Source: Candidatus Poribacteria bacterium
GTDB lineage: Bacteria; Poribacteria; WGA-4E; PCPOR2b
DNA length: 64,000 nt
Assembly: GCA_965208675.1 (NCBI GenBank)
Contig: OZ242351.1
Coordinates: 3,488,001-3,552,000 of the forward strand
Reading direction: 5' to 3'
Shown here: one piece after another, positions 1-64,000 of the stretch
Layout of the letters: the number at the start of each line of letters is the position of its first letter
How positions within the stretch are numbered: position 1 is the stretch's first letter
The notes under the pieces: model-generated
Told to the model about the DNA's origin: nothing
The model's database searches: none
What the model saw: only the letters and a program-made list of their open reading frames with translations
Made by a program: the position numbers and the translations under genes

Positions 1-1
1 G

Positions 2-976
2 GCGGTCAGGTCGAACTTGGGGATTTTTGACCTTTCACACATGGGAGAGATTGAAATACGTGGTGCGGGCGCTTTGCCGCTGATTCAGAAACTCATCACC
101 AATGACGCCGAACACAAACTTGTTGATGGACGGATTCTCTATTCCCCGATGTGCAATGAAAATGGCGGCATTGTGGATGATGTGGTGGTCTATCGTTTCC
201 AAGCTGACCGGTATATGGTTGTTGTCAACGCGACGAACATTGGGGCGGACTTTGAATGGATGTGTGCTCACAATGACACCGGTGCGGAAATCGAGAACCG
301 AAGCGATGAAACTGTTCTTATTGCGCTGCAAGGACGGAACGCCCCGACAGTTTTGCAAAAACTTACCAATACTGAAATCACGGCGCTCAAATACTTCTGG
401 TTTACGGAAGGAGAAGTAGCCGGCGTGCCGACGGTTATTTCACGGACAGGGTATACAGGTGAGGCCGGATTCGAGCTTTATGCAAATGCTGGTTGCGGTA
501 CAGATTTGTGGAATGCCATCTATGAAGCAGCGGCTACAATTAGCGGCAAACCCGTTGGATTAGGCGCAAGGGACACATTGCGGCTTGAGATGAAGTATTG
601 CTTGTACGGAAACGATATCAACGAGACAACAACGCCGTTGGAGGCGGGATTAAATTGGACAATCGCCTTCGACAAGAAGGATTTCATAGGCCGAGATACG
701 CTAATCAAACAACATACTGAAGGGATAAAACGCCGCTTGGCAGGGTTTCAGATGTTGAATCGCAGTGTCGCACGCGCTCACTACGCGGTTTACAACAAAA
801 ACCAACACGTCGGGGCGGTTACGAGCGGCCTGCCGTCACCGAGTTTGAAATGCAATATTGGGCTTGCATATCTTCCCGTCGAACACAGCAAGATTAACAC
901 GAAAATCGAAATCGACATTCGAGGGAAACGCCATCCGGCGAAGGTTGTACGTACGCCGTTTTATCAGCCTGATTGA
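2..976 (+). CDS. gcvT: Glycine cleavage system aminomethyltransferase T (5' partial)
   Basis: The frame is open from base 2 (AVRSNLGIFDLSHMGE). Motifs SRTGYTGEAGFEL, GLGARDTLRLEM and C-terminal PFY. First gene of the T-H-P operon. Confidence 0.97.
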   Translation, partial: AVRSNLGIFDLSHMGEIEIRGAGALPLIQKLITNDAEHKLVDGRILYSPMCNENGGIVDDVVVYRFQADRYMVVVNATNIGADFEWMCAHNDTGAEIENRSDETVLIALQGRNAPTVLQKLTNTEITALKYFWFTEGEVAGVPTVISRTGYTGEAGFELYANAGCGTDLWNAIYEAAATISGKPVGLGARDTLRLEMKYCLYGNDINETTTPLEAGLNWTIAFDKKDFIGRDTLIKQHTEGIKRRLAGFQMLNRSVARAHYAVYNKNQHVGAVTSGLPSPSLKCNIGLAYLPVEHSKINTKIEIDIRGKRHPAKVVRTPFYQPD

Positions 977-985
977 GGAGTAAAG

Positions 986-1387
986 ATGCCAGAAGAACAG
1001 AAATTTCCTGAAGACCTAAAATACCGCGAGACTCACGAATGGGCTAGGCGGGAAGGCGGCATTGTCACAGTCGGTATTAGCAACTATGCACAAGAAGAAC
1101 TTCAAGATGTGGTTTACGTTGAACTTCCAGAAGTCGGTGCATCCGTAGCGTTGGAACAAGAGTTTGGTGTCATCGAATCCGTTAAAGCAGCATTTAATCT
1201 CTGGCCACCGGTCAGCGGCGAAGTTATTGAGGTGAATGAGGACCTCGAAGATGCGCCGGAGTTAATAAACGAACACCCCTACAGCTTAGGTTGGTTGATT
1301 AAGATTCGGATAAACGATCCGGACGAGTTGGATAACCTCTTGTCCCCTGATGAATACCGGACACTCGTCGAAGGGGAGAGAGATTGA
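986..1387 (+). CDS. gcvH: Glycine cleavage system H protein
   Basis: [26 protein letters not shown] and lipoyl-lysine motif IESVKAA. RBS GAGGAG upstream. Confidence 0.97.
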
Positions 1388-4320
1388 CAGATCAGATAAC
1401 CCCAACTTCCAACGCCGATGAGCGTCAGACTTCAAGGCACCTCCCCTTTACAGACAATTTTGTTGACCGACATATTGGCCCTCGTGAGGACGAAGTAAAT
1501 CTGATGCTAGAAAAAATTGGGTATGCTTCACTAGACAATCTGATTGAAGATATCGTACCCGCAGATATTCGTCTAGACCGCCCTCTTAATCTGGGAAAGG
1601 GCAAAACTGAATTTGAAGCTCTTGAGGCGTTGAAAGATATTGCTTCTCAAAACAAGGTGTTTCGAAGTTTTATTGGAATGGGTTATCACAATTGCATTAC
1701 CCCGCCTGTTATCCGGAGAAACATCCTTGAAAACCCCGGGTGGTACACACAGTACACACCGTATCAGGCAGAGATATCACAAGGCCGGCTCGAAGCTTTG
1801 CTAAACTTCCAAACAATGATAATTGACCTGACGGGCCTCCCCATTGCAAACGCCTCGCTTTTGGATGAGAGTACTGCGGCCGCTGAAGCGATGGGGATGT
1901 GCCTCGCCGTGAAAAAACCTAATGTGAGGCGGCAATTTTTTGTCTCCAAATTGTGCCATCCCCAAACAATCTCTGTCCTTCAGACTCGCGCAGAGCCTCT
2001 GGGGATAGCACTCCTTATCGGCGATCATCGGGAAGTTACGTTCGAATCCGCCCCTATTTTGGGCGCGCTTGTACAATATCCTGCAAGTGATGGCGAGGTT
2101 TATGACTATTCAGATTTTGCAAAGCGAATCCATGATGCGAATGGGCTGTTGGCCGTGGCTGCAGATGTGCTAAGCCTGACATTATTGGCGTCTCCAGGCG
2201 AATTCGGTGCGGATATTGCTGTCGGATCCACGCAACGGTTTGGCGTGCCGATGGGATACGGCGGCCCTCATGCAGCTTATTTCGCAACCAGAGAAGAATT
2301 CAAGCGCAAAACGCCGGGGAGAATGGTAGGCGTTTCAGAGGACGCAGAAGGGCGTCCTGCACTGCGTCTCGCGCTTCAGACCCGTGAGCAGCACATTCGG
2401 AGAGAAAAAGCAACAAGCAACATTTGTACGGCACAAGTGTTATTGGCGGTGATGGCGAGTATGTACGCTGTTTATCATGGGCCCAATGGACTTCGGAGAA
2501 TTGCTGAACGCATTCATTTGCTGACGTGTGCGCTCCGCGAAGGATTGGCTCGGTTAGGATACTCTTCCGGCGACAGCCCGTTCTTTGATACGCTCAAGGT
2601 CAATCTAAATTCAGTCAATCTCAAGGACATTCTGTCTGCGGCGCGTGAAAGGCAGATTAATATCCGAGTTCTTGATTGCGCGCACGCCGGAATTTCGCTT
2701 GATGAAACAAGCTCTCTTCGGGATGTACATGATCTTCTTGAAATATTCTCACTCGGAAAAAATCTCCCCTTTGAAGTTGAAGATTTAGTTGATGTACATT
2801 CCACGAAAACCCCAACCGCACTTCAGGATTCGGTACACATTCCTATACCATTACGTCGAAAGAGTTCCTATCTTACCCATCCGGTTTTCAATATCTATCA
2901 CTCCGAAACGGAGATGTTGCGGTACATCCAGAAACTTCAGGAAAAAGATTTGTCATTGGTAACATCGATGATTCCGCTCGGATCCTGTACGATGAAACTC
3001 AATGCCACCGCTGAAATGATTCCTGTCACATGGCCCGAATTCAGCAATCTTCACCCGTTTGCTCCGCTTGAACAGGCGGAGGGATACCAAATTCTCTTTA
3101 AGCAGCTTGAATCGCGGCTTGCAGAAATCACTGGATTCGCCGGCATCTCCCTCCAGCCTAACGCCGGATCCCAAGGCGAATACGCGGGACTCTTGGTCAT
3201 CCGCAAATATCATCAGCGCCAGGGCGAAGGACATCGCAACGTTTGCTTGATACCCCAATCTGCCCACGGCACAAACCCTGCGAGCGCAGTGATGGCTGGA
3301 ATGCGAGTGGTGGTTGTAACGTGCGACGCCGACGGCAATATCGATCTTACGAATCTTCGGGCGAAGTCTGAGGAGCACCATCAGAATCTGGCAGCAGCAA
3401 TGGTTACTTACCCATCAACTCATGGCGTTTTTGAAGAACAGATTAGGGAAATTTGCGACATCGTCCATCAGCACGGTGGACTGGTCTACATGGATGGGGC
3501 AAATATGAACGCAATGGTGGGTCTGTCTCGTCCGGGTGATTTCGGTCCGGATGTGTGCCATCTGAATCTACACAAGACGTTTTGTATTCCTCACGGCGGC
3601 GGCGGCCCTGGAATGGGGCCGATTGGCGTTAAGGAACATCTCGTTCGTTTTCTCCCAACCCATCCGGCGGCGGCGGTTGGCGGTGAGGATGGAATTGGTG
3701 CAATTTCAGCTGCGCCATGGGGCAGTGCCTGCATCCTTCCAATCTCCTGGGCATACATTGCGATGATGGGCGCCCAAGGGCTAAAGCGGGCAACCGAAGT
3801 GGCAATTTTGAATGCTAATTATGCCGCCAAAACTCTTGAACCACATTTCTCGATACTTTACAAAGGGACAAAAGGATTGGTAGCGCACGAATGTATAATT
3901 GACCTTCGCGATTTCAAAAAGAGTATCGGTGTTGGTGTAGGCGATGTAGCAAAGCGGCTGATGGACTACGGTTTTCACGCGCCGACGGTATCGTGGCCAG
4001 TTCCTGAAACCATGATGATTGAACCGACCGAAAGCGAATCCAAGGCGGAATTGGATCGGTTTAGCGAAGCGTTGATTTCCATCCGGCAAGAAATCTCAGA
4101 AATTGAGGCGGGAACGGTAGACCGGTCTGACAATGTACTTAAAAATGCACCCCACACTGTTAAACACGTAACGCGGTCCGCGTGGACTCATGGATATTCT
4201 CGAGAAAAGGCGGTGTTTCCAGCGCCGTGGACAAACGAACGTAAATTTTGGCCCCCCGTGGCGCGGATTGATGAGGTATTCGGAGACCGTAATCTTATCT
4301 GTTGGTGTCCCCCCGTGTAG
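1384..4320 (+). CDS. gcvP: Glycine dehydrogenase (decarboxylating), single-chain P protein
   Basis: [33 protein letters not shown] and PLP motif [21 protein letters not shown] start overlaps the gcvH stop. Confidence 0.97.
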
Positions 4321-4400
4321 ATTTTAGGGCGTTCAACAGGAAACATCTAGAGATTCCAAAACTTGTTGTGCCTTAAAGCTCAACGTAAACATGAACAGGT

Positions 4401-5780
4401 ATGAAAGCAATCGTCATAGGTGTGGGAGAGTTCGGATTTCATGCAGCGAAGCTGTTGACGGCCGAGAACAACGACGTTGTTCTGATTGACCAGTCGGAGA
4501 CAGCTTGCCGGCGTGCTCAGGAACAGCTAGATCTCTCGACACTCCAAGGTTCAGGGGCTTCACCCCCCTTATTAAAACAGGCTGGCATCCAAGACGCCGA
4601 GTTACTTATTGCTGCAACGAACTGCGATGAAATAAACTTACTCGCGTGTTTGATCGCTTCCAAACATGGAGTGGAGACGAAGGTTGCGCGCGTTTCGTCT
4701 CCGGACTACTTCGCGAACAATGAAGATTTATCGCCGCAGGACTTTGGAATTGACCTGCTCATCAATCCGGACCAACTCTGTGCACAAGAGTTTTTGCGGC
4801 TGCTCAATATGCCGGAAGCGCGTGAAATTGTCGAATTTGAAGACGGCAAGGTACAGTTGGTTGCATTTCAGGTGAATGCTTCCAATCCGCTCCAGGGCAA
4901 AACGCTAAGCCAGATTGGAAGGGAAGGCGTAGCTTGGGGAAACAAAGAACTCACGTCGAACATACTATTCACGGCGATAAAACGTAAGGATGGCACGACG
5001 ATTATTCCGAAAGGGGGAGACCGCATCTTAGTAGGCGATGAAGCCTTTGCAATCGGAAGCCGCGAATCGGTTATGCATCTCCTTGAACTTTCCGGTGTGT
5101 CCTTGAATCGAAAACTCAAGCGGGTAATAATCGTCGGTGCCGGGCGAATTGGTATTTATTTGGCGCAAGCCTTGGAAAAGGGCGGAGTGCAAGTCAAAAT
5201 GATTGAATCGGACCGTAGGTTGGCCGAAGCTGCATCAACCATTTTGAATAAAACCACGCTGCTCTACGGTAATTACTTGCAGCCCGGTTTCTTGGAGCAA
5301 GCCGGTGTCAACGAAGCGGATGGATTTGTATCCGTAACGGGCGACGATGAAAACGATATTATGGCGTGTGTGACAGCCAAGCAGAACGGCGCTGCCCGTG
5401 TGGTTGCACTGGTTCAAAAACCGCGTTACTTGCCAATCCTTGCATCTATTCCGCCACTTGATGCGGCGGTGAGTCTCCACATAAATGCGGTCAACAACAG
5501 CCTTCGGCTGATTCGCCGAGGGCCCGTGGTGTCTGCGGCATCGTTGCGAGAGGTTGACGCGGAAGTCATCGAACTTGTTGCGGGTATCAACTCAAGAGTT
5601 ACGCACAAAGAGATTAACCACTTGAAATTGCCCGATGACGCTTTGATTGGCGCAATTGTTCGGCGCGATCGAGTTTTTGTTCCGACAGGCGACCTCGTGA
5701 TTCAAGTGGGGGACCGTGTCATTATCTTCAGTTTACCAGATGCAATCCCTGCTGTCGAAGCACTGTTCTCAGAGAAGTAA
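4401..5780 (+). CDS. trkA: Trk system potassium transporter NAD-binding subunit
   Basis: Two RCK_N/RCK_C repeats (VIGVGEFG; IVGAGRIG), 459 aa, adjacent to TrkH. Confidence 0.93.
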   Translation: MKAIVIGVGEFGFHAAKLLTAENNDVVLIDQSETACRRAQEQLDLSTLQGSGASPPLLKQAGIQDAELLIAATNCDEINLLACLIASKHGVETKVARVSSPDYFANNEDLSPQDFGIDLLINPDQLCAQEFLRLLNMPEAREIVEFEDGKVQLVAFQVNASNPLQGKTLSQIGREGVAWGNKELTSNILFTAIKRKDGTTIIPKGGDRILVGDEAFAIGSRESVMHLLELSGVSLNRKLKRVIIVGAGRIGIYLAQALEKGGVQVKMIESDRRLAEAASTILNKTTLLYGNYLQPGFLEQAGVNEADGFVSVTGDDENDIMACVTAKQNGAARVVALVQKPRYLPILASIPPLDAAVSLHINAVNNSLRLIRRGPVVSAASLREVDAEVIELVAGINSRVTHKEINHLKLPDDALIGAIVRRDRVFVPTGDLVIQVGDRVIIFSLPDAIPAVEALFSEK

Positions 5781-5960
5781 AGGCGAAAGTTAAAACACAA
5801 CGCCTTGATTGGCTGATACGACTGTAACGTCAATTTGATGAAATCTTGAAGCATTGATACTGCAAAAACGATTCGTTTTGAATCATGAAACCACGCTTGA
5901 CGGGTTTCTCTATATGCTTTGGCGCACATAGGCAAAATGGTATAGTCTATTCCTGATGCT

Positions 5961-7496
5961 GTGAATTTAAGATTAGTACGGTACACGCTTGGCAATTTAC
6001 TGGTATGTCTTGCGGCAACGATGCTATGCCCGCTGCTGATAGCTGTGTACTATCAATCGGCAAAGGGCGAAACGGATTTACGAGCGTTTATCTACTCCTT
6101 TCTCATCACGCTCCTCGTCGGACTAGCACTCCGTCTGAGGACGAAATCCGGTCAAGAACTTGGAAACAAAGAAGGGTTTGCCGTTGTCACATTAGGTTGG
6201 GCGGTTATCGCCCTGTTTGGGTCGTTCCCATATTATTTTTACCATGTGTTCGAGGGTGCGGGGAGAAATTGGCTGGCAGAATTTTCTTTTTGCTACTTTG
6301 AATCCATGTCGGGGTTCACAACAACTGGCGCAACCGTTCTCACCGAAATCGAGCATCTTCCCCATGCCATTCTTCTCTGGCGAAGCTTGATGCATTGGCT
6401 TGGCGGAATGGGCATTGTTGTGCTTGCGCTGGCGATATTGCCGATGTTGGGCGTCGGCGGGATGCAGCTTTACCGCGCTGAAGTTCCGGGGCCTAGTAAG
6501 GATCGATTAACACCGCGCATCGCACAAACCGCCAAGCTGCTTTGGGTGGTTTATGTTCTGATTACGTTTGTAGAGGTCATGCTTCTCTGGATTGGCGCTA
6601 CAAAGTTGGTTGCCCCTGAGCTTCGTGCACCTACGGGAGAAGCGTTATTTGATGCATTCTGCCACGCATTCGGTACGATGGCGACCGGCGGCTTCGCAAC
6701 CAAAAATTCGAGCATCGGCCATTATGACAGCGTTTTTATTGACGTGGTCGTCATCATCTTCATGTTCATTGCCGGGGCTAGTTTTTCCTTACACTATCGG
6801 GCTTTGCGCGGTAATTTCAAGAGTTACCTACAAGATGCCGAGTTTCGGTTTTACTGCCTCATGATCATCCTTTGTACGGGGTTAATCGTCTGGAACACGA
6901 CGCGGATCAAAGTTGGTGAGGAGGTTGTCTACGGTTCGATTGGCACAGCGCTGCGCTACGCATCTTTTCAAGTCGTATCGGTTATCACGACAACAGGATA
7001 CGGCACCGCAGATTTTGAACGGTGGCCTTACTTATCCCAAATTATCTTAATTGTATTGATGTTCTTCGGTGGGTGTGCCGGTTCAACGGGGGGCGGGATT
7101 AAGCATGTGCGTTTTTTGCTGCTCATCAAGCAGGGGTACACAGAGATTAAACGGTTAATACTCCCGCACGCCGTCCTGCCTATTAAACTCAATGATAGGG
7201 TGGTTCCGCCGGAGGTCATGACGCACATCCTTGGGTTTTTCTTCCTATTCGTGGGGATTTTCACGATTGCGACTTGCATGATGACAACGTTAGGCATGGA
7301 TTTAGCGAGTGCAGCAGCGTCCGTTATCGCAACGATGGGGAACATCGGCCCCGGTTTTGGATCTGTAGGGCCCGCGGACAATTACGCACATGTCCACCCG
7401 CTGGGGAAATTTATCCTCAGTTTTTGCATGTTATTAGGGCGTCTGGAACTTTACACCGTATTGGTTTTATTCTCACCGAAGTTATGGAGAAAGTGA
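5961..7496 (+). CDS. trkH: TrkH family potassium uptake membrane protein
   Basis: FESMSGFTTTGAT, WLGGMGI, TTTGYGT, GGCAGSTGGGIK, GNIGPG and MLLGRLEL motifs. Confidence 0.95.
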   Translation: MNLRLVRYTLGNLLVCLAATMLCPLLIAVYYQSAKGETDLRAFIYSFLITLLVGLALRLRTKSGQELGNKEGFAVVTLGWAVIALFGSFPYYFYHVFEGAGRNWLAEFSFCYFESMSGFTTTGATVLTEIEHLPHAILLWRSLMHWLGGMGIVVLALAILPMLGVGGMQLYRAEVPGPSKDRLTPRIAQTAKLLWVVYVLITFVEVMLLWIGATKLVAPELRAPTGEALFDAFCHAFGTMATGGFATKNSSIGHYDSVFIDVVVIIFMFIAGASFSLHYRALRGNFKSYLQDAEFRFYCLMIILCTGLIVWNTTRIKVGEEVVYGSIGTALRYASFQVVSVITTTGYGTADFERWPYLSQIILIVLMFFGGCAGSTGGGIKHVRFLLLIKQGYTEIKRLILPHAVLPIKLNDRVVPPEVMTHILGFFFLFVGIFTIATCMMTTLGMDLASAAASVIATMGNIGPGFGSVGPADNYAHVHPLGKFILSFCMLLGRLELYTVLVLFSPKLWRK

Positions 7497-7614
7497 ATTA
7501 ACGTGGCGATACAGAATCATTAAAGCGCATGTAGGATAGGTTGAACGGTTACACAACCCCAATATTTGACTCTACAGGCATTCAGCAGTTATTAGCTTTA
7601 GCCCCTAATCAATT

Positions 7615-8598
7615 ATGCAGACAGAGGACCAAGTACAACATTTCCGAGAAAATTACAACCGAGTAAAGGCAGAGGTGCAAAAGCGCATCGTTGGACAGGA
7701 TGAAATCATCGAAGGCGTATTACTATGCCTACTCGCCGACGGACATGCGCTTCTCGAAGGCGTCCCCGGCTTGGGCAAAACGCAACTTGTGCATACGTTA
7801 AGCGAAGTTTTGAGCTTGTCCTTTTCGCGAATTCAGTTCACGCCCGATATGATGCCATCAGACATTACGGGTACTATGTTGCTTATCGAAAACGCACAGG
7901 GGCGCAAACAGTTCGAATTTCAGAAGGGGCCGATTTTTTCGCAGATTGTTTTGGCAGACGAGATTAACCGAGCCACGCCACGAACCCAATCCGCGTTGCT
8001 GGAAGCTATGCAGGAGCGGACAGTAAGTGTAGCGCGGACAAGCCACAAACTAGATGAACCGTTTTGTGTTCTCGCGACGCAAAATCCTTTGGAGTTAGAA
8101 GGGACGTATCCGTTGCCAGAAGCCCAGTTAGATCGATTTCTATTTAAGCTTCACGTGAATTATCCGGACGCAGATGAAATGCTTGAGATTATGCGCCGCA
8201 CCACAAGGGATGGAGATGTTCCAATAGAGCGGGTGATTGATTCAGAGACGATTCAGTGGATGCGGCAGTTGGTTCGGCGTGTGCCAATTGTGGAACATGT
8301 TGAGCGGTATATCATTGCGCTGATTCGAGCGACTCATCCGAATAATTCAGATGCACCGGAGATTACCAAGCAGTATGTCGAGTTGGGGGGGAGCATACGC
8401 GGCGTACAAGCGGTCACACTAACAGCAAAGATTAAAGCATTGCTAGACGAGCGCTACAACGTGGCTTTTGAGGACGTACAAGCAGTCGCACTCCCTGCGC
8501 TGCGTCACCGCATATTCTTGAACTATGAAGGTAAGGGCGAGGACATCAACACAGATGATGTTGTCACGCGTATTCTTGAGTCTTTAGATGCGGAGTGA
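7615..8598 (+). CDS. MoxR family AAA+ ATPase
   Basis: LLEGVPGLGKT, RIQFTPDMMPSD, LADEINRATPRTQSALLEAMQE, ATQNPLELEGTYPLPEAQLDRF. Confidence 0.95.
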   Translation: MQTEDQVQHFRENYNRVKAEVQKRIVGQDEIIEGVLLCLLADGHALLEGVPGLGKTQLVHTLSEVLSLSFSRIQFTPDMMPSDITGTMLLIENAQGRKQFEFQKGPIFSQIVLADEINRATPRTQSALLEAMQERTVSVARTSHKLDEPFCVLATQNPLELEGTYPLPEAQLDRFLFKLHVNYPDADEMLEIMRRTTRDGDVPIERVIDSETIQWMRQLVRRVPIVEHVERYIIALIRATHPNNSDAPEITKQYVELGGSIRGVQAVTLTAKIKALLDERYNVAFEDVQAVALPALRHRIFLNYEGKGEDINTDDVVTRILESLDAE

Positions 8599-8624
8599 AG
8601 CTTGGGCGGGGGATTGGCGGTATG

Positions 8625-9734
8625 TCAAACACTCATTTCAAGCATTCGCTCAATTGGGCTTCTCGCACCCTCAATGACATCCGGGCTCAACGTAACTTCG
8701 TGTGGGCTTAAATCGCCGCCGCCATCTAGCGTTTCCAGTATACGCAGCACTTTGTCGAGCGAAACTTTTGCCATGTGCGAGCAACGCACGGAGCAAGCTG
8801 TCCAAAACTGAATTGTTGGAAACTCCTGCGCCAGATTCGAGGTTAATTCACATTCCGATGCGATAAAGGCGCGTTCCAGCGTGTTTTCTTCGACCCGCTT
8901 TGCGATGTCCCTGCGTATCTGGCTAGTGCTGCCGTAATAGTCCGCCTCATGAAGCACCTCCGGGCGGCATTCCCAGTGTGCATAGAGTATTCGCTCCGGA
9001 TGACCTTTAGGGATTTCGAACGAGTCTCGAATCGCGAGTAAATCTTGGAGTGAGAACCTTTCATGAACCTCGCACACGGCGCCCGGTTCTTGATTGCCTT
9101 TGCCCGGATACAGAACTGTTTTTTCTCCCATGAGTTCTTGTTCTAAATTTTGTGAAAAGAAAATGTCGGGAACAAAAAGAATCTCGCCGCCCGGCATGGC
9201 TTGCGCAATCTTGGCGGCATTCGCTGATGTACAGCAGATGTCTGATTCCGCTTTCGCATCGGCGTAGCTGTTGATGTAAATCATGACTGGAACGCCGGGG
9301 TAAAGCGCTTTCAACTTCTTCACATCCTCCGCGCCGAAATTATCCGCCAATGAACAACCCGCCGATTTATCAGCGACAAGCACTGTCTTCAACGGATTAA
9401 GTATCTTTGCCGTTTCCGCCATGAACGGCACGCCATTAAAGATAATGTATTGTGCTTCTGTTTTTGCAGCGTGCATGCTTAATCCAAGCGAGTCCCCTTG
9501 CTCTGCTGTTTCAGACAGACCAAACACAAGCGGTTCCATGTAATTGTGGCCGAGCATTAACACGTTGTGTTTTTTCTTGAGTTTTAAAATATTGTAGACA
9601 GTTTCTGCATGCGCTTCGATGTCGATATTCGTTAAACTCGGATGATGCCGCTGGTAGAGTTCATTTTTTACGCCTTCAAGACTGAACTCTTCCGTATGCA
9701 TGCCAATGTCTCTTGCTGTGGGTTGGGCGTCCAT
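8625..9734 (-). CDS. nadA: Quinolinate synthase A
   Basis: HNY, GDSLGLS, FMAETAKILNP, GCSLA, YINS, CTSANA, CEVHE and a third Cys in CSHM (the [4Fe-4S] ligands). Confidence 0.92.
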   Translation of the reverse strand: MDAQPTARDIGMHTEEFSLEGVKNELYQRHHPSLTNIDIEAHAETVYNILKLKKKHNVLMLGHNYMEPLVFGLSETAEQGDSLGLSMHAAKTEAQYIIFNGVPFMAETAKILNPLKTVLVADKSAGCSLADNFGAEDVKKLKALYPGVPVMIYINSYADAKAESDICCTSANAAKIAQAMPGGEILFVPDIFFSQNLEQELMGEKTVLYPGKGNQEPGAVCEVHERFSLQDLLAIRDSFEIPKGHPERILYAHWECRPEVLHEADYYGSTSQIRRDIAKRVEENTLERAFIASECELTSNLAQEFPTIQFWTACSVRCSHMAKVSLDKVLRILETLDGGGDLSPHEVTLSPDVIEGARSPIERMLEMSV

Positions 9735-9869
9735 GATTTCATCTACCCCGATATTTTACGGGGGATTTTCACCTCATGTCTTTTTGAATGTCGTGATTGC
9801 AGTGAGAAAAATTTGTTGCATTTAATTTGTAGCTACAACAAAGTCACGATATTTGCTAAATTGCTAGAG

Positions 9870-9899
9870 TGTACATTAAGGCAAAAGGATTTGTCAAGT
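9870..9899 (-). promoter_or_regulatory. Putative sigma70 promoter for nadA
   Basis: The minus strand reads TTGACA-N18-TACACT about 135 nt upstream of the start. Confidence 0.45.
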
Positions 9900-10003
9900 T
9901 TGAACGATTTACGCATTGGATTAAGAGGGGGCAACAGCGTGATTTACGATGGCAGTAATCTTCAAAACTACCGCAGCCGCTGCGCGCTCCTCCGATCCCG
10001 CGA

Positions 10004-11455
10004 CTATTCATCCAGCCCATACTCCTTCCACCGTTTGTCGACGAGATCGATTACCTCTTGAGACATCTTGATTTCGTCGGGCCATTCGCGTTGGTAACCC
10101 TCCTCGCTCCATTTGGACGTTGCATCAATGCCCATCTTTGACCCGGCGCCCATCAGGGGGGCGGCGTGGTCTAGCACATCAACGGGCCCCTCGACAATGG
10201 TTACGTCGCGTTTCGGATCAACGTTGCTGCCGACGCGGAAAAACACCTCCTCCACACGCTGCACATCTACATCTTTATCGACAACGATGATGATTTTGCT
10301 GAACATGAGTTGTCCGAGTCCCCACAAGCTGTGCATAATCTTCTTTGCGTGGAAGGGATAGCGTTTATCAATCGAGACCAAGGCAAAATTGTGGAACACA
10401 CCGAACAGCGGGAGATTCATATCGACCAGTTCCGGAAGTTGTGTTTTAATCAACGGCAAAAAGATTCGCTCGGTTGCTTTACCCATGTAGCAGTCTTCCA
10501 TTGGCGGTTTGCCAACGATGATAGTTTGGTAGATAGGGTTCTTACGGTGGGTGATAGCAGTGATATGAAAAACGGGATATTCGTCCTCAAGCGAATAATA
10601 GCCGGTGTGATCGCCGAAAGGGCCTTCTATGCAGGTTTCGTTGGGTTCGATATAGCCTTCAATCACAATGTCGGCGTCTGCTGGCGCAAGCATATCAATC
10701 GTCATACACTGTACCATTGGCACATTGGATTCGCGGAGAAAGCCCGCAAATAGGATTTCATCGATGCCTGTCGGGAGCGGGGCGGTACCGATATAAGACA
10801 TGACCGGATCGCCGCCGATTGCAACGGCGACAGGCATCCGCTCCCCCGCCTGACGGTATTCGCGGTGATGCGCTGCGCCGTCATGGTGAATCTGCCAATG
10901 CATCGCCATTGTACGTGAATCAATCTTCTGTATTCGATAGGTGCCAACATTGCGCTGACCTGTTTTCAGGCTGTGCGTAAAGACTTGGGGCAGTGTGATA
11001 TATTTATCCGCGTCAAGGGGCCAACATTTGATAAGCGGCAAGCTATCCAATGAGACGCTATCGCCGGTATGCACTACTTCTTGGCTGGCGCCGCGCCGCA
11101 CGGTCTTGGGAGGGAATTTAGTCAATTTCGCCAGTATGCCGAGTATCTTGACTTTATCGAGAAGCGATTCCGGAGGACCAAGCTTAATCATACCTTCAAT
11201 TTCATCGGCAATCTCGTTGAGGTCATCCACGCCGAGCGCCATTGCCATCCGCTTGTAAGATCCGAAGGCGTTGATGAGCAACGGCATCTCGCTCCCTTCT
11301 ACATTTTCAAACAGCAATGCCGGACCTTCTGCTTTACTCACCCGGTCAGTAATCTGCGAAACTTCGAGATTAGGTGAGACTTTGGCTGTAATGCGTTTCA
11401 GCTCGCCCTCTTGTTCCAGGGTTTTGACAAAATCTCTTAGGCTGGAATATGCCAT
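10004..11455 (-). CDS. UbiD family decarboxylase (menaquinone futalosine-pathway type)
   Basis: GPALLFENV, NVGTYRIQ, MHWQIHHDG, EGPFGDHTGYYS, GKPPMED, GPVDVLDHA and KMGIDAT. Confidence 0.92.
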   Translation of the reverse strand: MAYSSLRDFVKTLEQEGELKRITAKVSPNLEVSQITDRVSKAEGPALLFENVEGSEMPLLINAFGSYKRMAMALGVDDLNEIADEIEGMIKLGPPESLLDKVKILGILAKLTKFPPKTVRRGASQEVVHTGDSVSLDSLPLIKCWPLDADKYITLPQVFTHSLKTGQRNVGTYRIQKIDSRTMAMHWQIHHDGAAHHREYRQAGERMPVAVAIGGDPVMSYIGTAPLPTGIDEILFAGFLRESNVPMVQCMTIDMLAPADADIVIEGYIEPNETCIEGPFGDHTGYYSLEDEYPVFHITAITHRKNPIYQTIIVGKPPMEDCYMGKATERIFLPLIKTQLPELVDMNLPLFGVFHNFALVSIDKRYPFHAKKIMHSLWGLGQLMFSKIIIVVDKDVDVQRVEEVFFRVGSNVDPKRDVTIVEGPVDVLDHAAPLMGAGSKMGIDATSKWSEEGYQREWPDEIKMSQEVIDLVDKRWKEYGLDE

Positions 11456-11554
11456 GTTTTACCTCGTGCCGTATCGGAACACAAATTCCTATGACTATCG
11501 GGAATCGCGTTACCTGCATTTCCCCGATTCTTTACACGCCCGAATCTCCGGCCG

Positions 11555-13078
11555 TTATGGGAAAAAGTTGTTATCTTTGGTGGTTGTGGGACACCATCGG
11601 GCGGCAAAAAGAAAGTGTAACAGGGCTTCTTGCGCTTCAGGTGTGCCAATTCGATGCAGTGCATCAACCGCATTCGCACGGACATACCGATTCTCATCGT
11701 CCAACGCGGCCTTCAATGCCGGCACCGCTTCATGCGCCTGCGTTCCGATCCGAGTCAATGAGAGTGCAGCCGTGAACCTAACCTGAGCATCCGAATCGTG
11801 TAAGGCGTCCGTCAACGCCGGCACAACATCTTTGGGCGGGGATTCAATTATTCCTAATGCCTCAACCATGTTCTGGCGCACCTCCTCTGACGAATCTTTG
11901 AGAAGTTTGGCTAGTTTCGCCACGGTGTCTTGCGTCGCTGACCCAATCTCGCCCAGCGCAAAAGCCGCACCGCCGCGAACCGCGTCAGACTTGTGTTCCA
12001 ACGCGGCTTCCAGCGCAGGAACAGCCGGCGCGCCGGCCGCGCTGAGTGCGTACGCGGCATTCCGCCGCACCGACTCCGACTCGTGATTCAATGCATCTAT
12101 CAACAACGACACAGCGTGGGCGCTAATTTCACCCAACGCGTAGGCGGCGTTGAGACCGACAGCTTCTTGAGTGTCTCCCAGAGATTCTATCAGTGCCGGC
12201 ACAGCGTCTTGGCTGGCTTCATCACTTATCCTTCCCAACGCGTCCACCGCATTGAGGCGGTGGGTAGGGTTCTCATCGCGCAGCGCTTTAATCCATTGGG
12301 ACACATCGCCATTCCCTGACGAATTTGCGCCGTGCGGTGGAGCGCCTTTCTCGCGCAATCGTTCCCTGCCCGACAACCAGTTCCAACAATGCTGCCACAT
12401 TGTCTGAGGTTTTAAGGCTGGGCAGCCATTTTCGACAGGCGACCAGGCCGACATTTCATTGTTCCAAGTGGGTTCTTTCGGCGCATCCATTCGGATGAAT
12501 TGAAATTTCAACATGAACCGATGCTTGTCGGTACGGTTTGCCATCGCCCGGTGCAAAAGGTCATAATGGATAATCGTTACTGTACCGGCTCCACCGAAAA
12601 GCGGCACTCCGGCTTCATCATTTCCATGTTCACCTGTACAGTAATATTGTGTACCCGGTAACACCGCGGTCGGCCCAATGTCTTCGGCGACATCCTGCGG
12701 ATAGTAGAACGCCATTGCCCACCAGGGGCGGTGGTTGCGCATCTTTAAATAACCCCAATAGCTGTCTTTATGCCAACCCTGCGCCTCACTGCCGGGCGAA
12801 TTGTGGTGGGGATGTCGGTGCGGGTGCATGATATAATCCGGACCTAATATACTGGTAAAGGCGCCCCGGATAACCGGTTGATCGAAGACTTCCTGAATCT
12901 CAGGAATCCTCGGCAGCACGTTGTTCCCCGGGTTGCCTTCTTTCTCAACGACCGAGTTAAGCTGCTGGTAGATGTATTCGTGGAAACTAGTGGGAAGATT
13001 CGTCTTGACCGTCACATATCCGTTGACAATGAAATCCCGTATCTGATTGTCATTGAAGAGATATCTGTTATCAAGCAT
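11555..13078 (-). CDS. Phytanoyl-CoA dioxygenase-family (Fe/2OG) domain fused to HEAT repeats
   Basis: FIVNGYV, HxD motif WHKDS, GPTAVLPGT and distal His in LLHRA. The C-terminal half has about 7 HEAT repeats of the VRxxAAxALG type. Confidence 0.85.
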   Translation of the reverse strand: MLDNRYLFNDNQIRDFIVNGYVTVKTNLPTSFHEYIYQQLNSVVEKEGNPGNNVLPRIPEIQEVFDQPVIRGAFTSILGPDYIMHPHRHPHHNSPGSEAQGWHKDSYWGYLKMRNHRPWWAMAFYYPQDVAEDIGPTAVLPGTQYYCTGEHGNDEAGVPLFGGAGTVTIIHYDLLHRAMANRTDKHRFMLKFQFIRMDAPKEPTWNNEMSAWSPVENGCPALKPQTMWQHCWNWLSGRERLREKGAPPHGANSSGNGDVSQWIKALRDENPTHRLNAVDALGRISDEASQDAVPALIESLGDTQEAVGLNAAYALGEISAHAVSLLIDALNHESESVRRNAAYALSAAGAPAVPALEAALEHKSDAVRGGAAFALGEIGSATQDTVAKLAKLLKDSSEEVRQNMVEALGIIESPPKDVVPALTDALHDSDAQVRFTAALSLTRIGTQAHEAVPALKAALDDENRYVRANAVDALHRIGTPEAQEALLHFLFAARWCPTTTKDNNFFP

Positions 13079-13204
13079 TTTTAATTCCTTTTCTTCGTTT
13101 TACATCAGAGGCTATTTTTCGTTGATTGCACAATAATCCATCTTCAGCGTAGTTTAATGCAGTTGAAAATTTGATGCCCAACCGTGATAGTCTGTTTATT
13201 TCTC

Positions 13205-14362
13205 TTATGGTGCAACGACTACCTTCATACACTGCTCGGGTTGCATCGACTTCAGCATTCCCATCTCGGTCTGAGCGAGCGGGTATTCATGTGTCACGAA
13301 TTTCTCAAATGGAAAGCGGTTGGTGTTCCTTTGCATTAGCTCCATGCTAGGCGTGTAGCCGGTGAATGGGTGGTTCGTCATCCCGATAAGCCGGATATTT
13401 TTTGAACAGAAATGGCGGTGCGGACTTAACGATACCTCTCCCGTCTCGACAAAATTGCCAGCTTCAATGTAAACACCGCCTTTGCGCAGCATCTCCAGCC
13501 CTTCAGGCACGACTTCGGCAATACCGGCACATTCCACGACGATGTCCGCGCCGCGCCCATGGGTCAAAGAACGGACGAATTCAATGCGCTCGTCTTGGGT
13601 GGTCTTTGTCACATTGAGGGTGTGGTCAACACCAAATTCCCTAGCGAGGTCGAGGCGGAAATCCGCTCCATCGGTGGCGATAATCTGTCCAGCACCCATC
13701 ATTCGTGCCTTAATGACGTGGCAAATTCCCATTGGGCCGACGCCTTGAATAACAACGGTGCTGCCCGTGGCGAATCCCTCGCCGGTGAGCGTGAAGAACT
13801 CCTTCGTCTTATCCAGGTTGTAGCTAACAGCCATCAGCTCGACCATGACGGCAACTCGCAGCGGAAGTTCTTCGGGAACTTTGTAGAGAAATGCGTTAGG
13901 CAGGATGTACATATATTCCGCCCAACCTCCAAACAGGTGAGGAGGATCTGCGGCGGTAAACGCATTGCCATAACCTTGCAGATTTTCACACCAAGGGAAC
14001 GCAAACGTGTGCCGGCAGTCATAGCATTCGCCGCAAATGACGTCCGGGCACAAGGCGACGCGGTCACCGACCCGCAGCCGTTCCCCGTTGAAGTCGAGGC
14101 GCGGGTTTTTGCTATCGTTGATTTCAGCGACGATTCCAACCACTTCATGCCCCGGAATGATTGGGAACGGGGTATCCGATTCTGCGTCGGTGCCGGCATA
14201 TTGTTTCGTCTCCCCGCGCCAAGTGTGCTTGTCCGTGCCGCAGATGCCGCACATCTCCACCTTGAGGAGCACACCGCCATCTTCCAACTCTGGGAAAGGA
14301 AACTCTTGAATCTCGATTTTTCCCGGGTGCACCATTACCGCCGCTTGGACGACATCGCCCAT
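13205..14362 (-). CDS. Zinc-binding alcohol dehydrogenase (MDR family)
   Basis: CGICGTD, PGHE, CGECYDC...C and QGVGPMG. Confidence 0.92.
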   Translation of the reverse strand: MGDVVQAAVMVHPGKIEIQEFPFPELEDGGVLLKVEMCGICGTDKHTWRGETKQYAGTDAESDTPFPIIPGHEVVGIVAEINDSKNPRLDFNGERLRVGDRVALCPDVICGECYDCRHTFAFPWCENLQGYGNAFTAADPPHLFGGWAEYMYILPNAFLYKVPEELPLRVAVMVELMAVSYNLDKTKEFFTLTGEGFATGSTVVIQGVGPMGICHVIKARMMGAGQIIATDGADFRLDLAREFGVDHTLNVTKTTQDERIEFVRSLTHGRGADIVVECAGIAEVVPEGLEMLRKGGVYIEAGNFVETGEVSLSPHRHFCSKNIRLIGMTNHPFTGYTPSMELMQRNTNRFPFEKFVTHEYPLAQTEMGMLKSMQPEQCMKVVVAP

Positions 14363-14646
14363 AATCTCTGGTCCTTCCTAAAAAATCAGCATAGACAGTA
14401 TCGGCGGATACAGTCTTTTTGTTCCAGTGAGCCGATGCACTGCACGATTCCGACGGGCAGCAGTCCACGACCAAACACTGGACAACTACGGTCCGCGCGC
14501 AGCGGGTAAATTGTATCATACACGGCTAATTATATCAATCATCCTCTGATATATTGCGTGTATGTATGAAACAACTTCTCCCACGGAGGTTTTACCGATA
14601 CCACACTCAAAACGGGGTATAGGAAAGGCAAGACGCTCATAAATGC

Positions 14647-14675
14647 TTGTCACACGGAGAGAAAAGCGTTACAAT
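14647..14675 (+). promoter_or_regulatory. Putative sigma70 promoter upstream of the WD40 gene
   Basis: TTGTCA-N17-TACAAT. Confidence 0.55.
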
Positions 14676-14741
14676 TTAGATGCCGATGGCGTTACATTTT
14701 TGCAACGTTTGCGTCTCGATATTCAATCTCAAGATAGGACA

Positions 14742-14877
14742 ACTATAGTCAATTCCATTCATATTGATATATTTTCGACAGATGCGGTTTCCAAGCACCC
14801 CTGCGGACAGGATAAATACTAGTTCGGTTAGGAAACCAAACCTACCGTGATGTATAGTCGATTATCGGATCTACTAT
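14742..14877. repeat. About 136-bp MITE/REPIN-like element, copy 1
   Basis: Contains the inner pair TGCGGTTTCCAAGCACC ... TCGGTTAGGAAACCAAACCTACC. Aligns in inverted orientation to 22243-22380, e.g. the reverse complement of ACTATAGTCAATTCCATTCATA matches TATGAATGGTATTGACAATAGT. Confidence 0.7.
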
Positions 14878-14913
14878 TAGCGTCGAAACCTCGGAGGAAT
14901 ATTAACAGATTAG

Positions 14914-16785
14914 ATGAATAAGATGTTGTATTTTAGTTTTGCCCTGTTGTTCGTCACAAATTTTTTTCTGCCGGATGCGTTCGCCCAAGATTTCACGCGC
15001 TGGGGTTTGCCTGAAGGTGCGAGTGCGCGACTGGGTAGAGGCTCAATAACAGATGTTGCGTTTTCTCCGGACGGTACGCAACTTGCGGTGGCTAGCAGCG
15101 TCGGGATTTGGCTTTATGATGCACGTACATATCAAGAGACTACCCAATTGACCGGGCATACTTGGGTCAAAAGCGTTGCGTTCAGTCCAGATGGCGGGAC
15201 ACTCGCAAGCGGGAGCGCAAATGGAACCATCCGCCTGTGGGATGCCGCTAACGGAGAATCCCGCAGAACAATCAAGGGGCATACGTCCGATGTTAGGAGC
15301 GTTGTGTTCAGCGCGGATGGCGCGACCCTGGTTAGCGGCGGCGGTTGGGAGGACAATACAATTCGCTTGTGGAGCACGGCTACGGGAGCGTTGCGCACAA
15401 CACTCACGGGGCATGAGTCTGATATTTATTGCGTTGCAATCAGCAGCAGCGGCAAGACAATCGCGAGCGGGAGTAAGGACGGCACAATAATGCTGTGGAA
15501 TGCCGCCACCGGCAAGCTGCGAAGAAAGATTACGAGGCATAGCGGCGGTGTAAGGAGTGTTGTGTTCAGCGCCAATGGAAGGACACTCGCCAGCGCAGGG
15601 GGTTGGAGAGACAACACAATCCGACTGTGGAACGCCGCGAACGGAAAGCTGCGCAAAACGCTCAAGGGACACACTGACGCCGTAACTAGCCTTGCGTTCA
15701 GCCCAGACGGCGCGATGCTCGCTAGCGGCAGTTGGGACAATACTATCCGTGTGTGGGACGCCGCCACTCGGAAAATCCGCATAACACTTGAAGGGCATGC
15801 AGGCGATGTCAACAGTGTGGCGTTCAGCGCGGATGGTGCCACGCTCGCCAGCGGCGGCGGTCGAAAGGACAACACCGTCCGCCTGTGGGACGCTGCCACG
15901 GGTGAGCCGCGGGCAACGCTTTTAGGTTATACGTGCGATGTGTGGAGCGTTGTGTTCAACGCAGACGGCACGACGCTCGCCGCCGGCGGTTGGGACGGCG
16001 CTATCCGCTTGTGGGATGTTGCCAAAGGCGAACCCCGCAAAACCCTCACGGGACATACAGACGAGGTCGATAGCGTTGCGTTCAGCGCCGATGGCGCGAC
16101 ACTTGCCAGCGGGAGTAGAGACGGCACCATCCACTTGTGGGATATTGCCGAGGGTACGATCCGCAAAGAGATTACGGGCCATGCGGGCGATGTCAATAGT
16201 GTTGCGTTCAGCGCCGATGACGCTACACTCGCCAATGACGGGGGTTTGCACGGCACAATTTACCTGTGGAATGCCGCCACGGGCCAGTTTCGCAGCATGC
16301 TCACGGGGCATACGTCCCCGATTAACAGCTTAGTGTTCAGTGCGGATGGCGCCACGCTTGCCAGCGGGAGTTGGGACGCTACCATCCGATTATGGGATGC
16401 CGCCACGGGGGCGCATCGAAAAACGCTAGCAGGGCATACGGAAGCCGTCACGAGTATTGCGTTCAACGCCGACGGCACGGCACTCGCCAGTGAGGGTAGG
16501 GACGGCACCATCCGATTGTGGGATATTGACACCGGAGAGCTCCGCAAAACCCTCACCGGCAAAATGGCGCCCGTCAACAGCATAGCGTTCAGCGCGGATG
16601 GCGCCACGCTCGCCAGCGGGTGCTGGGACGCCGCCATCCGATTGTGGGACATTGACACGGGAGAACTCCGCAGAATACTCACTGGACATACCGGCGGTGT
16701 AACTAGCGTTACCTTTGGAGCCGATGGCGCCACGCTTGCCAGCGGGAGTATGGACGGTACAATTCTGCTCTGGGAACTCCCGTAG
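14914..16785 (+). CDS. Secreted WD40-repeat protein (about 14 repeats)
   Basis: Signal peptide ending DAFAQ, then repeated GH..V.SVAFS.DG.TLASGS.D.TIRLWD units. Confidence 0.93.
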   Translation: MNKMLYFSFALLFVTNFFLPDAFAQDFTRWGLPEGASARLGRGSITDVAFSPDGTQLAVASSVGIWLYDARTYQETTQLTGHTWVKSVAFSPDGGTLASGSANGTIRLWDAANGESRRTIKGHTSDVRSVVFSADGATLVSGGGWEDNTIRLWSTATGALRTTLTGHESDIYCVAISSSGKTIASGSKDGTIMLWNAATGKLRRKITRHSGGVRSVVFSANGRTLASAGGWRDNTIRLWNAANGKLRKTLKGHTDAVTSLAFSPDGAMLASGSWDNTIRVWDAATRKIRITLEGHAGDVNSVAFSADGATLASGGGRKDNTVRLWDAATGEPRATLLGYTCDVWSVVFNADGTTLAAGGWDGAIRLWDVAKGEPRKTLTGHTDEVDSVAFSADGATLASGSRDGTIHLWDIAEGTIRKEITGHAGDVNSVAFSADDATLANDGGLHGTIYLWNAATGQFRSMLTGHTSPINSLVFSADGATLASGSWDATIRLWDAATGAHRKTLAGHTEAVTSIAFNADGTALASEGRDGTIRLWDIDTGELRKTLTGKMAPVNSIAFSADGATLASGCWDAAIRLWDIDTGELRRILTGHTGGVTSVTFGADGATLASGSMDGTILLWELP

Positions 16786-16849
16786 TTACCGTTGAACGGC
16801 TTCTTTCAGAACGACACGCTCACACAAACCCCAAATTCCTACCGATTAC

Positions 16850-17059
16850 GAATATCCACCGCCAAATTTTTTGCGCTTTTCGGTAACATTGTTTTATATG
16901 CACGACACGTCGTACAAGGAACTCTGCGAGTATTTGGAAATCGGAATCAGCGGTGTTGCGGGCCGGCTTTACGACGCTAGGAAACAACTCAACCGACGGT
17001 TATGGGCAATGGTTGAAAACGACGTTTCCACCAACGTACCAAAAACTGCGTCCGTTTAG
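16850..17059 (+). pseudogene. Remnant of an ECF sigma factor region 4 (HTH)
   Basis: PPNFLRFSVTLFYMHDTSYKELCEYLEIGISGVAGRLYDARKQL resembles sigma70 r4 (LP..R.v.tLfY..glSYkEi...L......V.gRL..ARk.L). No region 2 upstream. Confidence 0.6.
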
Positions 17060-17141
17060 ATACAAAAATCGGTCGAAACACCCCGATTTCGAGGAGTCAT
17101 AGGAGTCGAGATTTATAATCGAAACATCTGGAAAACTCGTC

Positions 17142-18719
17142 ATGTCCAATCTTTTTATGAAAACACCCCCGGTTCGCACGGTTAGAGGTAAGGTCACCGA
17201 TGAGCGCGGCAACCCAATCGAAGGGGCACTACTCTGTTCAATATATCACTATCACGAATGCAGAGACGAAAAGCGAAACGAAAACACCGCCGCAACTGAC
17301 GCTGCCGGGGAGTATTCGATCGACAGATGGGTCAACGACCGTCCACTGCTCTACGCAATGGCTGACGGCTATACGACTGGCGTCGTGCATCTCGATTTGG
17401 TCAATCATACTTCGTTCTTAATCAATTTTGTACTCAAGCCCGCCGTCGAAACATCAGGGCGAGTTGTCGATGAAAACGGCGAGCCGGTGGAACGGGCTTA
17501 CGTCGGATTTCACTATCCTCTGCAACAACACGGAGTTTTAGACCCGTGGTCAACATACACCGATGCGGACGGGAGTTTTCATATCTCCGGATTGCCTGAA
17601 GGCACAATGCGAGTCTACACTTCTCACGACGACTATCACAGGACCGACCACAGAACCGACGACTGGCAGGAAATAACGTCAGGCGATACAGATGCCGCAT
17701 TGGTCTTGACACCGAAAACCCTAGCGAAAATCCACGGGCAGGTTGTCGATGCCGAAACGGGAGAATCAATCCCCGATTTCACCTATTTCACAGACAGACC
17801 GTACAAACCCTCAGAAGAGCGGGAAACGGCTTGGAAGGGATTAGAAGCGGATGGGTGTCACGACACATCGGAATCTGGAGAATTTTCCACCAAGGCACTC
17901 GATATTAATTGCGAACTCGATGTCATCGTGACAGCGGACGGATATGCACCGTTTCGCATTTGCAATGTTGTCGTGGGCTGCGAACGGCTTCGATTCCCGC
18001 TGGAGCCGGGCAAAACCGTTCAGGGCCGCGTTGTTGATGCCAAAACAATGCAGCCGATTGCCAACGCGGCGGTCCGCCATTTCTGTGCCGAACGCCCATT
18101 AGTCGATATGCCTGGTGTTCAACGATTAGTTTGGAATGGCCGGTCGGGTGCTAGAAATCAGTATCTAGGCGGACAATCAAGCGTGACCGATGCAGCCGGG
18201 CGTTTCGTTTTCAACACTCTTGGGGCGATGGGCGGCTATCTTTACGTCGAACCGCCTGATGACAGCCAACTTGCACCTTCGGCTGTCGGACCAATCCAAT
18301 TTGATGACGGGGTATCGGAACTCGAGATGGTCATCATGTGTAACTCGGGCGGCACGGTTCAAGGCAAGGTACCGGAACTGCCGGCGGACGAAATCGCTCA
18401 CTACAAGGATTTTCATGCCTGTTCAGCGGCACCAATAGAATCTGTCTGGCTCGCGTCAGACGAGATTCCACACCTTAAGATTGTATGCGGCCAGTTGATA
18501 GCAAGCGACGGGGCACTCAGCCTAGACGAAATGGACTGCGACGAATCATACGAGATACCGGATAACCGTGAAGTTGCTTTTTCGCATGTTATGCCGGGGC
18601 GATGGCGGTTGCAACACTGCACCCACCACCCAGATTTTTTCTATGAAACTGAAGAGATTGAGGTGCTTCCGCTCCAGATTGGGAAAGGTGAGACGATTAC
18701 CGAACCGTTCAAATATTGA
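17142..18719 (+). CDS. Carboxypeptidase regulatory-like (transthyretin-like) repeat protein
   Basis: Repeated G.VVD..G.PI..A...TDA.G.F units (RGKVTDERGNPIEGA, SGRVVDENGEPVERA, HGQVVDAETGESIP, QGRVVDAKTMQPIANA). Confidence 0.75.
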   Translation: MSNLFMKTPPVRTVRGKVTDERGNPIEGALLCSIYHYHECRDEKRNENTAATDAAGEYSIDRWVNDRPLLYAMADGYTTGVVHLDLVNHTSFLINFVLKPAVETSGRVVDENGEPVERAYVGFHYPLQQHGVLDPWSTYTDADGSFHISGLPEGTMRVYTSHDDYHRTDHRTDDWQEITSGDTDAALVLTPKTLAKIHGQVVDAETGESIPDFTYFTDRPYKPSEERETAWKGLEADGCHDTSESGEFSTKALDINCELDVIVTADGYAPFRICNVVVGCERLRFPLEPGKTVQGRVVDAKTMQPIANAAVRHFCAERPLVDMPGVQRLVWNGRSGARNQYLGGQSSVTDAAGRFVFNTLGAMGGYLYVEPPDDSQLAPSAVGPIQFDDGVSELEMVIMCNSGGTVQGKVPELPADEIAHYKDFHACSAAPIESVWLASDEIPHLKIVCGQLIASDGALSLDEMDCDESYEIPDNREVAFSHVMPGRWRLQHCTHHPDFFYETEEIEVLPLQIGKGETITEPFKY

Positions 18720-18891
18720 TACATGGTGCGAATCAGGCACACTGAACCCAACCGGAAACGTTAGGTTTTGGAACAATCTATTCTAGCGCAGTGGCTGCAG
18801 AAATTCTTCAGCGAGGCGGCGGGAAATCAGCGATTGTTGGCAAATCTTCTGACAACTCCGCCGACTCGGTAGTTCGGGATGCAAGCGTCCT

Positions 18892-21800
18892 TTAGACTAG
18901 CGCGGCGCTGCAGATAATCTGCGGCAGGTCTGCGTTCTGGGACTGGATGTCCTGCTGCCTCGTTTTCCATTCCCTCATGTTATGTTGGCGGTAGAGTTGG
19001 CTTAGGTTTCTGAGCAGCGCGTCTCCAGCCACACCGTTTCGGCGCAGCAGATTAAGCTCGCGGTTAAGCGCATCGGTAATGGCGTCTCGGAACGCACGCT
19101 CCAACAAGTTGATTTGCGCTTTAAGGTCTTCGCCGCTCGCCTCCATGTAGATAAGTTGCAACTCACGGATTACATACCGTTGCGCATGCGACAACGAAAG
19201 TTTGTGCTCACGTTCCGCACGACGTGCTCTAATCTCTCGGGCGAATTCTCGCTTGACCCGCATGACGGTTTGATTGTAATCGGCGGGCAATGCGCCGCCA
19301 AGCAGATCAGGTTCGCACTTGATGGTCGTGAGGATGCGAGGGATGTCTCTAGAGATAATCTCGCCTGCTTCGTTCAAGAGAAAGAGTTGCTGATACCGCC
19401 CTGCCTGACAAAAGAGATAGGCGCCCTTTGATTCTCTCGGGAACGCGGCGCGGATGCCGTCTCGAAGATTCGCGATACGTTCAAATTCAGCCGGGTCATC
19501 GCGCTGCAACTGCCGCAGCAACTCTTCCGCCTCATTAAGATCCATCAACTCTTTATCGTCATCGAAGAGGCTCAATTGGTCGCCCTGCCCCTCATAGATG
19601 GCGTACATTGCGGTTTCGTTGAGCTGCTCAGATTCATCAAGGATAGCCGCGTCCTCGCCAATGGTGTCGTGAATCTCTTGAATACGGGAACGGAGAATCT
19701 CACGCAACCCCAAATTCCGTTCGATTCCGGTTTCAGGCAGAAAATTAAAGCCGTAAATCACATCGTGTTCGCTCCCGATACGGTCGATACGGCCGAACCG
19801 CTGGATGAGCCGCACCGGATTCCAGTGGAGGTCGTAGTTGATGATTGTATTCCCGTCTTGGAGGTTCAATCCTTCCGCCAAGACATCGGTGGCGATGAGT
19901 GTGGACAGTTCCGATTCGCCGCGCTGAAATTCGTATTCTGGATTCGCTTTCGGGGCGAACCGCCCCACGGCGCGTTCCTTGCTTTTGTCCCCGCTATAAA
20001 TCACATCAATATCGCCGCGCTCGTTGCCCGGGTTGAGGTTTTTGTATAGATAGTCTGCGGTGTCCGCGTATTCCGTGAAGATTAGGCATTTGCCGCCTCG
20101 CAGCGGGGGTTGTTCCAGGCGGCTTAGCAGCGATTGCAGTTTCGCGTCTTGTTCGGAGGTAATCGGATCGACTAGATTCAAAATTCTCTGCAACAGTGAT
20201 ATATCGTTGGAGAGGTGTTCTTGAAGCAATTCGACATTGAAATCGTCAGCCTTGTACCGATCGGACGCCGCTGCCAAGGCGTCCATTAGGTCTTGCTCTT
20301 CCACGGCGGAGGGTTCGTAAAGAATCGCCTGCGCATCATCGCCAGCGGGTACAATTCCGTTTTCGAGCGCCTCCGCGAAAAGTCTGTGCAGCTTAAGCAG
20401 CCGCCGTATCGTCTGCCTAAAGGCGTGGACGCTGGATTCAAAGCGTTTGAACAGGAGAATTCGCATCAACCCGCGAAGGTTTGCCCCGGATCGCTGCAGG
20501 TCAGCATACGGATCCTGCTTCTGCTTCGACGGGTGGACATAGTTCCAGAGTCCGTAACGTGCATAGGTAAGCTGTCCAGCCGCGAACGAAGCCGAATCTT
20601 TCCCGCGCGGTTTCCCCAAGCGGCCGCGCAACTCATGATAGAGCCCTTGATACGTGTCCTCAATACTGTAGGATACGGTTTCTAAGGAACGGTTAGGAAA
20701 GAACTGCTTATTGCCGCCGACGAGGACGTAAGCCTTTCGACCCCCGTTGAGGTACTGGTGAAATTCAGCCGGGTCGACCGGTTTTTCGGTCTGGGCATCG
20801 AAACCGTACCAGCGCAGGATGTGACTGCGGGTGCGTCGAATCAGAATGTTTCCCAACAGATCGGGGAGCCGCCGCTCGCCCTTCTCAATTTTACGAAAGT
20901 ATTCCCGCAGGTCGGGCGGGTCTATCGGCAAATCGGTGATGTCGTTGGGGTGGAAGAGTTTAATCTGATGGTACACGTCCCAGGCGCTTTTGTTGCGCGG
21001 TGTTGCGGTGAGAAAACAGCATCGCCGTCCAGATGCCAAGAACGTCTGCAGCAACTTATAGCGCTGCGTGTCGGAGTGGCGGAAGTTGTGGCTTTCGTCA
21101 ATCAGCACGAAATTGCGGTCTCGGTATATGACATCGTTAAACACCGAGGACGACACGCCATCCGCGCTCTCAGGGTTTTCTCCGGCACGCTCACGCAACT
21201 TGCCCATGGAAAGGACGCGGGCGTTGAGGTGGTAGACCTCATTGTAGCGTTCCCACATATTGACCAGCGGCGCCGGACAGATAATGAGCGGACGCGCATG
21301 TTCGGTCCATTCAAAGTGCTTGATGATTGACGCGCCGACGTAGCTTTTTCCGAGCCCCACGACATCCGAAACAAAGACACCGCCGTTATCGCGAATAATC
21401 TGCACAGCTTGCCGGACAGCGACCTTTTGAAAATCCGCCAGATCTTTGGTAATGTCATCTTCCCAGAGAACCTCGCGGTCATCACCGCCCTCCAGCCGGT
21501 CTTTTACCAACTCGTACAGCGTCTTCATGTAGATGTCGTAGGGCTTAACGAGCGCGAACCCCCATGAAGCTTTCATCGCCTCCATCAGGGATGCATCGAA
21601 GTCTTCCGATTCGTCCCATAGCTCGTCGAACCAGCGGCAGAGTTCGGCGTGGTTCGCAGCGCCGTGCACAACGACATTGAGTTCGGTGTTATGGTTTAGA
21701 CCGGATAATGTGAGGTTGGACGATCCTATGACAGCGGCTCCCTTTTCGTACCGTCCGTCTTGGCGATAGTCGAAGATGTAGGCTTTTGCGTGCAGCCGTC

Positions 21801-22221
21801 CTTTGGTATAAACCCGCACGAGAAGGCGCTTCTCGGCGATCATCCGTACGATGGATTTGATTAGGGCTTCGGCTTCGTCGGTCTGGTCCATGAACTCCAC
21901 GGACTCGCTGATGTTATCTGCGGTTGCAACGCCCATCTGTCTTGCGTCGGCGCGTTTAACGTAGCGGTGCGCGTCCGCGAACTCGGCGACCTGTTCAAGC
22001 CTTCGATGCCCCTCGGCGAGCTGCTCTAGCGTGTCCCGATCCGTGGTGTTGCCGATAAGCAGACGCAGTTCGTTGACGCCCTGGAGTTCGTCAACAATAC
22101 TCTGGAAGCCCGATAAGAAGAAGTATCCGACGGCAAACCTCGCCTTCTCCGTCGAATCGAGGAGGAGGTTGATGTGTTCAACCAGTTTTTCGTTGCGGTT
22201 GTCGATGATGTCGTGCGGCAT
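18892..22221 (-). CDS. PLD-family nuclease fused to an SNF2-like SF2 helicase
   Basis: FAVGYFF, HAKAYIFD...GSSNLT (HKD-type), Walker A DVVGLGKS, DESH, TATP, TDVLAEGLNLQ and QRFGRIDRIG. Confidence 0.92.
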   Translation of the reverse strand: MPHDIIDNRNEKLVEHINLLLDSTEKARFAVGYFFLSGFQSIVDELQGVNELRLLIGNTTDRDTLEQLAEGHRRLEQVAEFADAHRYVKRADARQMGVATADNISESVEFMDQTDEAEALIKSIVRMIAEKRLLVRVYTKGRLHAKAYIFDYRQDGRYEKGAAVIGSSNLTLSGLNHNTELNVVVHGAANHAELCRWFDELWDESEDFDASLMEAMKASWGFALVKPYDIYMKTLYELVKDRLEGGDDREVLWEDDITKDLADFQKVAVRQAVQIIRDNGGVFVSDVVGLGKSYVGASIIKHFEWTEHARPLIICPAPLVNMWERYNEVYHLNARVLSMGKLRERAGENPESADGVSSSVFNDVIYRDRNFVLIDESHNFRHSDTQRYKLLQTFLASGRRCCFLTATPRNKSAWDVYHQIKLFHPNDITDLPIDPPDLREYFRKIEKGERRLPDLLGNILIRRTRSHILRWYGFDAQTEKPVDPAEFHQYLNGGRKAYVLVGGNKQFFPNRSLETVSYSIEDTYQGLYHELRGRLGKPRGKDSASFAAGQLTYARYGLWNYVHPSKQKQDPYADLQRSGANLRGLMRILLFKRFESSVHAFRQTIRRLLKLHRLFAEALENGIVPAGDDAQAILYEPSAVEEQDLMDALAAASDRYKADDFNVELLQEHLSNDISLLQRILNLVDPITSEQDAKLQSLLSRLEQPPLRGGKCLIFTEYADTADYLYKNLNPGNERGDIDVIYSGDKSKERAVGRFAPKANPEYEFQRGESELSTLIATDVLAEGLNLQDGNTIINYDLHWNPVRLIQRFGRIDRIGSEHDVIYGFNFLPETGIERNLGLREILRSRIQEIHDTIGEDAAILDESEQLNETAMYAIYEGQGDQLSLFDDDKELMDLNEAEELLRQLQRDDPAEFERIANLRDGIRAAFPRESKGAYLFCQAGRYQQLFLLNEAGEIISRDIPRILTTIKCEPDLLGGALPADYNQTVMRVKREFAREIRARRAEREHKLSLSHAQRYVIRELQLIYMEASGEDLKAQINLLERAFRDAITDALNRELNLLRRNGVAGDALLRNLSQLYRQHNMREWKTRQQDIQSQNADLPQIICSAALV

Positions 22222-22242
22222 GGAGCCATCCTATATCTTCTT

Positions 22243-22380
22243 ATAGGAAAACCAGTAATTTTTATACATTGCGGAAAGATCGGTTGCCTAACCGAGCCGC
22301 TGTTTATGCAGACCGTCGTAGATACGGTGAGAAACCGCACCTACCGAAACTTGTGTAGTATGAATGGTATTGACAATAGT
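22243..22380. repeat. About 138-bp MITE/REPIN-like element, copy 2 (inverted relative to 14742-14877)
   Basis: Contains CGGTTGCCTAACCG and CGGTGAGAAACCGCACCTACC. The outer arms match those of copy 1. Confidence 0.7.
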
Positions 22381-22416
22381 AACGAGATTGTTGCGCGGTT
22401 TGAAGGAATTGGAATT

Positions 22417-23022
22417 TCATTTTGCACGGCGGATGCGGTCCACTGTTCTCCTCAAACTTGGGGATGCCGCGGCAGCTCGTTCTAGATTCCAAGCATCGCG
22501 TACAAATTGGCTCAGGCAACTGTTATATTCGGGCCCCACAGTAGTAGTAACCGCTCTTCGCGGTGGAACGAGCTGGTCTCGCAAACTCTTCTTGTTGCTT
22601 CTTCGGGCAAGCGATACTAGGAATTCTTTGGGTTGAGGAATATCATCTGGTGTGCTAGGAATTCGAGTTGCTGGTATAGACAAGAACGCGGCTAGAGCAT
22701 CCCGATCCGCCATAATCCAAGATTCGATTTCCATCACCGCCACGCGAAGGAAAAATCCGGGATTTAGCGGGGCTCTCACCCAAGATTGGATTAGTTCCGG
22801 GGCACAAGTTTGTGGAGAGTCTAGGTCTGTGAACATTAAAACATAAGGCGGCGCCGCCGCTGATCGATTGAGCTCGTTGGCGCGCCTTTGAAGGTAAGAC
22901 TTTCCTTGATAAGTGTTTGGGATTCTGAGATCAATTTCAATGCCTAAATGCTTGAGAATTTTAGTCGAGACCACATCGCTTAGGCTATCCTCAACCGCAA
23001 GGATTACGCTGTTTAGGCTCAT
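22417..23022 (-). CDS. DUF4276-like TOPRIM-fold protein
   Basis: LAVEDSLS, FTDLD, VAVMEIESWIMAD, PKEFL and ASPSL motifs. Coupled to the ATPase by a TAATG overlap. Confidence 0.75.
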   Translation of the reverse strand: MSLNSVILAVEDSLSDVVSTKILKHLGIEIDLRIPNTYQGKSYLQRRANELNRSAAAPPYVLMFTDLDSPQTCAPELIQSWVRAPLNPGFFLRVAVMEIESWIMADRDALAAFLSIPATRIPSTPDDIPQPKEFLVSLARRSNKKSLRDQLVPPRRAVTTTVGPEYNSCLSQFVRDAWNLERAAAASPSLRRTVDRIRRAK

Positions 23023-24173
23023 TACAGTAAATTCAACTGTTCAAGATTTTCAGGTTTGGTTCTCGAAAGCACAACTTCAGCGACAGTCAGCCCGTTCCTC
23101 AGTAGTGATTCTACGGCAGAAATGTCGGAGGCTCTTTTTACCTCTGTGCCTTCTTTGGCGGGCGTGAGCAGCAGTACTTCCGTACCGTCAATTCCCTGTT
23201 CCGTGAGAAGAGCGTCGCTGTGTGTACTCACGAAGACCTGCCGCCGCCGCGTTCGTTGCATTTTAGATATTAAAGCGGCGATGCGTGACACAATGCCGGC
23301 GTTTAATGACAGTTCAGGTTCCTCCAATAGAAGAATTGACTCACTTTCTAGAAGTGTCCAGAGTAATCCGAGAAGGCGCAGCGTCCCGTCCGAAAATTGA
23401 TCTTCGCGTTGCCAACCTGCCTTTGGACGCCAGTGAGAATAGAGTGCTTGAAAATGCGGGCGGCCGGTAGTTTCATCTCGAACAAATTCCAATTGCTCAA
23501 GTTGGGGCACGGCAAAATTTAAGGCCTGTTCAATTTTTTTCAGTCTCGACCGGCGAGTTTTTTCCGGGACACTTGCAACCCTTTCAAGAAACCCCTGCCC
23601 AAATGGATCGTCTTCAACAATCTTCCCTTGAATGGAATCGGAAAACCGCAAGAGTTGAGGAACTAAATGCTGGTATCTGATAGCTTGCAGGAAACGCGCT
23701 ATTTCCCGAAATTTGGCATTGACATTAATCTGTTCAAGAAAGGTCTGTGTCAGTCGATCTGGATCTGCCTCGTCTGGTTTATCCGGTCTATTGAGGATTC
23801 GTTCATTATTTCTCCACACGCGCTCGTAGCTGAGGAGGGGACGGCGATATCCCCGAGTTTCTTGGCGAAATCCGAGCCCATATTTCCAAGTAGCGGAGGA
23901 GTCCGAATCCTCCGCAAGGTGTATTTCAATTGCCACCTCCGGATCGCGCCGTGCCGCCAAGCTACGGATTTTGGAGAGACCGCCCCGGTCTTTGACGGCT
24001 TTCTGAAAACCGCCGCCCTCCGCTTTTACGATATCTCGAAGAAAGCGAAAAATGTCGAGAAGGTTGGATTTCCCGGACGCATTCGCGCCTACAATAAACT
24101 GACGTTCGCTAAGATGTACATCAATCTGTTTAAAATTACGCCAGTTTTTCGCGATGAGGCGGCTGATTATCAT
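23022..24173 (-). CDS. ABC-type (AAA_21-like) ATPase
   Basis: NWRNF, Walker A GANASGKSN, signature FSDGT, Walker B LLLEEPE and H-loop STHS. No membrane partner. Confidence 0.9.
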   Translation of the reverse strand: MIISRLIAKNWRNFKQIDVHLSERQFIVGANASGKSNLLDIFRFLRDIVKAEGGGFQKAVKDRGGLSKIRSLAARRDPEVAIEIHLAEDSDSSATWKYGLGFRQETRGYRRPLLSYERVWRNNERILNRPDKPDEADPDRLTQTFLEQINVNAKFREIARFLQAIRYQHLVPQLLRFSDSIQGKIVEDDPFGQGFLERVASVPEKTRRSRLKKIEQALNFAVPQLEQLEFVRDETTGRPHFQALYSHWRPKAGWQREDQFSDGTLRLLGLLWTLLESESILLLEEPELSLNAGIVSRIAALISKMQRTRRRQVFVSTHSDALLTEQGIDGTEVLLLTPAKEGTEVKRASDISAVESLLRNGLTVAEVVLSRTKPENLEQLNLL

Positions 24174-24272
24174 AGCGGTAACTCCCGATACGTCTGAGAA
24201 TCAGATTTTTTCTTTGAGTTGTCCTGCTTCGGTTGGATTTTGTGTTGCTAACGGCGCCAATTAATATCGTAA

Positions 24273-24301
24273 AGTATGTCACATAAACATTGCGTTGTCA
24301 A
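24273..24301 (-). promoter_or_regulatory. Putative sigma70 promoter for the ATPase-DUF4276 pair
   Basis: The minus strand reads TTGACA-N17-CATACT with a TG extension. Confidence 0.55.
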
Positions 24302-24367
24302 TTGAGTCTTCGGCAACCACTTGCCATTTTAAACGTCCGCGTTCCGAGGGCGTCTGTCACAAAACCC

Positions 24368-25162
24368 CTAACTCCATTTCGGATAGTCGCGTATTCGTAG
24401 ATCTTCGCGCCAATCGGACATATTATCGCCTTTTCGGCCGCGGCTACGGACTTTGACAGCGTTCAGCGACTGATTACGCGCCCAAACGGTGCCCATTTGT
24501 TTGACAAACAAGGGTACCGAATCCTCACGGCACTGATCTCGAATCTCGGCGACCCACGCCTCATTCATGGGTCTCGCACCGGGTCCTGATTCGCCTCCGA
24601 CAATCACCCAATGTATACCGTCTAATCTGAGTTGACCGAGCCGCCCGAGCAAGGGTTCCAGTGACAGGAATTTGAGTTGCGCTTCGGTGCCTCGCAGACA
24701 ATCTATCCGGAAGGTGTATTCTGCGCTTTCCACACTTACCCCCATCCAGACATTCGGCAGCCAGCGCAGTTTAGGGCTCAATTCGGCAAGGCGTTCCGCT
24801 CGTTTGGTGAGAACTTGAAATTGGTGCCGGTCAGCCCGCCTCATAACGTCAAAGACTTCTTGGATGTATTCTAACGGCACGTCCTCATGGAACAGATCGC
24901 TCATGGAGTTTACAAAAATCAAGCGAGGTTTTTTCCATTTTAAAGGCTGATTCAAAACGCCGGGCACACGTTGGACGCGATTCGTCCACCGAGGTCCCGT
25001 TTTCGTCATTTTCGCAATCCCCTCGTATGCCAAACCCTTCTGAGCGAATCGCGCGGCGATACGTTCGGCATAGCAGAAACGACAGCCTTCAGACACGCGG
25101 CTGCAGCCGCGCACCGGGTTCCAGGTTGATTCCGTCCACTCTATATTGGATTGCGTAACCAT
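24368..25162 (-). CDS. DUF5131 / phage Gp37-Gp68 family three-Cys (radical-SAM-like) protein
   Basis: SNIEWTESTWNPVRGCSRVSEGCRFCYA, FVNSMSDLFH, QVLTKR, FLSLEPLL, WVIVGGESG and FVKQMG. Confidence 0.92.
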   Translation of the reverse strand: MVTQSNIEWTESTWNPVRGCSRVSEGCRFCYAERIAARFAQKGLAYEGIAKMTKTGPRWTNRVQRVPGVLNQPLKWKKPRLIFVNSMSDLFHEDVPLEYIQEVFDVMRRADRHQFQVLTKRAERLAELSPKLRWLPNVWMGVSVESAEYTFRIDCLRGTEAQLKFLSLEPLLGRLGQLRLDGIHWVIVGGESGPGARPMNEAWVAEIRDQCREDSVPLFVKQMGTVWARNQSLNAVKVRSRGRKGDNMSDWREDLRIRDYPKWS

Positions 25163-25338
25163 TACTGTTCACTTTCTCAAGATGTCTTGCGCAATTTTTA
25201 CAGCAGTTGAGACACGCCTTGAGCTAAAGGCTAATATTGTCGATTTCGTATTGTCATGCGCGGTGTTCAACCCACTCCTAGGCTTGCATGCTGGTTGCCG
25301 ATGGCGTTTCTACTGTTGCGTGATGCGATTAGCCTGCG

Positions 25339-25485
25339 TTAGCCTATTTTGCTTAGCTCGCTTTTCGGCGCTGGGGCGATGAGCATAGCGCTCAGGGTAT
25401 TGACCCAGAAACTGTTACGATTCAGGCGGTTAATTCCGGCTTGGATTATTTTCAGGTGTTCGACGACTTTTTCGGTGCCGTGCAT
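25339..25485 (-). pseudogene. Truncated 48-aa relic of a small membrane defence-effector-like gene
   Basis: Hand translation gives MHGTEKVVEHLKIIQAGINRLNRNSFWVNTLSAMLIAPAPKSELSKIG. The first ~35 aa resemble the HLE.IQ.vI.R...NSF..K.W N-terminus of a family I recall next to TIR/DUF1863 genes. Confidence 0.5.
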
Positions 25486-25500
25486 GGGAGTGCTGTACTT

Positions 25501-25542
25501 TGTCTGAATCGCGGATTGCCGCGGATTAAGGGATTACACGGA
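25501..25542. repeat. Cassette-boundary repeat copy 1 (half element)
   Basis: TGTCTGAATCGCGGATTGCCGCGGA followed 10 nt later by ACACGGA. Confidence 0.9.
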
Positions 25543-25618
25543 GGGGATTCGATTGAAATGCCAATGTGTACATGGCACGTTGACGTCTTTGATGAGGCTC
25601 GGTATTATTATTTCGCCT

Positions 25619-26842
25619 CTAGGCTTCATCGCTATCTTGCAAGGATTTTGCGGCGAAAATGGTTAAGCGCAATTCCTCTCCGAAGAGTTCGTATACGGGG
25701 GTTGTGCCGCTAAGTTCCTGGCTTTCATTGAGTATGATGCCGACGCCTTCGCCCCGGCGCTCAAGAAAGTGCCGCCTCTTTACTTGCCTGCCTATATTGT
25801 CGTCAAGCGTAGTTTCAGAAAGTAGGCGTGTGAGGAGTTCGTTTCGGGTTGCTTGGTTGTAAGGTAAATCGTCCACCGTTAAGGTATTTGCCAATGTCCC
25901 CGGCGAATAGAGTTCCAGCCGGTCTGTGAACATGAACAACCGAATCTTCGAGCCGGCTTTTGAATAATCCCTGTGGACAACCGCATTTACGATTGCTTCA
26001 AAAACAGCTCTCATGCTGTATTGTGAACGTTCTATTCTGCCAACGTCCTTGCGGGCTGAGACTTGGTTGTATCTTTCAACAAATTTGAATGCGTCCACAA
26101 CCTGTTGGCCGAGCGGTCCCCGAAAATCCTTTGCGTCAATCTGGTAGTTCGCATCCTTGACCACACCGTTATAAAAAACGGCTTGGATGAAGCTGTTATA
26201 GAGGAAATCGTCGGGGCTGTCATGACACATCAACAGGCCGGCTACCGAGGCGCGGCAATTTTGACCGTCTTTGACCAGCAAGCGCCGTTTCAGTAGCAGG
26301 TCTTCTACATTCTCCCGATCAGTTGCTCCCGCCGTGATAAATCGCCGATACAGCTTTTCCCTTAACGTGTCTCTGTGAGTGTTCGGTACGAACTGCTTAT
26401 CAAAAGAGATTCTATGTGCCTGCGAACGGCTTTGCGACAACCGCCCCAACTGCTCGGTGGTCATTTCTCTTGTGCTGCCGTCCGCGCGAATTAAATAACG
26501 TCCGGAAGATTTATGTACAAACAAGCTTGGCGGCACATCTATTTTCAACAGATTCTTATCGTCGATCCGCAGTTTTTCTGTAACAACGTACACCATAGGG
26601 TCAACGTTGTCGCTGCATATTTCAACCACTGTTTTCTCTGTCCTGTCGAGATCGTGGCGGTCAATACCGACAATTTCGCTGTCATCGCCAACGCCGATCA
26701 GTATCACCCCACCATTCGCGTTGGCAAACGCAACGATTTCATCGGCGAGCCCCTCTCTGTGAGGCAACTCTCTTTTGAATTCAACCGTTGCGTCTTCTCC
26801 CAGATATATTTTTTCAGTGAGTTCGGTTAAGCTGTCAAACAT
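25619..26842 (-). CDS. Schlafen/AlbA_2 domain + HATPase_c_4 protein
   Basis: GEDATVEFKRE, IVAFANANGGVILIGVGD, EAIVNAVVHRDYS, DRLELYSPG, TRNELL and ERRGEGV. Confidence 0.9.
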   Translation of the reverse strand: MFDSLTELTEKIYLGEDATVEFKRELPHREGLADEIVAFANANGGVILIGVGDDSEIVGIDRHDLDRTEKTVVEICSDNVDPMVYVVTEKLRIDDKNLLKIDVPPSLFVHKSSGRYLIRADGSTREMTTEQLGRLSQSRSQAHRISFDKQFVPNTHRDTLREKLYRRFITAGATDRENVEDLLLKRRLLVKDGQNCRASVAGLLMCHDSPDDFLYNSFIQAVFYNGVVKDANYQIDAKDFRGPLGQQVVDAFKFVERYNQVSARKDVGRIERSQYSMRAVFEAIVNAVVHRDYSKAGSKIRLFMFTDRLELYSPGTLANTLTVDDLPYNQATRNELLTRLLSETTLDDNIGRQVKRRHFLERRGEGVGIILNESQELSGTTPVYELFGEELRLTIFAAKSLQDSDEA

Positions 26843-26868
26843 TGGTCATTCTCAAATCAATATACAAA

Positions 26869-26913
26869 TGTCTGAATCGCGGATTGCCGCGGAATTACCG
26901 GAAAAACACGGAT
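26869..26913. repeat. Cassette-boundary repeat copy 2 (half element)
   Basis: Identical 25-nt core TGTCTGAATCGCGGATTGCCGCGGA, then ACACGGAT. Confidence 0.9.
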
Positions 26914-26961
26914 AAAATCCCCGGTTTTCCTATCGCTGCGAATTTTTACTTCCCTTGCGGT

Positions 26962-27522
26962 CTAGTGTGTTTTTCCCCCGGATATAAGCGAAAGTGCTTT
27001 AAGAAATGAGTGCACGCCTGCAATTTCTAGCTTACTGATTTCCCAGTCATATTCTTTGGCGAATTTCTTAATGTGTTTGCGTTTGGTGCGCTTCCGTTGT
27101 TGGAAAATGTAATGCACTTTCGCGGCGATCGAGAGCGTATTAAAATCGCCCGCCAATGGGAGGCTGTTTAACGTGTCAAGCGCTCGCTTCCAATCGGTGT
27201 ATCCATCCTCTTTTTTAATCTCACCCATTACCGCTTCGCTGTCGGATGTCCAACAATAGGTATGGCGCCGGGTCTCGCCAAAGACATTTCGGTCGGTTGA
27301 AAAAGACTCCGTGACTTCTTTCAGAAAGCGGGCGTGGACGAGAATATCCAGGTTTTCCGCAACCGGACTGCTATAAGGTCCATAGTAGTGCGGCCGGAAA
27401 CCGAGGTCGGTTTTGTTCAATACCGACAGGAAATAGAGTTTCTTTTGGATAGTAGTTCGTCCCCGGAGACTTTTCTCCGCCTCACCCCCGATGACAAGCA
27501 AAATCAGGTCTTGAATGTGCAT
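26962..27522 (-). CDS. YwgA/SocA(Panacea)-like winged-helix protein
   Basis: GRTTIQKKLYFL and FRPHYYGPYS motifs. ATG at 27522 preceded by AAGGAAA. Confidence 0.7.
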   Translation of the reverse strand: MHIQDLILLVIGGEAEKSLRGRTTIQKKLYFLSVLNKTDLGFRPHYYGPYSSPVAENLDILVHARFLKEVTESFSTDRNVFGETRRHTYCWTSDSEAVMGEIKKEDGYTDWKRALDTLNSLPLAGDFNTLSIAAKVHYIFQQRKRTKRKHIKKFAKEYDWEISKLEIAGVHSFLKALSLISGGKTH

Positions 27523-27632
27523 ACGACTGTTTTCCTTTGAGGGACAACACATTTTGATGGCCCCTGTCCGACAAATAGCAAAAGGCTTGAAATTGCTATG
27601 TTTTTTATGTCAGGTATTCACTTTTTTGAAAT

Positions 27633-27721
27633 TGTCTGAATCGCGGATTGCCGCGGATTAACTGATGACACGGATTGAGAATCTGCGTTATCCGCTTCAT
27701 CAGTTTAATCCGTGATTCAGA
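27633..27721. repeat. Cassette-boundary repeat copy 3 (complete palindromic element)
   Basis: Same 25-nt core. Ends TCTGAATCGCGGATT and AATCCGTGATTCAGA are inverted (1 mismatch). Inner TTAACTGATGA pairs with TCATCAGTTTAA. Confidence 0.9.
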
Positions 27722-27849
27722 TGGTTTTTTCCAAGGCGGTCCTCCACAATCGCAAAACATTCAGGTTTTAGGGCGGATGGAATACGCCCAGATTCACTAC
27801 CTTGTACGGTCAAGAATGCCATAAAAACGTTAAGTTTTCAATAAAATCA

Positions 27850-27951
27850 TTAAGCAACTACCCAATCCTCCTTCAATCTGCTTGCCTTCTGCAGTCGCTT
27901 CGCATTATACACGGCGTCGCGATTCCCTCCTGTAAGGTTTAGAACATTAAA
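27850..27951 (-). pseudogene. Relic second copy of the 3' end of the Eco57I-like methyltransferase
   Basis: Translates as FNVLNLTGGNRDAVYNA------KRLQKASRLK, against the MTase C-terminus FDALNLTQGERDAVYEAVIDLVQARLRKAGSLK (30601-30699). Confidence 0.85.
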
Positions 27952-28005
27952 GCTACCTGTGCCAAGGCACAGACATCAGGCTCTCTCTCGGTTATGCCGA
28001 CTAGA

Positions 28006-28449
28006 CTAGGTTGTTTGGCATTTCATTTGCTGAAGAAACGGGAACTCATCGTGCCGAACGTACCGCCATGACTGTGGGACGACAAACTTCGAGAATTGGC
28101 GTCGCAATGTGCTTAGGCTAATGGGAGTTTGGCATTTCCAGATATCTGTAATTTCAAGTGCATAAGCTATAGTCTGTCCCTCAAAATAGGTGTCGAAATC
28201 CCGCTTATTCACGCCTGCTCGATTGCGCACCATGTTCCAAACATCCTCAGGAGCATCACACCACACCTGTCCAACACGAAAGCCTCCGCGCAACTCCATA
28301 ACAGGACTGGACACATAAATGAATACATCACGGTGCCGCATACCCGATGCAATTCGCCGTCGCAGTTCAGCCGTTTTACGGCGCTCAAAAATCAAATTTG
28401 CATAAAGAGGTTTTAGAGAAAGTAGGACGGGTTGCTTTGTGAGATTCAT
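28006..28449 (-). CDS. ASCH (PUA-like) domain protein
   Basis: VLLSLKPLYANLIFERRKTAELRR, FIYVSSP, FDTYFEG and VPQSWRY. The ATG at 28449 overlaps the upstream TGA (ATGA). Confidence 0.88.
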   Translation of the reverse strand: MNLTKQPVLLSLKPLYANLIFERRKTAELRRRIASGMRHRDVFIYVSSPVMELRGGFRVGQVWCDAPEDVWNMVRNRAGVNKRDFDTYFEGQTIAYALEITDIWKCQTPISLSTLRRQFSKFVVPQSWRYVRHDEFPFLQQMKCQTT

Positions 28450-30467
28450 GGCCAATCAGGAAAACCTTTTTGATATAGTTCACGAAAAATCTGTGCAGTT
28501 AGTGTGCATGGGCCTTGTAGTGACGGCTGAGGCTTATTGTTTTTTTTGAATACATCTTTCACCTCATCCAATGAGACGGGTTGTCGAAAGAGAAACGTAT
28601 GCGAAAATTTCAATGCCATGAGTTTCTTCGACGGATCATGGTGGCAAATCTCATAAAGGTCGTCCCATTTCAGAATCCCGAATTTTTTGAATTTTCTGAA
28701 AAGTTCTTTGGGGGTGTCTACTACAACGTCGTCTAGGCGAGATACGGCTATAATTTGGTGTTTATCTCTGCTAACATACCACAAAATCCGAGCTGGGGCT
28801 TTTAACATTTTGTGACGCGTTGCTGAACGATAGTAAACATTATTCCAGAGCAATAGGACTTCAGGATTCCCCCCGAAGAGGTCGTCTGCCGACGCTAGTC
28901 TGTCAATCAGACTAATCGCATAGCCAGCCTGAATTGGTATCAGAAAAAGCCTTTGGGGTGCAGGCTTGAGACTTAGCGGAGAACAACATTGTTCTAGGCC
29001 AAGATCTAACATACACTGATAACTAGATAGACATTCAGGGCGTAGTGCAGCAATCGCAGACAATACTTCCTTCCGACTCTTGCACCGAGAAAAACAGAAT
29101 CTCACGAAACTGCTGTCAAATTTTATAAATCCCAACTCTAACAAGTCTGGTGTCATGCTGAGGGCGACGGAAGAAATTTCGAACTTGACCATATCCAGAT
29201 TTTCCTCAACTGCTTTGGCAATCGTGTCGGCAATGAGAAAGCGGCCGAACAGCAATCTGTCAGCAGAATATATCACTCTTGCCAAAGGTGAACTGAGTAC
29301 TCTATTGAAACTCTTTGTCAGAACTCGGATTCCAATTAATTCATCACGTGACCGTAGCAGTTCACATTCGTAACGATTCGGTTCGGCTAGCAAGGATTCC
29401 AGTTTTACCCTAAATTTCCCCGTCGTTTCATGTTTTTCTACAAATGAAGCAAAGGGAAAGGATGCTAAGTCTTTGGACTCCATGCGTTGCCAACGAAGGC
29501 GAAAGCCTGCAATTCGGTCGGGGACATAGGATTGCTGTTCTGCCAACTCATGCATCCGAATAATCAGGTCGACGGGACTAATCACATCAAGCCCTGTTAG
29601 CTCGGCTATTGCTTTTGACTTTTTCAGTAACGCCCGGTCGCGAGTGACAAATGTGTTTACGCTGGACGCGGCAGCTTTAGCTAAATGTTGAATATCGGAA
29701 TCCTGATTTCGCCTTCCGCGAGGAAGTATTCCACTTAGTAGTTCGGCAATACCTTCTGTTAAATGGACGGGGGATTTAATTTGAGGAAAGTTGTGAGCTC
29801 TGTTATTGGATAGTTTACGTAGTTGTGGATCGTCCTGTCGGTCAATTTCATTGAGCAGCTCGTCCGTAATCCAAAGGCTTAAGGAATCTACTAGGAAATC
29901 GGAGAGGAGCATTTTAGATGGTGTGGTCTTATCACTATCTGGTTCATCAAAATCGAAGAAGATCTGGGCATCAATGATGATGTCCACAGTATCGTCTGAT
30001 GTTCTTGCTTGAAATATCTCTAACTGCTCCTCTTGAGTGAGTGTGAGTTCCCAGGTCGTCAAGCGGTGATTATCCTTTGAACGGCTCGGTTTTTCTCCTA
30101 TGGCCACGAACCCCAATTTGGGCCACATGCGATTTTCCGGGAAATCACGACGACAATTTAGTGTTATAAACTTTTGCGTAACCACCTTACCTCGCAAGTA
30201 ATTAACAAGCTGGGTAGCAACGCCTTTGCCACGATGCTGTTTCGCTACGCAAAGGTGTGTAATTCTGAAATAAATCGGATGGGCTGAGTAGAGAAGATAA
30301 CCCACAAGATTATCGTCATTGCCTATAACTCCAAGTGCGCCTCCTTTATTTAGAAAATCTTGCAGGGCTTCCTTCGGGAGAAAACCGAGCGTTTTACTGT
30401 TCATTTTCATTAGCTCGTCTACGGCATCAAGCCAAGCCGATGTTAGTTTCGAGACTGTTATGTTCAT
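28446..30467 (-). CDS. GNAT acetyltransferase - PIN nuclease - degenerate GNAT - EVE/PUA-like fusion
   Basis: GNAT: ITHLCVAKQHRGKGVA, WPKLGF. PIN: IIIDAQ, LLNEI, DIQHL, FVTRD. C-terminal: LIPIQ...NVYYRS...APARILWYVS. Confidence 0.82.
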   Translation of the reverse strand: MNITVSKLTSAWLDAVDELMKMNSKTLGFLPKEALQDFLNKGGALGVIGNDDNLVGYLLYSAHPIYFRITHLCVAKQHRGKGVATQLVNYLRGKVVTQKFITLNCRRDFPENRMWPKLGFVAIGEKPSRSKDNHRLTTWELTLTQEEQLEIFQARTSDDTVDIIIDAQIFFDFDEPDSDKTTPSKMLLSDFLVDSLSLWITDELLNEIDRQDDPQLRKLSNNRAHNFPQIKSPVHLTEGIAELLSGILPRGRRNQDSDIQHLAKAAASSVNTFVTRDRALLKKSKAIAELTGLDVISPVDLIIRMHELAEQQSYVPDRIAGFRLRWQRMESKDLASFPFASFVEKHETTGKFRVKLESLLAEPNRYECELLRSRDELIGIRVLTKSFNRVLSSPLARVIYSADRLLFGRFLIADTIAKAVEENLDMVKFEISSVALSMTPDLLELGFIKFDSSFVRFCFSRCKSRKEVLSAIAALRPECLSSYQCMLDLGLEQCCSPLSLKPAPQRLFLIPIQAGYAISLIDRLASADDLFGGNPEVLLLWNNVYYRSATRHKMLKAPARILWYVSRDKHQIIAVSRLDDVVVDTPKELFRKFKKFGILKWDDLYEICHHDPSKKLMALKFSHTFLFRQPVSLDEVKDVFKKNNKPQPSLQGPCTLTAQIFRELYQKGFPDWP

Positions 30468-30542
30468 AATTTGCCTTACTTAAGGGTAAACCCAAAAAGT
30501 CTTCACTATAAATTTACCTGTGAGATTGATAGCACAAATTTG

Positions 30543-30571
30543 ATTATACCACACACCTGTTAAGTTGTCAA
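30543..30571 (-). promoter_or_regulatory. Consensus sigma70 promoter for the GNAT-PIN/ASCH module
   Basis: The minus strand reads TTGACA-N17-TATAAT with a TGn extension. The -35 box contains the MTase stop codon TGA. Confidence 0.8.
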
Positions 30572-33500
30572 TCATTGTTTAAGTCGGCGGGCTGATCCAC
30601 TTTCAGACTACCCGCCTTCCGCAGGCGCGCCTGCACAAGATCGATAACGGCTTCATACACGGCATCGCGTTCACCTTGTGTGAGGTTGAGGGCGTCGAAG
30701 ATGGCAGCGTCAAGGGTGCGACGCTCGCCTGATGGTTCAAGCATGTCCCATGAGGTTAAGGTGAAAATCGATACATCGTCAAAAGCAATCGTGTTTGGAT
30801 CTAAGCAGAATAACTCCGCGACCTCATAGGTCTGAATTTTCAACAGACCACCGCCGAAATTTGAACGTCCTGCCATATTTACCATGAGCTGGAATAAGGT
30901 CGAATTCAAAGATACACACAAACTCGGCGTCAAATCTGAATCCATGTGTATTTCTTGAAAATTATCGCTTGTGAAACAACCGTCCAGAGCATACAGAGTC
31001 TTTGCTGTTGAAGAAATCAAGTAGTTGAAAGCAAGCTGTGGAAGCCGCCGATTGCCCAAATCCCACCACCGCGCTCTACCGCTGCAACTCGGTCTCTGGT
31101 CAAACCTTCTTGATTTGCCGTATTCAATGTATTCTAAAGCGGCGGTGTCTACTAGGTCCTCTTTGTCTTTATTGCACATGAAGAGTTTGAACTTTAACTG
31201 GCTTGGATCGATTAGGATGCTTTTGCACTCTCGCGGACTTTTGATGACGGGCTTCAGGAACTCCTCCTCGATTCCCTATCGTCGAATTGCTTCGTCGTCA
31301 AGGTAGAAAAACTCGTTTGCCCCCGTTGTAAAACCTCGTCGCACCTCGGCGATGTCACCCAGCCGCACCAGTTTGTCCTTGCCTTTCTCCAGAATGGTCC
31401 AGTAGATGTCCGGTGCGCGGAGATACTTTCCGCCCCACTTGTCGCCTGCAAATTTCGGTTTGGGCGAGGCGTCAACAATTCCGTTTTCCAAAAGTGATTT
31501 TTGCGGCATTGGATCGACCCGGTGTTCCTGCCTCCTAAGGCGTTTCGAGGCGGTTTCAATCTCGTAGAAAATCACGGGATCTAGGATGGCTTCAAATGGT
31601 GTATTGAAGGAGACGAATCGTGCCGTACAGTCCAACCCTGACTGTCGTGTGTCGTCGGGTGCGGAGAAGAGACAAATGACGGTGTTCACATCGGCGGATG
31701 CGAAGGAACGCCGCGCACGATTGTCGATAATCTGTTTGATGCGGCAGTGCTTGAGGGTGAACTCCTGCAGGTCTTTTCCGTAGGCGACATCGAGCCACGA
31801 ATTTGAGGTGATGAAACAGAACGACCCCATGGGATTGAGAAGTGAAAGCGCGTGGAAATAGAAGTAGATGTAGAGGTCGCTCTTGGCGTCAATTTTGTGT
31901 GAGACCGCGGCGGCTGGGTTATCCGGTTTGACGTCCTTTTCGCGTTTGTAACCGAAGAAGCGCGGGAAGGCTTGGTACACGGAGCGGGCGAGTTTTGCCT
32001 TGCGCGCCTTATTGAACGCCTTCTTTTGTGCGTCCGTCATTTCTTCGCGCGATAGTTTCGGATCCAAAATGTTCTCCTGCCGCACATACGGCGGATTGCC
32101 GATGACGATATCGAACCCACGTCTGTCGTCGGAAAAGATTTCGACAAAGGCGATGTCCCACACAAACGGGAACGTTCGCGCGTCTGCGAGGGCGCCGTGG
32201 GCTTGGACAAGCCGGTCACGGTCTATAGTCAAAGTCTCAATCTGTTTCCGCCGCTCTGCCGCTTCCAGTTCAAATTGGTGCGCGGTTCTCTCTTCAATAG
32301 TGCCATCAAGCCGGATCTGTTGCGCTCTAGGTCCATTGATAAGCTCATGCAAATCGCCAATTTCCGTATTGATATCTTCGGCACGTGTATCTATAAGAAC
32401 TTGGAAGAGGTTCTGTTCCTCTTGTTGTATTTCCTGTTCGGAATCGTAACGGCAGGTTCTGTCGTTGTTGAAGAACTTTAGCTTTTCGTTTTTGAGGCGG
32501 GTGGTACGTGCTTTTAAGGATCTTGGTATTTCGCTGAAATCAGCGCGGATTTGGGCGAGGTTCATGCCGCCGATTTCTTGGACGAGGCTATCGCCGCATC
32601 GTATGTTAAAGGAGAAGTGCGGGAGCAGCGGCTCGTTGCGCAATTGGAGTTCTGCACGGGGAATATCGGCGTCAATGATGAGCGCGAGCCAGAGGCGCAG
32701 TTCCGCGACGTGGCACGCCCACTCCATCACGTCCACGCCGTAGAGGTTGCTTCCGACAATTGCCTTCTTGCGGTCGAAGCTGGATGCTTCCCGTCCAAGC
32801 GCACGATTGGCTCTATCCCGCAGGTCGTCTAGGATTTGGAGCATCCCGACGAGGAAAGCGCCGGAACCGCAGGCGGGATCTACAATTACAATTTCGCTTA
32901 GCCGCTCTCCAATCGGATTCCAAAGTTTTGCTTCGATGAGCCTCTGATCGGCGTCGGTTTTGTCGTCCGGGTCGAAGGCGAACACGGCTTGGTAAAGCGC
33001 CGGTTTGTGTTCCTCCCCCAAGTGATTCGCAAGGTTGTCCACCAGCGCCAGGCGGCACATCAGGTCAATCTCGGTGCGCGGGGTGTAGAAGATGCCGGCG
33101 TCGCCGCGTTCATCGGTTTCCGCAGAAACGTTGACGAGGCTTTCATAAACCTTTCCAATCATCTCAGGATCGATGGCGACCTCCTGATCGAGCGGGCTGT
33201 CTTCAGCGATAGTGAAGTTGTAGTTTTCAAGAAAATCGAAAATACGCACGAAGCGGGAATCAGAAATCTGGAAATGGTGCGACTCGTCGAGGGAGTTCTC
33301 GGTGAACAGACCGCCGTTGAGGTAGGGTGCGGACGCCAGCGCTTTCCGAATGTCGTCGGGAAACTGGCGGTGTCCGCCGTGGAATCTGTTGTTAAACGCC
33401 TCGAAGAATAGGACGTTGAGCCAGCTCTCGACGAACGAACCGTCCGGCTGGTTTGCGGAACGGTAGCTCTCCCAGAACGTCCGCAGAAAGCCGGTATCGC

Positions 33501-34188
33501 TGCCGAGCCAACGTTTGCGCTGGATGAAGTAAAGGAACATGCAGCGGTTGAGGAATTGCAGTGAGTAATCGTGCGCCCACTGACGGTCGTCCGTCTGATC
33601 TTTCAAGTCTTTCTGCAGATTGTCAAAGACGGTTTTGTAGGCTTCAAAGAATTGCTTGGTGACGGCTTCGACATCGAAAGCTGCTTCGTGGTGGGCCTGA
33701 ATGTCGAGGGGTTGAATGGTTTCGAGAATAGGACTGATGGATTCCAGATCGAGCATGGCAATCCGCTCGGATGCGGTGCGCAGTTTTTCGTAGGGGCTGA
33801 TTGTGATGCGGCGGAACAAGCGGCGTTTTTTGGCGTCCTTATCGTATTTGATATTGACGAAATGCCAGTGCGTCTGCTCGCGGTTGCTGAAGATGAACAG
33901 GGAATAGGGGTGGTTACCCAAGAGGCGAGAGATGATGGGGCGTTCCGCCGTCAGGAGCAGGCGGTCGGTATTGAGATGGACGTAAATGATATGAAAAGCG
34001 GCGTCCGTTCCGCCGCCGGCGAGAAGGATTGGATCGCTGGCGAGGGAGTCTCCGCCTTGATAGGAGAGCGGGGTGTTGCGATGGTCGTAGTTTAACTCGG
34101 ACCAGAACAGTTCTTTGAGGGGTTCGATGCCGTGGAAGTTCTTGAGGATTTCTAGGATTCTTTGGTGTTGTGTGAGATTGTTTGGCAT
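30568..34188 (-). pseudogene. Eco57I-like (type IIG-like) N6-adenine methyltransferase with target recognition domain, interrupted by one in-frame TAG at 31276-31278
   Basis: YLNGGLF, GKVYESL, GIFYTPR, DPACGSGAF, GNPPY and SNSWLDVAYG. ORFs 31276-34188 and 30568-31179 share a frame and read AIRR*GIEEEFLKPVIKSPRECK across the stop. Confidence 0.88.
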
Positions 34189-34220
34189 GGGGGTGCCTCT
34201 ATGTGAAATGGTCAGTTAGG

Positions 34221-34253
34221 AGAAACCGAGTTTTTTGGAAAAACTCGGTTTCT
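34221..34253. repeat. Perfect 15-bp-stem palindrome in the MTase leader
   Basis: AGAAACCGAGTTTTT-TGG-AAAAACTCGGTTTCT. A degenerate relative lies at about 34322-34355. Confidence 0.85.
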
Positions 34254-34268
34254 GAGTTTGGTTGCGTG

Positions 34269-34302
34269 TTATGAACCTCCTCCTCCTTGGTAAGGAGGGG
34301 GA
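34269..34302. repeat. CC-rich hairpin repeat, copy left of the RAYT
   Basis: TTATGAACCTCC..CCTCCTTGGTAAGGAGGGG. Same-orientation relative at 35587-35626 and a weaker one at 40341-40371. Confidence 0.75.
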
Positions 34303-34399
34303 TGATTGGCGTGTAGTCTAGAGAAATCGAATGCTTCAAGAAATCTCGGTTGTTCTGTTTGAATTTCAGAAACTCATTCCCGTCGGTCGTCGCTTTTTT

Positions 34400-34429
34400 A
34401 TTATACCATTGCAGCTATGGGATTGTCAT
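34400..34429 (-). promoter_or_regulatory. Putative promoter for the methyltransferase
   Basis: The minus strand reads ATGACA-N18-TATAAT with a TGG extension. Confidence 0.5.
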
Positions 34430-34432
34430 TAC

Positions 34433-34605
34433 CGAGGCAAGGATGCCTCTCCCACAGTCAAGTACAGGTTTCATTTGAGCAAAACAGGCTGTGGGAGGGA
34501 AATCCTTTTCCCAATATTCAGGTCAGAATGTCACTACAGTTGAAAATCGTGGCAGGGATGCCTCTCCCACAAGAGCAGCTTCTCCCACAGATAAGCCTTC
34601 TCACA
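34433..34605. repeat. REP/REPIN cluster downstream of the RAYT
   Basis: REP A at 34433-34456 and 34546-34571 (reverse complement GTGGGAGAGGCATCCYTGCCWCG). REP B TGTGGGAGGGAAATCCTTTTCCC at 34490-34512. Short CTCCCACA tails follow. Confidence 0.9.
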
Positions 34606-34613
34606 GAAAACTT

Positions 34614-35105
34614 CTAATCTCCATTCAGGCTGCCTACTACCTCGAATTTACATCGCCAATAAGGGCAGTCTTTTGCTTTTTTGACTAAGCCTTGTCGAAC
34701 GGGGTTATGATAGCAGTAGCGAATAATTTCGTTCAGAGATTCGTCGCGTCGAATGCCGTGGTCATGAAATCCTTCCTTCCATACTGAACCGTGTTCACCT
34801 CGATTTTCGTTAATCTTCCTTGCTGTAAATGCCTTGAGGGAATGCATAATTTTTGGTAAGGTTTGGTTACGACCAAGTTGGATTACTGTGTGGATGTGGT
34901 CGGGCATGACCATGATACAGATCCACTTGATTCTACCATGGGTTTCTAACCATTCAAAAGTTTCAAAGATGATTTGTGCAACATCAGGATTCGAAAGAAT
35001 CGGTTTTCGGTCCAATGTAGAAGTAGTGAGGAGGTAATATGTTCCTGGTATTTCGTATCGTCCCTTCCGTAATTGATGGCTTCCTCGATTTGGAAAACGG
35101 TGCAC
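34614..35105 (-). mobile_element. REP-associated tyrosine transposase (RAYT, Y1 HUH family)
   Basis: LRKGRYEIPGTYYLLTT, HUH motif VMPDHIH, SLKAFTA, VWKEGFHDHGIR and catalytic Tyr region RYCYHNPVR. Flanked on both sides by REPs. Confidence 0.92.
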
Positions 35106-35176
35106 GGGGTTTCCTTTTTATGGGACGGAGTTTATTCTGTCAACAAAATGAGGATAGGTTGGTTCCATTGTCGATT

Positions 35177-35522
35177 ATCGAGGCAGGGATGCCTCTCCCA
35201 CAGGTAAGCTCCCCTCACAAATAAGTACAGGTTTCATCCGTGCCAAATAGTCTGTGTGAGGGAAATCCTTTTCCCGATACTCTGGTTAGAAAGTCTCTAC
35301 TATTGACAATCGAGGCAAGGCTGCCTCTCCCACAGGTTTTTTGGTCGAGATGTGAAAGCTTCCTTGACTCTGTAGATACTGAGGCGGAAAGCCTGTGGGA
35401 GGGAAATCCTTTTCCCGATATTCTGGACAGAATGTCTCTAATACTGAAAATCGAGGCAGGGATGCCTCTCCCACAGGAACAGCCTCTCCCACAAAAACAA
35501 CCTTTCCCACAGGAGCAGCCTT
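35177..35522. repeat. REP/REPIN cluster upstream of the RAYT
   Basis: REP A at 35177-35202, 35309-35334 and 35450-35475. REP B at 35253-35278 and 35394-35419. Tandem partial GCCTCTCCCACA units follow. Confidence 0.9.
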
Positions 35523-35586
35523 CCTTCAGATAGGTTTCTTACCCGCTTTCAAACTACTTGCTTTCTGCTAGCGGGCCTGCACCGGA

Positions 35587-35626
35587 TTATGAACCTCCCC
35601 TAACCCCTCCTTAGTAAGGAGGGGAA
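35587..35626. repeat. CC-rich hairpin repeat, copy right of the RAYT
   Basis: TTATGAACCTCCCCTAACCCCTCCTTAGTAAGGAGGGG. Confidence 0.75.
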
Positions 35627-35785
35627 TAATTCTATTCCCCCTTGGTAAAGATGAGCAAGGCGCAAGTAGCTAAATCGCCTTGCAAGCGTTCGGATTTTGG
35701 TGTATGCTGTCATCGGGTGGGTTGGGTGTTGCGTTTGCACGTACGGAACGGAAATTCTATCAAAAATGCATTAGGAGGTGCAACG

Positions 35786-36130
35786 ATGAGAATTCTGTTG
35801 GTGCTCGTATTGGCGCTTCTGAGTGCGTGCGGCGAGGAACATATCGAGATAATGACGCTGGCACCTTACGAGGTACCGTGTGTAGGGGCTTTTGAGCAGG
35901 ATTGTTACCTCGAATACAATTCGGACTCAGGGCGCTGGGAGTTTTTCTACGATGCGATTAGCGGCTTCGATTTTGAACCGGGATACTTTTATACGCTTGA
36001 AGTCAGATTGGAAGACATTGGCACCGAATACCAGGATGCCGGAAGATACGATTATCACCTTGTTAAGATACTAGATAAAAAGAAAGCGCCGGATGATTTC
36101 CACCACAAAAGAGGCGACAAGCCTGAATAG
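35786..36130 (+). CDS. DUF4377-like lipoprotein, paralog 1
   Basis: AGGAGG RBS, lipobox LLSAC, PC.G...QDCYL and WEFFYDAISGFDFEPGYFYTLEV. Confidence 0.8.
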   Translation: MRILLVLVLALLSACGEEHIEIMTLAPYEVPCVGAFEQDCYLEYNSDSGRWEFFYDAISGFDFEPGYFYTLEVRLEDIGTEYQDAGRYDYHLVKILDKKKAPDDFHHKRGDKPE

Positions 36131-36182
36131 CAGAGGCTATGGAGAATTGAGCATCTGTAACAAACGGGATTCGGAGGAAAAA

Positions 36183-36524
36183 ATGAGATTGTTGTTGATG
36201 GCGGCGCTAGCGGTTTTATGCGCCTGCGGCGGGGATCATATTGAGACATTGACGTTGGGTCCCTACGAGGTGCGGTGTCAAGGATTTATTGAGCAGGACT
36301 GTTTTCTTGAGTACAACGCGGATTCAGGCCGTTGGGAATTTTTCTACGAATCGATTCAAGGATTTAATTTTGAACCGGGATACTTTTATACCCTCGAAGT
36401 TAGGTTAGAAGACCGCGGACCCATTCAGGACGCCGGGCGATATTCCTATCACCTCGTAAAGGTCATAGAAAAGAAGGAAGCGCCTGATGATTTCGATCAT
36501 CGGAGAGGCGACAAGCCGGCATAG
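36183..36524 (+). CDS. DUF4377-like lipoprotein, paralog 2
   Basis: GGAGG RBS, lipobox VLCAC and WEFFYESIQGFNFEPGYFYTLEV. Highly similar to paralog 1. Confidence 0.8.
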   Translation: MRLLLMAALAVLCACGGDHIETLTLGPYEVRCQGFIEQDCFLEYNADSGRWEFFYESIQGFNFEPGYFYTLEVRLEDRGPIQDAGRYSYHLVKVIEKKEAPDDFDHRRGDKPA

Positions 36525-36700
36525 AGTACGGGCCGGAAAATAATCAGAGGGATACAAGAATGTTAGGTTTCTCCCAAGCCGGCACCGATTCCGATAAAGC
36601 GAACACTGCTCAATTACCAAAAAGCGTTGGGTTACGCTGCCTCTTGCGACATTTCTAACGCAATCAAACCTACAAAACCCGATTTGAAGCCGCAGCGGCT

Positions 36701-37771
36701 ATGAGATACATCGGTTGCAAAAACAATCTACTGTCTTCTATTGAGGAGGTCGTGCGAACGCACTGTCCGCAGGATGGTGTTTTCTGTGATCTCTTTGCCG
36801 GCACGCATTCGGTCGCGGCGCATTTCAAGAGACTTGGATTTCAGATTATTTCCAACGATCTGCTCTACCTCGCTTATGTCTTCGGGCGCGCACTGATTCA
36901 GAACAGCCATACACCCGCTTTCAACAAATTAACGAAACTCCCTGCGGCTCACCCCTCAAATCTGTTTGACGGGATGGATACGTACACGGACGTATTGAAC
37001 TATTTGAACCGGCTTGAGGGAACCTCCGATGGTTTTATCTACAATACATATTGTCCGGGCGGGGAAAACCGATACAACCGGCAATACCTCTCTGACAGTA
37101 ACGGACAGAAGGTCGACGCAGTTAGGCAGCAGATTGAAGCGTGGCGGGGGGATGGGACAATCACCGAAGACGAGCATTATACCCTCCTACACTCGCTCCT
37201 GGAGGCGGTCTCGAAAGTGACCAACATCTCAGGGACTTACGGCGCGTATCTGAAAAGCTGGGACGCAAGAACCTACAAAGACCTAACGCTTGAACCGTTT
37301 TCACCGATTGCGTCGGACAAGGAACATGCCGTCTACCAAGAGGATGCAAACCAACTCGTTGAGCGGATTGGCTGCGACATTCTTTACATCGACCCTCCCT
37401 ACAATAGCCGCCAATACATTACGAACTATCATCTCCTCGAAACCGTTGCTCGCTATGACGCCCCATTCGTTTACGGCAAAACTGGAATGCGATCATATTC
37501 CGATGCGGAGAAATCGGCGTACTGCTCAAAGGGCGCGTGTCTGCCAGCGTTTGCGGCGTTAATCGCGCGAGCGCGAGCACAGCACATCGTCGTGAGTTAT
37601 AACAGCGAAGGCATTATGAGGGAGGCGGAGATACTTGAGGTTCTCGGCCAAAAAGGGGAGACCTCAAAACTGATTCCCATCAATTACCGCCGCTTCAAGA
37701 GCAACGCTAACGGCGCACACAAGAGTAAGAAAAACGTACAAGAGTATCTGTTCTATGTCCAATCGAAGTGA
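36701..37771 (+). CDS. D12-class N6-adenine DNA methyltransferase (M.NlaIII/M.FokI-like)
   Basis: MRYIGCK, DLFAGT, NISGTYGAYLK, YIDPPYN, NYHLLET and VSYNSEG. Confidence 0.9.
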   Translation: MRYIGCKNNLLSSIEEVVRTHCPQDGVFCDLFAGTHSVAAHFKRLGFQIISNDLLYLAYVFGRALIQNSHTPAFNKLTKLPAAHPSNLFDGMDTYTDVLNYLNRLEGTSDGFIYNTYCPGGENRYNRQYLSDSNGQKVDAVRQQIEAWRGDGTITEDEHYTLLHSLLEAVSKVTNISGTYGAYLKSWDARTYKDLTLEPFSPIASDKEHAVYQEDANQLVERIGCDILYIDPPYNSRQYITNYHLLETVARYDAPFVYGKTGMRSYSDAEKSAYCSKGACLPAFAALIARARAQHIVVSYNSEGIMREAEILEVLGQKGETSKLIPINYRRFKSNANGAHKSKKNVQEYLFYVQSK

Positions 37772-38705
37772 AACGGAAACACCAAGAGGAGTGCCGGATG
37801 CGCGCAACACGCTCAACAACTTAACCGGCAGAGAATGGGTCTATTTTTTGAATTCAATCGACTTGATTGAAGGAGAGCCTAACCTGCTCTCAGGTGAGTT
37901 CCTCAATGACCTGTCGGAGGAACAGTGGGCGGCGAATCAAGCGCCCATCATTGACACGTTCTACCCGACCTCCGGCGAAGCCGGGTATGCCCATAACATC
38001 CGCAAGCGGCATCCATCACCGAAACCGCCGCAACTCATGAAGCGGCTCATCGAATTCTTTACCAAACATGACGGTTGGGTGTTCGATCCGTTTGCGGGCG
38101 TCGGCGGCACGTTGTTGGGATGTTCGATGGCAGGGCGCCGGGGCGTAGGTGTGGAACTGTCCCAGTCGTATCTCGACCTATACCAGAACGCGTCCGAAAC
38201 GTTGAATTTAGAACCTCAGACGGTTTACCGCGGCGATTCGAGGCATCTTGAAGAGATTTTTAACGGCGAGGATTACCATTTCGATCTGATTCTGACCGAT
38301 CCGCCGTATGGGGATATGCTCTCAAGAAAGCGCACCGGCGAACGGAAGAAGAAAACCGGCGATGATTCACCTACACCTTTTACGGATGAAGCGGACGACC
38401 TCGGCAATATGCATCCCGATCAGTTTTACGACGCCTTGACATCCGTTATCGCACAATCCATGAAATATTTAAATGTCAAAGGATACGTTTTGGTCTTCTG
38501 TAAAGACCTCCAACCGACGGCTGAATACCACAACCTCATCCACGCCGATGTGGTCAATACATTGGCGCAGATACCGAATCTCCGGTTTCGCGGGTATAAA
38601 ATCTGGTACGACAAGTCGCTTAAACTCTATCCGTTCGGCTATCCCTACGCGTATGTGTCCAACCAACTACATCAGTTCATTTTGATTTTTCGGAAGGAAA
38701 AATAG
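37755..38705 (+). CDS. N4/N6 DNA methyltransferase
   Basis: HPSPKP, VFDPFAGVGGT, GVEL and LTDPPY. Overlaps the upstream MTase by 17 bp. Confidence 0.87.
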   Translation: MSNRSETETPRGVPDARNTLNNLTGREWVYFLNSIDLIEGEPNLLSGEFLNDLSEEQWAANQAPIIDTFYPTSGEAGYAHNIRKRHPSPKPPQLMKRLIEFFTKHDGWVFDPFAGVGGTLLGCSMAGRRGVGVELSQSYLDLYQNASETLNLEPQTVYRGDSRHLEEIFNGEDYHFDLILTDPPYGDMLSRKRTGERKKKTGDDSPTPFTDEADDLGNMHPDQFYDALTSVIAQSMKYLNVKGYVLVFCKDLQPTAEYHNLIHADVVNTLAQIPNLRFRGYKIWYDKSLKLYPFGYPYAYVSNQLHQFILIFRKEK

Positions 38706-38788
38706 GCGAGCGTGGAAATTCCCTGCGCCGGTCTTCTTTACCAAAGAATTCATGTAAATTTGTTCTACTAATTCCGGGGGGACGGACA

Positions 38789-39421
38789 GTGAGAAAATGG
38801 TATAATGCGGTTGTCATCTTGATGTTTGTTGTGGGTGTTGCGCTTATCGCCGGTTCCGTGATTTATTACCTTTGGGCGGTAGAGAGAATAGGGGACAAAA
38901 CCGGTTCGGGGGATGAACTTCTCCCAGCGCTGCCGACTCAAGGCAGGGATGATTTTCGCCAGCCGCCGCGGCAGTTTTCCGCCAAAGCGCAACAGCAACA
39001 GTCCGAGAAAGACGAAGGGGTAAATGAAGATGCCTTCGCGGGCGACTCTGATGAAAGCGTAACCTACGTTGGAACTGAAACCGAAGCGGCAACTACACAA
39101 GAAAACGACGCTCACGAACAGTCAACCAACGAAGCAGCACCCGACGCGGAAACTTCGAACGCACGCGAACTATACATCCAAGAACGTGGCCGTAAGGCGA
39201 TAGCAGAATTGCCGCAGATGATTAGTGAGTGGGAGCAGATGACGGAGGAATGGTCTTCATTATCTCGGACACTCCCGGCAGAAGAAAGGGATCGACTTCA
39301 CCAGAATCTGAAGGAGTTGGAAGACAAAATATTGCGTTCAGCTTTTGACTACATTGCCGCTACTGATGACGTGGATACACTAAATGCTGTTTTTGAAGGA
39401 ACAATATGGAGTTTTGATTGA
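38789..39421 (+). CDS. Hypothetical protein with an N-terminal membrane anchor and acidic linker
   Basis: Hydrophobic N-terminal helix, Q/E/T-rich middle and helical C-terminus. Confidence 0.6.
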   Translation: MRKWYNAVVILMFVVGVALIAGSVIYYLWAVERIGDKTGSGDELLPALPTQGRDDFRQPPRQFSAKAQQQQSEKDEGVNEDAFAGDSDESVTYVGTETEAATTQENDAHEQSTNEAAPDAETSNARELYIQERGRKAIAELPQMISEWEQMTEEWSSLSRTLPAEERDRLHQNLKELEDKILRSAFDYIAATDDVDTLNAVFEGTIWSFD

Positions 39422-39622
39422 AGACTATCCAAGAACTAGGTTTTGGTGCGATTGATGATTATGTCTTTACTTGTCCCCAATGTTTAGACAGTTATGAACG
39501 AACATTAAGGTGTAAGTGCCAGTCAATTGGTGTTGGGGACGGTGTTGGTGTTTGGTAATCAATTGGGATGGGTGAGGTTTTTAAGACTGAAGACTATCGC
39601 CTTCGCTATTCGCTCAGTTGAT

Positions 39623-39725
39623 CGTTGGGTTTCGCTACAGTCATCGAATTTTGCACGTGTTGAGGTTGACAGGGCGGTAAGTTTAAATGGACGGTTTTTG
39701 GAGGAATCCGCTCTACCCAACCTAC
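39623..39725. repeat. GTAG-type REP with an expanded 71-nt loop
   Basis: CGTTGGGTTTCGCTAC-N71-GCTCTACCCAACCTAC. Compact copy at 40175-40207 and degenerate copy at about 36625-36673. Confidence 0.8.
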
Positions 39726-39768
39726 AAGAGCTTCAAGCAGGATTAGCTCAATTTGCGGTGAAAAGGGG

Positions 39769-40065
39769 GTGACACTGGTGAATCTGAGGTATTGGACAGT
39801 ATATCTGTTCGCCGCAGCATTTTTGCTTGCAACCGTGAATTTCACTGGGTGCGGCATTTATCGCCGAGCCACTTCTGTATCGGGGTCGGCGGATGATACT
39901 GTTGTTGTAACGGGTACATCAGGGTATTATCATCGGCGGAGTTGCCGTGATGTCGGACTTGAAAATAAGGAGTTTTTTCTATCAGACGCGGTGCAAATTG
40001 ATTATAAACCGTGTCCGGCTTGCCGTCCGCCGCGTTTGAAAGCGGTTCAAGGCGCTGGAAATTAG
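39769..40065 (+). CDS. Small exported protein/lipoprotein with an Ada-like Zn-binding motif
   Basis: Signal with FTGC, then VVVTGTSGYYHRRSC ... YKPCPACRP. Confidence 0.65.
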   Translation: MTLVNLRYWTVYLFAAAFLLATVNFTGCGIYRRATSVSGSADDTVVVTGTSGYYHRRSCRDVGLENKEFFLSDAVQIDYKPCPACRPPRLKAVQGAGN

Positions 40066-40174
40066 ATCGAGTTTAATTGTGTTTTGGTGTAGTGATAATC
40101 ATCATCTTGTTTGTTTCCTCAACTAAGGCGGTGAACTTTGGAATGATTAGCAATTTTTTGAGGCAACACAAAAG

Positions 40175-40207
40175 CGTTGGGTTTCGCTACGGCTCTACCC
40201 AACCTAC
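40175..40207. repeat. GTAG-type REP, compact copy
   Basis: CGTTGGGTTTCGCTACGGCTCTACCCAACCTAC (reverse complement begins GTAGGTTGGG). Confidence 0.8.
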
Positions 40208-40499
40208 AAGAACTTAGCGGCGATTGCAATTTAGCCTTTCTGATGTTAAAATGTCCTGTCAATTTTTTGGAAAATGTAATGGCCAAAGTGATGACCACGG
40301 CCATTTCTTGGACTATCGGTTTATGCACGACCACAAAGTGCCCCCTCTAACACCCCATTGGCAAGGGGGAGAACTGAGTAGTTGTAACGGTGCGGTGCAA
40401 AAACCATCCTCTTGGAAAATATGGGTTTTTAAAAACTAGGTTTGAATCACAAGTCCTTAAGGTTCGGTAGGGTAGGACTTCATAAACGAAAGGAAAACT

Positions 40500-41261
40500 A
40501 TGCGGGTAAAAAATAAGGTTGCCATTATTACGGGAGGCGGTTCAGGGATTGGACGCGCCGCGTGTCAGCTCTTCGCCGAAGAGGGCGCGAAGGTGGTTGC
40601 CGCCGACATCAACCTTGACGGTGCGAACGAGACGGCAGAACTCGTTCGGGAAACCGGCGAGGCGGTGGCGGTTGAAGCGGACGTTTCCAAAGAGGCAGAT
40701 GCACAGAAGATTGCCGATGCGGCAGTCGAGGCTTTCGGAACCATCAACATCCTCGTCAACAACGCCGCCGCATTTATCTACGGTCGGGTTGAAGACGCGA
40801 CGGAAGCGGATTGGGATCGGATTTTGGCGGTCAATGTGAAGGGGCCCGCGTTTTGCGTTAAGGCGGCGCTGCCTGCGATGAAGGCGGCGGGCGTCGGTTC
40901 AATCGTCAATATCGGCTCGATCAGCTCTTTCATTGCGCAGCCCGATTATGTCCCCTACAACACCTCAAAATCGGCTGTGTTGAATTTCACGCGATGCCTT
41001 GCGATGGACCTTGCGCCCTTCAACATACGGGTTAACGCAATCTGTCCGGGTGTGACGCATACACCGGCGCTTGATCAGGCAATGGTGGATTTTAATTTTT
41101 CGCCTGAAGACGCGCAAAAAGAGTGGGGCGACCCGGCGCTTCTGAAGCGCGTTGCGCGCCCGCGAGAGATTGCGCACGGCATCCTGTTTCTCGCGTCCGA
41201 TGACGCTTCATTTGTGACGGGGACGCATCTTCTCGTGGACGGCGGATACACGGCACAATAG
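40500..41261 (+). CDS. SDR family oxidoreductase
   Basis: TGGGSGIG, LVNNAA, YNTSK, RVNAICPG and VDGG. Confidence 0.95.
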   Translation: MRVKNKVAIITGGGSGIGRAACQLFAEEGAKVVAADINLDGANETAELVRETGEAVAVEADVSKEADAQKIADAAVEAFGTINILVNNAAAFIYGRVEDATEADWDRILAVNVKGPAFCVKAALPAMKAAGVGSIVNIGSISSFIAQPDYVPYNTSKSAVLNFTRCLAMDLAPFNIRVNAICPGVTHTPALDQAMVDFNFSPEDAQKEWGDPALLKRVARPREIAHGILFLASDDASFVTGTHLLVDGGYTAQ

Positions 41262-41552
41262 AGACACTGGAAGAACTATGAATCTCTAACGAGATACGCT
41301 TGTCCGGGTGGACGACCACATGATTAGTGCACTCACAAACTTCCCGCCAAAACCGCCATTTCTTGTTACCAATCACTCATAAGATTTAAGCTCCTCGTCC
41401 ATGCTGATAACTGTGGGCGGGTAGAAGCGGAGCAACCTAACCGGCCTTTTCGCGCTCAGACCTGCCGCCCTCGGCACAGTTGACAGCTTAATCATCCCCA
41501 CCAAAAAAACCAGACGTAAAACGCACATCCGCAGCGATTTCCACTACCCGCT

Positions 41553-43457
41553 ATGAATTCAACCAATAACATCATTACCTCAAGAGCGGTTGTCATTGGA
41601 TTGATTCTAGTCGTCCTAAACGCTTACTGGATTGGAATCGCAAGTGAGCTGTGGGGTTATCTGTTTACGTTGGTTCATCCGTGTTCAAACGCGATTTTTA
41701 CCCTGGTTCTTCTCATTGTCTTCAACTACATATGCCGTAGATTCACGAACAAGGTTTCGTTATCAGCCGCGGAACTGTTGATTATCTACATAATGGTAAC
41801 GATGGTGTCGACGATATCGGGCCATACGATGATGGATTATTTGGTTGGGGCATTGAGCCATCCGTTTTGGCACGCATCGCCCGAAAATGAGTGGCAGCGG
41901 CTGTTCTGGCAATATATACCGCAGTGGTTTTCCGTTTCAGATAAGGAGATATTGAAGGGCTACTTCTACGGCGAATCCACATTCCACTCGGTCAAACATG
42001 TCAAAGCGTGGGCAATTCCGGTTTTGATGTGGTCGGCTTTCATTTTCTTCCTCTACACTTCGCTGCTATGCATAAGTTCCGTTCTGAGAAAGCAGTGGGA
42101 CGAAAAAGAGAAGCTAAGCTACCCAATCGTACAACTGCCCATCGCTATGGCGACGGACAGGAAGTTCTTCAATTCAAGGCTGATGTGGGCAGGATTTGCG
42201 GTCTCCGCGTCCGTCCGCATAATAAACGGTTTCCATGACCTGTTCCCGTTGCTGCCAGAGATTCCGTCCGGATTCAGGATTGACCAATTTCTCACCGAAA
42301 AACCGTGGAGTGCTATAGGATACACGTTAATCTTCTTCAACCTCTCCGTGGTCGGGCTTACCTATTTTATGCCGCTCGATCTGGTTTTTTCATGCTGGTT
42401 CTTTTTTTGGCTGACGAAGACAGAAAGGGTGTTTGCGAGCATGGCAGGAACGAAATCGCTCTATCTGGACGAACGAGCCGGCGGCGCGTGGATGGGCATC
42501 GGTCTGCTCGCACTTTGGGTATCCAGACGGCACTTGATTAGCTTTGCCAAGCACGTGTTTGGGTTGGATCGAACCGACGATTCGAGCGAACCGTTACGAT
42601 ACAGGCCGGCAACTTTTCTGTTCTTCATTAGCTTCGCTTTTCTAGCTCTGTTCTGTTCCCTTGCGGGGATGTCGCTATGGACGGTTGTAATGTTTTTCGT
42701 TCTCTACTATCTAATCGCAATAGCTATAGCTAGGGTTCGGGCAGAACTTGGACCTCCCTACCATGAGGTAATCGGCATAAACTTGACTCCTAGAGGGATG
42801 GTGGTAAAGATGTTCGGATCGCGGCGGCTCCGCGGAGAGAACCTGGCGGTAATGACGCACTTTCATGCGTTCAACAGGTGCAACAGAGCCCATCCGATGG
42901 CAAGCCAGGTGGAATCCCTGAAGATTGGCGCACGGGTCAATGCGAGTAACCGCAGACTGATACAAGCAATGATGTTGGCTATCGGCGTCGGTGCAGTAGC
43001 GGCGTTCTTGGCGTATCTACAGGCAGCTTACACACACGGTGCTCAAGGCAGAGGGGTCGGTTACCATTTCGGCCAGGAGTGCTTCCGGCCGCTTCAAAAT
43101 TGGCTCCAGTATCCTCAAGGAACGGATGCCGGGAGCGTAACATCCATGGTCGGCGGCTTCTTATTTGTATGTTTCTTGTATGCGATGCGGACGCGGTTTC
43201 TGTGGTGGCCGCTTCATCCATCGGGATATGTCCTATCCGGCGCATCGTGGGGCGGGATGGTATACTTTTGGTTTCCTACAATGGTGGGATGGCTCATAAA
43301 GTCACTAATCATCACCTACGGGGGATTGAAGGTGTATCGGAAGGGTATTCCCTTCTTTTTCGGGCTAATCTTGGGCGATCATATTCCACGAAGCCTTTTT
43401 AGTATCTTGGGTATGGTTCTCAACGTCCACATGCCCTCTGTCGGTTTTTTTGGATAG
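41553..43457 (+). CDS. DUF6785/DUF6784-type polytopic membrane protein (putative transporter)
   Basis: ITSRAVVIG, AELLIIY, LRKQWDEKEKLSYPIVQLP, RVRAELG, RTRFLWWPLHPSGY, YGGLKVYR and PFFFGLILGD. Confidence 0.75.
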   Translation: MNSTNNIITSRAVVIGLILVVLNAYWIGIASELWGYLFTLVHPCSNAIFTLVLLIVFNYICRRFTNKVSLSAAELLIIYIMVTMVSTISGHTMMDYLVGALSHPFWHASPENEWQRLFWQYIPQWFSVSDKEILKGYFYGESTFHSVKHVKAWAIPVLMWSAFIFFLYTSLLCISSVLRKQWDEKEKLSYPIVQLPIAMATDRKFFNSRLMWAGFAVSASVRIINGFHDLFPLLPEIPSGFRIDQFLTEKPWSAIGYTLIFFNLSVVGLTYFMPLDLVFSCWFFFWLTKTERVFASMAGTKSLYLDERAGGAWMGIGLLALWVSRRHLISFAKHVFGLDRTDDSSEPLRYRPATFLFFISFAFLALFCSLAGMSLWTVVMFFVLYYLIAIAIARVRAELGPPYHEVIGINLTPRGMVVKMFGSRRLRGENLAVMTHFHAFNRCNRAHPMASQVESLKIGARVNASNRRLIQAMMLAIGVGAVAAFLAYLQAAYTHGAQGRGVGYHFGQECFRPLQNWLQYPQGTDAGSVTSMVGGFLFVCFLYAMRTRFLWWPLHPSGYVLSGASWGGMVYFWFPTMVGWLIKSLIITYGGLKVYRKGIPFFFGLILGDHIPRSLFSILGMVLNVHMPSVGFFG

Positions 43458-43591
43458 CGATTGAATGATTTGAGTTTGCAGGTATGGACTGTTATTGGTT
43501 ATGATAGCGGCTAGGAAGCCAAAACCATTGGCCGGTAAAAGGCTGTAACGCTAATGTTTAGTTCTTGTGTTTAATTGGGCGGAAAACCGAA

Positions 43592-45895
43592 ATGTCAAGT
43601 GAGAGTCTTTTATTCATCATAAGGTCAACCCTTACGCAGGCTAATGGCGGGATGGCTTTTGTTGCAGAGTCGGGGGAGGCTATGCCGTGGCAAATTCCCG
43701 CGCGGTGCAATATTGGGAACCCGGGCGAACTTCAGATGGAGGCGTTGTCAGGTAAATGGGCAATCCAATCCGGACAGCTCGTCCAATCGGATCCAACCAC
43801 CCGCAGCGAGGCGGACCTCCAGCACGGGAGCGCAGTGATTGCCGTACCCAATCCCAAAATTGAGCGGTGCCGCGTTAGGGCGCTTGTCAAGCTAGACAAC
43901 CCCGACACACCGGAGGCTGAAGCGGGCATTGCCGTGCACGTAAAAAACAGAAATACCTACATCATCTGCTCTATCCGCCGGGGGAAGGGTGACTCCTTAT
44001 ACGCGGCGTTGACGAGGTTTGGGCCGGGCTACGATTTCGGACGGATGCCGGGGGATTTGGTGCAGTTGCCCAGCGATCAACGTGATTCGTGGCATCAGAT
44101 TGAAGTTCACGCCGACGGCGCGCACGTGCAAGCGGCGTACAATCACGGAGTTACGCTCACATATTCCTTCCCGTTGGTTGAAGGGAGTATGCCGTCGTTT
44201 CCGGAGGAGGTGCGGCGTCCGACTCATGTATCGGACCAGACCACAGACATCCATCTGGTTTCGAAGTGGGGGGCAGAAGTATTTCAGATGAGCGGGAAGG
44301 TGGGTTTGGTTACGCGCAACACCACGGCGCGTTTTGCGTACATGGAGGTGGACGATCTGCGGCCAGACACAATGCTGCACACTGCGTTTAACCCGCCGTA
44401 TGATGAGACCGGACGCATCCTGCCGCGTTGGGAGTACTCGTGGATAATGGAAAAGTACACCGAATGGTTCCTTAATTCCCGGAATCTGGTGACTGGCGAA
44501 GGCGGAAGCCCGGAAGCTAAAGGCACGGACTTTGACAAGATGATGGAGGAGACCGGCTGGCCGCCTTACTTTTTCACATGGGCAACGGTTCTCGACGACA
44601 TAGGATTCGACTCCCCCACCCAATGGCCGACCCACAACGGTCCGCCGACGATGTTCGGATTTATTCAATATTATCTGTACAGCGGCGATGCGCGGCCTAT
44701 TGCGGCGGCGAGGCAATGGGCGGATTGGCTGATTGATTCGTTTAGCACAGCCGATGATTTCACCTTTCCTAACCTGCCAAAATCCACCTTTGGCATCCGA
44801 GAAGAACAACCGCTAACCGGCGGATTAGCGGACTTGATTGAACTGGATAAGGCTTCCTATACCGGGCTCGCCTATCTGTCGCTTTATGCGGTGACTGAGC
44901 AACCAAAATATCTTCAGGCAGCGCAAAAAATTGCCGAATCGCTGTTACCCCGCCAGCAGCGCGACGGCAGTTTTCCGTTTCGGGTCAGCTTAGAGACGGG
45001 TGAAGTCGTCGGCGAATACACCGCCAGCCAGTTGTGGCACGCGCAACTCTACAGGAATTTAGCGTATCTGACGGGAAATGCGGATTATCGGCAAGCCGGC
45101 GAACGCGCCCTTGCTTGGCTGGTTGAAGGGCCTGTGAAAACCAACCGTTGGTGGGGCTTTTATGGGGACAACCCGGAGGACACGGATTCTGAAGGCGAGA
45201 AGTCGTACGATCAGCAAACCGCACTCATGACCGCTCAGTGGTTGATCGACCACCTACACGAGAGCGTTGAGTATTTGGCGTGCGTTCGGGGCATCCTCGA
45301 TTATATTCAGGAGAAATTTGCCATACCGGACGGTATTCACGAAGGCGTTCCGGCGATTGGTGAGCAGACGGGCTGGCCGGCTTTTTTGCCGCATCACAAT
45401 ATGCGGCTGGCGGAAACCTATGCACGGCTGTATGGCGCGACTGGGGACGCGACAGCAAAAGAACTCGCGCTTCGCATCACGAACTCGATGACATGGATGG
45501 TACAGTCTGACGGCAAGTACCGTCAGGGGTTGAACTCCGGCATCGAAAATAGGACCTGCCTGCTTTTGGACTTTAACACACAACTGTCGCGAATCATGGC
45601 AGAGTTTCCGGAAACTGCGCCCGACGGCGAGAACCATCTGCTGTATCATTCCGGTTATGTGAAGAATATTAGATACGACGACAAGGCGATTCGTTATGAA
45701 AGCCTAACGCCCAGCCAGGACATTCTGGTTGTGAGTTTCAATCCGACGCAGGCAACGATTAACGACCAACCCATCCCGGAAGTCAAGACGCCGCCGCAAT
45801 CTCGTTCGATTACGGCGCCCGCCGGCTGGCTGTACGAACCGGACACGGGCCGCCTGATTGTGCTGCATGAGCGCGGTACGGTGGAAATCAGGTAG
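43592..45895 (+). CDS. Hypothetical carbohydrate-active-like protein (beta-sandwich plus alpha/alpha-toroid); start uncertain
   Basis: N-terminal concanavalin/DUF1080-like strands (GKWAIQSG, WHQIEV, GKVGL). C-terminal helical repeats (LYAVTEQPKYLQAA, QQRDGSF, LYGATGD). Confidence 0.55.
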   Translation: MSSESLLFIIRSTLTQANGGMAFVAESGEAMPWQIPARCNIGNPGELQMEALSGKWAIQSGQLVQSDPTTRSEADLQHGSAVIAVPNPKIERCRVRALVKLDNPDTPEAEAGIAVHVKNRNTYIICSIRRGKGDSLYAALTRFGPGYDFGRMPGDLVQLPSDQRDSWHQIEVHADGAHVQAAYNHGVTLTYSFPLVEGSMPSFPEEVRRPTHVSDQTTDIHLVSKWGAEVFQMSGKVGLVTRNTTARFAYMEVDDLRPDTMLHTAFNPPYDETGRILPRWEYSWIMEKYTEWFLNSRNLVTGEGGSPEAKGTDFDKMMEETGWPPYFFTWATVLDDIGFDSPTQWPTHNGPPTMFGFIQYYLYSGDARPIAAARQWADWLIDSFSTADDFTFPNLPKSTFGIREEQPLTGGLADLIELDKASYTGLAYLSLYAVTEQPKYLQAAQKIAESLLPRQQRDGSFPFRVSLETGEVVGEYTASQLWHAQLYRNLAYLTGNADYRQAGERALAWLVEGPVKTNRWWGFYGDNPEDTDSEGEKSYDQQTALMTAQWLIDHLHESVEYLACVRGILDYIQEKFAIPDGIHEGVPAIGEQTGWPAFLPHHNMRLAETYARLYGATGDATAKELALRITNSMTWMVQSDGKYRQGLNSGIENRTCLLLDFNTQLSRIMAEFPETAPDGENHLLYHSGYVKNIRYDDKAIRYESLTPSQDILVVSFNPTQATINDQPIPEVKTPPQSRSITAPAGWLYEPDTGRLIVLHERGTVEIR

Positions 45896-45920
45896 TTTAA
45901 GCCTTCACGGCGAATGCGTA

Positions 45921-48806
45921 TTAAGGACCTACCGGAATGAGATACGCCGACCGTTTTACGTTCGGAGGATGGGCTGCTTCTAAGAAAAGTTCAACTTGCC
46001 GGCTAGCCGGGGATGCCTCGACCGGAATCTTGACAACCCGCCACGGTGCGGAGCGAAATTCTGGGACAAGCGAGTAGCCGCCGCGCCCGATTTCTCGGCC
46101 GCCGACGGTGCTGTCGGGCAACACCGCCACCCGATGGGTCGCGTGAAAGACTAGCGCCAGAAGGGCATTCTCAGGACACGGTTCGATAGCGCCCCGAACG
46201 TGAATGACGGAGGTCTCCGCCTTCTCGAAGGACAGATTCAGTTGTTGAGAGGGCGGGGCCGGAGGCGTCTCGCGCAATTGCGCCTCCTGAAACGACTCAA
46301 CCAATTCCGGGATCTCGCCCACAGGCGCAAGCTGGAGAAGAACAACCTCAAAGGGTCGAAGATACCAGTTTATGGATTCACCGAAGCGCCAATTGGAACG
46401 GCGCGGCGTCACCAATCGAGCCGGCATGGGATAGTGCCGATAGAGATGCCACGCTCCATCACGCGCTATACCGATGCTTTCATCCAAACGGAGGTCCACA
46501 CGCTGGTCCTGCCATGTTGGATTATTCACGGCGGCGAAGACGTTTTGTCCGTCGGAGCAGGCGTAACCGTAGGGTTCGCCTTTCCACGGATTGCCAATAA
46601 TAGGCTTGGAATTCAGGAAACATTCGGGATGAGCCTTGAAGACTTTGGCGATGCGAGTCAACGCATCGATGTCTTTGTCGGAGAAGCGCCGTAGGTCTGC
46701 CCATAGATGTAAAACACCGGTACCGCGGCAGATGTCCAGCACAAGGTTTTCAAGCCACCGTTCAAAACCGAGGGGCGCCCATCCGGTGGTCATCCAGACA
46801 CCCAACGAATCGCGGCCGGCAGCCGGCGTATCGTGCCGATACTGTTGCGCCTGATCCAACATGAGCATAAAGGTGTCCCTGTCGTAAAGCGTCGGATAGG
46901 CGCTCGGCGTCTGCATCTCCATGTTCAGGCCGGTGTCGAATGTGGTATGCCCGTAGAGGAGCCACCACGGCGAATCGTGTCCCCAGTAAAGGAAAAGCCA
47001 GATATACGGGCACAATTCGCGGGCATGGGCATAAATTTTGATGTTGGCGTCTTGGATGGGTTCAACCGAGTATTTGCCGGGCAGGTGCAAGCGTTTTTCG
47101 GCGTGTTCACGGTCATAGCACCGCGGCTGCATCCCGTCGTGCTTTAAGCCTTCGATGCCGTGATCGACGAGATGGTGGGAGAGCACGCTTCGCCAGTGAT
47201 CCTGCACCTCGTCTGGAACGGTACACCCGCCGGTCAGCCATAATCCGAAGCGCATCTCTAGCTGGTTGGCTCTTTCGATTATCCGCTGCGGACCGTTCGG
47301 GAAGGTTTTTTCGTTCCAGACTTTGAGTCCGAACCGTTTCCCGAATTCCCACCAGCCGGCGTCCATCCAGAAATAGTCGAACCGAAGACCAACCTGGTTC
47401 TGTAACGCTTCCATCTTGTCCATGATGGAGAGGCACACCGATTCGGAAGGGGCATCTAGACGGCCCCAAGCGTGCGTCCTACCCCAAGCAGCGCCGAGCG
47501 CATCGTAATGCAGCGAGGTCTTCATCTCCACGGTATTGCGGCGCATTGACCGCGACATGATGTAGTCCCGGAATGCAGTTCGCGCCTCACCGGCGCTCGC
47601 CACACCCCATACCGTTTGTTTGGAGGTGTACATCTCGCCCGGTTGCAGATAACGCCCCGGAAACAGCCGTAAACGCGCTCTCCCTTCACTACCCTGTGTC
47701 ACGCCGGACGGATGCGCGATACTCGCAAATACGGTATCACTGAAGTAGATGGGGAGTCCCCGGAAGCCTTCGGTGACCGGAACATCAATACGGTAATCGC
47801 CCAGATTGACATCCAAGAGGAGTTGTTCGGCATCCGTGGTATTCCGATACGTGAGCCATTTGCGCAGAGCAGGTTCGTCCGCCTTCCATTCGTAGTGGAG
47901 GTGGAGTTCGCCGATACACGGCTGGGTGTCCAAAGCGATTCGGATATGGTGCGCTTCTGGTGTCCCAACGAGGATTTCTACGTTCTTTGCTGCGGTGACG
48001 GCGGTATCCTGGAATGCTGTGCCGACGGATACGAATTGGTCGCCTAACAGCAGGATACGCGTGGATTCGTAATGCCGATTGGGGTCAAGGCGTCTCAACC
48101 GTACGGGTCGGCAATCGAACTGTGACCACGCCTGGACGGCGAGGACGTTGCGTCCGCCGAAGCGAAGGGCGCGGTAATGTGCGTCGCCAGGATTCAGCGT
48201 CACCAAACCGGGATCGGTCCACTCCTGCCGGACGCGGCGTTCACTGATCGGCATTCCGTTTACGAAAAACCGCTGTTCGCCGAAATCGTAGATGCCGCAA
48301 CCGCCCAACCCAAACGAGACCGACTTGCCAGTTCCCTCCGGCAGATCGAATGCAACGCGGTACCAGTTGTAGCCTTCCGGGTTTGGGCTGCGTGGTGCGC
48401 CGCCGGGACCTGAGCTGAGCACCCACGGCGAATCTGTATCTTGCCACTGGCTATCGTCGAATTCAGGGCGGTGAAATCCGAGGCGGAATCCGTTCTCTTG
48501 GTCCGGCGCGCTTGCGCTGTCCCCGCCGGCGGCTTGTTTCCACTCAAGCAGTTCAGTGCGCTGTTGCGCCGCGGAGAATCTTAACCCGCACTCAGGACCA
48601 TTGCCCAAGCCGATTCGTTCGCCCGTCAGACGATTCTCAATGACTACCGCGTGGACGCCATTCGAAAGGTCGAGTTGCCAACGAAAATCACGGCTGCCGA
48701 GGCTGAGATTGCCGTCCTGTTGTTCGATGTAGCAGCCTCGCTCTTCTTGGGGATAAGCAGTTGAGCTTGTCAGCAACAACATCAACACTCCGAGACTTCG
48801 AGACAT
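45921..48806 (-). CDS. Secreted glycoside-hydrolase-like protein (GH36/GH27-like barrel with jelly-roll domain)
   Basis: Signal peptide, FDDSQW...WYRVAFDLP jelly-roll, DYFWMDAGW, FPNG, RFGLW and GLKHD. Start chosen at MSRSLGVLMLLL. Confidence 0.65.
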   Translation of the reverse strand: MSRSLGVLMLLLTSSTAYPQEERGCYIEQQDGNLSLGSRDFRWQLDLSNGVHAVVIENRLTGERIGLGNGPECGLRFSAAQQRTELLEWKQAAGGDSASAPDQENGFRLGFHRPEFDDSQWQDTDSPWVLSSGPGGAPRSPNPEGYNWYRVAFDLPEGTGKSVSFGLGGCGIYDFGEQRFFVNGMPISERRVRQEWTDPGLVTLNPGDAHYRALRFGGRNVLAVQAWSQFDCRPVRLRRLDPNRHYESTRILLLGDQFVSVGTAFQDTAVTAAKNVEILVGTPEAHHIRIALDTQPCIGELHLHYEWKADEPALRKWLTYRNTTDAEQLLLDVNLGDYRIDVPVTEGFRGLPIYFSDTVFASIAHPSGVTQGSEGRARLRLFPGRYLQPGEMYTSKQTVWGVASAGEARTAFRDYIMSRSMRRNTVEMKTSLHYDALGAAWGRTHAWGRLDAPSESVCLSIMDKMEALQNQVGLRFDYFWMDAGWWEFGKRFGLKVWNEKTFPNGPQRIIERANQLEMRFGLWLTGGCTVPDEVQDHWRSVLSHHLVDHGIEGLKHDGMQPRCYDREHAEKRLHLPGKYSVEPIQDANIKIYAHARELCPYIWLFLYWGHDSPWWLLYGHTTFDTGLNMEMQTPSAYPTLYDRDTFMLMLDQAQQYRHDTPAAGRDSLGVWMTTGWAPLGFERWLENLVLDICRGTGVLHLWADLRRFSDKDIDALTRIAKVFKAHPECFLNSKPIIGNPWKGEPYGYACSDGQNVFAAVNNPTWQDQRVDLRLDESIGIARDGAWHLYRHYPMPARLVTPRRSNWRFGESINWYLRPFEVVLLQLAPVGEIPELVESFQEAQLRETPPAPPSQQLNLSFEKAETSVIHVRGAIEPCPENALLALVFHATHRVAVLPDSTVGGREIGRGGYSLVPEFRSAPWRVVKIPVEASPASRQVELFLEAAHPPNVKRSAYLIPVGP

Positions 48807-48909
48807 TGCCGTGCTCTTCATTGGCGGAGGATTTGTGAGGCGATGGCTGCGAACCGCATCTAAACAAGGTTTTTTCGAAGCCAAGACCGAGATGATTCGG
48901 CCGGGAAGG

Positions 48910-49539
48910 TTAAACTGACCGAAGCGCCGCCTCTAGCGGTGTTTCGCCTTCGAGCAGGCTAAAACACTTGCCGACGGTGTTTTCCAAATCTAGACACATC
49001 ACCAGCGCAGAGGCGAGGTTTTCGCGCGAGGTCTGGCCGTCGCCGTGTATTTCAGCGTTGACGACGACTTCGCCCGTGCCGGGTTCATCGGTCAACCCGC
49101 CCGGACAGATAATCGTATAGTCTAAATCGGATTGGGAGAGGTGAGCGTCCGCATGACCCTTGGCTTTGTGGTAATGTGCGATTGCCGAGCGGCTGTTCAC
49201 GTCCGCATTCAGCGCACTGAGCATGATGTATCGGCTCGCGCCGAGCACCTGAGCCGACACCATTGAGCGTATCGCGCCAATGTGATCCACGAGTACGGTC
49301 TTGTCTTTTCCTGTATGGCTTCCCGAACCGGCGGCAAAGATTATTGCATCACAGCCTTTGACGGCGTGGTCGATGGGATATTCCAGATCGGCAAGTACCG
49401 CCGGTACGCCCATACCGTCAAATTTTTCGCGTTGCTCCGGATTACGGATCATGGCAATCGGTTGGTGAGGGCTGTCTTTCAATCGCTGTACAACGCGAGT
49501 CCCGGTATTTCCATTTGCGCCAATGACCAACACTTTCAT
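48910..49539 (-). CDS. NAD(P)-binding atypical SDR (NAD_binding_10-like)
   Basis: VIGANGNTG, IIFAAGSG, YHKAK and LDYTIICPGGL. Confidence 0.9.
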   Translation of the reverse strand: MKVLVIGANGNTGTRVVQRLKDSPHQPIAMIRNPEQREKFDGMGVPAVLADLEYPIDHAVKGCDAIIFAAGSGSHTGKDKTVLVDHIGAIRSMVSAQVLGASRYIMLSALNADVNSRSAIAHYHKAKGHADAHLSQSDLDYTIICPGGLTDEPGTGEVVVNAEIHGDGQTSRENLASALVMCLDLENTVGKCFSLLEGETPLEAALRSV

Positions 49540-49610
49540 ATTTCACCTTATTTTATCTTTGGAGGTTATTTAGCGGTTGGCAGCGTAACCGAGCGGCTTG
49601 CGGCCCGAAG

Positions 49611-50507
49611 CTAGGATTCGCGGTAGAACGGTTGACTCCACCCCCGCTTGATACCACTGACGGCTTCGATTCGAAAATAGGTCAGGTTTGGTTCAACCTT
49701 CCATTCTAAACGGTTGCCTCTAACACGGTGCAATAAGGCGCCGCCGTCGCCGATGACGCGCAGTTCTCTCGTACCCGCGGCTTCCACGACCAAGGTGTCG
49801 GAAGACGAGCCATTTGACCCCAGCGCAATTTTTTCAAAGGCGGGGTATGTACTGGAGAAAAATGAACCATTTTTAAGCTGCTGGATAATGGTATTCCAAC
49901 TCACGGGTTCCGGTGTGTCTTCGGGCACCTGGACACAAACCCAACCGTGGCCCGGTGTGACATAAGCGCAGTGAAAATCATCGGTGGCGACGCCCCAAAT
50001 CCGCCCGCCGCCGGTTAAGATTTGATCCCAGAGCGCGACATTTGCCATTTCGTCGCAGCCCCGCCCTTCCCGTAAGCCGTTAAAAATCTCAAAGCCGTGC
50101 AGCATTCCGGCGGCATCGCGGATATCATCCTCGCCGCAGTCCGGATATTCTTGCGGATGACAACCGACGACAAAACCGCCCGCCTGCCGCAGCAGCCTTG
50201 CTCGTTCGGTGTAGATGTCCGTTCCTGTGGGTGTTACGTCGTGAACGCCTAACTCTAGGATGTGCCCTTTACTGCCATTCTCTTCACCCGGAATTATGGT
50301 AAGGCTGTTTTCCGCTTGCCACTTCCGCCACTGTTCCGGGGTATGCGTCAAATTGTGGTCGGTGATTGCCAAGAAATCATAGCCCAAATTGGCGTATATC
50401 TGTCCGCTGACGCCGGCGTCCATGAATTTCCCGCAACAGGTGTGCGCGTGCAAGTTGCCGCGAAGCCAGCGGGATGAATTTGAATAGGGGTTTTTGTAGC
50501 CGGAAAT
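49611..50507 (-). CDS. PHP-fold CehA/McbA-type metallohydrolase; probable ATT start
   Basis: NPY..WLRGNLHAHT, LAITDH, GEE, GH, CHP, EIFN and ATDDFH. The frame extends to an ATT located 6 nt after AAGGAGG, and an in-frame TAA lies just upstream. Confidence 0.8.
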   Translation of the reverse strand: MSGYKNPYSNSSRWLRGNLHAHTCCGKFMDAGVSGQIYANLGYDFLAITDHNLTHTPEQWRKWQAENSLTIIPGEENGSKGHILELGVHDVTPTGTDIYTERARLLRQAGGFVVGCHPQEYPDCGEDDIRDAAGMLHGFEIFNGLREGRGCDEMANVALWDQILTGGGRIWGVATDDFHCAYVTPGHGWVCVQVPEDTPEPVSWNTIIQQLKNGSFFSSTYPAFEKIALGSNGSSSDTLVVEAAGTRELRVIGDGGALLHRVRGNRLEWKVEPNLTYFRIEAVSGIKRGWSQPFYRES

Positions 50508-50815
50508 GGCGCGCCTCCTTTAAGGTTTGTTCATTGTATCGTCAATCGTCTCTTTAATGCCTGCAATCAGTGCAGAGAATACCGCATCTATCCTCCGATG
50601 TCAACGCAAAATGGGGTTGATTCTGTTTCTCGGGTAGAGCTGAATGCGGTTATCCAAATGTTTTACTACCGTTGCCGTGTGACTTTCCAATTCCTTGAAT
50701 TGAGTTTAAAACGCATTGGATATATGCTATAATGCAGCAATTGGGAAATTTTGCTTGGTCTGGATGATTCAATTCCGTTAGAGCAACAGGGAAACGCGTG
50801 TCGTGGAGGCGTTAC

Positions 50816-53323
50816 ATGCAAGATTATCAACCGTTGGATATTTCCTCGTTTTGTAACGTTGGTCCTGAGGTGCTCGGTGAGAATGCCAATCCCGCGATGG
50901 GTGCGCAGACGTTTCACGGGCTGCCCTTCCAAATCGGCATGTCGAGGGAAACTGAGGAGAAGTGTTTTCTCGGTTTTGGTGAAGGCGTCAACACCGAGTC
51001 GATAGTCGTGCCGTTGAATGCTAGCCCGAAACGCATCATCGCGGCGCATCGCCTGCTTGAATCGAAAATCCTCGAGGGCGATCCCGTCGGACGTTTAGCC
51101 GCAAACTATATCTTTCGCTATGCGAACGGTGAAGAGATTTGTGCACCAATACGTGAACGCTTCGAAATCGCCGTTGTCCCGCCGGGATGGGGACAGTTTC
51201 CGTTTCTGGCATGGCCGGACCAAAAGGATGGACTACACCCCCGCGAAAGAGGGCATTGGGGCGAAACGGGATACCGCCAGACCGAGGCAACACAGGCGTG
51301 GCCCAACGACTACTATCTCTGGGTTTGGGAAAATCCGAATCCGTCGGAAACGATTGAATCCGTCCGAATCGTCCCCGAAGGGCCGAAATTTATAGTCGCC
51401 GCAATCACATTGGGGCACCTCGACGAAGATGTAATTCCCCGGACGGCGACCCGCGAAGTTAAAATCACATTGCCGCAGGCGGAAGACGCAGAGAAACCGT
51501 TTCGCATGGAAGTCGAGGTTGATCGCGGCGTCGCAACTTACCCCTATCCGTTGCCGGAGACACCGGCGGATCAGTTCCTTTGCGACGACCTCAAAGGATG
51601 GGGCGAAGCGCAAAACAACAAGAGCAGCCCCGCGTACGTTGAAGTATCGGCAACACCTTCTGCGACGGTCACAGTCTCGAATCGCGGTGAAACCTTAGGT
51701 GAGGTGAACTGGGGCGAATTGGAGCAAGGCGGCAGCGTCCAACCGAACTCGCGCTTGCAGGTGGAAATTATCGACACAGGCAGAAACTGGGTGCATACGA
51801 CGGTAGTCGATGATAAAACCGGCAAACCTGTGCCGTGCCGCGTCCACTTCCGCTCCGCGCAAGGCGTGCCTTACGCACCGCACGGGCATCACGCGCACGT
51901 CAACTCGAACATGGATACTTGGCATATCGACGTCGGCGGCGATGTTCGGCTTGGACAGATTAGCTACGCGTATATCGACGGCACCTGTCAGGGCTGGCTG
52001 CCGCGCGGCGAAGTTCTCGTTGATGTTGCACGGGGCTATGAATACGAACCGCTGCGGACTAAAATCGAGATTAAACCGGGGCAGCGCGAACTGACGCTGC
52101 GGCTGAAGCGCTGGTGCGACATGAATGCCGAACGCTACTTCAGCGGCGATACGCACGTCCACTTCCTTTCCACCCAAGGGTCGCATACCGAGGCGCGGGG
52201 TGAAGACCTCAACGTAGTCAATCTACTGCTTTCGCAGTGGGGGCATCTCTTTACCAACACCGAGGAGTTCATCGGGCGTCCTAACGTATCCGATGATGGA
52301 CGCAGTATCGTCTATGCGTCTCAGGAAAACCGCCAACATCTTCTGGGCCATCTCACGCTGCTTGGCTTGAAAAAACAGGTTAGCCCGTGGTGTTCCGACG
52401 GCCCCGGCGAAGCTGAACTGGGCGGAAATCTGGAAACCACGCTCTCGCACTGGGCGGACGCCTGCCACGAGCAGGGCGGCACGGTTATTCTGCCGCATAT
52501 TCCCGTTCCGAACTGTGAACCGGCAACCTTGATTGCAACCGGGCGCGTCGATGCGGTTGAATATCTGTTGGAAGCCATGTACGGGCATATCGAGTATTAC
52601 CGGTATCTCAATTGCGGTTATAAGCTGCCGTTGGTTGGCGGGACGGACAAGATGACGAGTAATGTGCCGGTCGGCATATACCGAACCTACGTCCATATCC
52701 CGGAAGACGAAGAGTTCAACTACGATAACTGGTGCAAGTATCTGAGTAGGGGCAACACTTTCCTCAGCGGCGGCCCCATTATTCGGCTAACCGTTGATGG
52801 GCAGCCGATTGGAAGCACGATTAAGCTGCCCGGCAACGGCGGCACGGTGGAAGTCGAAGCGTCGGCGGAATCAATCTTCCCCATTCACACACTGCAAATT
52901 ATCCAACAAGGCAAGGTCGTTGCCTCGACCGACGAACAAAAGGGCGCGCGGACGTTACGCCTCAAGGCAACCTTGGCAATTGACAAACACACGTGGATCG
53001 CAGCTCGCTGCGGCGGTCCCGGTTATACGCAAGCCGTTCCGCACCACGACGGCTGGGGACGCGGCATTATCGCGCATACATCCCCAATTTACATCGCTGT
53101 CGGCGGTGAATGGTGGATGTTCGATTCCGATGCGGCGAACTATATGTTGACGCTAATCGAAGGCGGATTGTCTTATATCCGCAGAACGGCGCACCACCAT
53201 CGACCGGGCAGCGTTACCCACCATCACGGGGAGGACGACCATATCGCTTTCCTCGAACGCCCATTCCAAGAAGCAAAAGAGGCGATTCACCGGCGGATGC
53301 ACCGGATGGGGATCCCGCACTAA
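50816..53323 (+). CDS. Large CehA/McbA-family PHP metallohydrolase
   Basis: RGYEYEP, FSGDTHVH, QENRQHLLGH, ILPH, YRYLNCG, VGGTD, RTYV and AHTSPIY. ATG follows GGAGG. Confidence 0.85.
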   Translation: MQDYQPLDISSFCNVGPEVLGENANPAMGAQTFHGLPFQIGMSRETEEKCFLGFGEGVNTESIVVPLNASPKRIIAAHRLLESKILEGDPVGRLAANYIFRYANGEEICAPIRERFEIAVVPPGWGQFPFLAWPDQKDGLHPRERGHWGETGYRQTEATQAWPNDYYLWVWENPNPSETIESVRIVPEGPKFIVAAITLGHLDEDVIPRTATREVKITLPQAEDAEKPFRMEVEVDRGVATYPYPLPETPADQFLCDDLKGWGEAQNNKSSPAYVEVSATPSATVTVSNRGETLGEVNWGELEQGGSVQPNSRLQVEIIDTGRNWVHTTVVDDKTGKPVPCRVHFRSAQGVPYAPHGHHAHVNSNMDTWHIDVGGDVRLGQISYAYIDGTCQGWLPRGEVLVDVARGYEYEPLRTKIEIKPGQRELTLRLKRWCDMNAERYFSGDTHVHFLSTQGSHTEARGEDLNVVNLLLSQWGHLFTNTEEFIGRPNVSDDGRSIVYASQENRQHLLGHLTLLGLKKQVSPWCSDGPGEAELGGNLETTLSHWADACHEQGGTVILPHIPVPNCEPATLIATGRVDAVEYLLEAMYGHIEYYRYLNCGYKLPLVGGTDKMTSNVPVGIYRTYVHIPEDEEFNYDNWCKYLSRGNTFLSGGPIIRLTVDGQPIGSTIKLPGNGGTVEVEASAESIFPIHTLQIIQQGKVVASTDEQKGARTLRLKATLAIDKHTWIAARCGGPGYTQAVPHHDGWGRGIIAHTSPIYIAVGGEWWMFDSDAANYMLTLIEGGLSYIRRTAHHHRPGSVTHHHGEDDHIAFLERPFQEAKEAIHRRMHRMGIPH

Positions 53324-53469
53324 GCATTAGGGATAAGGCCAATGCCGCCGTTTGAATGTGCGGCTTAGTCACCCCGCAGACAGCGATTTCCAGTGAACGA
53401 GACACATCACCGCACCGTTAAGGTTTAACGGTTGTTGCGCACACCTTTAAATCTGCCACCCCATTTTCC

Positions 53470-53498
53470 TTGACATTAACCACATCATTACATATAAT
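53470..53498 (+). promoter_or_regulatory. Consensus sigma70 promoter of the metal ABC operon
   Basis: TTGACA-N17-TATAAT. Confidence 0.85.
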
Positions 53499-53538
53499 TT
53501 AGTCATGCCTAAATTTTATTCAGGGGCATGCCTAATAG
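53496..53538. promoter_or_regulatory. DtxR/MntR/TroR-type operator(s)
   Basis: The imperfect palindrome AATTTAGTCATGCCTAAATT (TTAG-N6-CTAA) overlaps -10/+1. A second partial site GCATGCCTAATA follows. Confidence 0.7.
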
Positions 53539-53638
53539 TTTTTTTAGACTGCGCAGTGAATTGATAAAGCGTCCACATCATGACTATCAATTCGCACGGA
53601 GCGCGGTTTAAATCTTGACAGAAAGTGAAGTTGGTACA

Positions 53639-54568
53639 ATGCGTATCTTTGCATCTCTGCTGATAGTCGCCTCCATCGTGTTTTTTCCGGCTTGCGGGCA
53701 ACAGGATAAAGGGAAAAGTGCGGATCGGGTTGATGTTGTCGCAACAATCGGCATGATTGCCGACATCGCCCACATTGTGGGCGGCGATCATGCCAAAGTG
53801 ACTGCGCTCATGGGACCCGGTATTGATCCGCACCTGTACAAAGCGAGCGCGGGCGATGTCTCCCGCCTGTCAAACGCGGACATTATTTTCTACAACGGCT
53901 TGCATCTTGAAGCCAAACTGTCGGAGGTGTTAGCGCAAATGCCGGGACGCGCCAAAACCGTCGCCGTCACGGACGGGATCGACCGGTCGGCGCTGCTCAC
54001 GCCTCCGGAGTTTAAGGGTGCCTACGACCCCCACGTCTGGTTTGATGTTACGCTCTGGAAAAAGGCGGTCGAGGCGGTGCGCGACTCGCTAGTTGAAGCG
54101 GACGCCGATCACGCTGAAGACTACCGGCGAAATTCGGACGATTATCTCGCTAAGCTAGATGAACTCCACGAATACGTACAGACGCAAGCCTCGCGTCTGA
54201 CGCAAAATCAACGCGTATTGGTTACGGCTCATGACGCATTCAACTACTTTGGCAAGGCATACGGCTTCGAGGTGCGCGGACTTCAAGGCATCAGCACAGC
54301 CGCAGAAGCCGGCGCCGCAGATATACAAGCGTTGGCTGATTTCATTGCGCAAGCCCGTATCCCGGCGATGTTTGTTGAAACGTCGGTGTCGCCGCGTAAC
54401 ATTGAAGCTGTACAGGCGGCGGTCAAATCGAGAGGGTTCGACGTAAAAATTGGCGGTCAACTCTTCTCCGATGCCATGGGGAAAGCAGGCACGCCAGAGG
54501 GCACGTACATCGGTATGATTCGCCACAATATTGATACGATTGTGGAATCCCTCATGCCGGTTGAATAG
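53639..54568 (+). CDS. troA: Mn/Zn/Fe ABC transporter substrate-binding lipoprotein (TroA/MntA-type)
   Basis: Lipobox FPAC, GPGIDPHLY, NGLHLE, DPHVWFD, TAHDAFNYF and LFSDAMG. Confidence 0.85.
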   Translation: MRIFASLLIVASIVFFPACGQQDKGKSADRVDVVATIGMIADIAHIVGGDHAKVTALMGPGIDPHLYKASAGDVSRLSNADIIFYNGLHLEAKLSEVLAQMPGRAKTVAVTDGIDRSALLTPPEFKGAYDPHVWFDVTLWKKAVEAVRDSLVEADADHAEDYRRNSDDYLAKLDELHEYVQTQASRLTQNQRVLVTAHDAFNYFGKAYGFEVRGLQGISTAAEAGAADIQALADFIAQARIPAMFVETSVSPRNIEAVQAAVKSRGFDVKIGGQLFSDAMGKAGTPEGTYIGMIRHNIDTIVESLMPVE

Positions 54569-54632
54569 GTTTAACCACAACGATTCCTGACGCCTCCGTT
54601 CCGCAGCCGTGGATATCTTCATAGAGGGGAAA

Positions 54633-55454
54633 ATGGCAAATTTTTCTGGTTCTCTAGCGATTGAAGTCGAAGATCTTACAGTGGCTTACCGTGATGAACC
54701 GGTGCTTTGGGATGTCGATCTGAACGTACCCACCGGGGTTTTGATGGCGATAGTTGGACCCAACGGAGCTGGGAAAACAACGCTTATTAAAGTTATTTTG
54801 GGGTTAGTGGGTTCGGCAGCCGGGCGCGTCTCGATTTACGGGCAATCTTACGCCGCGCAGCGCCGGCTCGTGGGTTACGTGCCGCAACGAGGCAGCGTGG
54901 ATTGGGATTTCCCCACGAACGTGTTGGATGTGGTAATGATGGGGCGGTACGGCGCATTGGGTTGGATCCGCCGGCCGAAATCTAGAGAACGGACACTAGC
55001 CTTGGAAGCGCTTGAAAAAGTTGGTATGGAAGCGTTTGCATCTCGACAGATAAGCCAGCTCTCGGGCGGACAACAGCAGCGAGTTTTTCTCGCACGCGCA
55101 CTCATTCAAGACGCGCAGATTTATCTTATGGACGAGCCGTTTCAGGGCGTGGACGCGACGACTGAACGCGCAATTGTCTCTTTGCTGCAGGAGCTGCGGG
55201 CGGCGGGCAAAACGTTGGTTGTCGTCCACCACGACTTGCAAACCGTCGAAGACTACTTCGACTGGGTGACGCTGCTTAATGTACGGCGCATCGCCAGCGG
55301 ACCGGTCAATGAGGTATTTAACGAAAAGAATCTGCGGCTTACGTACGGCGGACGTGTAGCCTTCCTCAATCGAAACGGGAATGCGCACGACGAGACACAA
55401 ACTGCAACAAACCGGCCAAATAGCGAGCAAGCTAGCCGACAGGTGCGTGGCTGA
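54633..55454 (+). CDS. troB: Metal ABC transporter ATP-binding protein (TroB/MntB-type)
   Basis: [26 protein letters not shown] and VHHDL. Confidence 0.85.
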
Positions 55455-55466
55455 CGGAGATAGGAA

Positions 55467-56594
55467 ATGCCCTTTCTGGAACTAGGCAGAGACCTGTTCT
55501 ACGATTATACCTTACGCACAGTGGCAATGGGTTCTGCGGCGCTCGGCGTGGTGAGCGGCGCACTCGGCGCTTATGCGGTGCTGCGGAAACAGAGTTTGTT
55601 GGGAGACGCAATTTCTCATGCGGCGCTGCCCGGTATAGCGCTGGCGTTCCTCTTGACGCAGAGCAAAGCCCCTCTTGTGCTTGTGTTCGGCGCGGCGATA
55701 GCCGGATGGATTGGAACACTTCTTGTGATTAGCATTGTCAACAATACGCGAATCAAAGAGGACACCGCACTCGGTTTGGTGTTGTCGGTATTCTTCGGTA
55801 CGGGTTTGGTCTTGCTTACCTTCATTCAGAAGATGCCGACCGCGAAGCAATCCGGACTGGACACTTTCCTGTTCGGACAAGCGGCTGCGCTCATGGAGCG
55901 TGACGTGATTACGATGGTTACTCTGGGAGGAATCAGCCTTTTCGTTATGCAACTCTTTTGGAAGGAGTTTAAGCTGCTGTGCTTCGATTCAAATTTCGGC
56001 GCAAGCCTCGGTTTCCCGATGCGAATCCTTGATGTTCTTTTGATTACGCTCCTCGTTGCAGCGATTGTAATAGGACTGCAGACGGTTGGTGTGGTATTGA
56101 TGAGCGCCATGATTGTTGCGCCCGCCGCCGCCGCACGGCAGTGGACAGATCGGCTCGGCGCCATGGTTGCACTCTCAGCCACATTTGGCGCGATTGCCGG
56201 AGTGTGCGGCGCGGTTATCAGCAGCAGTATGGCTCGTATGCCGACAGGCCCCACCATCGTGCTATGTATCAGCGCCATCGTGGTGGCGTCAATCACCATC
56301 GCACCCAATCGCGGGCTTGTGTGGAATTGGATACGCAATCAACGTGAACGCCGAAAACTACAGATTGAAGTCGTGTTGAACAATCTCTACGCGCTCGCTT
56401 CGCAGCATGCTGACCTCCAACATAGCCATTCGATTGCTGTATTGGGTACGATGAGCGCAAACCGCAGCAACGTCCGTAACAGCCTCAAAGAGTTATCATC
56501 ACGGGGCTGGGTTGAGCGGGTTAGTTCCGATGAATGGGCGTTAACGCCGGAAGGGATTGTTCAAGCGCAACAGATTGCCGATCGGGGGAGGTGA
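55467..56594 (+). CDS. troC: Metal ABC transporter permease (TroC-type) with C-terminal wHTH-like extension
   Basis: SLLGDAISHAALPG, FLFGQAA, KEFKLLCFD and GLQTVG. Tail LKELSSRGWVE...LTPEG. Confidence 0.8.
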   Translation: MPFLELGRDLFYDYTLRTVAMGSAALGVVSGALGAYAVLRKQSLLGDAISHAALPGIALAFLLTQSKAPLVLVFGAAIAGWIGTLLVISIVNNTRIKEDTALGLVLSVFFGTGLVLLTFIQKMPTAKQSGLDTFLFGQAAALMERDVITMVTLGGISLFVMQLFWKEFKLLCFDSNFGASLGFPMRILDVLLITLLVAAIVIGLQTVGVVLMSAMIVAPAAAARQWTDRLGAMVALSATFGAIAGVCGAVISSSMARMPTGPTIVLCISAIVVASITIAPNRGLVWNWIRNQRERRKLQIEVVLNNLYALASQHADLQHSHSIAVLGTMSANRSNVRNSLKELSSRGWVERVSSDEWALTPEGIVQAQQIADRGR

Positions 56595-56604
56595 TCCTGT
56601 TCAT

Positions 56605-57714
56605 ATGTCCCTCGAAGGGTTACAGATTCAACTGATTGCGGCTGTCGTTGCGGCGGCATGCGCCTTGCCGGGTGTGTTCCTCGTATTGCGCCGTATGGCG
56701 ATGATGAGCGATGCGATTAGCCACGCTATTCTCCCCGGGATTGTTCTTGCTTTCTTCATTACTAAAAATCTTTCATCGCCAATCTTAATTGTTGCGGCGG
56801 CGGCTACCGGCGTGCTAACCGTAAGTTTAGTTGAGCTGCTCAACCGCACGAGACTTGTCAATGTAGATGCCGCTATCGGCATCACATTTCCCGCCCTTTT
56901 CAGCATTGGCGTGATTCTCATCGCCCGCTACGCGGAAAATGTGCATCTTGACACCGACGCCGTGCTATTAGGCGAACTGGCTTTTGCGGCGTTTTACCGT
57001 GTAGCGTTCTTTGGCGTGGACATCGGACCTCGCGCGTTTTGGGCAATGGCTGCAATTCTCATCATCAACATCGCCTTCATCAAGTTTTTCTATAAAGAAC
57101 TGAAGTTGGCGACCTTCGATGCAGGCTTGGCTGCAACGCTCGGTTTCTCTCCCGGACTGATTCACTACGGTTTAATGACACTGGTTTCAATCACAATCGT
57201 CGGAGCGTTCGACGCTGTCGGGTCAATTTTGGTGGTTGCATTGATGATTGCGCCGCCCGCTACGGCTTATCTGCTCACCGACCGGTTATCTCGCATGATA
57301 TGGCTTAGCGGCGCATTTGGTATTGCCAGTGGGATATCTGGATACTGGCTTGCACTCTATCTAGATGCTTCCATAGCGGGTTCGATGGCGATGATGGCGG
57401 GCGTCTTCTTTAGTTTGGCGTTTCTGTTTGCACCGTGCCGCGGTATCGTTGCCATCGCCCACCGCCGGATAAGCCAACGGTGGGAATTTGCGCAGACGAT
57501 GCTCGCGATACACCTTTTTAGCCACGAAGGATTGCCCGAGGCGGAGCGAGAATCGCACGTTTATCACCTCAGCAGCCATCTCCACTGGGAACCGGATTTT
57601 GCCCGGCAGGTGGTCAGAAACGCCGAACGCCGCGGCTTTATTCGCAATCACGGCGGCCGATTGGATTTAACCGACCAGGGACGCGAGATGGCGCAGTTAG
57701 CCCTAGTGGAATAG
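56605..57714 (+). CDS. troD: Metal ABC transporter permease (TroD-type) with C-terminal wHTH-like extension
   Basis: MMSDAISHAILPG, VHLDTDAVLLGE, KELKLATFD and AFDAVG. His-rich tail ending RRGFI...LTDQG. Confidence 0.8.
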   Translation: MSLEGLQIQLIAAVVAAACALPGVFLVLRRMAMMSDAISHAILPGIVLAFFITKNLSSPILIVAAAATGVLTVSLVELLNRTRLVNVDAAIGITFPALFSIGVILIARYAENVHLDTDAVLLGELAFAAFYRVAFFGVDIGPRAFWAMAAILIINIAFIKFFYKELKLATFDAGLAATLGFSPGLIHYGLMTLVSITIVGAFDAVGSILVVALMIAPPATAYLLTDRLSRMIWLSGAFGIASGISGYWLALYLDASIAGSMAMMAGVFFSLAFLFAPCRGIVAIAHRRISQRWEFAQTMLAIHLFSHEGLPEAERESHVYHLSSHLHWEPDFARQVVRNAERRGFIRNHGGRLDLTDQGREMAQLALVE

Positions 57715-57737
57715 ACCGTATCATCCGGATTTTTTGC

Positions 57738-57766
57738 TTGATCTTGGTATTCTCATCACCTATAAT
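57738..57766 (+). promoter_or_regulatory. Putative sigma70 promoter
   Basis: TTGATC-N17-TATAAT upstream of the MEMO1-family gene. Confidence 0.55.
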
Positions 57767-57893
57767 CTTCACGCCTTCTTCAAATTTATAAACCTGCTTC
57801 ATACGAGTACAAGCCCTCTGGCAGCGAGAAAGGACGCATGAAGATTTACGGCGGGGATTTCGACTAATACAATCTGAACCCCTCCATCAGGCG

Positions 57894-59132
57894 ATGCTTA
57901 TAGATTATCCCAAACTCCGTCCCATCGAAATTTTCCCGGTAGAAGCCGAAGGGCGCCAGCTATTGTGCCTTCGGGACGCTTTTCAGTACGTTTCTGAACC
58001 CATCTTTGTTCCCCGTGAAATGCTTCCGATTCTGCAATATTTTGATGGACAACACTCCATCGTAGATATACAGGCGGAGTATGCCCGTAAGACCGGTGAA
58101 ATATTGTTCAGCAATGTGATTACAAAAATTGCTGAAGAATTGGATGCTCACTTGATGATGGATAGTGAGAAATTCCGTGAATATAGACAAGAATTGGAAA
58201 GGGAGGTTCGAGAACAGAAAACCCGTCCCGCCGCCCACGCGGGCAGTGCATATCCAAGCGATGCCGACGAACTCAAAGCGCAGTTGACGGGCTACTTTCA
58301 ACCGCCGGATGGGCCTGGACTGCCAAACGCGCCAGCCGAACCAGATAATTCGTTGGTAGGTGTAATCGCGCCGCACATTGATTTGCGGCGCGGCGGGCCG
58401 TGTTTCGCACACGCTTACAAGGAGATTGCCGAGCGGTCCGCTGCGGAAATTTTCGTCATCCTCGGCGTCAAGCACACCGGCGGGAACGGCATGTACACAG
58501 CGACGTATAAGGATTTTGAAACACCGTTAGGGGCAGCAAAGACGGATATCGACTTCATTGATCTGATACGGCAGCATTACGGCGGGGATTTGTTGGAGGA
58601 TGAGTTTTTTCATAGGAACGAACACTCCATTGAGTTTCAGACTGTATTTCTGCAATCTCTGTTTGGCGAAACCCGGCGTTTCCAAATTGTCCCGATTATA
58701 TGCAACTCCTTTGATCCGCTGTTGATTAACGGGAAACACCCGCGCGATGAACCGTCCGTACAAGGATTTATCGAAGGATTAAAGCGCGCAATCGAGGCGA
58801 GCGGTACTTCAGTCTGTATTATCGCGAGCGTCGATTTGAGCCATATTGGCAGTGGATTTGGGGACGGCTTTCGGCTTGATACGCCCGCGCTGCAGCGCAT
58901 TCGAGCGTCGGACCTGGAAATGCTCGGTGCGGCAGAGCGCAGGGATTCTGGTGCCTTCTTGGAGACGATTCAACGCACGAAAAACCGGCAGCGGGTCGAT
59001 GGTGTGTGCCCGATTTATACGCTCCTTGAAACGCTGAATCCGGCCTCCGGGAAGCTGCTGCGATATGAGCAGGGACTCGAACCGGAGGCGAACTCGGTTG
59101 TGACGTTTGCAAGTATGGGGTTTTTTGCGTGA
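57894..59132 (+). CDS. AmmeMemoRadiSam system protein B (MEMO1 family) with N-terminal extension
   Basis: RPAAHAGSAYP, IAPHID, FETPLG, HRNEHSIEFQ and ASVDLSHIG. Confidence 0.88.
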   Translation: MLIDYPKLRPIEIFPVEAEGRQLLCLRDAFQYVSEPIFVPREMLPILQYFDGQHSIVDIQAEYARKTGEILFSNVITKIAEELDAHLMMDSEKFREYRQELEREVREQKTRPAAHAGSAYPSDADELKAQLTGYFQPPDGPGLPNAPAEPDNSLVGVIAPHIDLRRGGPCFAHAYKEIAERSAAEIFVILGVKHTGGNGMYTATYKDFETPLGAAKTDIDFIDLIRQHYGGDLLEDEFFHRNEHSIEFQTVFLQSLFGETRRFQIVPIICNSFDPLLINGKHPRDEPSVQGFIEGLKRAIEASGTSVCIIASVDLSHIGSGFGDGFRLDTPALQRIRASDLEMLGAAERRDSGAFLETIQRTKNRQRVDGVCPIYTLLETLNPASGKLLRYEQGLEPEANSVVTFASMGFFA

Positions 59133-59228
59133 AACGAGATTCGCCGCGCTTCTCTCGTGAATTGGCGTACCCTAAAGACGCCGGATAACATACGACAATC
59201 TTACCCCCACCATGAATTTAGGAACATA

Positions 59229-61406
59229 ATGCTTAGTCTTCATAACATTCAAAGAAACTCGGTTTACATACGTTTTGCACTGATTCTCTTTCTCACAGTT
59301 TTTGTCGCGAATACGCTTTGCGCCCAGACAGAGCTCTTGCTCAAGATTCCGGAAAGATCCGACCATCAGATTCGTGTTCTGAAAGCGCGTTTCAACATTA
59401 TACTGCGATATCGCACACAGGATCACTCCATCATTCAAGCTTACCATAGTACGCTGCCCGACTTGCCGTCCGCCGAAATCTTGGATTCGATCTCGCCCGG
59501 TTTCGATTACTACATCCTAATGCCAACTTCTACGCAGGAACGCACCAAGGTTGAACGGTATGGAAAGATTATAGATGCGACCGGCGGATTACTGCTTTTC
59601 AAATTGCGTACAGATTTCGAACCGGTTCTATTCGACCTGCCGGTGCATCACCGCGCTAAATTGCCCGCTGATGTCGCCGTACCGGAGGTGGAATTTGTAC
59701 CGTACGCACCAAGCGGCACAACGCCGCCGCAACAGCAATCCGTTATTCGTGATTTGCTGAGTCGGGTTGATTCCGATCAGTGGTTCAGGCAAATTATCGC
59801 ACTTGTCGAAAACGAAGATTTGAGCCGGCCGGGGAGTTTTTTCAGGAGCCGTTTCGCCCTACGGGTTCGTGAAGCGGTTCAACTCGACGGCAATCCCAAG
59901 CCGGACCACGCTTGCGACAATGCCGCAGACTACATCGCCGAACAGTTCCGAAGTTACGGCTTACAAGTCGAATTTGACCCTTTCCCTCACCGCCGCCGAA
60001 CCGCGCTTGGCGATCCGGTAGGAGAATATGTCATGCGGAATGTGGTGGCAACGCTGCCGGGCAAGGGGCCGAATAGAGACCTTATCTATCTAGTCACAGC
60101 ACACTACGATAGCATCGCCTCCAAAACGCCGGGCTGGGAGCAGAGCTGGCACACATTGCCGGCGCCGGGCGCATCGGACAATGCTTCAGGCGTCGCAGAA
60201 ATAATCGAAACTGCGCGCATCCTCAGTAACACAGATTTCGATCATACTATCAGGTTTATCGCCTTTTCGGGGGAGGAATTGTTTCTCTTTGGAAGTAGAC
60301 ACTATCGAGATTTGGTCAAACAGCGCGGCGATCAGATTGCGGGTGTCCTGAACTTCGATTTACTCGGACACGATCCGGACGGAATTCTGGACATCCATGT
60401 CCTTGGGAACGAGCAATCGCAATGGCTGGTGCACGCCTTCGCGAAGGCGGCAGAGAAATATGACATTCCGGTCGATTTGCGTATGAAGAACGATCCGAGT
60501 TTTATCTTCAGCGATCACTCCCCGTTTTGGGACATTGGTATCCCTGCTGTGATGGTAGCGGAAGAATCTTCGCTTGATGCACCAGAGGAATCGATAGACT
60601 ATATCCACAGCCAAGAAGATAATCTGGATAAAATCTCTCGGCCGTTGTTCGGGGAATTAGCCGTTAAACTGGGGGTAGCGACGCTTGCGGAACTTGCCCG
60701 ACCAATCAATCGACCAGGCGAAGCGGACGAATTGCGTCCCGATATTTTCTGGGAATCCAGCGAGATTGAGTTTTCCAACCCGACGCCTACCGAAGGGGAC
60801 GAGGTTATCCTGCACGCGAACGTTAAAAACGCCGGACCTGTCGCTGTAACGGGAATCAAGATTCGGTTTGTCGCCGAATCGCCCAACGGGGACTTTGAAG
60901 TGCTCTTGGATGAAGCGGTAAATCTCGACGTGGGTGAATCGAAAATGATTAGTGCGGCGTTCACCCCGTCCGCTTGGGGTGAATTCACGCTCCTCGCCAC
61001 AGCGAACAGCGAGGTGCATTTCCTCGAGTCGGATTTCAGCAACAACCAGATAGAAACGCCGTTGCCGGTCACCGATCCGGGCGTAACGGTCGAAAACGTG
61101 TATACGTATCCGAACCCAATCGACTTCAACAGAGACGGGGCGTCCTTGAGGTTCGTATATACGCTTAGCCGCGATGCCGACATCACTATCGGCGTGTATA
61201 ACGTATCCGGCGAAAAGGTTTTCGAAGAGCTGTTTTCGGCGGGGAGCAAAAACGGGAGATTAGGCGTTAATGATTCCTTTACTTGGTCCGGCCTCAAGAC
61301 GTTTGGCGAGAAAGTTGCCCCCGGCATCTACGTCGGCCGAATCGCCGCGACGGCTCTAAACGGCGCATCGTCGCAAGAAGAAACGAAGTTTGCCGTGATA
61401 TGGTAG
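59229..61406 (+). CDS. Secreted M28-family peptidase with CARDB and FlgD/T9SS-like C-terminal domains; start uncertain
   Basis: TAHYDS, GASDNASG, FSGEE, LNFDLLG, SDH and YIHSQED. CARDB ESDFSNN. YTYPNP...VAPGIY. Confidence 0.85.
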   Translation: MLSLHNIQRNSVYIRFALILFLTVFVANTLCAQTELLLKIPERSDHQIRVLKARFNIILRYRTQDHSIIQAYHSTLPDLPSAEILDSISPGFDYYILMPTSTQERTKVERYGKIIDATGGLLLFKLRTDFEPVLFDLPVHHRAKLPADVAVPEVEFVPYAPSGTTPPQQQSVIRDLLSRVDSDQWFRQIIALVENEDLSRPGSFFRSRFALRVREAVQLDGNPKPDHACDNAADYIAEQFRSYGLQVEFDPFPHRRRTALGDPVGEYVMRNVVATLPGKGPNRDLIYLVTAHYDSIASKTPGWEQSWHTLPAPGASDNASGVAEIIETARILSNTDFDHTIRFIAFSGEELFLFGSRHYRDLVKQRGDQIAGVLNFDLLGHDPDGILDIHVLGNEQSQWLVHAFAKAAEKYDIPVDLRMKNDPSFIFSDHSPFWDIGIPAVMVAEESSLDAPEESIDYIHSQEDNLDKISRPLFGELAVKLGVATLAELARPINRPGEADELRPDIFWESSEIEFSNPTPTEGDEVILHANVKNAGPVAVTGIKIRFVAESPNGDFEVLLDEAVNLDVGESKMISAAFTPSAWGEFTLLATANSEVHFLESDFSNNQIETPLPVTDPGVTVENVYTYPNPIDFNRDGASLRFVYTLSRDADITIGVYNVSGEKVFEELFSAGSKNGRLGVNDSFTWSGLKTFGEKVAPGIYVGRIAATALNGASSQEETKFAVIW

Positions 61407-61468
61407 AGGAGATATGTTTCACCGCGTGGGTTGAGCTTAGAGGAAATTCACGATAGAGAGGCAATTTA

Positions 61469-61828
61469 ATGAAGACTGCGATAAAACAGTGGCTGGATAC
61501 CTGCCGCGAGAAACATCAAGAGGGCGAATTGACAGAAGACGATTTCCTTCAATTGGAATCGCTTCTTGCCGGACGGAAACAGATGGTGCTTTACCTGTAT
61601 TCGAAATCGACCAACATGCGTTCGCCCATCGCTAGCTGGGCTTTGTACGATCCCACAAAACCTGATGAACCTACCCTTCCATCACAGGAGACACCGTACG
61701 CCTCAGTCATCGAAGCGGTGTGCGACGGCTGGCGGATCGTTCAATTTCCTATCTCGAAACTCTACCGGTTTTCGGATATCGATAACGCTTACTTGGGTTA
61801 TGAATTTATCTTGGAAAAATGGACGTGA
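61469..61828 (+). CDS. Conserved-looking hypothetical protein (119 aa)
   Basis: GAGG RBS and ATG. QMVLYLY...PYASVIEAVCDGWRIVQFP...GYEFILEK. Directly precedes the PhyH gene. Confidence 0.7.
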   Translation: MKTAIKQWLDTCREKHQEGELTEDDFLQLESLLAGRKQMVLYLYSKSTNMRSPIASWALYDPTKPDEPTLPSQETPYASVIEAVCDGWRIVQFPISKLYRFSDIDNAYLGYEFILEKWT

Positions 61829-61889
61829 GATGATTTTGGGCAGGACGGAAACAGCGTTCCTATGCCTGAAAGGAAAGGAGAAGATGATT

Positions 61890-62678
61890 ATGGACGTTCA
61901 ACCCACCATGAACGACAAGCGAGTGATGGAATTCGTTTCAAACGGATATGTCGTTCTTGAGGGTATTGTTTCGGACGCATTTAACCGCTATTGTGAAACG
62001 CTGCCGGGCGGGCAGATCGACGAATTCTTCAATACACCTGAGTTTTTCAAGGAAGTTATAATGACGCCGGAAGCTGCCGGGGTCGCCCGTTCACTTTTGG
62101 GCAAAGATTTCCTCGTGCCCGTCACGGCTCATCATCACCTGTTTGAAACACCTCATTCCGGCCAGTTTTGGCATTCCGACGGGATTTCCGAATATGGTTA
62201 CGGCGTTCACCATCTCCAATGTTATTACTATCCCAAAGCGGTTAGCCTTGAGGACGGCCCCACAATGGTGCTTCCGGGCTCGCACTATCGATTAGTCGAA
62301 CGAGAAGCCCTAGCGCATTACGGCAATATCATTGGGCAGCTCTCCTTGACCGTCCCTGCGGGTTCAGTTGTTATGACCCACTACGGCATCTGGCACAAGG
62401 CGGGGCCAAAGTTGAATTCGACGCGGCGCGGGATGATAAAATATTCCTATTTTCGCACCTCCCCGCCGAAGCGGGACTGGGTGACAGATTCGGATATAGT
62501 ACCGCCTTATGGCAATCAAGGGCGCCATGCCTACGCTTCCGAAGTGGAATGCTATCGAGACCTGATTCGATGTGAACGCACATGGGCGTGGCTGTGCGGT
62601 GTGGAACCGAATGATGATGTTTGCCGGGGCGCAAAACTATTCATGGATGCTCGCCCGCTCGCAGACATCAGCTATTGA
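61890..62678 (+). CDS. Phytanoyl-CoA dioxygenase family (Fe/2OG) protein
   Basis: AAGGAG RBS, FVSNGYVVL, WHSDG, YYPK...GPTMVLPGSH and IWHKA. Confidence 0.85.
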   Translation: MDVQPTMNDKRVMEFVSNGYVVLEGIVSDAFNRYCETLPGGQIDEFFNTPEFFKEVIMTPEAAGVARSLLGKDFLVPVTAHHHLFETPHSGQFWHSDGISEYGYGVHHLQCYYYPKAVSLEDGPTMVLPGSHYRLVEREALAHYGNIIGQLSLTVPAGSVVMTHYGIWHKAGPKLNSTRRGMIKYSYFRTSPPKRDWVTDSDIVPPYGNQGRHAYASEVECYRDLIRCERTWAWLCGVEPNDDVCRGAKLFMDARPLADISY

Positions 62679-62889
62679 GGCGGCATACCCGCCGACAATA
62701 AACCATCTAATTCCCGATGTGCTAGACGAGGAGCAGAAACAATATGTGAAGGCTTTAAGATTCGGCTGGCTTCGCTTCTACTCCTACGCACTCATTTATG
62801 AATGCGCTTTCCCTTGATGTTTATCCGAGCGATGGACAATTGAAAACTTGGGGCGGGCTCCGACGTTATCAAACGTGCATCTTTTTCGC

Positions 62890-62918
62890 TTGGCACGCAA
62901 CCGCTATCAAGGTATAAT
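62890..62918 (+). promoter_or_regulatory. Putative sigma70 promoter for the YceI gene
   Basis: TTGGCA-N17-TATAAT. Confidence 0.6.
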
Positions 62919-63049
62919 GTGCCCACCAGAACGTCTAAACGGACAATCGAGTGGAAGAGACACGTTGCTGCTGCGAAGTTCTCAACAAATTGAAATAGGC
63001 ACCTGTTTCCCAATACTAAAGCAAACAAAACGTCGAAAGGAAGAATATC

Positions 63050-63943
63050 TTGCGTAAATTAACCTTTAGCGCTTTTTTCTTTGTTCTGATTGGATCACTG
63101 ATATTGCCAACAGTAAGTTTAGCCGGCGAAAACCCCTGTAATCCTTGTGCGGAAGCAAGCGAGGAGCAGGCAAATCCCTGTAACCCGTGCAACCCTTGTA
63201 ATCCGTGCGCGGCGAATCCATGCAACCCGTGCGCCGCAGGGGCAACACTGTTCACAATTGACGACGATAGAAACACATTCACATTTGAGTCCAAGGCGCC
63301 GTTGGAAAAAATTATCGGCATGAGCAACAAAGTTGCAGGGCATGTTCATGTGAACCCGAACGATGTCACCAGCGGTTCAATGGCGAAATTTGAGTTGGAT
63401 CTCGCAAGCATGTCAACCGGGATTGGCCTTCGAGATGAGCACATGCGTGACCAGTTTCTGGAAACCGACAAGTACCCTAAAGCGGTGCTCACAATTGATA
63501 CAGTTACGAAAGCGTCCAGCGATACGCTTATGGATCAGAAGCCGGTAACGCTGGATGCAAAAGGAACGCTTGAGTTGCACGGCGTAAAGAATGAGGTGCA
63601 CCTCGAAGGTATCACCGTGACGTTTCTCAAAGAAAATGAACAAACCAATATGAGGCTGCCCGGCGATCTTATACATATTGACGGCAGCTTTGTATTGAAG
63701 CTTTCCGATTACAAAATCAAAAGGCCTCAGTTAGTCCTTCTCAAGTTGGACGACAACATCAAAGTCAGTGTCGATCTGTTTGGCACAACCGCCAAGATGT
63801 CGACGGAAAATCCGTGCAACCCCTGTAACCCATGCGCGGCGAATCCATGCAACCCGTGCAATCCGTGTGCGGCGAATCCGTGCAACCCATGCAACCCTTG
63901 CGCGGAAAATCCCTGCAATCCGTGTAACCCCTGCAGCAAATAG
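63050..63943 (+). CDS. Secreted YceI-family protein flanked by Asn-Pro-Cys repeats
   Basis: Signal peptide and YceI core ([45 protein letters not shown]). 8 N-terminal and 12 C-terminal NPC units. Confidence 0.88.
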
Positions 63944-64000
63944 ATAGCGGGTTGCAATCGTGAGAGGTACTGACTCTCTACGATTATTACCGTATCGTGT

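Follow-up and report, generated by a model that had tools for sequence, protein, structure and literature searches.

REP/BIME elements, together with their RAYT transposases, are found in enterobacteria and pseudomonads. The REP unit, short and imperfectly palindromic, opens with a conserved tetranucleotide, GTAG, at its 5′ end, and the Y1 (RAYT) gene is itself flanked by the repeat. In enterobacteria, REP/BIME elements form intercistronic stem-loops that stabilize or process polycistronic mRNA. The BOX elements of Streptococcus pneumoniae are modular, with the organization boxA-(boxB)n-boxC. Integron attC arrays include VCR-type sedentary arrays and CALINs; in sedentary chromosomal integrons, the core of the site is well conserved and the variants are specific to an array or a genome. 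Poribacteria, in turn, are uncultivated sponge symbionts, the genomes of which are rich in defence systems and in eukaryote-like proteins of the TPR type. The papers found by literature search make no mention, in their titles and abstract openings, of repeats in Poribacteria or of the repeat family considered here.

The window considered here is a 64,000-nt stretch of a Candidatus Poribacteria chromosome (genome G000), compared with the relatives G001, G002 and G003. An earlier note on this DNA proposed that a 25-mer, TGTCTGAATCGCGGATTGCCGCGGA, delimits single-gene cassettes in a defence island, in the manner of an integron. Our reading, to which we assign a probability of roughly 0.55, is that the 25-mers belong to an interspersed, non-coding poribacterial repeat that is lineage-specific and serves as a substrate for ordinary recombination. 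We regard the repeat family as undescribed and REP/BIME/BOX-like.

The 25-mer occurs exactly three times in the window, always on the plus strand, at the left ends of R1, R2 and R3 (Table 1). Allowing up to three mismatches adds no further match in the window, and the mean over 100 shuffled sequences was 0.00. The copies are all intergenic, lying between ORFs and antisense to the genes, just as first described. The motif ACACGGA follows the 25-mers at 10, 12 and 10 nt, the spacing already reported. On the minus, i.e., coding, strand the 25-mers terminate in ...ATTCAGACA, and the next gene start follows after 15 nt (R1 to the ATG of the 48-aa ORF), 26 nt (R2 to the Schlafen ATG) and 110 nt (R3 to the MHIQDL start of the YwgA-like gene). 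These distances agree with the original ones, the last by use of the MHIQDL start, at which the homologues in G001–G003 also begin; from R3 to 27552, the start of the longest version of the ORF, the distance is 80 nt. A search of Rfam at E ≤ 10 over positions 24000–29000 gave chance matches only, to eukaryotic microRNA and snoRNA families.

Table 1. Repeat copies and neighbouring genes (positions in the window).
Feature	Position	Strand	Basis
48-aa relic, from the N-terminus of a small membrane-protein gene	25339..25485	-	Intact gene in G001 and G003
R1, half element: the 25-nt core and two further units, ACACGGA end	25501..25542	+	Exact 25-mer; nhmmer E 1.4e-14
Schlafen gene, AlbA_2 + HATPase_c_4, 407 aa, bracketed by R2 and R1	25619..26842	-	Pfam
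R2, half element, 26 nt ahead of the Schlafen start	26869..26918	+	Exact 25-mer; nhmmer E 6e-12
YwgA-like gene, 186 aa from MHIQDL, bracketed by R3 and R2	26962..27522	-	Sub-threshold matches to the DarG C-terminal region only
R3, inverted pair, heads outward, inner ends abutting	27633..27721	.	Exact 25-mer; minus arm nhmmer E 0.13
40-aa ORF, final codons within the R3 palindrome	27700..27822	-	DNA similarity to cluster E paralogue region

The repeat is about 42–50 nt long. It has a sharp head, TG|TCTGAAT, followed by 3–5 tandem units of about 10 nt (CGCGGATTnn). In the consensus of 428 copies, information is zero immediately 5′ of TTG|TCTGAAT and decays gradually in the 3′ direction. A small CGCGG/CCGCG hairpin stem is not kept among the repeat variants; the units are therefore direct repeats. 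Within G000, pairwise identity is 0.906 for the core versus 0.596 for the distal part. R3 alone among the three copies is a full palindrome, as the earlier note had it: a plus arm (27633–27680) and a minus arm reaching 27721 make an 87-bp imperfect palindrome with an extra 10-nt unit on one arm. The other two are half elements. The idea that half elements are scars is not borne out, because the R1/R2 type carries the core, the best-conserved part of the repeat.

R3 is predicted to fold strongly, with an energy of -39.3 kcal/mol for RNA (z -6.7) and -24.7 kcal/mol for DNA (z -7.2), and 87–89-nt units of the R3 type are also present at four other loci (L004, L025, L041 and L073). In five species, the unit directly borders the stop of an Eco57I/PglX-like gene on one side and, on the other, the purine-rich leader of the gene that follows. 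This fold and this conserved placement are the points in favour of an RNA-level element, with the palindrome as an intercistronic stem-loop that would stabilize or process polycistronic mRNA and the half copies as remnants of 5′-UTRs. Against it, RNAalifold finds a compensatory change in only 1 of 28 pairs, with an unfavourable covariation term, and the half copies barely fold (-6.6 and -13.4 kcal/mol for R1 and R2, small local stems only). Nor is the hairpin a terminator, since its T-rich tract lies on the 5′ rather than the 3′ side. We consider an RNA-level role very unlikely.

The defence-island setting holds: the window encodes HEC-01A/B, PDC-M11A/B, PDC-M41B, a type IIG RE-MTase and HKD+Snf2. 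The 48-aa ORF is indeed a relic: over 39 aa it shares 72% identity with the N-terminus of a 137-aa ORF that is intact in G001 (E 4e-17). In G001 and G003, about 2 kb, including a weak extra repeat copy, lies between the small membrane-protein gene and R1. The Schlafen label is corroborated by Pfam matches to PF04326 (AlbA_2) and HATPase_c_4; a paralogue in cluster A, of 72% nucleotide identity, is also preceded by a weak repeat copy. For the YwgA-like label, the sole support comes from DarG, the C-terminal part of which gives sub-threshold matches. The lack of partner genes had been taken as a sign that genes move singly. In G002, the YwgA-like homologue is preceded by a HD + HD_assoc_2 gene, and R3 is absent; the YwgA-like gene thus stands without a partner because that gene was replaced in G000, which speaks against the proposed sign. 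The 40-aa ORF may, tentatively and on sequence similarity, be what is left of the 3′ part of an Eco57I/PglX-like methyltransferase gene: its DNA is 77% similar over 102 nt to the region past the stop of the cluster E paralogue, and the protein match covers 11 aa only (E 0.2).

Differences in gene content between sister species often end at or inside the repeat, as the earlier note had anticipated. In the window, junctions fall at or inside it at 25501, 26895/26908, 26918, 27659 and 27676. That is, the 5′ edge of R1 is a synteny breakpoint relative to G001 and G003; in G001, a 1.35-kb insert begins some 27 nt into R2, and homology to G002 stops at 26918; at R3, homology to G003 stops at 27659 and to G001 at 27676. 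Four junctions in other clusters (1208714, 1812316, 4718223 and 4718698) add to these, as does a ParE toxin-antitoxin pair that lies between two 24-nt cores in one genome, where the sister G002 has one core. Crossovers map repeatedly to the core end. At a solitary copy (3.209 Mb), no clean empty site was found in the comparison of G000 with G003 and G006, because the spacer differs in content: G000 has several repeat families there, G003 and G006 a nucleotidyltransferase remnant. In metagenome contigs (X1, X5, X6 and X7), depth peaks at the repeats. Many metagenome contigs match 25501–25542 only, with loose ends at 25500 and 25542, and joints such as 26853 to 27631 and 25527 to 27631 link repeat copies, being indistinguishable from paralogous or stacked copies.

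An integron-analogous system would account for several of these observations. In such a system, crossover would take place at the 24–25-nt core through a putative site-specific recombinase encoded elsewhere in the genome; one or more genes, together with a single core, would leave as circles and be re-integrated at other cores. The ParE pair, with two flanking cores versus one in G002, fits this, as do the cassettes between conserved repeats, which differ in content and are shuffled in order between G000 and G002. So does an R-GxxExxY-R unit that is duplicated at a non-adjacent position, with edges that coincide with the repeat edges. Further points in its favour are a core far better conserved than the rest, variants that are array-specific or genome-specific as in sedentary chromosomal integrons, and the inverted-pair layout of stop, palindrome and start, with its asymmetric extra unit. 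An enzyme of the required kind is, however, not in evidence. The best match to the integron integrase model (TIGR02249) in the whole genome scores 41 bits versus a cut-off of 265 and lies at 1.12 Mb (Xer-like). Four tyrosine recombinases (PF00589) are found in the genome, at 1.12, 1.78, 2.43 and 3.08 Mb, none in the window and all at least 29 kb from the clusters, and no serine recombinase was found in the genome. No attC R′′ (RYYYAAC) and R′ (GTTRRRY) boxes 45–150 nt apart are present at R1, R2 or R3; the sole such pair in 25300–27900 is inside the Schlafen coding region (26779–26832). The earlier remark that the window has no tyrosine recombinase is upheld, as is, for R1, R2 and R3, the lack of an attC consensus. 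Also against this reading, hairpin formation is impossible for most copies in G000, and in 119 other loci neither Schlafen nor YwgA-like genes were found to move with the repeat.

The same layout also arises without the 25-mer. An unrelated palindromic repeat (GAGGCAGGGATGCCTCTCCCACAG; 34271–34303 and 35590–35630) brackets a 1.3-kb Y1-transposase block that is absent in G001. The repeat-insert-repeat signature is therefore not specific to the 25-mer element, which points to general repeat-mediated recombination. On balance, we hold the integron-analogous reading to be unlikely: gene gain and loss at the repeat, clustering and the single orientation in G000 stand, and they are set against the missing integrase, attC sites and adjacent recombinase and the dispersal of copies elsewhere. 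The most economical explanation is recombination of the ordinary kind, homologous or by slippage, between identical repeats of short length, with no dedicated integron-like machine. Against it, RecA-dependent recombination would have only a short stretch of identity, 24 nt, to work with, and crossovers at the core end are also expected from a site-specific enzyme.

Candidate enzymes and parent elements were sought as well. The earlier note had asked whether the repeat co-occurs with a nuclease or transposase family, and no candidate was sustained. GxxExxY adjoins the repeat in 5 of 5 cases, but it occurs in only 79 of 176 genomes, is absent from G040 and is present in repeat-free families; it is cargo. 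Y1_Tnp has four matches in the genome, none of them near the repeat, and the one in the window is the Y1 gene flanked by the GAGGCAGGGATGCCTCTCCCACAG copies. Rpn/Transposase_31 has no match in G000–G003 or G040 and 14 in the repeat-free G004. Among the ORFs enclosed by head-out pairs in the 119 loci examined, no recurrent family or autonomous element was found.

The distribution of the repeat bears on all of these readings. G000 has about 26 copies (nhmmer E ≤ 0.001), grouped in six clusters, and the strong copies are all antisense to co-directional genes. The 23-mer is found in 30 of 41 relatives. The 15-nt head is present in 147 of 176 genomes of the phylum, at 1 to about 200 copies each and more than 3,784 matches altogether, and is confined to three families (26/28, 110/112 and 10/11 genomes versus 0/24 in all others). 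A reversed-pattern control gave no match in the phylum genomes. High-copy genomes carry up to about 200 heads along the chromosome on both strands, and one repeat match was found in the whole collection of viral contigs. Clustering and a uniform orientation are thus found in G000, and elsewhere the copies are scattered on both strands among many gene classes. Outside the genus, then, the repeat is largely scattered regardless of class and orientation, as the earlier note had said of an ordinary REP in neutral DNA; the breakpoints, which for such a REP were to fall elsewhere, do coincide with it.

Copies are placed in intergenic spacers with the head toward the neighbouring gene. Outside G000, they occur in both orientations, in tandem stacks of up to five, in inverted pairs, which form palindromes of 80–200 nt, and, in many cases, alone, a dispersal that also counts against an integron-like array. 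Terminus pairs no more than 300 nt apart number 94 RR, 45 FR, 40 FF and 8 RF. A set of 184 copies from 119 loci includes 76 that are antisense to each flanking gene, 39 that are sense to each and 36 of mixed orientation; 23 overlap ORFs. The adjoining genes represent 175 Pfam families. A BLAST count finds 19 Eco57I/PglX-like ORFs, spread over 16 loci, and 39 TPR ORFs, spread over 26. In 4 of the 6 clusters, repeat orientation follows the sign of the local GC skew, a count uninformative on replication-strand bias.

A cis-regulatory array is a further rival. The 3–5 direct units, spaced at about one helical turn, would bind a putative poribacterial regulator or insulator of accessory and defence genes. 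The ~10-nt periodicity and the invariance of the head across three families agree with this. So do the antisense copies of G000: in 8 of 25 cases the head lies only 10–51 nt ahead of the point at which a substantial gene starts, a placement that counts to that extent against the recombination reading. In spacers of G040, a perfect TTGACA-17-TATAAT lies about 15 nt past the last copy. The same genome has 107 matches in 35 kb, with plus-strand copies past gene stops and minus-strand copies ahead of gene starts; such numbers, and the stacks of five, are too many for operators. In addition, 39 of the 184 copies are sense-oriented directly past stop codons, 23 overlap ORFs, and no regulator gene was found consistently near the repeat among the neighbouring genes. 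In the window, R1, R2 and R3 have no sigma-70-like promoter, nor is there room for one between repeat and ATG. These features make a cis-regulatory function improbable.

Returning to recombination at an interspersed repeat, we suggest that the repeat multiplies mainly locally, through tandem duplication and unequal crossing-over in the spacers of accessory islands. Comparison of genomes shows that directly repeated heads act as the crossover points, the enzymology being conjectural. Exchange between heads removes, duplicates, replaces or reshuffles the enclosed genes, and the gene-repeat-gene-repeat layout of the window follows from it. A neutral selfish repeat would not usually have a 15-nt head that is invariant over three families; this counts against the reading and implies a putative trans-acting factor, probably a protein conserved in the three poribacterial families that recognizes the invariant 15–25-nt head.

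The repeat family marks sites at which defence and TPR-type genes are swapped between close species. With it, variable islands can be mapped, assembly breaks explained and the head-recognizing protein sought. Should that protein prove to be a recombinase, it would represent a second, independent invention of cassette-style gene capture, and the defence and eukaryote-like (TPR) islands of three poribacterial families would have been built by an integron-analogous, evolutionarily independent system. On this unlikely reading, the recombinase would be unrelated to integron integrases and restricted to the three families, and single genes or gene pairs, each with one head, would move from head to head. 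Should it not be a recombinase, the family would be a clear case of ordinary short repeats mimicking an integron layout.

How does the repeat compare with the known systems? Like attC arrays, it shows, in G000, a gene-site-gene-site order in one orientation, array-specific variants and gene gain or loss at the site, and its palindromic form has an attC-like length and lies between a stop and the next start. Unlike them, it has neither IntI nor RYYYAAC/GTTRRRY boxes, most sites are non-palindromic halves, not every site folds as a hairpin (R3 does, with z about -7; R1 and R2 do not), and copies are also scattered singly in both orientations. The family resembles REP/BIME, BOX and MITE elements, a likeness that does not establish membership in any of them. 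As in MITEs, inverted-pair units have TG...CA termini (TGTCTGAAT...ATTCAGACA) and span 78–210 nt; the 31 complete units have terminal inverted repeats, but no evident target-site duplication is visible in their 14-nt flanks, and solo arms and head-to-tail stacks predominate. Two nearby IS elements, IS4-like in G040 and IS3-like at L064, have unrelated terminal repeats and were rejected as parents. The repeat shares with BOX a modular build with variable internal tandem units, an intergenic position near gene starts and the lack of a known transposase of its own; it differs in sequence, in phylum and in the length of the units, about 10 nt versus 45 nt. It departs from REP/BIME in that direct decamers in a row make up its core, where a REP has a GTAG-headed palindrome; it flanks no Y1/RAYT gene; and its head is conserved over three families rather than one species or genus. 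As in the case of REP/BIME, the repeat is short, intergenic and multi-copy, occurs singly, in tandem and in alternating orientation, clusters in spacers between convergent or co-directional genes, and is a substrate for rearrangement.

The window holds three exact copies of the 25-mer TGTCTGAATCGCGGATTGCCGCGGA, all on the plus strand and, judged by sequence and ORF list, all between genes; at up to 3 mismatches there are no further matches in the window and none in 100 shuffles. On the minus strand every copy ends in ...ATTCAGACA. The identity, orientation and ACACGGA spacing described in an earlier note agree with the exact search, and its distances to the next gene starts are borne out, that of the third copy with the MHIQDL start, which was chosen as the one used by homologues. 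The defence-island setting also stands: HEC-01A/B, PDC-M11A/B, PDC-M41B/DUF5131, a type IIG RE-MTase and HKD+Snf2 are annotated nearby. The positions of these and other features are as follows.

Coordinates of the repeat copies and associated features (window positions unless stated; G000, the window's own genome; G001 and G002, same-genus relatives; G040, another repeat-rich genome of the phylum)
Feature	Position	Remark
R1, first copy	25501-25542	ACACGGA 10 nt after 25-mer; minus-strand end 15 nt upstream of 48-aa ORF
R2, second copy	26869-26918	ACACGGA 12 nt after; 26 nt upstream of Schlafen gene
R3, third copy	27633-27721	ACACGGA 10 nt after; 110 nt upstream of YwgA-like gene
HEC-01A/B pair	22417-24173	AAA_21 ATPase + DUF4276
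Breaks away from TCTGAAT repeat	22222/24322, 27524, 30600	first pair: HEC-01A/B replacement
~140-nt element	22242-22380	
Unrelated palindromic repeat	34271-34303, 35590-35630	
Block absent from G001	34307-35607	1.3 kb
Y1 (IS200/RAYT-type) transposase gene	34752-35039 (-)	
Copies of GAGGCAGGGATGCCTCTCCCACAG	34400-35500	
Short hairpin repeats	34219-34254, 35592-35630	
Repeat sites in G000	~0.47, 1.208, 1.809-1.815, 3.209, 3.5135-3.5157, 4.718-4.725 Mb	fifth site: window (G000:C1:3488001-3552000)
TPR proteins, G000	1812804-1814672, 4722576-4724978, 4721098-4721952, 1209821-1210489	
AAA_34 fragment, G001	L120:14491-15770	
HD + HD_assoc_2 gene, G002	L122:10587-11957	
Array, G040	L125-L127 (G040:C2:8400-43300)	35 kb

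Aligning 428 copies, from 119 loci, from G000 and from a single G040 array, gives the consensus TTG followed by TCTGAATCGCGGATT a.CgCGGATT Ac.CGGATt..., whose information content vanishes directly 5′ of the head and tails off in the 3′ direction. Because of this abrupt drop and slow decay, the element is described as a sharp head plus 3-5 tandem ~10-nt units. Within G000, mean pairwise identity is 0.906 for the 25-nt core and 0.596 for the distal part. Metagenome contigs from four runs match just the stretch of R1, 25501-25542, giving a 42-nt conserved block. A small CGCGG/CCGCG stem is lost in variants. Inverted pairs, of which 31 were found, make palindromes 78-210 nt long and bounded by TG...CA; a version of 87-89 nt immediately follows an Eco57I/PglX-like methyltransferase gene in 5 or more species, R3 included. 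As the earlier note had it, only one window copy is a full palindrome: R3 folds as RNA at -39.3 kcal/mol (z -6.7), and R1 and R2 form just small local stems. That the palindromic form acts as an RNA stem-loop is very unlikely, as covariation is absent.

A profile built from the copies has 26 matches at E<=0.001 in the 4.89-Mb single contig of G000, in six places. The cumulative GC skew of this contig (minimum ~3.27 Mb, maximum ~4.79 Mb) implies either that its replichores differ greatly in length or that the assembly is rearranged or misjoined. With up to 3 mismatches allowed, the 23-mer is found in 30 of 41 relatives, and the exact 15-nt head TCTGAATCRCGGATT in 147 of 176 phylum genomes, counts of kin rather than of independent genomes; the reversed head gave 0 in every one of the 176. 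By family the head is in 26/28 (f1), 110/112 (f2), 10/11 (f3) and 0/7 (f4) genomes, and in 0/17 of seven further families. Copies per genome range from 1 to ~200, with more than 3,784 matches in total, and many complete genomes carry them all along the chromosome on both strands. Nearly all records with the motif bear the title Candidatus Poribacteria and come from sponge metagenomes; the whole IMG/VR virus collection holds one such contig. Single matches of the 23-nt pattern (L027, L040, L043, L028) lie in chromosomes that their submitters labelled Latescibacterota and in one contig labelled Bacteroidia, which may be a matter of labelling, transfer or chance.

The window locus was aligned with G001, G002 and G003, all of the same genus; breakpoints were taken from the ends of BLAST alignments and are good to within a few nt. 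Gene gain and loss breaks at or inside R1, R2 and R3, and elsewhere within the same 18 kb at sites away from the repeat. Homology with G001 and G003 stops exactly at R1's first base, where both have ~2 kb extra; in that stretch a weak additional repeat copy precedes the gene of which the 48-aa ORF is a relic, here intact. Loss of the DNA between two direct copies would produce the arrangement of G000. G001 carries a 1.35-kb insert ~27 nt into R2, a truncated AAA_34 gene fragment, and homology with G002 stops at R2's distal edge. Inside R3 homology stops 27 nt (G003) and 44 nt (G001) in, and the genes beyond differ by genome, those of G001 being TIR and ThsB-TIR genes. G002 is without R3, and its YwgA-like gene comes after an HD + HD_assoc_2 gene. 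That the YwgA-like gene of G000 lacks this partner is therefore put down to replacement at the repeat, not to the single-gene movement from which the earlier note had expected cargo genes without their usual partners.

Some details of these loci are worth recording. The AAA_34 fragment (strawberry-notch-like, N-terminal) abuts the 30-nt R2 core and reads in frame through it into the Schlafen gene, making an 849-aa chimeric ORF. The HD gene of G002 lies directly upstream of the YwgA-like gene, at R3's position in G000, and that YwgA-like allele is 76% identical vs ~90% for its neighbours. HEC-01A/B is present in G000, G001 and G003; G002 has two other small genes there, TIR-like and Fic-like by sequence reading without a family search.

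G000 and G002 were also compared at other clusters. Breaks lie 24, 26 and 18 nt into the copies at 1208714, 1812316 and 4718223 and at the start of that at 4718698, content between conserved copies differs, and cassette order differs in cluster E. A 555-bp repeat-GxxExxY-repeat unit is duplicated with repeat edges as its edges. In the cleanest case, at 1.208 Mb, G000 has a ParE toxin-antitoxin pair between two copies sharing 24 identical nt, and G002 a single hybrid copy and no pair; read from sequence, this locus shows core-by-core recombination, which may have run in either direction.

We suggest, with a probability of about 0.55, a REP/BIME/BOX-like interspersed repeat with a protein-bound head, local multiplication and direct copies acting as crossover points. 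Conservation of the head suggests recognition by some conserved protein. Tandem stacks and array-specific variants are consistent with mostly local multiplication, by duplication and unequal crossing-over. Genes between direct copies would be deleted, duplicated or replaced, outcomes shown by comparison, through an enzymology that we infer.

Across the searches made, no dedicated recombination machinery was found. The best integron integrase match scores 41 bits vs a cut-off of 265, none of the four tyrosine recombinases of G000 lies within 29 kb of a cluster, serine recombinases were not found, and the repeats lack attC boxes, as noted earlier. Head-out pairs enclose no recurring gene family. 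Neither Rpn nor the GxxExxY and RAYT/Y1-type enzymes, for which the earlier note had proposed a test of co-occurrence, co-vary with the repeat. Two IS elements inside arrays, considered as parents, have ends unrelated to it. Moreover, an unrelated palindromic repeat brackets a 1.3-kb block with a Y1 transposase, and G001 has one copy and no block; because this gives the same pattern, the repeat-insert-repeat signature is one that short repeats of these genomes show in general. Of the integron-analogous array, therefore, gain and loss at the repeat stands, the searches gave no machinery for it, and a true site-specific cassette system with a hypothetical recombinase seems improbable.

At least 5 copies of yet another repeat, GAGGCAGGGATGCCTCTCCCACAG, flank the Y1 gene. 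At the corresponding site G001 and G003 lack the ~140-nt element, which occurs in several copies elsewhere in G001-G003, G003 holding the most, and looks like a MITE-type insertion. Of the short hairpin repeats, these genomes hold near-identical copies by the dozen, some regularly arrayed ~115 nt apart. G001-G003 contain several independent repeat families.

Strong copies in G000 are all antisense to co-directional genes, and 8 of 25 lie 10-51 nt upstream of a substantial gene's start; cluster genes include FRG+TPR proteins, an SNF2/PLD helicase, PhyH and the Schlafen gene. This antisense rule fails phylum-wide: among 184 copies at 119 loci, with gene calls outside the window from our own ORF heuristics, 76 run antisense to the genes on both sides, 39 run sense to both, 36 are mixed, 23 overlap an ORF of 90 aa or more, and 10 have a neighbour on one side only. 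As a rule, the head points towards the gene closest to it. In the G040 array (107 matches), plus copies follow each stop and stacked minus copies precede the next start. Between them are paralogous Uma2 genes, IS4-like transposases and a 300-aa family with weak Rpn nuclease likeness (E 3e-6, below cut-off); the spacers hold a perfect TTGACA-17-TATAAT promoter and other repeat modules. The position of this promoter, after the last copy, would suit a protein-binding regulatory array, but the window has no such promoter, and we regard that reading as unlikely.

The 130 repeat-adjacent ORFs sampled from 203 eligible match 175 Pfam families; TPR proteins make up 16/130 vs 5/130 non-adjacent ORFs, and Eco57I domains occur in 6/130. 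From these counts, the repeat is enriched near TPR and type IIG genes and confined to no gene class. As for scattering without regard to gene class or orientation, which, with breakpoints away from the repeat, the earlier note had taken as the mark of an ordinary REP, G000 departs from it with six places and antisense copies, and the phylum approaches it, with both strands and many families. TPR proteins are the type most often beside the repeat (39 ORFs at 26 of 119 loci, 26 adjacent). In G000, four of them have a conserved C-terminal stretch of ~60 aa in common, and two of the four also carry an FRG domain at the N-terminus.

Titles and abstract openings in the literature searched contain no report on repeats in Poribacteria. 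The new aspect is the modular head-plus-decamer repeat, with family-level conservation and an integron-like layout in defence islands. The poribacterial repeat mimics the layout of an integron with no attC boxes in its copies and no dedicated integrase found, and in its interspersed character it is like REP, BIME and BOX elements.
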